The notes under the pieces are model-generated. The model was not told where the DNA came from and ran no database searches. It saw nothing but the letters and a program-made list of their open reading frames with translations. A program made the translations under genes and the position numbers. Positions 1-32,000 of a DNA stretch of 32,000 nucleotides are shown here, piece after piece (the first letter of the stretch is position 1; each line of letters opens with the position of its first letter). The stretch spans positions 2,970,001-3,002,000 of the forward strand of contig NZ_CP065936.1 of the NCBI RefSeq assembly GCF_003367075.2. The letters are read 5' to 3'. Origin of the DNA: Cylindrospermopsis raciborskii Cr2010 (lineage in GTDB: Bacteria; Cyanobacteriota; Cyanobacteriia; Cyanobacteriales; Nostocaceae).

Positions 1-1080
1 GAAGTGGTACATAATACCGTTAGCCTGGGGAATATGTCTACACTGAACTGCCCTGAAGAAGTATATTTAGCAGAGCGTTTGGTAGAATTACATCCTTGGG
101 CTGATATGGTGAGATTCGCCAGGACCGGGGGTGAAGCCAATGCCATTGCTATTCGGATTGCCCGTGCTGCTTCAGGAAGGGATAAAGTTGCTATTTGTGG
201 TTATCATGGCTGGCATGATTGGTACTTAGCTGCTAACTTGGGAGATGAGCAAAACTTAGCGGGTCATCTTTTACCAGGTTTAGAACCCAATGGAGTCCCC
301 CAGGATCTGCGGAATACAATTTACCCTTTTAACTACAATCACTTTGATGAGTTAGAAGCTCTGGTGAGAAATAATGATATCGGTGTCATCAAAATGGAGG
401 TTTCTCGCAGTGAGGGTCCCCAAGCTGGTTTTTTGGAAAAGGTGAGACAACTGGCCACCGATAAAGGAATCGTTTTGATCTTTGACGAATGTACTTCTGG
501 ATTTCGCCAAACTTTTGGTGGACTTCACAAGCTGTATGGTGTGGAGCCAGATATGGCGATGTTTGGTAAAGCCCTAGGCAATGGTTATGCCATTACGGCT
601 ACAATCGGAAGGCGTGAGGTCATGGAAGCGGCTCAAACCACATTTATCAGTAGTACCTTCTGGACAGAACGCATTGGACCCACAGCTGGTCTAAAAACTC
701 TAGAAGTTATGGAACGGATCCAATCCTGGGAACAAATTACTCAGACAGGCAAAAAGATTGGTGAAAGGTGGAAAAAATTAGCTGATAAGTATGGTTTAAA
801 TCTAAAAGTTTCAGGCTTACCCGCATTAATTGGGTTTAGTTTCCCTGGTTCGAGAATGTTGGAATACAAAACACTGATTACACAAGAAATGTTAGCCCAG
901 GGTTATTTAGCAGCTAATAGTGTTTATGTCTGCACAGAACATACTCAACAAGTATTAGATGGTTATTTTGATGCCCTTGATCCTGTATTTAGTTTAATTG
1001 CAGAATGTGAAGCAGGTCGAGACCTAACAACATTGCTCAAAAGTCCAGTTTGTCACAGTGGCTTCAAGCGCCTAAATTAG
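1..1080 (+). CDS. Class-III PLP-dependent aminotransferase (glutamate-1-semialdehyde aminomutase-like), 5'-partial at the window edge
   Basis: Frame 1 is open from base 1. Family motifs are present: TGGEANAIAIRIARA, GYHGWHDWY, DECTSGFR, and a PLP-lysine context MFGKALGNGYA. It is followed 3 bp later by the next sugar-modification gene. Confidence 0.8.
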   Translation, partial: EVVHNTVSLGNMSTLNCPEEVYLAERLVELHPWADMVRFARTGGEANAIAIRIARAASGRDKVAICGYHGWHDWYLAANLGDEQNLAGHLLPGLEPNGVPQDLRNTIYPFNYNHFDELEALVRNNDIGVIKMEVSRSEGPQAGFLEKVRQLATDKGIVLIFDECTSGFRQTFGGLHKLYGVEPDMAMFGKALGNGYAITATIGRREVMEAAQTTFISSTFWTERIGPTAGLKTLEVMERIQSWEQITQTGKKIGERWKKLADKYGLNLKVSGLPALIGFSFPGSRMLEYKTLITQEMLAQGYLAANSVYVCTEHTQQVLDGYFDALDPVFSLIAECEAGRDLTTLLKSPVCHSGFKRLN

Positions 1081-1083
1081 AAA

Positions 1084-1770
1084 ATGGTTAAGTCTATACT
1101 TGTTATAGCTGCTCACCCAGATGATGAAGTATTGGGCTGTGGAGGTGCGATCGCATCTTACACTGCTCAAGGGGTGCCAGTAAACATTATATTTTTAGCT
1201 GATGGCATTTCTTCCCGCGATGCCCACAACATATCAGAGCTGGAATGTCGTCACCTAGCTGCCAAAAAAGCAGCACACTGTTTGGGAATTTCTGACATCA
1301 GTTTCAGTGATTTTCCTGATAACCAACTGGATACAGTTCCCCTATTATCAATAGTAAAACAGGTAGAACAGGCGATCGCTCGTTATAGACCGGATACAGT
1401 TTTTACCCACCATGTTGGAGATGTAAACATAGATCATCAAAAAGTACATCAAGCGGTAGTGACAGCATGTCGTCCCCAACCCCAACATCCGGTCAAAACT
1501 CTCCTATTTTTTGAAGTAGCTTCCAGCACTGAGTGGCAACCCCCCGGATCGGCGCCCAATTTTCAACCCAACTGGTTTATAGATATTTCCCATACCTTGA
1601 CCTTAAAACAGCAAGCGTTGGCTTTTTACAAGGAGGAGTTGCGTCCTTTCCCCCATTCCCGCTCTCAAGAAGCAGTTACCGCTTTAGCACGATGGCGTGG
1701 AGCAACAGTGGGAGTGAAAGCAGCAGAAGCCTTTATTCTAGGGAGACACCTGGATGAAAGTAGCCATTAG
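1084..1770 (+). CDS. PIG-L/LmbE-family N-acetyl-sugar deacetylase
   Basis: The N-terminal signature AHPDDEVLGCGG and the later HxxH-type region (HHVGDVNIDHQ) are typical of the PIG-L family. The 3' end overlaps the pseG start. Confidence 0.8.
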   Translation: MVKSILVIAAHPDDEVLGCGGAIASYTAQGVPVNIIFLADGISSRDAHNISELECRHLAAKKAAHCLGISDISFSDFPDNQLDTVPLLSIVKQVEQAIARYRPDTVFTHHVGDVNIDHQKVHQAVVTACRPQPQHPVKTLLFFEVASSTEWQPPGSAPNFQPNWFIDISHTLTLKQQALAFYKEELRPFPHSRSQEAVTALARWRGATVGVKAAEAFILGRHLDESSH

Positions 1771-3322
1771 AGTAGACTCTTCCCATCCCATGGGGTCTGG
1801 ACACTTAGTGCGTTGTCGCACCTTAGCAGAGGAATTACGCCTTCGAGGTGCGGATGTGAGATTTATCTGTCGGGATCACCCCGGTAATTTAGTCCACCTG
1901 CTTACCCGATCTGCTTTTTCTGTTACCGTTTTACCAGCACCGCCACTGTGTGAACCAACAGCAGAATACTACACTCAGTGGTTAGGAGTCAGTTCAGAAA
2001 CCGATGCAGCAGAGACCATAGAAGCTTTAGAGGGAGAAATTCCCGACTGGTTAATTGTAGACCATTATGGCATAGACCAATTTTGGGAGAGGAAATTGCG
2101 CCCCCATGTGGGTAAGATTCTAATCATAGACGACTTAGCTAATCGCCCCCATGATTGTGATGTGTTACTGGATCAGAATTACCAGTTACCCAATCATAGT
2201 TATGAGAAATTAGTACCTAATGATTGTCAATTGCTTTTGGGTTGCCATTATGCCTTACTGAGTCCCGAATATTGGCAATATCGTCAGACCTTAGCTTCCC
2301 GTAATGGTAAATTAGAGCGAGTGCTGATTTTCTTGGGTGGTACTGATCCGCAAAACATTACAGGTAAAGTCCTATCCGCCCTGTCTGCTCCAGAATTTGC
2401 CTTCTTACATTTGGACGTAGTAGTAGGTTCTAGTAATCCCCATAAACTACTATTACAACAACAAATTCAACAGCGTCCTCGAACCAATTTTTATGAAAAC
2501 CTTCCTCACCTAGCCCAGCTAATGGCTCATGCGGATTTAGCCATTGGAGCTGGAGGTACAACTACTTGGGAAAGACTGTGTTTAGGATTACCTAGCCTAG
2601 TCATTAGTATTGCGGAAAACCAAGTTCCAGCTTGTTTGGCTTTGTCGGATGTGGGGGCCATTATTTACCTAGGCACTGCCAATACAGTCAAAATAGAGGA
2701 TATACAAAATTCAATAAGTTCGCTGTTTCATAATACCGATACCCTAGAGAAAATATCTTATGGATGTAGACACTATGTAGATGGGTTAGGAGCGAAAAGA
2801 GTTACAGAGTATTTGAAACCGACTCATCAAAATCAACTAAGGCTAAGGCGAGCAAGAATAACAGATAAGTGGTTTTATTATACTTGGGTAAATGATATAG
2901 AAGTGCGTCGTCAGTCTTTTAATTCAGAACCTATCAGTTGGCAAGAACATGAAGCTTGGTTTGACAGAAAAATAGCAGATAATGATTGTTACCTTTGTGT
3001 ATTAGAAGCATCCGACCTACCGATTGGACAAATTCGTTTTGACCTAAAAGATGAAGAAGCACTAATTGACTATTCCCTAGATACCCTAGTAAGAGGAAGA
3101 GGTTGGGCTACCTCTCTTGTAAAAATGGGGGTAGATACTTTAGACTCTCTTAAACCCAAATACTTAAGAGCGGATGTAAAGTCTGATAATCCAGCATCGA
3201 GTGCGGTGTTTTTGCGCCTAGGTTTCCAAGAGGAAGATCCGTCATTCAATCAGAACCTTCAATCAGAACCTTCAATCAGAACCTTTCGCTTACCATTCTA
3301 TCCGACAGTCAAAGTTGGTTAA
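1754..3322 (+). CDS. pseG: PseG-like UDP-sugar hydrolase fused to a C-terminal PseH-like GNAT N-acetyltransferase domain. The present stop results from a frameshift at a 13-bp tandem repeat.
   Basis: The N-terminus IRVDSSHPMGSGHLVRCRTLAEEL is PseG-type GT-B. A C-terminal domain of about 150 aa (WVNDIEVRRQSF...IGQIRFD...RGRGWATSL...FLRLGF) is GNAT-like. The last 22 codons, after the repeat, read as low-quality sequence. Confidence 0.8.
   Translation: MKVAIRVDSSHPMGSGHLVRCRTLAEELRLRGADVRFICRDHPGNLVHLLTRSAFSVTVLPAPPLCEPTAEYYTQWLGVSSETDAAETIEALEGEIPDWLIVDHYGIDQFWERKLRPHVGKILIIDDLANRPHDCDVLLDQNYQLPNHSYEKLVPNDCQLLLGCHYALLSPEYWQYRQTLASRNGKLERVLIFLGGTDPQNITGKVLSALSAPEFAFLHLDVVVGSSNPHKLLLQQQIQQRPRTNFYENLPHLAQLMAHADLAIGAGGTTTWERLCLGLPSLVISIAENQVPACLALSDVGAIIYLGTANTVKIEDIQNSISSLFHNTDTLEKISYGCRHYVDGLGAKRVTEYLKPTHQNQLRLRRARITDKWFYYTWVNDIEVRRQSFNSEPISWQEHEAWFDRKIADNDCYLCVLEASDLPIGQIRFDLKDEEALIDYSLDTLVRGRGWATSLVKMGVDTLDSLKPKYLRADVKSDNPASSAVFLRLGFQEEDPSFNQNLQSEPSIRTFRLPFYPTVKVG
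3245..3285. repeat. Perfect tandem repeat of TTCAATCAGAACC (13 bp) x3 plus 2 further bases
   Basis: Read directly: 3245-3257, 3258-3270 and 3271-3283 are identical. The unit length is not a multiple of 3. Confidence 0.95.
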
Positions 3323-3339
3323 ACAACTACATTGCCCAA

Positions 3340-3930
3340 TTGTTAACAGACTGGTTAGAGGAAGGTCATCATGTTAAGTGGACACACCACATCAGAGACT
3401 TGCAAGGTGGGGATCTATGCTTCTATCTCAGTTATGGCAAGATTGTTCCTCCGTCTGTTCTGTCACAATTTAAACACAACCTAGTAGTGCATGAGAGTGA
3501 ACTACCGCAAGGTAAAGGTTGGTCACCGCTGACCTGGCAAATTCTGGAAGGCAAAAATGACATTCCTGTAACCTTGTTTGAAGCAGCAAAACAGGTAGAC
3601 AGTGGGAATATATATTTACAGCAATGGTTACATTTCCAAGGTCATGAAACCATAGATGAGCTGCGCCACGCCCAAGCCCAGTCCACATTAGAATTGTGTA
3701 AGGAATTTGTCAGAGAATATCCCGACATATTAAAAAGAACTCGACCTCAAGTGGGTAAATCCTCATTCTATCCCCGTCGAACACCCCAAGACAGTAAGCT
3801 GGATCCGCATATTTCCATAGGTGATCAGTTTAATTTACTACGGGTGGTAGATAATGAACGTTACCCGGCATTTTTTGAGTGGGCAGGTCGATTGTACGTA
3901 GTTAAAATTTATGTTCAACCTGCTCTGTGA
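3340..3930 (+). CDS. Formyltransferase-domain protein (Fmt N-terminal-domain family). It is probably the displaced C-terminal part of the pseG-GNAT ORF.
   Basis: HESELPQGKGWSPLTWQILEG matches the formyltransferase HxSLLPxxRG motif region. The same frame stays open upstream to 3190 and reads LTILSDSQSWLNNYIAQLL (3289-3339), a typical formyltransferase first strand. That stretch has no ATG/GTG/TTG before the TTG at 3340. Confidence 0.7.
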   Translation: MLTDWLEEGHHVKWTHHIRDLQGGDLCFYLSYGKIVPPSVLSQFKHNLVVHESELPQGKGWSPLTWQILEGKNDIPVTLFEAAKQVDSGNIYLQQWLHFQGHETIDELRHAQAQSTLELCKEFVREYPDILKRTRPQVGKSSFYPRRTPQDSKLDPHISIGDQFNLLRVVDNERYPAFFEWAGRLYVVKIYVQPAL

Positions 3931-3971
3931 CTCGACTTTAGAACCTACCTCCTGTTTCATCGTAGTCTCAA

Positions 3972-4330
3972 GACGAAGGAGATGATTATGCAGTTAATGA
4001 GTCATAATTTTTACAACAGGTGATTGCGAAGCACTCCCTACGGGAGATCTACTTTGCGATCGCCCATAGGGAGTGCTTTGAAGTCGCATTTATATATATT
4101 CCGTTGGTTTGTTGGGTTTCGTGCTTCAACCCAACCTACGATTACCCACGACAAAACCAGTCGGGTTTAACCGACTTGGGCTTTGAGACCGAGAATTGAT
4201 TCCCGGTCTCCCCCACGGACAGTCTCCAGGTAAGGGTTGATTCAACCCAATAATGGTTAATTCCCCAGCGAGCTCCTGTAAGGAGTGCTTCGCGATCTCG
4301 CAAGTGCGAGTGCTTCGCAATCGCCCATTT
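3972..4330 (+). repeat. Rpn-gene scar (3972-4017) followed by copy 1 of a hairpin-rich HIP1-containing repeat element
   Basis: 3972-3995 equals 4908-4931 inside the Rpn-like gene. 3996-4017 equals 5258-5279, the stop region of that gene. The rest aligns to 5280-5575. It has imperfect 28-bp terminal inverted repeats (4022-4049 versus 4270-4297, 24/28 by eye) and several internal stem-loops. Confidence 0.75.
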
Positions 4331-4347
4331 AATTTAAATTCACATAT

Positions 4348-5259
4348 ATGAAAACGGATAAATGGTTTTATAAATTATTTTTGTTACAACCGGGGATGCT
4401 GGCGGAGTTAATCCCTGGGGTAGATGCCCATTGGCAGTTTAGTTATAGCGCCCAGGTAATAAAGGAAACTGAATTTGATTTTGATGGCATTTTTACACCG
4501 CTAACGGATGACCCTACAGTCCCCATAGTGTTTGCAGAAGTCCAGATGCAAACAGAAAAGAATTTCTACCGACGATTTTTTGCTGAGATTTTTCTTTACT
4601 TAAAACAGTATGAAGTAAATCGCCCGTGGAAAGGTTTGTTGATTTTGCCCAGTCGAGGCTATAATGTGGGTGCGGAGTTACCTTACCGAGAGTTGTTGGA
4701 GCGAAGAGTAACGCGGCTGTACCTAACGGATTTGAGGGAAAGGCAAAACCTGAGTCCCAATTTTACCTTGTTACAGTTGTTAGGAACGAATGAGGAGGAG
4801 AGTGGGGAGATAGGTAAGGAACTGTTGCAAAGTGCAGAAACGGAGCCAGAGTTTGAGCATCGGTTGAGTTTGATAGAGACTATACTAGCAAATAAGTTCC
4901 CAGATTTGACGAAGGAGATGATTATGCAGTTGCTGGATTTGAAACAAACGGATATTACCCAGTCTCGTTTTTATCAAGAGATTCGTCAGGAGGGTCTCCA
5001 GGAAGGTCGCCAGGAAGGTATCCAGGAGAGTCTCCAGAAAATGGTGATTCGCCAACTAACTCGGCGACTGGGGGAGTTGTCGGAGCAACGGTTGGGACAG
5101 ATCCGGCAATTGTCAGTACCTCAATTAGAAGCACTGGCTGAATCTTTACTGGACTTTAGACAGATTTCTGATTTAGAAGCATGGTTAAAAGATTCACAAA
5201 AGTTCAATGATCTAAAACCACAAGTTGATATCCAAAATGGCAATCAACTAGATGTGTAA
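4348..5259 (+). CDS. Rpn/YhgA-like putative PD-(D/E)XK nuclease (cyanobacterial DUF2887-type N-terminus) with a DUF4351-type C-terminal module
   Basis: The N-terminus MKTDKWFYKLF...LAELIPG and FAEVQMQ resemble the cyanobacterial Rpn/putative-transposase family. It has a QEG-repeat linker. The C-terminus LEALAESLLDFRQISDLEAWL is shared with the two other paralogs in this window. Confidence 0.7.
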   Translation: MKTDKWFYKLFLLQPGMLAELIPGVDAHWQFSYSAQVIKETEFDFDGIFTPLTDDPTVPIVFAEVQMQTEKNFYRRFFAEIFLYLKQYEVNRPWKGLLILPSRGYNVGAELPYRELLERRVTRLYLTDLRERQNLSPNFTLLQLLGTNEEESGEIGKELLQSAETEPEFEHRLSLIETILANKFPDLTKEMIMQLLDLKQTDITQSRFYQEIRQEGLQEGRQEGIQESLQKMVIRQLTRRLGELSEQRLGQIRQLSVPQLEALAESLLDFRQISDLEAWLKDSQKFNDLKPQVDIQNGNQLDV

Positions 5260-5575
5260 TGAGTCATAATTTTTACAACTGGCGATTGCGAAGCACTCCC
5301 TACGGGAGCTCTACTTTGCGAGATCCCATACGGAGTGCTTTGGAATCGCATTTATATATATTCCGTTGGTTTGTTGGGTTTTCTCAACCCAACTACAAGC
5401 ACCCACGACAAAACCAGTCGGTTGAAAACCGACTTGAGCTTTGAGACAGGGAATTGATTCCCGGTCTCCCCCACGGACAGTCTCCAGGTAAGGGTTGATT
5501 CAACCCAATAATGGTTAATTCCTTAGCGAGCTAGGAAGTGCTTCGCGATCGCCCTTTTGTTTTAAAATAAACTTA
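5260..5575 (+). repeat. Copy 2 of the hairpin-rich repeat element
   Basis: Aligns to 3998-4330 with indels. It contains an 18-bp stem (5283-5300 with 5331-5348). It also contains the GTTGGGTT..AACCCAAC, AGTCGGTT..AACCGACT and GAGAC(A/C)GGGAAT..ATTCCCGGTCTC stem-loops and a terminal GAAGTGCTTCGCGATCGC. Confidence 0.75.
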
Positions 5576-5586
5576 ACTCATATATT

Positions 5587-6009
5587 ATGTTGCAAGCCAC
5601 CACTATACACATTTCTTATAAAAACAATTTACACAATATACTCCCAGATATAAAAGAACTACTGGACACTTGTTATCCCCGACCACCACGTAATGTTTTT
5701 TACCTCCTGATAGAGAAATACTGTGTTGGATTTCCTGTTTATATAGCCAGTGACAACTTTAACAGAATTGTCGGATTTACCTACCTAGCTATCAACAGCA
5801 AGGGGGGAACTCTAGAATCCTTAGCCGTGCATCCCGACTTCAGAAATCAAAACCTAGGTTCCCAGCTAGTTAACACCCTTCTCAAGGAGAATAAGGGAGT
5901 GATTCAAATTACGACCCGTGTTCCCAAATTTTTTGAGAAACTGGGCTTTGAGTATGTAAAAACCCTTCCCGACCAATCGCACTACATGATAAATATCAAC
6001 TTTAGTTAA
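5587..6009 (+). CDS. Small GNAT-family N-acetyltransferase (copy 1)
   Basis: Has the GNAT motif-A region LESLAVHPDFRNQNLGSQLV. About 96% identical at protein level to 17676..18098. Confidence 0.75.
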   Translation: MLQATTIHISYKNNLHNILPDIKELLDTCYPRPPRNVFYLLIEKYCVGFPVYIASDNFNRIVGFTYLAINSKGGTLESLAVHPDFRNQNLGSQLVNTLLKENKGVIQITTRVPKFFEKLGFEYVKTLPDQSHYMININFS

Positions 6010-6737
6010 ACATATTCCTATGAGCATTGCGATCGCAAGTAAAATATTAGGTAAAAGTCATCCCCCATTCATAATTGCGGAGATGTCGGGTAACCACAAC
6101 CAGTCTCTTGAAAGAGCCCTAGAAATAGTAGAAGTAGCAGCGAAAGCGGGTGTTGATGCACTCAAACTCCAGACCTATACAGCAGATACCATGACACTAG
6201 ACATAGAGACAGGGGAATTTTTCATTAACGATCCCAACTCTTTATGGCAAGGAAACTCACTACACAAACTTTATCAGCAAGCCTATACACCATGGGAGTG
6301 GCACGAGCCAATATTCAAACGTTGTGAAGAGCTAGGAATAATTGGTTTTAGCACCCCTTTTGACGAGACAGCCATTGAATTTTTAGAGTCATTGAAAGTT
6401 CCCTGCTATAAAATAGCATCCTTTGAGAACACCGACCTACCGCTAATTAGAAGAGTTGCCAAAACGGGGAAACCCATGATAATTTCCACAGGGATGGCCA
6501 ATATATGTGAACTAGATGAAACAGTACGTGCTGCCAGGGAAGCGGGTTGTCAAGACATAATTTTGCTAAAATGCACCAGCACCTATCCAGCCAGTGCAGA
6601 GAACAATAACATCGCCACAATTCCCCACCTGCGAGATTTATTTAACGTAGAAGCAGGAATATCAGACCATACATTAGAGCTGTTGGGAAATAAAAGCATA
6701 TTTCCGGATGACAGAACTTCCCCCATCCCGATTGAAT

Positions 6738-7349
6738 TTATGCTGCATCTAAATAGAAGTTCCATAGCCCTGCACTGACCAACATCAATTGATCATCAAA
6801 ATCGGTCACACGATTCCTATATACAGAATGTACACAGTTATATCTCTTAATTCCAGAGTGAGCGTGCTCACACACAACTCGCTGACGACTGAGTTCTCGA
6901 TTCTCCTCCTTTTGCTGCTGTGTTAACTCCTTACCTTTCGGTTTCTTGTGTGGTAAATGGACATTGACAAATTCTTTCTCCAACCCATGAAAACCCAAAT
7001 CTCCCTCTATTGCTACTTCATCAGGAATGTATTGCACTATCTCTGATTCATGGAGTAGCCGTTTGTCATGCACTTTACCTGCTCTGGTTTTCGTCAGAAT
7101 AATCACTCGTTTCTCCCTTGTGCTGACTGTAATCTGCTTGCATGTATGCCGCTTTTTCTTGCCAGAGTAATACTCTTTTTGGCGTTCTCGGTTTTGAGGA
7201 CGCTGGACTGGACGCTCCGTACCATCCACAATCACCTCCTTCACATCTGGAAACCTTTTGGTGAATTCCTGCTCCTGAGTTTGCGTGCTGGCAAAACTTG
7301 CTTTTCTCCTAAAGTGGTTTCTAGCACAGACAGTAGTCGATGTACCCAA
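6738..7349 (-). CDS. IS transposase orfB (DDE_Tnp_4 catalytic part), in the -1 frame relative to orfA
   Basis: VIVDGTERPVQRP...YYSGKKKRHTCK...DLGFHG...RVVCEHAHSGIKRY are DDE_Tnp_4-type motifs. The meaningful homology starts around TQEQEFTKRFPDVKEV. Confidence 0.8.
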   Translation of the reverse strand: MGTSTTVCARNHFRRKASFASTQTQEQEFTKRFPDVKEVIVDGTERPVQRPQNRERQKEYYSGKKKRHTCKQITVSTREKRVIILTKTRAGKVHDKRLLHESEIVQYIPDEVAIEGDLGFHGLEKEFVNVHLPHKKPKGKELTQQQKEENRELSRQRVVCEHAHSGIKRYNCVHSVYRNRVTDFDDQLMLVSAGLWNFYLDAA

Positions 7350-7642
7350 TCATGAGCACAGGAGCGGTCAAAGTTGAACAACACACTCAGCAAGTCAAAC
7401 GTCGGATAACATTTGCAGTACAGCAGGATATAAAATAGTTTTTCCTCTATACTTCTGAGTGTAGGCTTGCGTCCGCCCCCGGGCGCACGTTTGCGGTTTG
7501 CTAAGGAGTTGAACACGGTGCGTTCATAGGTATCAGCAAACTGAGATAACAGCTCGTTGAATGCTTGGCGGTTAAGTCCAGTCATTGCTCGTAGCAGTCG
7601 CTCTTGATTCAGGATGCGGTCTAAGTTCAACATTAATGTCAC
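7241..7642 (-). CDS. IS transposase orfA (HTH N-terminal part)
   Basis: RKRAPGGGRKPTL...YILLYCKCYPTFDLL...DRSCAHDWVHRL is typical of the HTH_Tnp_4 N-terminal region. It overlaps orfB by 109 nt. Confidence 0.8.
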   Translation of the reverse strand: MTLMLNLDRILNQERLLRAMTGLNRQAFNELLSQFADTYERTVFNSLANRKRAPGGGRKPTLRSIEEKLFYILLYCKCYPTFDLLSVLFNFDRSCAHDWVHRLLSVLETTLGEKQVLPARKLRSRNSPKGFQM

Positions 7643-8238
7643 CCTACTTGTCTGCTTGATTATTATCCCTTATTTTCCAACAACTCTATTAGGTATAGGG
7701 GTATCAGTAGCGAGTGTAGCCATAGGAGCCAGTGTAATAGAAAAACACTTTACCCTTTCCCGGTCTGATGGTGGAGTGGATGCCAGTTTTTCCATGGAAC
7801 CGGAGGAAATGGCCCAACTTGTGGTAGAGTCGAAAAGAGCTTGGCAAGCTTTAGGTCAAGTTCGTTATGGATCCACCGAAGAGGAGAAAAAATCGTTAAT
7901 ATTTAGGCGTAGCTTATATGTAGCTGAAGATATGAAAGCTGGAGAGATATTAACCAAAGAGAATGTGAGAGCGATTCGTCCAGGCTTAGGATTGCCCCCC
8001 AAGTATTTAGAATCACTCCTCGGATTAGCTGTGAAGAAAGATGTTAAAGCGGGAACTCCTTTATCCTTTGAGTTGTTGAAGTGACCTGTTTTCCTGGGAT
8101 CCCCCTTGGTGCGATATGATGTAAAGAAATGTAAAATAATCGCAATCCTTGGTTTATTTATGCAACAAGTTATGATATTATGCTGGCATGAGGTAATTGT
8201 TCCTCCTGTGTCTAAATGAAATATAAACTAAACTATAA

Positions 8239-8712
8239 GGTGCAGAGCTTTGACGGTCTGGCGTTGCATATTTGCGGGATGAATTAACTAAACGCGGGTA
8301 TTACTTCATACTTTAAATAGTGAAGTAATAATTTAATTGAATACCTAAGCATATCTACAGATTTTGAATAGCATAGCGTTTTTCTATGTAGTCGCGCTAA
8401 GTAGTGACGTAAACGTGTATTTTCACCCTCTACCCTAGTCATATATGTTTTGCTCACAATATGGTCTTCTGGCTGAATAAAACTCGGATAAACCCTCCAC
8501 CCATCAGTAACATAAAAAAAGCATTGCCAGAGTTTAACGATGTCCCACAAAGGTCTCCAACTCATCAAGCTCACCTACCAAGGGTGTTTCCTGGTGGAGC
8601 ATCTGGAAGTATGGAACCAATTTGTTTTGGCCAGTAAATAATGGTTGTATGATGAACGCCTTTATCGCGTTCAATTGCTCTAAATCCCATACCGTTAACA
8701 TAATTTTAATAC
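8239..8712 (-). pseudogene. IS1-family transposase remnant (5'-truncated, internally deleted and frameshifted)
   Basis: The minus-strand translation reads NGMGFRAIERDKGVHHTTIIYW, then VGELDELETFVG, then in another frame LWDIVKLWQCFFYVTDGWRVYPSFI...RVEGENTRLRHYLARLHRKTLCYSKS. These are classic IS1 InsB-type motifs with a missing middle. The left boundary is approximate. Confidence 0.7.
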
Positions 8713-8717
8713 AACAG

Positions 8718-9953
8718 ATGTTTATAAATTATGGCAAAAAATCACGAATTAACGCAAAATATATGGATAACATTAAAAATAGTCTTAACCCTAAGCATTA
8801 CGGCAAGAATACTTTATTAGATAATTTATTAGGTGCTTTATTTTGCATCTACATTTTGTCTGGGTGGATAGGTTATGTAAACTCGGTAAACAGGGTAGTA
8901 ACAATTGCCAATCTTATTTGGATTGTGACGGGATTATTACTTCTCATGATTGAAACTCTTAGTTTTAAGAAGCAGTATAAATTTACATATCAGTTAGTTG
9001 GAATATTGTTATTGGGTTTTTTACTCAATTCATTAGTAAGAAGTAATACATCAGTTTTTCTATTAGCACGACCGCTATCAAATGTGGGCATAGCCCTATT
9101 TTTGCTCCGAAAGAAGTTGGCGAGTTTTGTGTTGCCATTCATTTATTTAGTATTTGCATTTGTATGTAGTTACTTCATATACTTTATTATTTATAGGGGA
9201 ATAGACCCTAACAAAATATTTTTGCTTTCCAGTAGAAATTTAGTTTCTATACTTTTAATTTATTACAGTGCAATTTTGTATATTATTAATGACAAAGTAG
9301 GTTTTGGAAAACCAATTTTACCTGCAGCAGTGACTTTAATTCTTTCGGTCGTCTCATACGGTAGATCTGGTATTATTTCCAGTTTTTTTTTAATTACTGG
9401 AATCTTGTTGTTAAATTCCTCTGAGAAAAGGAAATCTACTGAATTTAATATTTTTATAGTTCTTTGCGGTATTGTTTTCCTAACCTTTATTGTTGCTAAC
9501 CGGGCTGATATTACAAAGATAATTAATAATATTACTCATTATTTTCAGTATCTTGAGCTTAAAGGTTTGGCTGATAAGGACGGTCGGGAGCTTATATGGC
9601 GCAGATATATTCGTAGTATAGATTGGGTAGGATTTATTTTTGGATCAGACGCAAAATACGCTTCCAGTGTTGTTGGCTTTGGAGGCAATTATCATAATTC
9701 CTTTCTTGACCTTCATGCCGATTTTGGGATATCAGGCATTATTTACATGTGTTTGTTACTAAATGCCATGCTCAAGCTATTTAATCTAAATAGACTACTA
9801 TTGTTGATTCTTGTTACAATCGTCATGAGATTATCAACAGATAGTTTTCTTTTTCAAAGTCAATATAGTTTTACCGTGTTCTATATTACATTTTATGCTT
9901 TTAAAGCGAGAGAGTTATGTCCAGATGACGTACAAAAAGGCAGGGTAACCTAA
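8718..9953 (+). CDS. Polytopic membrane protein, Wzy/O-antigen ligase-polymerase-like
   Basis: Has 10 or more hydrophobic segments, visibly AT-rich coding sequence typical of wzy genes, and a large late loop (KGLADKDGRELIWRRY...NYHNSFLD). The tracked ORF start at 8622 lies antisense to the IS1 remnant, so ATG 8718 or 8763 is more plausible. The 3' end abuts an IS fragment. Confidence 0.6.
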   Translation: MFINYGKKSRINAKYMDNIKNSLNPKHYGKNTLLDNLLGALFCIYILSGWIGYVNSVNRVVTIANLIWIVTGLLLLMIETLSFKKQYKFTYQLVGILLLGFLLNSLVRSNTSVFLLARPLSNVGIALFLLRKKLASFVLPFIYLVFAFVCSYFIYFIIYRGIDPNKIFLLSSRNLVSILLIYYSAILYIINDKVGFGKPILPAAVTLILSVVSYGRSGIISSFFLITGILLLNSSEKRKSTEFNIFIVLCGIVFLTFIVANRADITKIINNITHYFQYLELKGLADKDGRELIWRRYIRSIDWVGFIFGSDAKYASSVVGFGGNYHNSFLDLHADFGISGIIYMCLLLNAMLKLFNLNRLLLLILVTIVMRLSTDSFLFQSQYSFTVFYITFYAFKARELCPDDVQKGRVT

Positions 9954-9954
9954 T

Positions 9955-10092
9955 AGACAAGTAGGGTAATATCAATGTTAAATTTAGACAGCATCCTGAA
10001 TAAAAATCGACTGCTATGAGCAGTGATTTGGACTCCATTGTAAGCATTTTAAGGGCTTTGACCCATTTTACACCTTTTTCTTCCATTTTATT
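9955..10092 (+). mobile_element. Fragment of a diverged relative of the 1012-bp IS (5' UTR and start of the transposase gene), lacking its terminal inverted repeat
   Basis: About 75-80% identical by eye to the reverse complement of 7550-7655 (AGACAAGTAGGGT..ATGTT.AA.TTAGAC.GCATCCTGAAT). The reading frame is broken by a stop after 14 codons. Confidence 0.65.
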
Positions 10093-10527
10093 CCTTGTGC
10101 TGACTGTAATCTGCTTGCATGTATGCCGCTTTTTCTTGCCAGAGTAATACTCTTTTTGGCGTTCTCGGTTTTGAGGACGCTGGACTGGACGCTCCGTACC
10201 ATCCACAATCACCTCCTTCACATCTGGAAACCTTTTGGTGAATTCCTGCTCCTGAGTTTGCGTGCTGGCAAAACTTGCTTTTCTCCTAAAGTGGTTTCTA
10301 GCACAGACAGTAGTCGATGTACCCAATCATGAGCACAGGAGCGGTCAAAGTTGAACAACACACTCAGCAAGTCAAACGTCGGATAACATTTGCAGTACAG
10401 CAGGATATAAAATAGTTTTTCCTCTATACTTCTGAGTGTAGGCTTGCGTCCGCCCCCGGGCGCACGTTTGCGGTTTGCTAAGGAGTTGAACACGGTGCGT
10501 TCATAAGTATCAGCAAACTGAGATACA
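10093..10527 (-). mobile_element. Internal fragment (copy D) of the 1012-bp IS, lacking both ends
   Basis: Essentially identical to 7116-7548 of copy A. It carries the A variant at the SNP that distinguishes copy B (cataAgtatc) from copy A (cataGgtatc). Confidence 0.9.
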
Positions 10528-10615
10528 AGCATTTACAACTAGTGTCAATTCTGATGCTGATTGGGATTCAGCAATAGAATGGATGTTGGGTAAAGTTCAC
10601 AAGGATTAGTTACAG

Positions 10616-11077
10616 ATGAACATCCATATAATCAATGTTGGACTCGGTAATGTCGCTAGCATTCAGAACATGCTAAAAAGGGTTGGTTACCCATCTAACT
10701 TACGAGTAACTCCTGATACCAATCAGATACCAGATCTAATTATCCTGCCTGGTGTGGGAGCATACGACACGGGCATGACACTTCTGGGAGAATACAACTG
10801 GACAAACTACCTCAAGGAGGTAGCTGATCAGGGAATTACCAAGATCTTAGGAATTTGCCTCGGTATGCAATTGCTGTGCGACGGTAGCGACGAAGGTAGT
10901 CACCCTGGACTAGGGTTGATTTCAGGACGCTTTCAAAGGTTTAAATCTGATAACTCTTCTCTCAAGGTACCTCACATGGGATGGAATGCCGTTGAGTTTA
11001 CAGAATTTGGCAGTTCTCTATTCTCAATCAGTCACCAAATGCCCCGTTTTTACTTTGTCCACTCGTATTATAAATAG
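10616..11077 (+). pseudogene. HisH-like glutamine amidotransferase (glycan-cluster type), 3'-truncated
   Basis: IINVGLGNVASI, PGVGAYD, and the catalytic-Cys context GICLGMQLL and PHMGWN are class-I GATase/HisH motifs. The ORF stops after FYFVHSYYK. The expected C-terminal ~50 aa with the His/Glu (QFHPEKS-type) region is absent in all frames before the IS at 11171. Confidence 0.7.
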
Positions 11078-11231
11078 GTCCCTTAGATAGCTGTACAACA
11101 GCTTAACCCATCCTTTTTGGACTTAGTTATAGATTTAAACGGCTCAAATCTAGATGAATGTAGATCTTTAGAGCTGTTGGGAAATAAAAGCATATTTCCG
11201 GATGACAGAACTTCCCCCATCCCGATTGAAT

Positions 11232-11843
11232 TTATGCTGCATCTAAATAGAAGTTCCATAGCCCTGCACTAACCAACATCAATTGATCATCAAAATCGGT
11301 CACACGATTCCTATATACAGAATGTACACAGTTATATCTCTTAATTCCAGAGTGAGCGTGCTCACACACAACTCGCTGACGACTGAGTTCTCGATTCTCC
11401 TCCTTTTGCTGCTGTGTTAACTCCTTACCTTTCGGTTTCTTGTGTGGTAAATGGACATTGACAAATTCTTTCTCCAACCCATGAAAACCCAAATCTCCCT
11501 CTATTGCTACTTCATCAGGAATGTATTGCACTATCTCTGATTCATGGAGTAGCCGTTTGTCATGCACTTTACCTGCTCTGGTTTTCGTCAGAATAATCAC
11601 TCGTTTCTCCCTTGTGCTGACTGTAATCTGCTTGCATGTATGCCGCTTTTTCTTGCCAGAGTAATACTCTTTTTGGCGTTCTCGGTTTTGAGGACGCTGG
11701 ACTGGACGCTCCGTACCATCCACAATCACCTCCTTCACATCTGGAAACCTTTTGGTGAATTCCTGCTCCTGAGTTTGCGTGCTGGCAAAACTTGCTTTTC
11801 TCCTAAAGTGGTTTCTAGCACAGACAGTAGTCGATGTACCCAA
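11232..11843 (-). CDS. IS transposase orfB (copy B)
   Basis: 203-aa product identical to 6738..7349. Confidence 0.8.
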   Translation of the reverse strand: MGTSTTVCARNHFRRKASFASTQTQEQEFTKRFPDVKEVIVDGTERPVQRPQNRERQKEYYSGKKKRHTCKQITVSTREKRVIILTKTRAGKVHDKRLLHESEIVQYIPDEVAIEGDLGFHGLEKEFVNVHLPHKKPKGKELTQQQKEENRELSRQRVVCEHAHSGIKRYNCVHSVYRNRVTDFDDQLMLVSAGLWNFYLDAA

Positions 11844-12136
11844 TCATGAGCACAGGAGCGGTCAAAGTTGAACAACACACTCAGCAAGTCAAACGTCGGA
11901 TAACATTTGCAGTACAGCAGGATATAAAATAGTTTTTCCTCTATACTTCTGAGTGTAGGCTTGCGTCCGCCCCCGGGCGCACGTTTGCGGTTTGCTAAGG
12001 AGTTGAACACGGTGCGTTCATAAGTATCAGCAAACTGAGATAACAGCTCGTTGAATGCTTGGCGGTTAAGTCCAGTCATTGCTCGTAGCAGTCGCTCTTG
12101 ATTCAGGATGCGGTCTAAGTTCAACATTAATGTCAC
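11735..12136 (-). CDS. IS transposase orfA (copy B)
   Basis: 133-aa product identical to 7241..7642. Confidence 0.8.
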   Translation of the reverse strand: MTLMLNLDRILNQERLLRAMTGLNRQAFNELLSQFADTYERTVFNSLANRKRAPGGGRKPTLRSIEEKLFYILLYCKCYPTFDLLSVLFNFDRSCAHDWVHRLLSVLETTLGEKQVLPARKLRSRNSPKGFQM

Positions 12137-12189
12137 CCTACTTGTCTGCTTGATTATTATCCCTTATTTTCCAACAACTCTAATGTACT

Positions 12190-12570
12190 ATGCAACACCT
12201 AGTAAATGATAAAGTTAGACTAGTCTCTGCCCAAGGACCCTGTCAGCTGGTGAACGTTTTAGGAATCTTAAAATATGAACTTAGGAACGAAATTAATCAA
12301 CCTCAACATTGGGAGGATCACTTAGTCCTGGGTGGTTTTTTTATTGCAGGTTCGGATGAAAATCTTGCTACTTCTATAGAGACTTGCATTCAGATATCCA
12401 AACATTGGAACTTCAGATCAGTTAAGTATTTAAGTGATGACGACTTATCAATTAGTCCCCCCTCATTTTTTGAAGTAGTCCACAGTGTTAACCGAAAGCT
12501 GAATATAGGGTTAGTTGACAGAATAGACATCTCCGGAAATAGCCAAAGCGTTACCAATACTACTTTTTAA
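12190..12570 (+). CDS. Hypothetical protein, possibly the N-terminal fragment of a glycosyltransferase
   Basis: A 126-aa ORF wedged between two IS elements. RLVSAQGPCQLVNVLGIL followed by an acidic SDDD stretch loosely recalls N-termini of bacterial sialyltransferase-like GT-B enzymes. There is no firm motif. Confidence 0.3.
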   Translation: MQHLVNDKVRLVSAQGPCQLVNVLGILKYELRNEINQPQHWEDHLVLGGFFIAGSDENLATSIETCIQISKHWNFRSVKYLSDDDLSISPPSFFEVVHSVNRKLNIGLVDRIDISGNSQSVTNTTF

Positions 12571-12623
12571 GGTGAGACACCCCAATACAAAAGTAGCTGA
12601 CTGGTATGCTAAAATAAGCGTTA

Positions 12624-13744
12624 GAGATGCCTCTTGTTGGGAATTAACCAAAAGATAACACCTATGTGAGATAATTTATTTTTAGCCAAGTCCAAATCTT
12701 GATAACTAAAATAAGTAGGTTCCCATTCGGAAACGAACAAGTCCACAAATAGTCATGATTACCTGTTCATACTTACTTGAATTTAATCGAAATCTTTCTT
12801 GTGCCACTCTGAATATTTTCACTACACGAATTAAATGTTCAACAAAAATTCGTTCGGAAGCTAACTCTTTATTTTTTTCTTTTTGTTCAGACGTTAATTC
12901 TTGGTTTTTAGGTTTTTTTGTCGGAGTTTTCATTAACTCCTCTCCTTGATAAGCTTTATCACCACTAAATTTTTGTTTTTTATCAAATATATTTCTGGTT
13001 TCACGGAATAAATTTACATCACTTTTTGGACCAGGTTTACCCGCTACTACATCAACAATATCTTTACCATTTGGTAAAACGATTAGTTGACTTTTTCTAG
13101 TATGACAGGCTTTTTTACCTGAATAATATTTTTTTTGTTCTTGGTACTCTCCAGGTCTGTCTATAGGCTGTTCATAGCTATCCACTATTAACTCAAATTC
13201 TGTTAATATTTCTTTAACGACTTCGTAATCACTGGAGTTTTTTTTTACCTGTTCTAGCAAACTTGGTGGCAATAATTCTCCTATTATTGGCAACCAATAG
13301 TTAAAGATATCATTTGCAGTTGTTTCACTTACTCCAAATTGAATACCTAGTAGCTGAAATGTTGTTAACTGCCGTAAATATGTTAATGTTAAGATTATTT
13401 GCTCCGACGGTGATAATTTGGGTTTGCGCCCTCCACCGCCTTGAATAATTCGGGTTTTTTTTGATTCAACCAATTGTTGTTTCTGATGATGCAGTTTTAT
13501 GGCTTTTTCCAAAAGTTGCTGTAACTGCTCATACTTCAGACCCAATAAACGGTGTGATTCGTGAGGATTATTCTGGATATATTCAGATATGTTGCTCATA
13601 ATAAGTTGCCAAAAATACCATTTCATATTATTTTATCACACTTTGATTCTTTTTCGGAGATGTCTATTTATCGATTCTGATCTTAGGAGAAAATATTTGA
13701 GAATTTCTTCTGCTTATGCTCACAAATACCAAAAATTATGGCTC
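12624..13744 (-). mobile_element. Second, related IS5-superfamily (Harbinger-like) IS with an uninterrupted transposase gene. The boundaries are tentative.
   Basis: The left end TTA|GAGATGCCTCTTGTTGGGAATTAACCAAAAG resembles the left end of the 1012-bp IS (TTA|GAGCTGTTGGGAAATAAAAG). The proposed right end (reverse complement GAGCCATAATTTTTGGTATTTGTGAGCATAAGCAG) is only weakly similar. Confidence 0.45.
12706..13626 (-). CDS. IS5/Harbinger-type DDE transposase (HTH_Tnp_4 + DDE_Tnp_4), single intact ORF
   Basis: GGGRKPKLSPSEQIILTLTYLRQLTTFQLL, VDSYEQPIDRP, YYSGKKACHTRK, SGDKAYQG and RIFVEHLIRVVKIF parallel the split transposase of the 1012-bp IS. The likely true start is MSNISEY at 13599. Confidence 0.8.
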   Translation of the reverse strand: MKWYFWQLIMSNISEYIQNNPHESHRLLGLKYEQLQQLLEKAIKLHHQKQQLVESKKTRIIQGGGGRKPKLSPSEQIILTLTYLRQLTTFQLLGIQFGVSETTANDIFNYWLPIIGELLPPSLLEQVKKNSSDYEVVKEILTEFELIVDSYEQPIDRPGEYQEQKKYYSGKKACHTRKSQLIVLPNGKDIVDVVAGKPGPKSDVNLFRETRNIFDKKQKFSGDKAYQGEELMKTPTKKPKNQELTSEQKEKNKELASERIFVEHLIRVVKIFRVAQERFRLNSSKYEQVIMTICGLVRFRMGTYLF

Positions 13745-13797
13745 GACTTGCTTAACCAAGCGGATGTAAAAAGGTTTTCTTCACTGACATTAACGGA

Positions 13798-14019
13798 TTA
13801 TGAAGATAATTGACCCACAACATTTGCATGAAATAGGGCGAAATCAGTATTGGCAAATATCCATAACCATTCTTTCACCCCTTTTACTACCCAAGGTGTT
13901 TCATCTGCATGCAGATTGGGCTGGGTTTGTTTTATCGATTTTTTCAGACCATCAATACTTTCAGCCACTGTACCAATTACCCACGTCAGAGTGATTTTAG
14001 CTTTGCTGTTTACGGACAA
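13798..14019 (-). pseudogene. IS66-family transposase fragment
   Basis: LHADETPWVVKGVKEWLWIFANTDFALFH matches the IS66 DDE-region signature (hADETxW...WLWvF). It is truncated on both sides by neighbouring IS elements. Confidence 0.65.
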
Positions 14020-14156
14020 TTATGGATTTATGGCATGGAATTATGGGCTGATTAAGCTCTGAGCTTACAGCAATTTTCATGTAGTTAAACTACAAAATAA
14101 GATAAGCTATAATAAGGGTAATAAACTAAAATAGAGTAGAAGTACTGTCAAATTAT

Positions 14157-14525
14157 ATGCCAAAACCTTATTCAATAGATTTGCGTAATCGCGTGATTGT
14201 AGCATGGGTTGCTCAAGAGGGATCTCAACGCCAGTTGGCAGAAAGATTCAAGGTCAGCTTATCATTTGTGAGAAATTTAGTACGTCGTTATCGTGAAACT
14301 GGGCAAGTTGAGCCAAAGCAATGTGGAGAATATGAAAAGCCTATAATTGCAGGCCAATATTTAAACATGATCAAGTCTTGGCTGGATGAGAAAAATGATT
14401 TACTACTTTCAGAATTATGCGATCGCCTGAGAGAAACGACGGGCACTAGTGTTAGTATCACAACCATGCATCGAGCCTTAGAAAAGTTGGGTCTACGTCA
14501 TAAAAAAAAGTCTAAATGCCAGTGA
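14157..14525 (+). CDS. IS630 transposase orfA (HTH part)
   Basis: PYSIDLRNRVI...GSQRQLAERFKVSLSFVRNLVRRYRETG is the IS630/Tc1-type HTH region. It ends just after an A8 tract at 14512-14519. Confidence 0.85.
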   Translation: MPKPYSIDLRNRVIVAWVAQEGSQRQLAERFKVSLSFVRNLVRRYRETGQVEPKQCGEYEKPIIAGQYLNMIKSWLDEKNDLLLSELCDRLRETTGTSVSITTMHRALEKLGLRHKKKSKCQ

Positions 14526-14601
14526 ACAGGAGACTCCACGTGTTCAAGAATTAAGACATGATTATCGTCGTTGGGTAGATACAGTTGATATTAGAAATTT
14601 A

Positions 14602-15105
14602 GTGTTTTTAGATGAATCGGGGATAAATTTAGGGATGTCAAGGTTGTTTGCTAGAAGCCAAGATGGACAAAGAGCAATTGGTAGCGTACCAGGAAACAAG
14701 GGCAAAAATATTTCTCTGATTGGGGCTTTAAATATGGATGGAATTCTGGCAGCAATGACTGTAGAGGGAAGCACAAATACAGAAGTATTTCTCACTTATG
14801 TAAATCAGGTTTTAGTACCTCAATTATGGAAAGGGGCTATTGTTGTTATGGATAATTTAAAGGTTCATTATGCCGAGCGCGTGAGATTGTCAATTGAATC
14901 AGTCGGTGCAAAAGTTAAGTTTTTACCCCCCTATTCTCCAGACTTATCTCCGATAGAATTGTGTTGGTCAAAATTAAAGCAATTTCTCCGTAGTCGTGAG
15001 GCACGAACATTAGAAGCCCTAAATGAGTCCATGACAAGTGCAGTAAATTATATTACAGCAGAGGATGCGCTTAATTGGTTCAATCATTGTGGTTTATTTA
15101 CATGA
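14602..15105 (+). CDS. IS630 transposase orfB (DDE part)
   Basis: LVFLDESGINLGMSR, VMDNLKVH and PPYSPDLSPIELCWSKLK are IS630 DDE motifs. The same frame is open back to the A8 tract, reading KKSLNASEQETPRVQELRHDYRRWV. Confidence 0.85.
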   Translation: MFLDESGINLGMSRLFARSQDGQRAIGSVPGNKGKNISLIGALNMDGILAAMTVEGSTNTEVFLTYVNQVLVPQLWKGAIVVMDNLKVHYAERVRLSIESVGAKVKFLPPYSPDLSPIELCWSKLKQFLRSREARTLEALNESMTSAVNYITAEDALNWFNHCGLFT

Positions 15106-15187
15106 AAACCGCTGTAAAATAAACTGCGATCGCTTAATAGGTGACACAAAAAAGTTTTGAGAGGAAAGAACAAGGAAGATTAAGAGA

Positions 15188-16190
15188 ATGACCCGATTCA
15201 TTCACGACCAATTTGCCAAGGACTACCTAGAAGAAATTCTCAGACCTTATGGGGAAATAGAATCTTCTAAGCGAGTTCCAGGAGAAGTTAGACAAATAGA
15301 CTGTTTCTTTTCTCCAGCAGGTGAAAAAATCACCAAACTATCGGGTTTAGGTGTACTAGGCAGTTTTGCCAGATTGCCGGGGGTATTTGAACCATTTAGG
15401 AATGCAGCATCAGAGGAAGAAATATGTGATTGCATATTGAAGCTACTGGAAATAAGAGGGTTAATGCAAAGGGAAGCAAAGCGAGATAAAACAAAACTAG
15501 ACGCCAGAAAAAGTTCCCTATCTGTGGATTTTGACACCAACAACGTCAAAGAAAATACTAAAAGGATTTAATGCTGTTGCAGAAAGCAATTCCTGTCAAG
15601 GAGTGTACCATTTAGGAAAAAGTCTGAGAACAAAGATTGTAGCGATTCACCACCTACCGAATACACCAGAAACATTATGGCTAAGAATATTGGGAAGGGG
15701 GAAAGTACGAACAAAAGCAATTGATCAGTTAGAAAAACTGACAGAAGATCACCCATTACGAAGAAAGGTGCTAGAATTGCTATATACTTTGAGACAAAAC
15801 TTGGAGCAAAGTGGAAAAGCTGAAGAAAGGGAAGATAAGGAGTTAATTATGAGGTTAGCACCACTATACCAGCAAGATATAGAAAAAGTGAGACAAGAAG
15901 GTCTTCAGGAAGGCGAACTTCGAGGAGAACAACGTGGAAGACAAGAAGGAAGACAAGAAGGACAGCGAAAGATAATATTACTGTTGCTGAATCACAAGTT
16001 TGATGGAATCGAGTCACCTGTGGTGGAAAGGATAAACAGACTATCACTAGAGCAATTAGAAGCAATGGGTGAATCTTTACTGGATTTTAGACAGATTTCT
16101 GATTTAGAAGCGTGGTTAAAAGACGCAGAAAAATCCGATGATCTAAAACCACAAGTTGATATCCAAAATGGCAATCAACTGGATGTGTAA
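15188..16190 (+). pseudogene. Rpn-like / DUF4351-family gene (MTRFIHDQFAKDYLEE type) split by a +1 A in an A5 run
   Basis: ORFs 15188..15571 and 15531..16190 overlap. Removing one A from AAAAA (15508-15512) gives the continuous reading ...KLDARKVPYLWILTPTTSKKILKGF.... The C-terminal ~100 aa are nearly identical to those of 16485..17447. Confidence 0.7.
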
Positions 16191-16210
16191 TCGGTTACAG
16201 TGTCTACGAC

Positions 16211-16478
16211 GAAGGTTTGTTGATTTTGCCCAGTCGAGGTTATAATGTGGGTGCGGAGTTAACTGACGGATTTAAGGGAAAGGCAAAACCTAAGTCCTAA
16301 TGTAACCTTGTTACAGTTGTTAGGAACGAATGAAGAGGAGAGTGGGGAGATAGGTAAAGAACTGTTGCAAAATGCAGAAGCTGAATCTTTACTGGATTTT
16401 AGAGACATTTCTGATTTAGAAGCATGGTTATCTGATTTAGAAGCATGGTTAAAAGACGTAGAAAAATCCATTGTGTGA
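16211..16478 (+). pseudogene. Patchwork remnant of a paralog of the 4348..5259 Rpn-like gene
   Basis: Successive blocks match 4629-4680, 4724-4850 and 5141-5200 with the intervening segments deleted. It contains a 21-bp tandem duplication, TCTGATTTAGAAGCATGGTTA x2 (16410-16451). Confidence 0.75.
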
Positions 16479-16484
16479 TTGTTT

Positions 16485-17447
16485 ATGGTAAAAAAATCAG
16501 ATATTGGCGGTAAACGTTTAATTGGACTTAGTCCACAGGCTTGGGGGCGTTGGGTCACGGGGGATAAAACGATCAAAGTTCAGGAAATTATTAACAGTGA
16601 ACTTCAATGGATCGAGCGGGAAAGTGATGTTTTGCTCAAGGCCCATAGTCCTGAGTGTGGCGATTTTATTCTGCTGAATGAGCTACAACTGCGCCATGAT
16701 GCTAAGATGCCCCGACGAATGAGAGCTTATGCTGCTCTAGTAGAGGAAAAGTATGGGCTACTAGTCTATCCAGTGGTCGTCAATATTCTTCAACCGGGGC
16801 CGACGGAGATAATTCGCAGCCGTTATGAGTCCGAAATTATGGGCTGTAGGGCCTATCAGGACTATCGGGTGATTAATTTGTGGGAGATTGAGGCGGAGAC
16901 GGTGTTTGAGCAAAATCTGTCTTCCTTGCTACCGTTTGTCCCAATTTTGAAGGGGGGTAATAGTGAGGTAAATCTCCGTCAGGCTCTACTCAATCTTCGC
17001 AAGAATGAAGTGTTGGGGGATTTGGAGCCATTGTTGTCTTTTTTTGCTAGCTTTGTATTTAATATCCCTTTAGTACAACAAATGATGAGGTGGGACATGA
17101 CGGTATTACGTGAATCGCCCTGGTACAACGAAATTCTTAAGGAAGGTCTTCAGAAAGGTCGTCAGGAAGGCGAACTTCGAGGAGAACAACGTGGAAGACA
17201 AGAAGGAAGACAAGAAGGACAGCGAAAGATAATATTACTGTTGCTGAATCACAAGTTTGATGGAATCGAGTCACCTGTGGTGGAAAGGATAAACAGACTA
17301 TCACTAGAGCAATTAGAAGCAATAGGTGAATCTTTACTGGATTTTAGACAGATTTCTGATTTAGAAGCGTGGTTAAAAGACGCAGAAAAATCCAATGATC
17401 TAAAACCACAAGTTGATACCCAAAATGGCAATCAACTGGATGTGTAA
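16485..17447 (+). CDS. Rpn/YhgA-like putative PD-(D/E)XK nuclease (SDIGGKRLIGLSPQAW type) with a DUF4351-type C-terminal module
   Basis: The N-terminal region DIGGKRLI..P.AW..WVT and LNELQLRHDAKMPRRMRAY fit the cyanobacterial Rpn/putative-transposase family. ATG 16485 is preferred over TTG 16479. The C-terminus is shared with 15188..16190. Confidence 0.7.
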   Translation: MVKKSDIGGKRLIGLSPQAWGRWVTGDKTIKVQEIINSELQWIERESDVLLKAHSPECGDFILLNELQLRHDAKMPRRMRAYAALVEEKYGLLVYPVVVNILQPGPTEIIRSRYESEIMGCRAYQDYRVINLWEIEAETVFEQNLSSLLPFVPILKGGNSEVNLRQALLNLRKNEVLGDLEPLLSFFASFVFNIPLVQQMMRWDMTVLRESPWYNEILKEGLQKGRQEGELRGEQRGRQEGRQEGQRKIILLLLNHKFDGIESPVVERINRLSLEQLEAIGESLLDFRQISDLEAWLKDAEKSNDLKPQVDTQNGNQLDV

Positions 17448-17665
17448 TCGGTTACAGTGTCTACAACGAGCGATTGCAAAGCAGATCTCCTGTAAGGAGT
17501 GCTTCGCGATCGCATTTACACATATCAAGTTGGTCTGTTGCGTTTCGTGCCTCAACCCAACCTACGATTACCCACGACAAGACCAGTCGGGTTTAACCCA
17601 CTTGAGCTTTGCGAGCTCCTGTAAGGAGTGCTTCGCGATCGCCATTTCTTTTAAAATAGGTTCAA
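17448..17665 (+). repeat. Copy 3 (shorter variant) of the hairpin-rich repeat element
   Basis: Contains two direct copies of CTCCTGTAAGGAGTGCTTCGCGATCGC flanking the GTT..GTTTCGTGCCTCAACCCAACCTACGATTACCCACGACAAGACCAGTCGGGTTTAACC core. It lacks the GAGAC..GGTCTC and GGGTTGA..TCAACCC hairpins of copies 1 and 2. Confidence 0.7.
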
Positions 17666-17675
17666 CTAATATATT

Positions 17676-18098
17676 ATGTTGCAAGCTACTACCATACAGA
17701 TTTCTTATAAAAACAATTTAAACAATATACTCCCAGATATAAAAGAACTACTGGACACTTGTTATCCCCGACCACCACGTAATGTTTTTTACCTCCTGAT
17801 GGAGAAATACTGTGTTGGATTTCCTGTTTATATAGCCAGTGACAACTTTAGCAGAATTGTCGGATTTACCTACCTAGCTATCAACAGCAAGGGAGGAACT
17901 CTAGAATCCTTAGCCGTGCATCCCGACTTCAGAAATCAAAACCTAGGTTCCCAGCTAGTTAACACCCTTCTGAAGGAGAATAAAGGAGTGATTCAAATTA
18001 CAACCCGTATTCCCAAATTTTTTGAGAAACTGGGCTTTGAGTATGTAAAAACCCTTCCCGACCAATCACACTACATGATAAATATCAACTTTAGTTAA
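17676..18098 (+). CDS. Small GNAT-family N-acetyltransferase (copy 2)
   Basis: Paralog of 5587..6009 with five amino-acid differences by eye. Confidence 0.75.
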   Translation: MLQATTIQISYKNNLNNILPDIKELLDTCYPRPPRNVFYLLMEKYCVGFPVYIASDNFSRIVGFTYLAINSKGGTLESLAVHPDFRNQNLGSQLVNTLLKENKGVIQITTRIPKFFEKLGFEYVKTLPDQSHYMININFS

Positions 18099-18108
18099 AC
18101 ATATTCCT

Positions 18109-19158
18109 ATGAGCATTGCGATCGCAAGTAAAATATTAGGTAAAAGTCATCCCCCATTCATAATTGCGGAGATGTCAGGTAACCACAACCAGTCTCTTGA
18201 AAGAGCGTTAGAAATAGTAGAAGCAGCAGCGAAAGCGGGTGTTGATGCACTCAAACTCCAGACTTATACAGCAGATACCATGACACTAGACATAGAGACA
18301 GGGGAATTTTTCATTAACGATCCCAACTCTTTATGGCAAGGAAACTCACTACACAAACTTTATCAGCAAGCCTATACACCATGGGAGTGGCACGAGCCAA
18401 TATTTAAACGTTGTGAAGAGCTAGGAATAATTGGTTTTAGCACCCCTTTTGACGAGACAGCCATTGAATTTTTAGAGTCATTGAAAGTTCCCTGCTATAA
18501 AATAGCATCCTTTGAGAACACGGACCTCCCCCTAATTAGAAGAGTTGCCAAAACCGGGAAACCCCTGATAATTTCCACAGGGATGGCCAATATATGTGAA
18601 CTAGATGAAACAGTACGTGCTGCTAGGGAAGCGGGTTGTCAAGACCTAATTTTGCTCAAATGCACCAGCACCTATCCAGCCAGTCCACAGAACAGTAACA
18701 TTGCCACAATTCCCCACCTGCGAGATTTATTTAACGTAGAAGCAGGAATATCAGACCATACATTAGGTATAGGCGTATCAGTAGCGAGTGTAGCCATAGG
18801 AGCCAGTGTAATAGAAAAACACTTTACCCTTTCCCGGTCTGATGGTGGAGTGGATGCCAGTTTTTCCATGGAACCGGAGGAAATGGCCCAACTTGTGGTA
18901 GAGTCGAAAAGAGCTTGGCAAGCGTTAGGTCAAGTTCGGTATGGATCCACCGAAGGGGAGAAAAAATCGTTAATATTTAGGCGTAGCTTATATGTAGCTG
19001 AAGATATGAAGGCTGGAGAGATATTAACCAAAGAGAATGTGAGAGCGATTCGTCCAGGCTTAGGATTGCCCCCCAAGTATTTAGAATCACTCCTCGGATT
19101 AGCTGTGAAGAAAGATGTTAAAGCGGGAACTCCTTTATCCTTTGAGTTGTTGAAGTGA
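18109..19158 (+). CDS. pseI: PseI/NeuB-family nonulosonic (pseudaminic-type) acid synthase, intact copy
   Basis: FIIAEMSGNHNQSLERALEIV..AK.AGVDALKLQTY is the NeuB-family TIM-barrel N-terminus. It has a C-terminal SAF/antifreeze-like domain (RSLYVAEDMKAGEILTKENVRAIRPG.GL). PseG occurs in the same locus. Confidence 0.85.
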   Translation: MSIAIASKILGKSHPPFIIAEMSGNHNQSLERALEIVEAAAKAGVDALKLQTYTADTMTLDIETGEFFINDPNSLWQGNSLHKLYQQAYTPWEWHEPIFKRCEELGIIGFSTPFDETAIEFLESLKVPCYKIASFENTDLPLIRRVAKTGKPLIISTGMANICELDETVRAAREAGCQDLILLKCTSTYPASPQNSNIATIPHLRDLFNVEAGISDHTLGIGVSVASVAIGASVIEKHFTLSRSDGGVDASFSMEPEEMAQLVVESKRAWQALGQVRYGSTEGEKKSLIFRRSLYVAEDMKAGEILTKENVRAIRPGLGLPPKYLESLLGLAVKKDVKAGTPLSFELLK

Positions 19159-19240
19159 GATATTTGGGATCCCCCTTGGTGCGATATGATGTAAAGAAAT
19201 GTAAAATAATCGCAATCCTTGGTTTATTTATGCAACAAGT

Positions 19241-19300
19241 GAAGTGCTTCGCGATCGCATTTACATATATCCCGTTTGCTTGTTGGGTTTCGTTATTAAA
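19241..19300 (+). repeat. Partial copy 4 of the repeat element (GAAGTGCTTCGCGATCGC + ATTTACATATAT + GTTGGGTTTCG module only)
   Basis: Begins exactly where the segmental duplication with 8170 ends. It matches the left-core module of copies 1-3 and then diverges. Confidence 0.55.
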
Positions 19301-19369
19301 CTCAACGAGATTGTCACCAACCCCGTTGGTCTTCAAAGCCGTGCTTGAAAGTTTCCCTTCACAGGGATC

Positions 19370-19468
19370 TTCATGGCATGAGCGTCCGGTTCTGAACCCG
19401 TATGAGTTAGGGTCAAATCGCGCTTCCCATTCTGGCTCTAATGCCAGTTTGACAAGTGCTTGCAAGGC
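19370..19468 (-). pseudogene. Group II intron reverse transcriptase/maturase fragment (about 32 codons)
   Basis: The minus-strand translation LQALVKLALEPEWEARFDPNSYGFRTGRSCHE matches the conserved RT domain 1-2 region of group II intron-encoded proteins. There is a stop immediately upstream and the similarity is lost downstream. Confidence 0.7.
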
Positions 19469-19567
19469 TCAGTCTTTCATTGTAGGCGTACTCAAAAGTC
19501 GCTTCTCTTCCATTCCAGGAGGGAATTCATTCCCCAAAGCTTCCCTAAAAAAGCACACATACCATTT

Positions 19568-20677
19568 ATGATTAGTCTAGAAAAAACTCTTCTTGATCAA
19601 GAAACTCTAAGTGAATTATGCTCGGACACACCCCCCAAAACACTAAACACCAGTGAGATATTTGCTCCCAATGGTTTTTACGGCAATGATTTAATCTATA
19701 AACTGTATAGCAATTTACCTATTAGTTACCCGTTAAAATTTGTTTTGCCTCACGCACCAGATTATCTAAATTTTAAGGGGATGGTTTGGGATGCTGAACT
19801 ACTAATTGATCTACCGGAGATTTGGTGTTACTCAAACCAGATGTTTGAGATTTATTCTCAGGCTATCAGAAATCTGCGGATTACGAAAGATGTTGTAAAG
19901 TCTGCGTCCCCATTTATCTACTTGCTTAAACTGCTAGAAACTGATTCTATTTTTACCCAAAGACGTGGAACAATTTTTTTCCCTAGTCACTCTACACATC
20001 ACATAACCGATGAAACTAGTTACGAGTCCTTAGCAGCCAAGTTGGATCTTCTGGAGGAAGAGTACAAACCAATCACCGTCTGTGTTTACTGGCGAGACTT
20101 CAATCTTGGTCGTCATTTACCTTTTGTGGAACGAGGAATGAGAGTTGTGTCAGCTGGTCACATGTACGACCCAGCCTTTCTATTTAGATTTTACCATCTT
20201 TGTTCTTTGCATAAATACTCTTGTGCGAATAACTACGGCACTGCGGTGCTTTACTCTATAAAGTCTGGATGTTCTTACTTTCATTTAGACACAGACCATT
20301 TTATTCAAAATATTTTAGAAAATATTGACTTTAATTCTAAATCATTAAAAAGTGATCCAGCAAATTACCTATTTGGTAAGACCAGCAACGCGGAAGAGAA
20401 CATGAAGCAGTGCAAAATTTTTGCAGATTTATTTGCGACTCCAAAAAGGGAGATGACCCGAGAACAAATAAATTTTGTAGATAAAATTCTCGGATGTCAG
20501 TTTTTAAAAAGCTCTGAAGAAGTTACTAGCTTGATTATGTTAGCTGAGACAAAGTATGTAAATAAAATGAAGGTTTCTTACAGCTACTTGCGAAATCCCA
20601 TTATTCTAATCAAATATCTTTTTAAATCCTTACCAAAAAGTATTTCTTATAAGATTTACCAATCACTTACAAAGTAA
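19568..20677 (+). CDS. Hypothetical protein, candidate GT-B-like glycosyltransferase of the glycan locus
   Basis: 369 aa from ATG 19568; the tracked start at 19460 lies in the intron remnant. The coding sequence is AT-rich. The pattern FFPSHSTHH...EEEYKPITVCVYWRD...VVSAGH...NNYGTAVLYSIKSGC resembles a C-terminal GT-B nucleotide-sugar-binding half. I did not recognise a confident family. Confidence 0.4.
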   Translation: MISLEKTLLDQETLSELCSDTPPKTLNTSEIFAPNGFYGNDLIYKLYSNLPISYPLKFVLPHAPDYLNFKGMVWDAELLIDLPEIWCYSNQMFEIYSQAIRNLRITKDVVKSASPFIYLLKLLETDSIFTQRRGTIFFPSHSTHHITDETSYESLAAKLDLLEEEYKPITVCVYWRDFNLGRHLPFVERGMRVVSAGHMYDPAFLFRFYHLCSLHKYSCANNYGTAVLYSIKSGCSYFHLDTDHFIQNILENIDFNSKSLKSDPANYLFGKTSNAEENMKQCKIFADLFATPKREMTREQINFVDKILGCQFLKSSEEVTSLIMLAETKYVNKMKVSYSYLRNPIILIKYLFKSLPKSISYKIYQSLTK

Positions 20678-20680
20678 TTA

Positions 20681-20858
20681 GAGCTGTTGGGAAATAAAAG
20701 CATATTTCCGGATGACAGAACTTCCCCCATCCCGATTGAATTTATGCTGCATCTAAATAGAAGTTCCATAGCCCTGCACTGACCAACATCAATTGATCAT
20801 CAAAATCGGTCACACGATTCCTATATACAGAATGTACACAGTTATATCTCTTAATTCC
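20681..20858 (-). mobile_element. Left-end fragment (copy C, 178 bp) of the 1012-bp IS
   Basis: Identical to 6677-6854 of copy A, including the inverted repeat. It is again preceded by TTA, and the identity stops abruptly at 20858. Confidence 0.9.
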
Positions 20859-21013
20859 GAGTATATACGTGAAAACAATATTTCAATACTGCTAAATCGC
20901 ATTGATTTCACAGGAAGAATGGGTGTTAAAGTTACTTTGTAGGCAAGGTGATTTACTTTGTGTAACTTTAACTTCTTGTTAAACCTAAAAAGGCCCTCTA
21001 AATCAAATAGAAT

Positions 21014-21612
21014 ATGAAAAAAGTCAATCTTGCTTGTGGTAGTGTCTACATTAAACAAAGCGACTGGGTAAATTTAGACTATCAACCTGTGGGTAATGGA
21101 GTTATAAAAAGTGACTTACTGGGTACATTACCTTTGAATCAAGGTAGTGTTTCTTTAGTTTATTCTTCCCATTTTCTCGAGCACATTCCCAGATCAAAAG
21201 TTGCCCATTTTTTGGGTGAGTGCTTTCGTGTTTTGGAGCCAGGGGGGATCATACGTTTAGTTTTGCCAGACCTAGAAGAGATTTGTTCCCAGTATTTATA
21301 TAACCGTCAGCGGTCAGATCATAAAAAAGCCGACTTTTGCGTAGTTGAAATGATTGACCAGTGTGTTCGTCTTGAAAGTGGTGGTGAGTTGGGTTTACTT
21401 TATAAATTTTATTCTCAATCTTATGATCTGGAACGTGAGATGGTAGAGTACATACGTTCTTTTAATGGGGAAGTGTTATGCGAAGCTGAGAATCATAATA
21501 ATAGCCCCCTTGGTAAAATTGCTTCCCTGTTAGAAGAACCAAAACTGTTGTGGGGCAAAATTGCATATCACATGGAGCAGTGTTACATTCGGATGATAGT
21601 GAGTTTATTACC
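21014..21612 (+). pseudogene. Class-I SAM-dependent methyltransferase, 3'-truncated by IS630 copy 2
   Basis: KVNLACGS...WVNLDY, LVYSSHFLEHIP and LEPGGIIRLVLPD fit the Methyltransf_11/23 type. The ORF runs into the IS630 terminus at 21615 and ends there. Relatives as I recall them continue about 50 aa further. Confidence 0.65.
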
Positions 21613-21623
21613 TACAGCAGTTT

Positions 21624-22127
21624 TCATGTAAATAAACCACAATGATTGAACCAATTAAGCGCATCCTCTGCTGTAATATAATTTACTGCACTTGTCATGG
21701 CCTCATTTAGGGCTTCTAATGTTCGTGCCTCCCGACTACGGAGAAATTGCTTTAATTTTGACCAACACAATTCTATCGGAGATAAGTCTGGAGAATAGGG
21801 GGGTAAAAACTTAACTTTTGCACCGACTGATTCAATTGACAATCTCACGCGCTCGGCATAATGAACCTTTAAATTATCCATAACAACAATAGCCCCTTTC
21901 CATAATTGAGGTACTAAAACCTGATTTACATAAGTGAGAAATACTTCTGTATTTGTGCTTCCCTCTACAGTCATTGCTGCCAGAATTCCATCCATATTTA
22001 AAGCCCCAATCAGAGAAATATTTTTGCCCTTGTTTCCTGGTACGCTACCAATTGCTCTTTGTCCATCTTGGCTTCTGGCAAACAACCTTGACATCCCTAA
22101 ATTTATCCCCGATTCATCTAAAAACAC
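21624..22127 (-). CDS. IS630 transposase orfB (copy 2)
   Basis: 167 aa, with 1 substitution relative to 14602..15105. Confidence 0.85.
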   Translation of the reverse strand: MFLDESGINLGMSRLFARSQDGQRAIGSVPGNKGKNISLIGALNMDGILAAMTVEGSTNTEVFLTYVNQVLVPQLWKGAIVVMDNLKVHYAERVRLSIESVGAKVKFLPPYSPDLSPIELCWSKLKQFLRSREARTLEALNEAMTSAVNYITAEDALNWFNHCGLFT

Positions 22128-22203
22128 TAAATTTCTAATATCAACTGTATCTACCCAACGACGATAATCATGCCTTAATTCTTGAACACGTGGAGTCTCC
22201 TGT

Positions 22204-22572
22204 TCACTGGCATTTAGACTTTTTTTTATGACGTAGACCCAACTTTTCTAAGGCTCGATGCATGGTTGTGATACTAACACTAGTGCCCGTCGTTTCTCTC
22301 AGGCGATCGCACAATTCTGAAAGTAGTAAATCATTTTTCTCATCCAGCCAAGACTTGATCATGTTTAAATATTGGCCTGCAATTACAGGCTTTTCATATC
22401 CTCCACATTGCTTTGGCTCAACTTGCCCAGTTTCACGATAACGACGTACTAAATTTCTCACAAATGATAAGCTGACCTTGAATCTTTCTGCCAACTGGCG
22501 TTGAGATCCCTCTTGAGCAACCCATGCTACAATCACGCGATTACGCAAATCTATTGAATAAGGTTTTGGCAT
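22204..22572 (-). CDS. IS630 transposase orfA (copy 2)
   Basis: 122 aa, with 2 substitutions relative to 14157..14525. It has the same A8 (T8 on the plus strand) tract. Confidence 0.85.
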   Translation of the reverse strand: MPKPYSIDLRNRVIVAWVAQEGSQRQLAERFKVSLSFVRNLVRRYRETGQVEPKQCGGYEKPVIAGQYLNMIKSWLDEKNDLLLSELCDRLRETTGTSVSITTMHRALEKLGLRHKKKSKCQ

Positions 22573-22663
22573 ATAATTTGACAGTACTTCTACTCTATTT
22601 TAGTTTATTACCCTTATTATAGCTTATCTTATTTTGTAGTTTAACTACATGAAAATTGCTGTA

Positions 22664-22737
22664 ATGTGGGAGCCCCCAAGAATTTGATCGAAACTATTCA
22701 TGGTGTTGGCTATCGTCTTAAATGTTTAGATCCCTAA
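22664..22737 (+). pseudogene. 3' fragment of an OmpR-type response regulator gene (last ~23 codons)
   Basis: Reads VGAPKNLIETIHGVGYRLKCLDP*, the characteristic end of the winged-helix DNA-binding domain (..I.TvrGvGYrl). It starts directly at the IS630 boundary. Confidence 0.6.
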
Positions 22738-23237
22738 TCCTTACGTTCTAACAACTCTTCAAAAATCTCATAGTGGCTTTTTTCCATTCCCAGGGACTGA
22801 TAAGTCCTCTTGGCAATTACATTCTCTTTTTCCACATAAAGTCTAAACCCAGAAACTTTCAGCCCACTTGTTTGGGTTTTTGCCTGCTGTTTCACGGCTT
22901 GATATAAAGCTTTAAAAACCCCCTGACGACGAAAATCCGGGTGAACGTATACACTCTGAATCCACCAGTATAAACCATTACGCCAGTCACTCCATTCTGT
23001 GGTAACCATTAGGGACCCAACCACCTGATTATTCTTCTGAGCTAAAAGATAAAATCCTAAACTGGGATTTTTTAATAGTGTTTTCACGCCTGCATTAATA
23101 TCATTAATAGGTAGTTGTTTGTTTTCAGTTTCATATATTAATGCCTGGTTAAATTCAACCAGAACCTGTAAATCCCCCAGTTCACCTTGGCGAATTAGCA
23201 AGTCCGATGCCATATTTTCCTCCATTCCATATAGCAA
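22734..23237 (-). CDS. GNAT-family N-acetyltransferase
   Basis: VYVHPDFRRQGVFKALYQAV is GNAT motif A. The true start may be one of the internal Met codons (MEENMAS). Confidence 0.8.
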   Translation of the reverse strand: MLYGMEENMASDLLIRQGELGDLQVLVEFNQALIYETENKQLPINDINAGVKTLLKNPSLGFYLLAQKNNQVVGSLMVTTEWSDWRNGLYWWIQSVYVHPDFRRQGVFKALYQAVKQQAKTQTSGLKVSGFRLYVEKENVIAKRTYQSLGMEKSHYEIFEELLERKD

Positions 23238-23339
23238 TTCTTAACTCCTAAATTATATTCCCCAGATTCCCGCTCCTAACTTTGAAGAAAGATTAAATAA
23301 ATCCTAAGTATTTTTAAAAATCTCCGTAAGTTGAATAGC

Positions 23340-23744
23340 ATGGAAATAATATTTGGGAATCAAAGGTATTCAATGGAATCATTAAAAAAGCAAATACTGA
23401 CTTTAAGCCAGAAAGTAGATGCTCTATACCAGGTAATTGAAAGCCTTGACAGAAAACTGTCCCAAGGGTTGGCAAATTGCTATTTAGATCCAAACGGGTA
23501 TAGTCATCCAGAAACTGACCAAAATGAACCCTTCTCAGTTAGAATCCCAACTAGTTCAACTAGGGATTTAGAACATAAGGATGTAATTACTGATGGTGTT
23601 TTTTCCGAAAATAAACGTCTGCACGGGGGAGATAGTACCATCACACCAGAGGTTCAGATCCAACGACTCACTGCACAATTAACGGCAGCTTATAACCGAA
23701 TTGCAGCATTGGAAGAACAGTTGTTACGAATGAGAATTCATTAA
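23340..23744 (+). CDS. Hypothetical coiled-coil protein
   Basis: The ORF has heptad-like N- and C-terminal helices (LKKQILTLSQKVDALYQVIESL; RLTAQLTAAYNRIAALEEQLL). ATG 23340 is preferred over TTG 23331. I did not recognise a family. Confidence 0.5.
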   Translation: MEIIFGNQRYSMESLKKQILTLSQKVDALYQVIESLDRKLSQGLANCYLDPNGYSHPETDQNEPFSVRIPTSSTRDLEHKDVITDGVFSENKRLHGGDSTITPEVQIQRLTAQLTAAYNRIAALEEQLLRMRIH

Positions 23745-23747
23745 TAC

Positions 23748-24869
23748 TCAATAAGTATTTTTATATATATTTTCCACCTGCGATTCAACGGCTATTAAAA
23801 TTTCCTCCTGTCGCCAACCATAACTCATGGAAGCGGCTATACAAGCTGCACCAGCACCCACACCTTCCTTGACAAATCCTTGCTCATAAACTTGCAATTG
23901 GGGGTAAATAGAATTGGCAAAACTCAACTGTGTAGCTAGTAGGGGGGGAGGAATTTGACCTTGAGCAAACCTATTTTTACCCAAACTCAAAGCCAAATCA
24001 ATCGTAGCTCCAGTGCTATCCTCCACAACCCAGCGCGTTGTCCCCACTACAATTGCTTCCGGTTGCCAGGATAAAGAATGAACTTGTCCAATTGCCTGCA
24101 TCAATGCATAAACTGCTAACATCTGAGTACCGCCGCCCAGTATAACCCCACACTTGCGACTAGCAGCGATCGCCATTCCAGCTACTACTATTTGCATAGG
24201 GTCTCCCACTGCGGCCACAATTTCCAAAGGATCACCAAAACTACCTATCTTATTTAAACCAGATTGGACTACAAACCATTTTTGGTCATGATTACAAATG
24301 GGATGACTACTGTTAACCTTGCCAACTGCATCAATTCCCAAACCAGTTAGAACAGATAGAGCAGTAGTAGTACCACCAACAACGCACTCACTCAAAATTA
24401 AATATCCGGATGTAATATTAGTGCTAAGTTTTTCACCCCAGAGTAGTCCTTGTTTGAGTAAGTGTTCAACAGTACTATATTCTATTGATCTAGCCGTACT
24501 TAAACACCGAGCCAAGGTGCCACCTAAATCAATACAGGGGGGGGAGGGGATAAGGGGTAGACCCGCATTAAATAAATAAACTGGTATTTGTAACCCTTCT
24601 GTGACAGCGCGGGAAATCAAAACCGGGGAAGCACCAGCAATTAAGGGAGGTAGGGAATATTGAGATGGATGATTGGCACCATAGTACAAAAATTCAGCAT
24701 CTGCACAAGCAGTATATTTTCTATCCTCTGGGGTCAAGCCAGCAGCGGAAATACCTGGAATTAAACAGGTTTCTGTAAAACCTAAAACACAAGCGAAAAC
24801 CGGTGCACCGGATTTATAATCTCGTATCCATCTTTCACCTTGAGCAACTTGAGTGTAAATATTAATCAT
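23748..24869 (-). CDS. CobT-like phosphoribosyltransferase family protein (TIGR00303/UPF0284 type)
   Basis: FACVLGFTETCLIPGISAAG..PEDRKYTA.ADAE and ECVVGGTT fit the cyanobacterial/archaeal CobT-homolog family. Confidence 0.7.
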   Translation of the reverse strand: MINIYTQVAQGERWIRDYKSGAPVFACVLGFTETCLIPGISAAGLTPEDRKYTACADAEFLYYGANHPSQYSLPPLIAGASPVLISRAVTEGLQIPVYLFNAGLPLIPSPPCIDLGGTLARCLSTARSIEYSTVEHLLKQGLLWGEKLSTNITSGYLILSECVVGGTTTALSVLTGLGIDAVGKVNSSHPICNHDQKWFVVQSGLNKIGSFGDPLEIVAAVGDPMQIVVAGMAIAASRKCGVILGGGTQMLAVYALMQAIGQVHSLSWQPEAIVVGTTRWVVEDSTGATIDLALSLGKNRFAQGQIPPPLLATQLSFANSIYPQLQVYEQGFVKEGVGAGAACIAASMSYGWRQEEILIAVESQVENIYKNTY

Positions 24870-24871
24870 AG

Positions 24872-25552
24872 TTAGTCTTCATAATTCATTAATACTTGTA
24901 TCCAATGTGGCGGATTAGGTATGAGATTTCCCAGACGATCTAATAGTAACCATGCTGCCAAGTGGACTATAAACATATAGATTAAGTTATTAATCATAAT
25001 TAGTAGCAGTGCTGCTAGTTTAACCCCTAAAGCACTGGGAGTAGTTAATATTTGTAAATTAAGGAATAACCACTCGATAATTTCTGTAACCTGGTTAGTT
25101 AGATAAACCCATAAATCCTCACCGGATAAGATAGAAAGTAACCAAAGACGGAAAAACACTCCCAACGTACATAGTATGGTGCCCAAACTGATGGAAACAA
25201 CCCAAGGGACACGACGATGCCAACTTACTCCCAATAACACACCCAAAAAAGCAAAGGGCATAATAAATAGAAGACTCCGAACAGGTCCAGTCAAAACCGA
25301 AAGTAGCAATCCAGAGGTGATAGCTGCCATCCAAGAAGCACGATTACCCCAGCGTAGATAAACTAAAGCAATAGGAATTGAAAAGAATACACGTAAAACT
25401 GGACCCAAGGGAAAGTAAAAGTTTATAAACCAAACCAGAGCAGAAGTGCTGGCAAAAAATGCGGTTTCCACTAACCTCAAGGGTTGATCTGGAAGTTGAG
25501 AGGTTTTAGATTCTCGATCTGGCTGATCTGGTGGAGAATTAGCAATATTCAT
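24872..25552 (-). CDS. Integral membrane protein (DUF2232-like)
   Basis: A 226-aa ORF with about 6 hydrophobic segments, separated by 2 nt from the CobT-like gene. The family assignment is from memory of this conserved cyanobacterial gene pair. Confidence 0.55.
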   Translation of the reverse strand: MNIANSPPDQPDRESKTSQLPDQPLRLVETAFFASTSALVWFINFYFPLGPVLRVFFSIPIALVYLRWGNRASWMAAITSGLLLSVLTGPVRSLLFIMPFAFLGVLLGVSWHRRVPWVVSISLGTILCTLGVFFRLWLLSILSGEDLWVYLTNQVTEIIEWLFLNLQILTTPSALGVKLAALLLIMINNLIYMFIVHLAAWLLLDRLGNLIPNPPHWIQVLMNYED

Positions 25553-25601
25553 AGAGTGAGGAATAGTACAAGTGGGTGAGTGGAATTAAATATAAGATAA
25601 A

Positions 25602-25637
25602 CGTAGGTTGAGTTGAGGAGTGCGAAACCCAACGCCC
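25602..25637 (-). repeat. Isolated inverted copy of the GTTGGGTTTCG...CAACCTACG hairpin module
   Basis: The reverse complement reads GTTGGGTTTCGCACTCCTCAACTCAACCTACG, the same module as 4110-4140, 5378-5400 and 17540-17570. Confidence 0.6.
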
Positions 25638-25776
25638 CCACGGGTTACCCTACCACTAACCCATCCTACAAATAATTGTGCCTCCCTACTTACACGTTAT
25701 ATAATTAATAGCCAACATAATCAATATCCAAAGTATATTATTTAGTTAACGTAATTTTAATTTAAGGTAGTTTAAA

Positions 25777-28700
25777 GTGACCTCCCGCACAGATGAAATT
25801 GAAAGACTGATTCTGGATATTGATAACTTACTCTCTAATGGCGGTAACCCTTTAGCCAAATTGCTATCTGGTCAAGGACAGGATGAAAGAACCATTTTAC
25901 AAAGAATACGCAGTTTTCTGGTAGATCTGCGTGAAAGCGAGTCTATAGAAGAGGTTTTTATCAATGAACCCCAATCTACACCATTATCCTCTTTATTAAC
26001 AAGATATGTCAATAGAGAACAAGAAAAGTCACACCCAGGCTTGCATGAGCAGAAACAGGAAAATACAAATTTGCCTTCAGGAGAAATACAAGGGGAAATG
26101 ATGGGTTTATTCAAATCCCTACAGACTGAATTATCTACCATGTTGCAACAAAGGGCCAATCTGAGCCAGGAAATTAGAGAGTTAGAGCAAAAGCGTGGAG
26201 AATTTTCCCCATCGCAGCAATTAACAAACCAGGAACAAATAAAACAAATAATTAGTCAAACTGTACCAGCACTAATTGATCCTCTAGTAAAGAGTCTAAT
26301 TCCCTACTTAAATACAACTGGCAACAAAGATGTGGGCTTAAGCTCTGGTGAGAATAACCCAGGAATAAACAACTCTTCTATGGAAACGGTTCTAGGGTCA
26401 ACTAGCGGGATTGAAAGACTAGTTAATTTGACTAAGGATTTAGACCAACAGTTGTTATCTTTGGATGGAACTGTTAACGTTATTTTTCAAGCATTAGAAC
26501 GTAACATAAATTCTTATTATCAGTCCCTATCTCAGTCCCTTACCAGAATGCACAATCAGGGGATAGAGGGTGAACAATTAATGGCAGATTTTATCAAAAA
26601 TCTACAAAATAATCTACAAAACGATCCACTAACTTTCTCCGTGCAACCTACTAGTTCCCCTAGTTCCCATACTACAGAGCAAATTGCCGATTTAGGTTCA
26701 CCCCCAATCAATTATGAAAGTCCTAATCTGGAGGATGAAGTTGATGAACTTTATGCAAGTCTTTTTACCGATTATAGCAATGAACCAGTGAAATTATGGG
26801 AATCTTTATTGCCCGAGGATTCAGGGACAAAAGCAGAATTTGCTAGTGTAATTATGCCATCAGAACCTGAACCAGATAGTAAGGATACGATCGCTGTTTT
26901 GACTGATTTGTTGGTGGATGCTGATGATGCTCCATTCTCCAAGGATGAGGAAATCACACCAACCTGGGAGAATTTTGATCAGGATCAGGATTTTTCCGAT
27001 CAGGAAGAAAAAATTGAGGGGGAATTGGAAGTAGATTTATTTGCTGGTTATATTGCAACTTCTCCTCAAGAAAATCTTCTAGATTTAGATGATAGGGTTA
27101 GTACACAGGATGAAATACCAGATACATCTGAACTTGCAGATGCACAACATCTAGAAAGTGATAATTGTGATATCACCAGTTTTGATTGGGAGCTAGATTC
27201 CAGATGGGAAAATATCAAACAGGTGGAAAATTCCCTTTCTCTTACTAACTCAAGTGAGGATGGATTAGAGGAGATTGTGGATCAGGGAATGATGTTCTTA
27301 GAATCTCCCACGGATATTACTGCTATACCCACACCCGAAGAGTTCCTAAAACCAGAGGAAATAAATCAGGTTCAAGTATCTCAACCAACACCTCAAAAGG
27401 ATGAAAATTCATCTTGGTATTTGGGTATTGACTTGGGAACAACAGGAATTTCTGCCGCTTTGTTAAATCATGCCAAATTAATTGTCCACCCCATCTATTG
27501 GTCCGCAGAACATAAATCAGGTAAAACAACTTTTACCCAGTCTTTTCGATTGCCAGCAGAAGTATATCTACCAACTGGCTCTATCCCCCACTCAGAAACC
27601 CGGGAAAATCCCCAAGATATTAATTCCACTACGGAAATAGATAATGGTTTCTCCGTACCAGTGGACACAAAACCAGAACTTTATTCTACTCATTTAAAGC
27701 CTTTTTTACATGTAGGTGTTTCTTATAAAAACAACCAAAAGAAGTGGGAACCTGTATTGCAGCTGAACGAATTTGCCGCCAGTCCCTTAATTTGGGTTGT
27801 GCGCTCCTTGTCAAAGTTGTTGTTGACCCTAAAATCAGATCATACCAGCACAACGCCAGCTTTAAGCGCTCATGCTACAGGTATGGATAAAGAAGTTTTC
27901 TTAGAAGTTATTAACGATTTAACAGGTGTTATTTGCAGTTGTCCAGGTAACTGGTTAGAACAATACCGATTTAATGTAAGAGAGTCCATATTAACCAGTA
28001 AGCTAGTTTCCCATGGCAACCAAATATTTTTTGTGGAAGAGGCCATAGCCACCCTGCTACCTGAGCTAGATCCCAGTAGGTCAAAGCCAGTCCAGGTGTG
28101 GGATAATCAAGGTATCCACCCCCTAAAGACTACCTCTGGTCTAAGTGAGGGATCCACCCTAGCTTTGAACATTGGTGCAAGTGCTACGGAAATGGTACTA
28201 GTTGATCTTGTGGAGGATCTAAGCAAGTTAACCTACAAAAACTTGACCTTGCACAGTTTTGTCTATGGTGGAAAAGCAATGGAACAGGATATCATTTGTC
28301 AGTTGCTCCTACCACCCCAAACCCATGATAACATAAAAGGGGGCAATGGGGATAGTCAAAATAATTCATGGCATTGGCAACCTACAACTCCCGGTTTAGA
28401 TCGGGTAGAGTGGTCCAGCTTAAATTTAACGGGTTTGGAATTACCACAATTAGGTCAAACGGATACATTAGCTAGGACTTTACTACAGCAAAGGTTAGAA
28501 AGTTCTGTGTTGGGGCGGGGAATGTTAGACGCAGCTATGGCCATAAAACTGATTTTACAGCACCAAGTCTCATTTACTCTCAAATTGGCAGATCAGCATT
28601 GGAAGCTATATCGCCAAGACCTAGAGAGCAAAATACTTATACCCTATGTACGCCGTCTTAATCGAGAATTAAATAGACTATTAGTGGCCCGGGGTGTGCC

Positions 28701-29343
28701 AGCAGAGTCCATAGCTCAAGTGGTCATTTCCGGTGGAGTGAGCAGCATACCCACCATTAAGCGTTGGCTAGGACAAAAACTGCCCAACTCCAAAATTATA
28801 GAAGATTTACACCCCGGAGGAAATGGGTCTATTAGCAAGTGCAGTCGAGTAGCTTACGGTTTAGCTACCGCACTCTTGTATCCGCAGTTTCTAGAAATAT
28901 CTAGACAACAATATACGGATTATTTCTTGTTCTCAGAGCTATTAAACATTATGCCAGATAGCCCGACTACAGAAACTAACCTCTCCCTATCCCTGAATCA
29001 AATTCTGGAACTTTTGGAAGGTCGTGGGATTAATACCAAGGTATGTCAACAGCGCTTGTTAGCCTTATTAGAAGGTGAACTACCTGGTGGGTTAGTACCT
29101 ATTACTAAGAAAAACTCTCCCCCCAGGGATGGAGTTCCAGGGAGTTTTAACTATCTGTGGTTGACCAAAAATTCTCAGGAAAATCCTGATTATCGGGCAA
29201 TTTCCTCCACACCCTTGTTTCAAAAGCAGGGTAATCTTACTTATAGATTTGATGTTCCCCAAATTCTCCTGCTGCGTCGCTATCTTAATGCGGTTAAGGA
29301 CTGCTCTTTGCAGTCTTTCTCAGAACCATACACGTTTAACTAA
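25777..29343 (+). CDS. Large (1188 aa) protein: coiled-coil plus acidic low-complexity N-terminal half fused to an Hsp70/actin-fold (ASKHA) ATPase-like C-terminal half
   Basis: GTG start. From about residue 546 it has WYLGIDLGTTGISAA (phosphate-1 motif), LNIGASATEMVLVD (phosphate-2-like) and VVISGGVSSIPTIKRWL (adenosine-binding-like). Residues around 300-520 are rich in D, E, S and P. Confidence 0.7.
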   Translation: MTSRTDEIERLILDIDNLLSNGGNPLAKLLSGQGQDERTILQRIRSFLVDLRESESIEEVFINEPQSTPLSSLLTRYVNREQEKSHPGLHEQKQENTNLPSGEIQGEMMGLFKSLQTELSTMLQQRANLSQEIRELEQKRGEFSPSQQLTNQEQIKQIISQTVPALIDPLVKSLIPYLNTTGNKDVGLSSGENNPGINNSSMETVLGSTSGIERLVNLTKDLDQQLLSLDGTVNVIFQALERNINSYYQSLSQSLTRMHNQGIEGEQLMADFIKNLQNNLQNDPLTFSVQPTSSPSSHTTEQIADLGSPPINYESPNLEDEVDELYASLFTDYSNEPVKLWESLLPEDSGTKAEFASVIMPSEPEPDSKDTIAVLTDLLVDADDAPFSKDEEITPTWENFDQDQDFSDQEEKIEGELEVDLFAGYIATSPQENLLDLDDRVSTQDEIPDTSELADAQHLESDNCDITSFDWELDSRWENIKQVENSLSLTNSSEDGLEEIVDQGMMFLESPTDITAIPTPEEFLKPEEINQVQVSQPTPQKDENSSWYLGIDLGTTGISAALLNHAKLIVHPIYWSAEHKSGKTTFTQSFRLPAEVYLPTGSIPHSETRENPQDINSTTEIDNGFSVPVDTKPELYSTHLKPFLHVGVSYKNNQKKWEPVLQLNEFAASPLIWVVRSLSKLLLTLKSDHTSTTPALSAHATGMDKEVFLEVINDLTGVICSCPGNWLEQYRFNVRESILTSKLVSHGNQIFFVEEAIATLLPELDPSRSKPVQVWDNQGIHPLKTTSGLSEGSTLALNIGASATEMVLVDLVEDLSKLTYKNLTLHSFVYGGKAMEQDIICQLLLPPQTHDNIKGGNGDSQNNSWHWQPTTPGLDRVEWSSLNLTGLELPQLGQTDTLARTLLQQRLESSVLGRGMLDAAMAIKLILQHQVSFTLKLADQHWKLYRQDLESKILIPYVRRLNRELNRLLVARGVPAESIAQVVISGGVSSIPTIKRWLGQKLPNSKIIEDLHPGGNGSISKCSRVAYGLATALLYPQFLEISRQQYTDYFLFSELLNIMPDSPTTETNLSLSLNQILELLEGRGINTKVCQQRLLALLEGELPGGLVPITKKNSPPRDGVPGSFNYLWLTKNSQENPDYRAISSTPLFQKQGNLTYRFDVPQILLLRRYLNAVKDCSLQSFSEPYTFN

Positions 29344-29440
29344 AGCAGATTGGTGCAATTAATCTTCACTGCTGACTTTTTCACCAATACCCCCTGAATA
29401 CAGGTTATAATTTTTTTACGGAACAACTTTACAAAAATTT

Positions 29441-29761
29441 ATGCGTAATAATCTCGTGCAAGCCTTCTTTGTAGGTAGAGCAATAGCAGAAGTAATTAAT
29501 GAGCGTTTAGAGGTCACCCTGACTGACGCTTTAAGTGAACTGGGTAAATTTGATGCTGAGATGAAAGAACAGCTCCACCAGTTTACAGAAGAAGTGATGG
29601 CCCGTGCTAGTCGAGCAGCGGAAGCATCACAAACAGGTGTTACCCCCAGTAGTACCAATACTAGTACTGTAACAGACTTACAAGCTGAAATTGATGATTT
29701 ACGAGCAGAAGTTGCTTTGTTGCGGACTGAGTTACAAAAGTATCGCAGTGGGGCAAAATAG
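29441..29761 (+). CDS. Small conserved helical protein with a C-terminal coiled coil
   Basis: A 106-aa ORF reading [22 protein letters not shown], upstream of and co-oriented with the ABC1 kinase gene. Confidence 0.55.
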
Positions 29762-29890
29762 ATATAGTCCGGTCTGTTGATATACTATTAGTGGTGGGTC
29801 ATGTTTTAACGAAACATAGAAGTTTTATTGTTAAACTTGCCCCCTACCAAACCATTAAATTCTGCTATTCTTGAGAAAGCGGAGTGTAAA

Positions 29891-31621
29891 ATGAGTAATG
29901 CCCAACGGTACAAAACAAACTACAAAATAAATATGGAACAAGGTTATTCGGGTAAGGCTTACCGTTGGAATCGGGAAAAATACTCCAGTAAACGCCGCTT
30001 TGTGGATATCTGGTCTTTTGTCTTGACCTTTATGTTTAAACTTTGGCGGTATAATAAGGCATGGAGTTATCCTGGGGGTGTAACGGAGGCAAAACAAGCA
30101 GCTAGACGCTACGCCCAGGCGGTCTGGGTAAGAAATACATTTTTGGATCTAGGACCAACTTTTATTAAGGTTGGCCAGTTGTTTTCCACCCGTGCGGATA
30201 TATTTTCTAGCGAGTATGTGGATGAGCTGTCTAAGTTACAAGACCGCGTACCAGCTTTTGATTACGAACAGGTGGCCACAATCATTGAACAGGAATTGGG
30301 TAAAACAATTTCTGAACTCTTTGCCAGTTTTGAACCCATACCTCTTGCTGCTGCTAGTTTAGGCCAGGTTCACAAGGCTGAACTGCACTCAGGGGAAACC
30401 GTAGTAGTCAAGGTGCAACGACCAGGACTGAAAAAACTCTTTGAAATCGATTTACAAATACTTAAAGGTATCGCCTACTACTTCCAAAATCATCCTGAGT
30501 GGGGAAGAGGAAGAGATTGGATAGGTATTTATGAGGAGTGTTGTCGCATTCTTTGGGAGGAAATTGATTATCTGAATGAGGGACGCAATGCGGACACTTT
30601 TAGGCGCAACTTTCGCTCCTATAACTGGGTGAAGGTTCCTAGGGTATATTGGCGCTATACTACTTCTAAAATCATTACTTTGGAGTATGTTCCTGGCATT
30701 AAAGTGAGTCAGTATGAAGCATTAGAAGCCGCAGGTGTGGATAGAAAGGCGATCGCTCGTTATGGAGCTCAGGCATATTTACACCAGTTATTGAATAATG
30801 GCTTTTTCCACGCTGATCCCCACCCTGGTAATTTGGCGGTAAGTCCAGATGGAGCCTTAATTTTCTACGACTTTGGCATGATGGGCACTATTAAGTCCAA
30901 TGTTCGAGAAGGACTAATGGAAACCTTATTTGGCATTGCTCAAAAAGATGGTGACCGCGTAGTACAATCATTAATTAATTTGGGTGCGATCGCTCCGGTG
31001 GAGGATATAGGTCCTGTGCGACGTTCTGTCCAGTATATGTTGGACAATTTTATGGACAAACCCTTTGAAAACCAATCCGTGGCTACCATCAGTGAGGACT
31101 TGTATGAAATTGCCTACAATCAGCCATTTCGCTTCCCAGCCACTTTTACCTTTGTCATGCGAGCTTTTTCTACTTTAGAAGGGGTAGGAAAGGGTCTAGA
31201 CCCGGAATTTAATTTTATGGAAGTTGCCCAGCCTTATGCAATGGAGCTTATGAATAACAATAATGGTGCTAGTCAAGCAAACACTTTTTTAAATGAGTTG
31301 AGTCGTCAAGCGGTACAGGTTAGTAGTACCGCATTAGGGTTGCCCCGCCGTTTAGAAGATACCCTAGAGAAGCTGGAACGAGGGGATATCCGGTTGCGAG
31401 TGCGTGCCCTAGAAACTGAGCGTCTATTAAGACGACAAAGTAATATTCAAATGGGAATTAGTTATGCGCTAATCATCAGTGCTTTTACTATTTCAGCTAC
31501 TATCCTATTAGTCAATAGATTTTACTGGTTAGCTGCAATAGCAGGTTTAATAGTTACTGGTATCTCTTTCATTTTCTTGCGTCTAGTCTCCCGTCTTGAT
31601 CGTTATGATCAGAAGTACTAG
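29891..31621 (+). CDS. ABC1/UbiB/AarF-family atypical kinase with a C-terminal membrane anchor
   Basis: LGPTFIKVGQLFSTRADIF, AAASLGQVHKA, FHADPHPGNL and YDFGMMG are ABC1 signatures. There are two C-terminal hydrophobic helices. ATG 29891 is preceded by GGAG at 6-nt spacing and is preferred over TTG 29828. Confidence 0.85.
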   Translation: MSNAQRYKTNYKINMEQGYSGKAYRWNREKYSSKRRFVDIWSFVLTFMFKLWRYNKAWSYPGGVTEAKQAARRYAQAVWVRNTFLDLGPTFIKVGQLFSTRADIFSSEYVDELSKLQDRVPAFDYEQVATIIEQELGKTISELFASFEPIPLAAASLGQVHKAELHSGETVVVKVQRPGLKKLFEIDLQILKGIAYYFQNHPEWGRGRDWIGIYEECCRILWEEIDYLNEGRNADTFRRNFRSYNWVKVPRVYWRYTTSKIITLEYVPGIKVSQYEALEAAGVDRKAIARYGAQAYLHQLLNNGFFHADPHPGNLAVSPDGALIFYDFGMMGTIKSNVREGLMETLFGIAQKDGDRVVQSLINLGAIAPVEDIGPVRRSVQYMLDNFMDKPFENQSVATISEDLYEIAYNQPFRFPATFTFVMRAFSTLEGVGKGLDPEFNFMEVAQPYAMELMNNNNGASQANTFLNELSRQAVQVSSTALGLPRRLEDTLEKLERGDIRLRVRALETERLLRRQSNIQMGISYALIISAFTISATILLVNRFYWLAAIAGLIVTGISFIFLRLVSRLDRYDQKY

Positions 31622-31678
31622 TGATTACACATATTTTGATAACACACATTTCAAATATCTCAAATACTTGAAAAAACT

Positions 31679-32000
31679 ATGAAACTTAACTTTACCGGTG
31701 CAACCGATACCGGACTTATTCGTTCTCATAATCAAGATGCTTACTATATAGACCCTGATGGACGTTTTTTTATCGTTGCTGATGGTATGGGAGGTCATGC
31801 TGGAGGGGAGGAAGCTAGTCGAATTGCCATTCAAGAAATTCAAGCCTATTTAACAAACCAATGGGACTCCCCCGAAAATACCCAGTCTTTATTAAGATTG
31901 GCTATATCCCAAGCCAATAATTCCATCTTACAAGACCAACTTTCCCACCCGGAACGTTCCGACATGGGAACCACAGTCGTGGTTGTAGTTTTCCGTTCCC
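31679..32000 (+). CDS. PP2C-family Ser/Thr protein phosphatase, 3'-partial at the window edge
   Basis: From ATG 31679 it reads MKLNFTGATDTGLIRSHNQDAYY...FIVADGMGGHAGGEEAS...DMGTTVVV, with canonical PP2C motifs. It is absent from the ORF track because no stop is reached. Confidence 0.85.
   Translation, partial: MKLNFTGATDTGLIRSHNQDAYYIDPDGRFFIVADGMGGHAGGEEASRIAIQEIQAYLTNQWDSPENTQSLLRLAISQANNSILQDQLSHPERSDMGTTVVVVVFRS

Follow-up and report, generated by a model that had tools for sequence, protein, structure and literature searches.

Organization of the locus

The window analyzed here is a 32,000-nucleotide stretch of Cylindrospermopsis raciborskii Cr2010 DNA. Near its start lies an ORF (positions 1754–3322, forward strand) for a 522-residue protein, identical to UJL33124.1 of C. 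raciborskii Cr2010, in which profile matches place a PseG domain at residues 1–291 (TIGR03590, E = 2e-93) and a GNAT domain at residues 362–492 (Acetyltransf_3, E = 1e-14). The start of this PseG-GNAT gene is overlapped by a PIG-L family deacetylase gene (1084–1770, forward strand) that lies directly upstream and is a neighbor in all related cyanobacterial loci. At the 3′ end of PseG-GNAT, and in the −1 frame relative to it, is a coding sequence of 213 codons plus stop for a formyltransferase-like domain (3289–3930, forward strand; Formyl_trans_N match). Annotators start this region at a TTG (3340–3342, forward strand) and name the resulting 196-residue product a "formyltransferase family protein" (UJL33125.1).

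Further along the forward strand, profile matches identify a small GNAT gene (5587–6009) followed by a NeuB/PseI synthase gene, the two together spanning 5587–8084. An insertion sequence, with transposase ORFs on the reverse strand (6738–7642; DDE_Tnp_4 and HTH_Tnp_4), splits the synthase gene into segments at 6020–6778 and 7614–8084 (profile positions 1–184 and 182–239). CS-505 and CS-508 carry an uninterrupted, 349-aa version of the synthase gene, and the window itself holds a second, intact pair consisting of a small GNAT gene (140 aa) and a NeuB/PseI gene (349 aa; NeuB and SAF, E = 1.5e-86) at 17676–19158 on the forward strand. The two copies of the pair form repeat families D4 and D5 and are 95–98% identical. 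Because the second NeuB/PseI copy is intact, the nonulosonic acid synthase step is probably still available in Cr2010. The island carries many insertion sequences.

A 13-nt tandem repeat separates the reading frames

The 13-nt unit TTCAATCAGAACC is present in the linker that joins GNAT to the formyltransferase-like domain, as three perfect tandem copies that begin at 3245, 3258 and 3271 (3245–3283, forward strand), followed by two bases of a fourth copy up to 3285. Tandem Repeats Finder reports the array as 3245–3285 with a period of 13, 3.2 copies, 100% matches and a score of 82, and the perfect triplication at the junction described in the first-pass annotation is therefore confirmed. No further exact copy of the unit was found elsewhere in the 32 kb, although one copy with a single mismatch is present at 23154, and a perfect 39-nt triplication within 32 kb cannot plausibly have arisen by chance.

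Since the unit is 13 nt long, and so is not a multiple of three, each unit gained or lost shifts the downstream frame by one base. Rebuilding the gene with different unit numbers yields uninterrupted products of 716, 729 and 742 aa for one, four and seven units, respectively, and truncated products for zero, two, three, five or six units, which agrees with the earlier frame arithmetic (1, 4 and 7 in frame; 2, 3, 5 and 6 not). With the three units present in Cr2010, the third domain lies in the −1 frame and the three domains do not share one uninterrupted frame. The last 22 residues of PseG-GNAT, LQSEPSIRTFRLPFYPTVKVG, derive from the extra repeat units and from out-of-frame reading of the formyltransferase N-terminus, and they end at a TAA stop at 3320–3322. 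The formyltransferase frame runs one base behind PseG-GNAT and is open from 3190; its upstream part (3190–3339, forward strand) contains no ATG, GTG or TTG, and the first such codon is the TTG at 3340, as had also been claimed from the sequence.

The formyltransferase-like domain begins upstream of its annotated start

The bases that precede the TTG (3289–3339) encode LTILSDSQSWLNNYIAQ, a segment that spans strand 1 of the domain together with half of its helix 1 (the first half) and includes five nearly invariant residues (S5, D6, S9, W10 and N12). An AlphaFold2 model of the domain (pLDDT 89.7) places a strand at residues 2–4 and a helix at residues 12–24, both with pLDDT of 94–95, and all 87 stand-alone homologues examined start 1–19 codons before strand 1, mostly with an ATG at −2 to −8. 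Conservation, the model and these start positions bear out the earlier proposal that 3289–3339 encodes the first strand of a formyltransferase.

In addition to Formyl_trans_N (E = 3.5e-10), the domain matches the ArnA and Fmt profile models, and the top Foldseek matches of the predicted structure are WbkC, VioF, Rv3404c, ArnA and Fmt (E about 1e-11, TM 0.7–0.77), all of which points to a formyltransferase fold. This predicted Formyl_trans_N fold is common to PseJ, the ArnA N-terminal domain, WbkC, VioF and Rv3404c. Residues H68 and D104, which occupy the positions of the catalytic His and Asp of sugar N-formyltransferases, are invariant in 35 homologues. The conserved Asn differs in its placement, however, such that a nearly invariant Asn lies four residues before H68 (N-L-V-V-H) and the position two before H68 is Val, whereas sugar N-formyltransferases carry the Asn two residues before the His (N-x-H). 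The N-terminal part is also shorter than that of ArnA (about 26 versus about 62 residues). N-formylation of a 4-amino sugar is a known variant in pseudaminic acid pathways (PMC11040635), and the Pse5Ac7Fo formyltransferase PseJ (PDB 6ci2/6ci4) shares a pseudaminic acid cluster setting with the domain described here. Its sequence relation to the domain is weak (E = 7e-6) and the ArnA N-terminal domain is closer (E = 3e-11); membership in the PseJ family was dropped because the similarity is too weak.

The conceptual 716-residue protein obtained with one unit carries its domains in the order TIGR03590 (1–291), Acetyltransf_3 (362–492) and Formyl_trans_N (544–632). A search with this protein, as had been suggested alongside the first description of the repeat, retrieved abundant fused orthologues, namely many full-length homologues of about 715–730 aa at 99% coverage across bacteria and archaea, among them a 730-aa protein of Baaleninema simplex with 62% identity. 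The breadth of these matches indicates that the three-domain fusion is a common native architecture. The C. raciborskii gene is a frame-broken member of these fused PseG-GNAT-formyltransferase proteins, and the annotated 196-aa "formyltransferase" is better understood as the third domain of a fused gene, out of frame with the first two.

Different repeats occupy the same junction in other lineages

In a survey of 138 non-redundant related loci, 22 of 34 GNAT-Fmt junctions had a simple repeat no more than 60 nt from strand 1, compared with 5.5% of background windows (Fisher p = 9e-20), whereas such repeats lie near strand 1 in none of 12 PseG-Fmt fusions and in 8 of 87 stand-alone genes. The type of repeat at the junction varies by lineage and includes C9–C11, G8–G11, (AC)4–8, (CAAA)4, (CAAT)5–8 and A7–10G7–8. 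The G and C runs might be read as an innocent glycine/proline linker, an explanation that was rejected on the basis of the AC, CAAA, CAAT and 13-mer repeats at the same spot, the many out-of-frame alleles with intact downstream ORFs and the PseG-Fmt fusions that have no repeats.

In-frame (ON) and out-of-frame (OFF) alleles coexist within clusters of 90% identity in Sphaerospermopsis, Limnospira/Arthrospira and Phormidium. In Sphaerospermopsis, (CAAT)6 gives a 716-aa fusion (ON) and seven or eight units give OFF products of 542 or 533 aa, with flanks that are 96–98% identical between ON and OFF alleles. The corresponding alleles encode 725 versus 524 aa in Limnospira/Arthrospira and 732 versus 538 aa in Phormidium yuhuli. 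Sequencing errors could account for some of the ON/OFF differences at homopolymers between assemblies, as in P. yuhuli. The (CAAT)n tract of Sphaerospermopsis occupies the same place as the 13-mer array, and the C. raciborskii unit shares its last CAAT; a long tract is present in the sister taxa and a single CAAT remains in C. raciborskii. We regard the combination of within-species ON/OFF alleles and a repeat hot spot in multiple lineages, which the first-pass annotation did not note, as the strongest argument that the junction acts as a switch.

Unit number and constraint in Cylindrospermopsis

All six Cylindrospermopsis assemblies read at the DNA level (Cr2010, two of CS-505, CS-508, a Logan read-run assembly and C. 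curvispora GIHE-G1) contain three perfect units with identical flanks, and ten distinct 522-aa proteins represent the same three-unit state. One metagenome contig (L081, 7x coverage) has two units with flanks identical to those of the three-unit loci, so that copy number differs against a constant background by this one variant allele. A count of units in relatives and metagenomes had been proposed as a check, and its outcome is that the number does vary in nature. The census draws on protein-cluster members and exact-protein look-ups; scans of genome contigs and of metagenome contigs returned no Cylindrospermopsis locus, their best matches being 66% and 84%, the latter a PseH-type GNAT-Fmt fusion. 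Among 5.8 billion protein clusters no 13-mer allele with one or four units was found, and the alleles of the 13-mer found within the species are thus all OFF (three or two units).

That identical arrays and flanks recur in independently assembled genomes of several strains (Cr2010, CS-505 twice, CS-508, GIHE-G1 and Logan) answers the earlier concern that the triplication might be an assembly or sequencing artefact, which we now consider virtually untenable. The suggestion that the triplication is a recent inactivating expansion is not supported either, since three units are common to strains whose flanking genes differ by dS of 0.04–0.07 and the downstream ORF is intact with a dN/dS of about 0.2. 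A count that is constant among strains with dS up to 0.07 suggests that any switching would be slow relative to classical contingency loci, and slippage should be rarer in an array of three 13-nt units than in the long tracts of the sister taxa.

None of the seven Cylindrospermopsis sequences has a disrupted 213-codon formyltransferase ORF, and the dN/dS of this ORF is 0.06 in comparison with Sphaerospermopsis (also OFF). Among the three-unit strains the value is 0.22, comparable with 0.26 for a functional neighbor gene, and it is based on nine substitutions only (4 nonsynonymous and 5 synonymous; binomial p = 0.027 versus neutrality). Unique amino acid changes number 7 on the OFF lineage and 19 in the ON relative, such that no acceleration is apparent. 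Judged from these substitution patterns, the ORF appears to be under purifying selection even though it is out of frame.

A putative contingency switch and its alternatives

We hypothesize that the junction is a slipped-strand contingency switch, held OFF in C. raciborskii with two units more than the ON allele would carry, and we consider this on balance the probable reading. In this model, the array sits in the linker of an ancestrally single gene that joins PseG, a UDP-sugar hydrolase of the pseudaminic acid pathway, to a GNAT acyltransferase and a formyltransferase-like domain. With three units (the ON state plus two), ribosomes would end PseG-GNAT at the TAA at 3320–3322 and the startless formyltransferase-like domain in the −1 frame would not be made. 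Slipped-strand mispairing during replication to four units or to one would restore a three-domain enzyme of 729 or 716 aa. The likely effect would be to toggle the formyl N-acyl decoration of a pseudaminic acid-type surface sugar while the core pathway is still running. The site would then represent, in C. raciborskii, a hypermutable junction that carries other repeats in other cyanobacteria, bacteria and archaea. We infer that the 13-mer could reach ON states at a useful rate, that the formyltransferase-like domain would be enzymatically active and that switching could bring an ecological benefit, for example escape from phages or grazers.

The main rival explanation is that the gene is locked off and decaying, i.e., that an old frameshifting duplication became fixed, that the array is too short to switch meaningfully and that the downstream ORF is a young pseudogene still free of stops. 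The uniform three units in every isolate despite the divergence of the flanking genes, the failure to find an ON 13-mer allele anywhere and the collapse of the long (CAAT)n tract to a single CAAT would all be expected under this explanation, as would the insertion-disrupted pseI copy and the many insertion sequences in the Cr2010 island. Moreover, a related lineage with (CAAT)5 (L176), whose protein cluster contains a protein that NCBI assigns to Cylindrospermopsis, has formyltransferase residues 18–121 deleted; because that lineage has lost them, the OFF state can evidently end in decay. However, an ORF that is intact in all seven sequences, that evolves among three-unit strains like its functional neighbor with a significant departure from neutrality, and that shows no faster amino acid change on the OFF branch is not what a pseudogene predicts, and the two-unit allele indicates that the array does slip. 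Lock-off is thus unlikely, although it carries more weight than any other alternative.

An alternative hypothesis is that the fusion or the full domain is made with no change in the DNA, through −1 frameshifting, transcriptional slippage or a non-canonical start such as the ATC within the repeat. Recoding of this kind would explain how the ORF stays constrained while out of frame in every sequenced genome, most OFF cyanobacterial alleles are in the same relative frame and could be corrected by a −1 shift, and older annotations have used ATC starts, which yield 222 residues both in P0140 and in the gene predicted at the Sphaerospermopsis locus L085. Programmed −1 frameshifting was nevertheless rejected: no X XXY YYZ heptamer occurs in the PseG-GNAT frame from 3225 to 3322, no motif is common to the other frame-broken loci, and no unusually stable stem-loop or pseudoknot was found downstream (3284–3400, −25.3 kcal/mol, z = −1.36, with 23 of 200 shuffles folding as well) or over the repeat (z = +1.06). 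A 13-nt heteropolymer is no substrate for RNA polymerase stuttering, the repeats are wholly different between lineages, which fits DNA slippage better than a conserved recoding signal, and sister species have genuine in-frame alleles in their DNA, all of which makes recoding improbable. Still less probable is the arrangement implied by the current RefSeq/GenBank annotation (UJL33125.1 and its 196-aa relatives), in which two ordinary genes are present and the formyltransferase-like protein is translated alone from the TTG at 3340. Translational coupling is conceivable, given that this TTG lies 18 nt past the PseG-GNAT stop. The 196-aa product would, however, have neither strand 1 nor half of helix 1 nor the five nearly invariant residues, whereas 87 of 87 stand-alone homologues start upstream of strand 1; the TTG is missing in the L085 locus, where no canonical start lies within 20 codons; and a scan found no promoter-like site upstream of TTG 3340 and no excess over shuffles. 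Independent initiation at this TTG, which would cost the domain its strand 1 and conserved residues and would rely on a codon that is not conserved, was therefore rejected, and TTG 3340 is probably not a functional start.

Returning to the contingency switch, a broader version, which we hold more tentatively and with slightly less than even confidence, is that the junction is a convergent and long-maintained hypermutable domain switch across cyanobacteria, environmental bacteria and archaea, in which unrelated repeats have been recruited to one linker to attach or detach the formyltransferase domain, with the C. raciborskii 13-mer as one functioning example. Clonal populations of free-living, bloom-forming microbes would in this way hedge between different N-acylations of their surface sugars, with phages or grazers as the probable threat, and the recruitment of unrelated repeats to one linker would, if true, be evidence of selection for mutability itself. 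If the switch is real, Cylindrospermopsis, Sphaerospermopsis, Arthrospira/Limnospira, Limnothrix and Phormidium would vary a surface nonulosonic acid stochastically, with a bearing on cyanophage host range, grazing and bloom dynamics, and the junction would offer a clear case of a single catalytic domain being removed while the rest of a multi-domain enzyme keeps working.

Relation to known phase-variable systems

Repeat-driven phase variation is textbook knowledge for host-adapted pathogens and, to our knowledge, is scarcely documented in free-living phototrophs; no report of it in cyanobacteria was found in the limited literature set searched. Haemophilus influenzae carries (CAAT)n in lic1A and lic3A, and CAAT is also the tetranucleotide repeated in the sister cyanobacteria. 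In Campylobacter and Helicobacter, genes with a formyltransferase domain and genes for pseudaminic acid modification are known to phase-vary through simple repeats (PMC6321876, PMC2823697, PMC3068675), examples being poly-G tracts in Campylobacter flagellar pseudaminic acid modification genes (cj1295 and the maf genes among them) and a G(9–10) tract in a C. fetus "formyltransferase domain-containing protein". Like these host-associated contingency loci, the junction contains, inside a gene, a perfect tandem repeat with a unit length not divisible by three, and changes in copy number therefore shift the frame; its target is a putative surface-glycan modifying enzyme in a nonulosonic acid island; and within-species ON/OFF alleles exist, in sister taxa with other repeats rather than with the 13-mer. 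It differs in occurring not in pathogens but in free-living cyanobacteria that form blooms and in many bacteria and archaea from the environment, and in that the repeat stands where two domains meet, some 500 codons from the start of the gene, so that it would switch the C-terminal domain alone and keep PseG-GNAT. The 13-nt unit in only three copies, known here from OFF alleles alone, is a further difference.

A precedent for the position of the repeat is Helicobacter canadensis, in which homopolymeric tracts switch C-terminal sequence in a set of genes that includes HCAN_0643, annotated as methionyl-tRNA formyltransferase (Snyder et al. 2010, PMC2823697). In both systems a repeat late in the coding sequence alters or removes a C-terminal part rather than the whole protein, and a member of the formyltransferase family within a glycan island is among the genes concerned. 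The H. canadensis tracts, however, change short C-terminal tails, whereas the C. raciborskii junction would control a whole, independently folding domain of 213 residues that is predicted to be catalytic, and this same junction has gained different repeat types in many lineages.

A three-unit repeat separates the PseG-GNAT and formyltransferase frames

Copies of the 13-mer TTCAATCAGAACC start at positions 3245, 3258 and 3271 of the window and are followed by TT, and Tandem Repeats Finder resolves them as an array at 3245-3285 (period 13, 3.2 copies, 100% matches), with no further exact copy in the 32-kb window. The upstream ORF (1754-3322, plus strand) encodes a 522-aa product that matches PseG over residues 1-291 (TIGR03590, E=2e-93) and a GNAT domain over residues 362-492 (Acetyltransf_3, E=1e-14). 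The formyltransferase-like (Fmt) frame lies one base behind the PseG-GNAT frame and is open from 3190, with no ATG, GTG or TTG from there until TTG 3340. When the gene is rebuilt with n units, a single ORF of 716 aa (n=1), 729 aa (n=4) or 742 aa (n=7) results, and other counts give truncated products. The repeat finder and ORF reading agree with the first-pass annotation on the three perfect units and the frame layout, and the rebuilding bears out its claim that 1, 4 or 7 units restore the frame.

UJL33124.1 and UJL33125.1 of C. raciborskii Cr2010 match the 522-aa and 196-aa products residue for residue, and ten distinct 522-aa sequences are recorded. The array of three perfect units recurs, with the flanks unchanged, in CS-505 (two assemblies), in CS-508, in a Logan read-run assembly and in C. 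curvispora GIHE-G1. For this reason the array must be real, and the assembly or sequencing artefact that the first-pass annotation had contemplated can be dismissed with near certainty. A two-unit allele with otherwise identical flanks occurs on an ENA metagenome contig (L081), and its 536-aa protein (P0134) is exactly what the rebuilt gene with n=2 encodes. Alleles with 1 or 4 units were not found in the protein collection searched, the conceptual 716-aa fusion returned no full-length match above 62% identity, and a test for ON (Fmt domain in frame) and OFF (out of frame) alleles of the 13-mer within the species did not recover both.

The fused architecture and the start of the Fmt domain

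Many proteins of ~715-730 aa can be aligned to the conceptual 716-aa protein along 99% of its length; their sources are cyanobacteria (Baaleninema simplex, 730 aa), Sulfuricella, Nitrospirota, Anaerolineales, Methanospirillum and numerous metagenomes. Fused homologues, which the first-pass annotation had proposed to seek, are thus abundant, and the fusion is the native form in many organisms. A census of 138 non-redundant loci shows the Fmt domain to be modular, with 87 stand-alone genes, 12 PseG-Fmt fusions, 21 in-frame GNAT-Fmt or PseG-GNAT-Fmt fusions, 3 other fusions and 15 frame-broken loci, 13 of them broken at the GNAT|Fmt junction.

In all 87 stand-alone genes the first start codon lies 1-19 codons 5' of the conserved 'I-L-S-D-x-x-S-W' strand, and most have an ATG 2-8 codons 5' of it. 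The 17 codons preceding TTG 3340 (3289-3339) encode five nearly invariant residues (S5, D6, S9, W10 and N12) and, in a confident AlphaFold2 model (pLDDT 89.7), fold into strand 1 and the N-terminal half of helix 1, as expected from the earlier proposal of a first Fmt beta-strand here. A product initiated separately at TTG 3340 would lack all of these elements; therefore the annotated 196-aa protein would be a crippled fragment, and such initiation is very improbable. The first-strand codons (CTT TCG CTT ACC/AGC ATT CTn TCC GAC) hardly differ at synonymous sites across genera whose proteins are only ~62-65% identical (window 3284-3310; relatives' loci L001 3926-4030, L085 4479-4613 and L172 3952-4116), for which dual-frame constraint from the alternative PseG-GNAT tail and recombination are both possibilities.

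The GNAT|Fmt junction as a repeat hot spot

Comparison across lineages indicates that the GNAT|Fmt junction is a repeat hot spot, a feature absent from the first-pass annotation. Every frame-broken GNAT|Fmt junction that was read carries a simple repeat just 5' of strand 1, a few of them short or interrupted: (CAAT)8 in Sphaerospermopsis aphanizomenoides, (CAAT)5 in a related Nostocales contig, (AC)8 and (AC)4 in two related contigs, (CAAA)4 in Marithrix, G8, G11 and G6CG3 in several lineages, C9 in Phormidium yuhuli, C10 in a Limnothrix-like contig and C6 in another contig. Many in-frame fusions also carry repeats, namely C11 (Baaleninema), (AC)6, G9 (five lineages), C7-C10 and A7-10G7-8. Under strict thresholds, a repeat is present at 22 of 34 GNAT|Fmt junctions versus 5.5% of 12,975 background windows from the same loci (Fisher p=9e-20), in 0/12 PseG|Fmt fusions and in 8/87 stand-alone genes, all poly-A. 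The tracts persist between sequences merely 61-85% identical in DNA, which would not be expected of a neutral homopolymer.

Both states are found inside single 90%-identity protein clusters. The Sphaerospermopsis cluster holds a 716-aa fusion ('...QSINQSINQQLSLTILSD'), a 542-aa product corresponding to 7 CAAT units and 533-aa products, and at the DNA level (CAAT)6 in locus L177 and (CAAT)8 in L085 lie between flanks that are 96-98% identical. In Limnospira/Arthrospira a poly-C run distinguishes a 725-aa form from 523/524-aa forms, and Limnothrix-like sequences differ in length by three C, all of them OFF. Phormidium yuhuli has in-frame 732-aa and 652-aa forms and an out-of-frame 538-aa form. 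Its assemblies (4.75-4.76 Mb, essentially one genome) differ in junction poly-C length (L171, L172 3952-4116; P0098, P0213, P0214), and because assemblies of nearly the same genome disagree, the difference could be either real culture heterogeneity or homopolymer sequencing error. The out-of-frame tails of the Cylindrospermopsis alleles, '...FRLPFYPTVKVG' with three units and '...FAYHSIRQSKLVK' with two, exactly parallel the Sphaerospermopsis tails; therefore the window state is 'ON plus two units'.

Alignment of the junctions gives ...(CAAT)n CAGCAGC TTTCGCTTACC in Sphaerospermopsis, ...(CAAT)5 CATAACC TTTCGC in the Nostocales contig (L176) and ...TCAT (TTCAATCAGAACC)x3 TTTCGC in C. raciborskii, so that the 13-mer unit covers the last CAAT and the next seven bases. 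In the C. raciborskii lineage the CAAT tract has collapsed, and triplication has instead affected a 13-nt segment of this linker.

Two further junction arrangements were observed. The out-of-frame G8 alleles of one G-tract lineage (L103 2201-2335, L115 2411-2545) have an ATG in the Fmt frame just 5' of the tract, within ...GATGG..., and the same bases are read as Asp-Gly in an in-frame G9 allele (compare L011 3926-4030); a one-base change may there decide whether the domain is fused or initiated on its own, and not whether it is ON or OFF. In a close relative, L082 (6001-7248; also L083, L084 and L086), a separate 356-aa PseG accompanies a PseH-type GNAT fused in frame to Fmt via C10. Its Fmt domain is >95% identical to window 3289-3930 from about residue 33, with the first 30 residues highly diverged, a pattern suggestive of recombination with its breakpoint at the very junction.

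Mechanism and fate of the silent domain

The window junction is probably a contingency switch that is currently OFF. Three units would leave the cell with a PseG-GNAT that ends in a 22-residue alternative tail and lacks the Fmt domain, and a shift to 4 or 1 units would attach that domain. Slipped-strand mispairing at the DNA level is the best-supported reading, since the lineages use unrelated types of repeat, both in- and out-of-frame alleles are real at the DNA level and signs of recoding are lacking. Recoding, by which the OFF frame could still be expressed, is improbable: a slippery heptamer was not found, and neither the downstream RNA (z=-1.36) nor the array itself (z=+1.06) folds into a significant structure. 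A search 5' of the Fmt domain found no promoter-like site. The earlier interpretation as an on/off switch is partly supported, by the native fusion and by the ON/OFF alleles at this junction in relatives; an ON allele of the 13-mer itself was not found in the protein collection.

Alternatively, the gene could be locked off and drifting to decay, as in the (CAAT)5 lineage (L176), which has lost residues 18-121 of the Fmt domain and shows that an OFF state can end in loss. However, the 213-codon Fmt frame is intact in 7/7 Cylindrospermopsis sequences, as it is in Sphaerospermopsis, in Phormidium and in two other OFF loci. Between Cr2010 and CS-505, with three units each, Fmt shows 5 synonymous and 4 nonsynonymous changes (dN/dS 0.22, level with 0.26 for the neighbouring PseG-GNAT gene), a departure from neutrality with a binomial p=0.027 on nine changes only. 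Against Sphaerospermopsis, also OFF, dN is 0.13 and dS is saturated (~2), giving dN/dS 0.06. With Sphaerospermopsis as outgroup, accelerated amino-acid change in the OFF lineage was not found, there being 7 unique changes in the C. raciborskii lineage versus 19 in the closely related in-frame GNAT-Fmt fusion L082. We therefore consider decay of the window gene unlikely, though a good deal less so than recoding.

One member of the (CAAT)5-lineage protein cluster is assigned to Cylindrospermopsis by NCBI. In L176 (4018-4325) the internal Fmt deletion is followed by ATP-grasp and TylF-type methyltransferase genes where other loci have the small GNAT, which makes it an example of decay after OFF combined with a different glycan-modification gene set.

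Putative function and comparison with known systems

The Fmt model matches the sugar N-formyltransferases WbkC, VioF, Rv3404c and the ArnA N-terminal domain (TM 0.7-0.77), and His68 and Asp104 are invariant among its homologues, with the conserved Asn displaced. In the alignment of translated 3289-3930, the family reads N-L-V-V-H at residues 64-68 instead of the canonical N-x-H, and its N-terminal half is much shortened relative to ArnA or the enzyme Fmt. The domain is predicted to act as a sugar N-formyltransferase. N-formylated pseudaminic acid (Pse5Ac7Fo) and the formyltransferase PseJ are known (PMC11040635); PseJ is only a distant relative of the Fmt-like domain (E=7e-6). It is plausible that the junction switches a single N-acyl group on a surface sugar of the Pse type.

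By analogy, the junction would be functionally a simple-repeat contingency locus. Among the closest known examples are the Campylobacter poly-G genes that modify flagellar pseudaminic acid, and likenesses are seen to a phase-variable formyltransferase-domain gene of C. fetus (PMC6321876) and to C-terminal switching in Helicobacter canadensis (PMC2823697). The Fmt junction is set apart from these systems by its hosts, which are free-living cyanobacteria and environmental microbes, by the many types of repeat recruited to a single linker, and by a location at a domain boundary that confines switching to one domain; the window array differs further in its 13-nt unit and its three copies only.

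The surrounding genomic island

The gene sits in a nonulosonic-acid island with genes for an aminotransferase, a PIG-L deacetylase, PseG-GNAT, the Fmt-like domain, a DUF2887/DUF4351 protein, a small GNAT and NeuB/PseI. The first NeuB/PseI copy (6020-8084) is split by an insertion sequence with DDE_Tnp_4 transposase ORFs (6738-7642, minus strand); pseI is uninterrupted at this position in CS-505 and CS-508. A second small GNAT and PseI, 95-98% identical and 11-12 kb downstream (17676-19158), are intact, so the pathway can probably still run and the junction state can still matter.

The island is rich in mobile elements (6674-7642, 10087-10386, 11168-12136, 12706-13626 and 14602-15105), comprising the same insertion sequence in two full copies and one partial copy (99-100% identical) and two other transposase genes, and a truncated glutamine amidotransferase ORF (10616-11077) lies between them. 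Three paralogous DUF4351 proteins are encoded at 4348-5259, the only one with a DUF2887 match, 15531-16190 and 16479-17447. These paralogues contain internal imperfect 12-nt repeats (e.g. 4987-5037, 17135-17170), and related strains likewise have DUF4351 proteins in this position, flanked by the formyltransferase gene and pseI.
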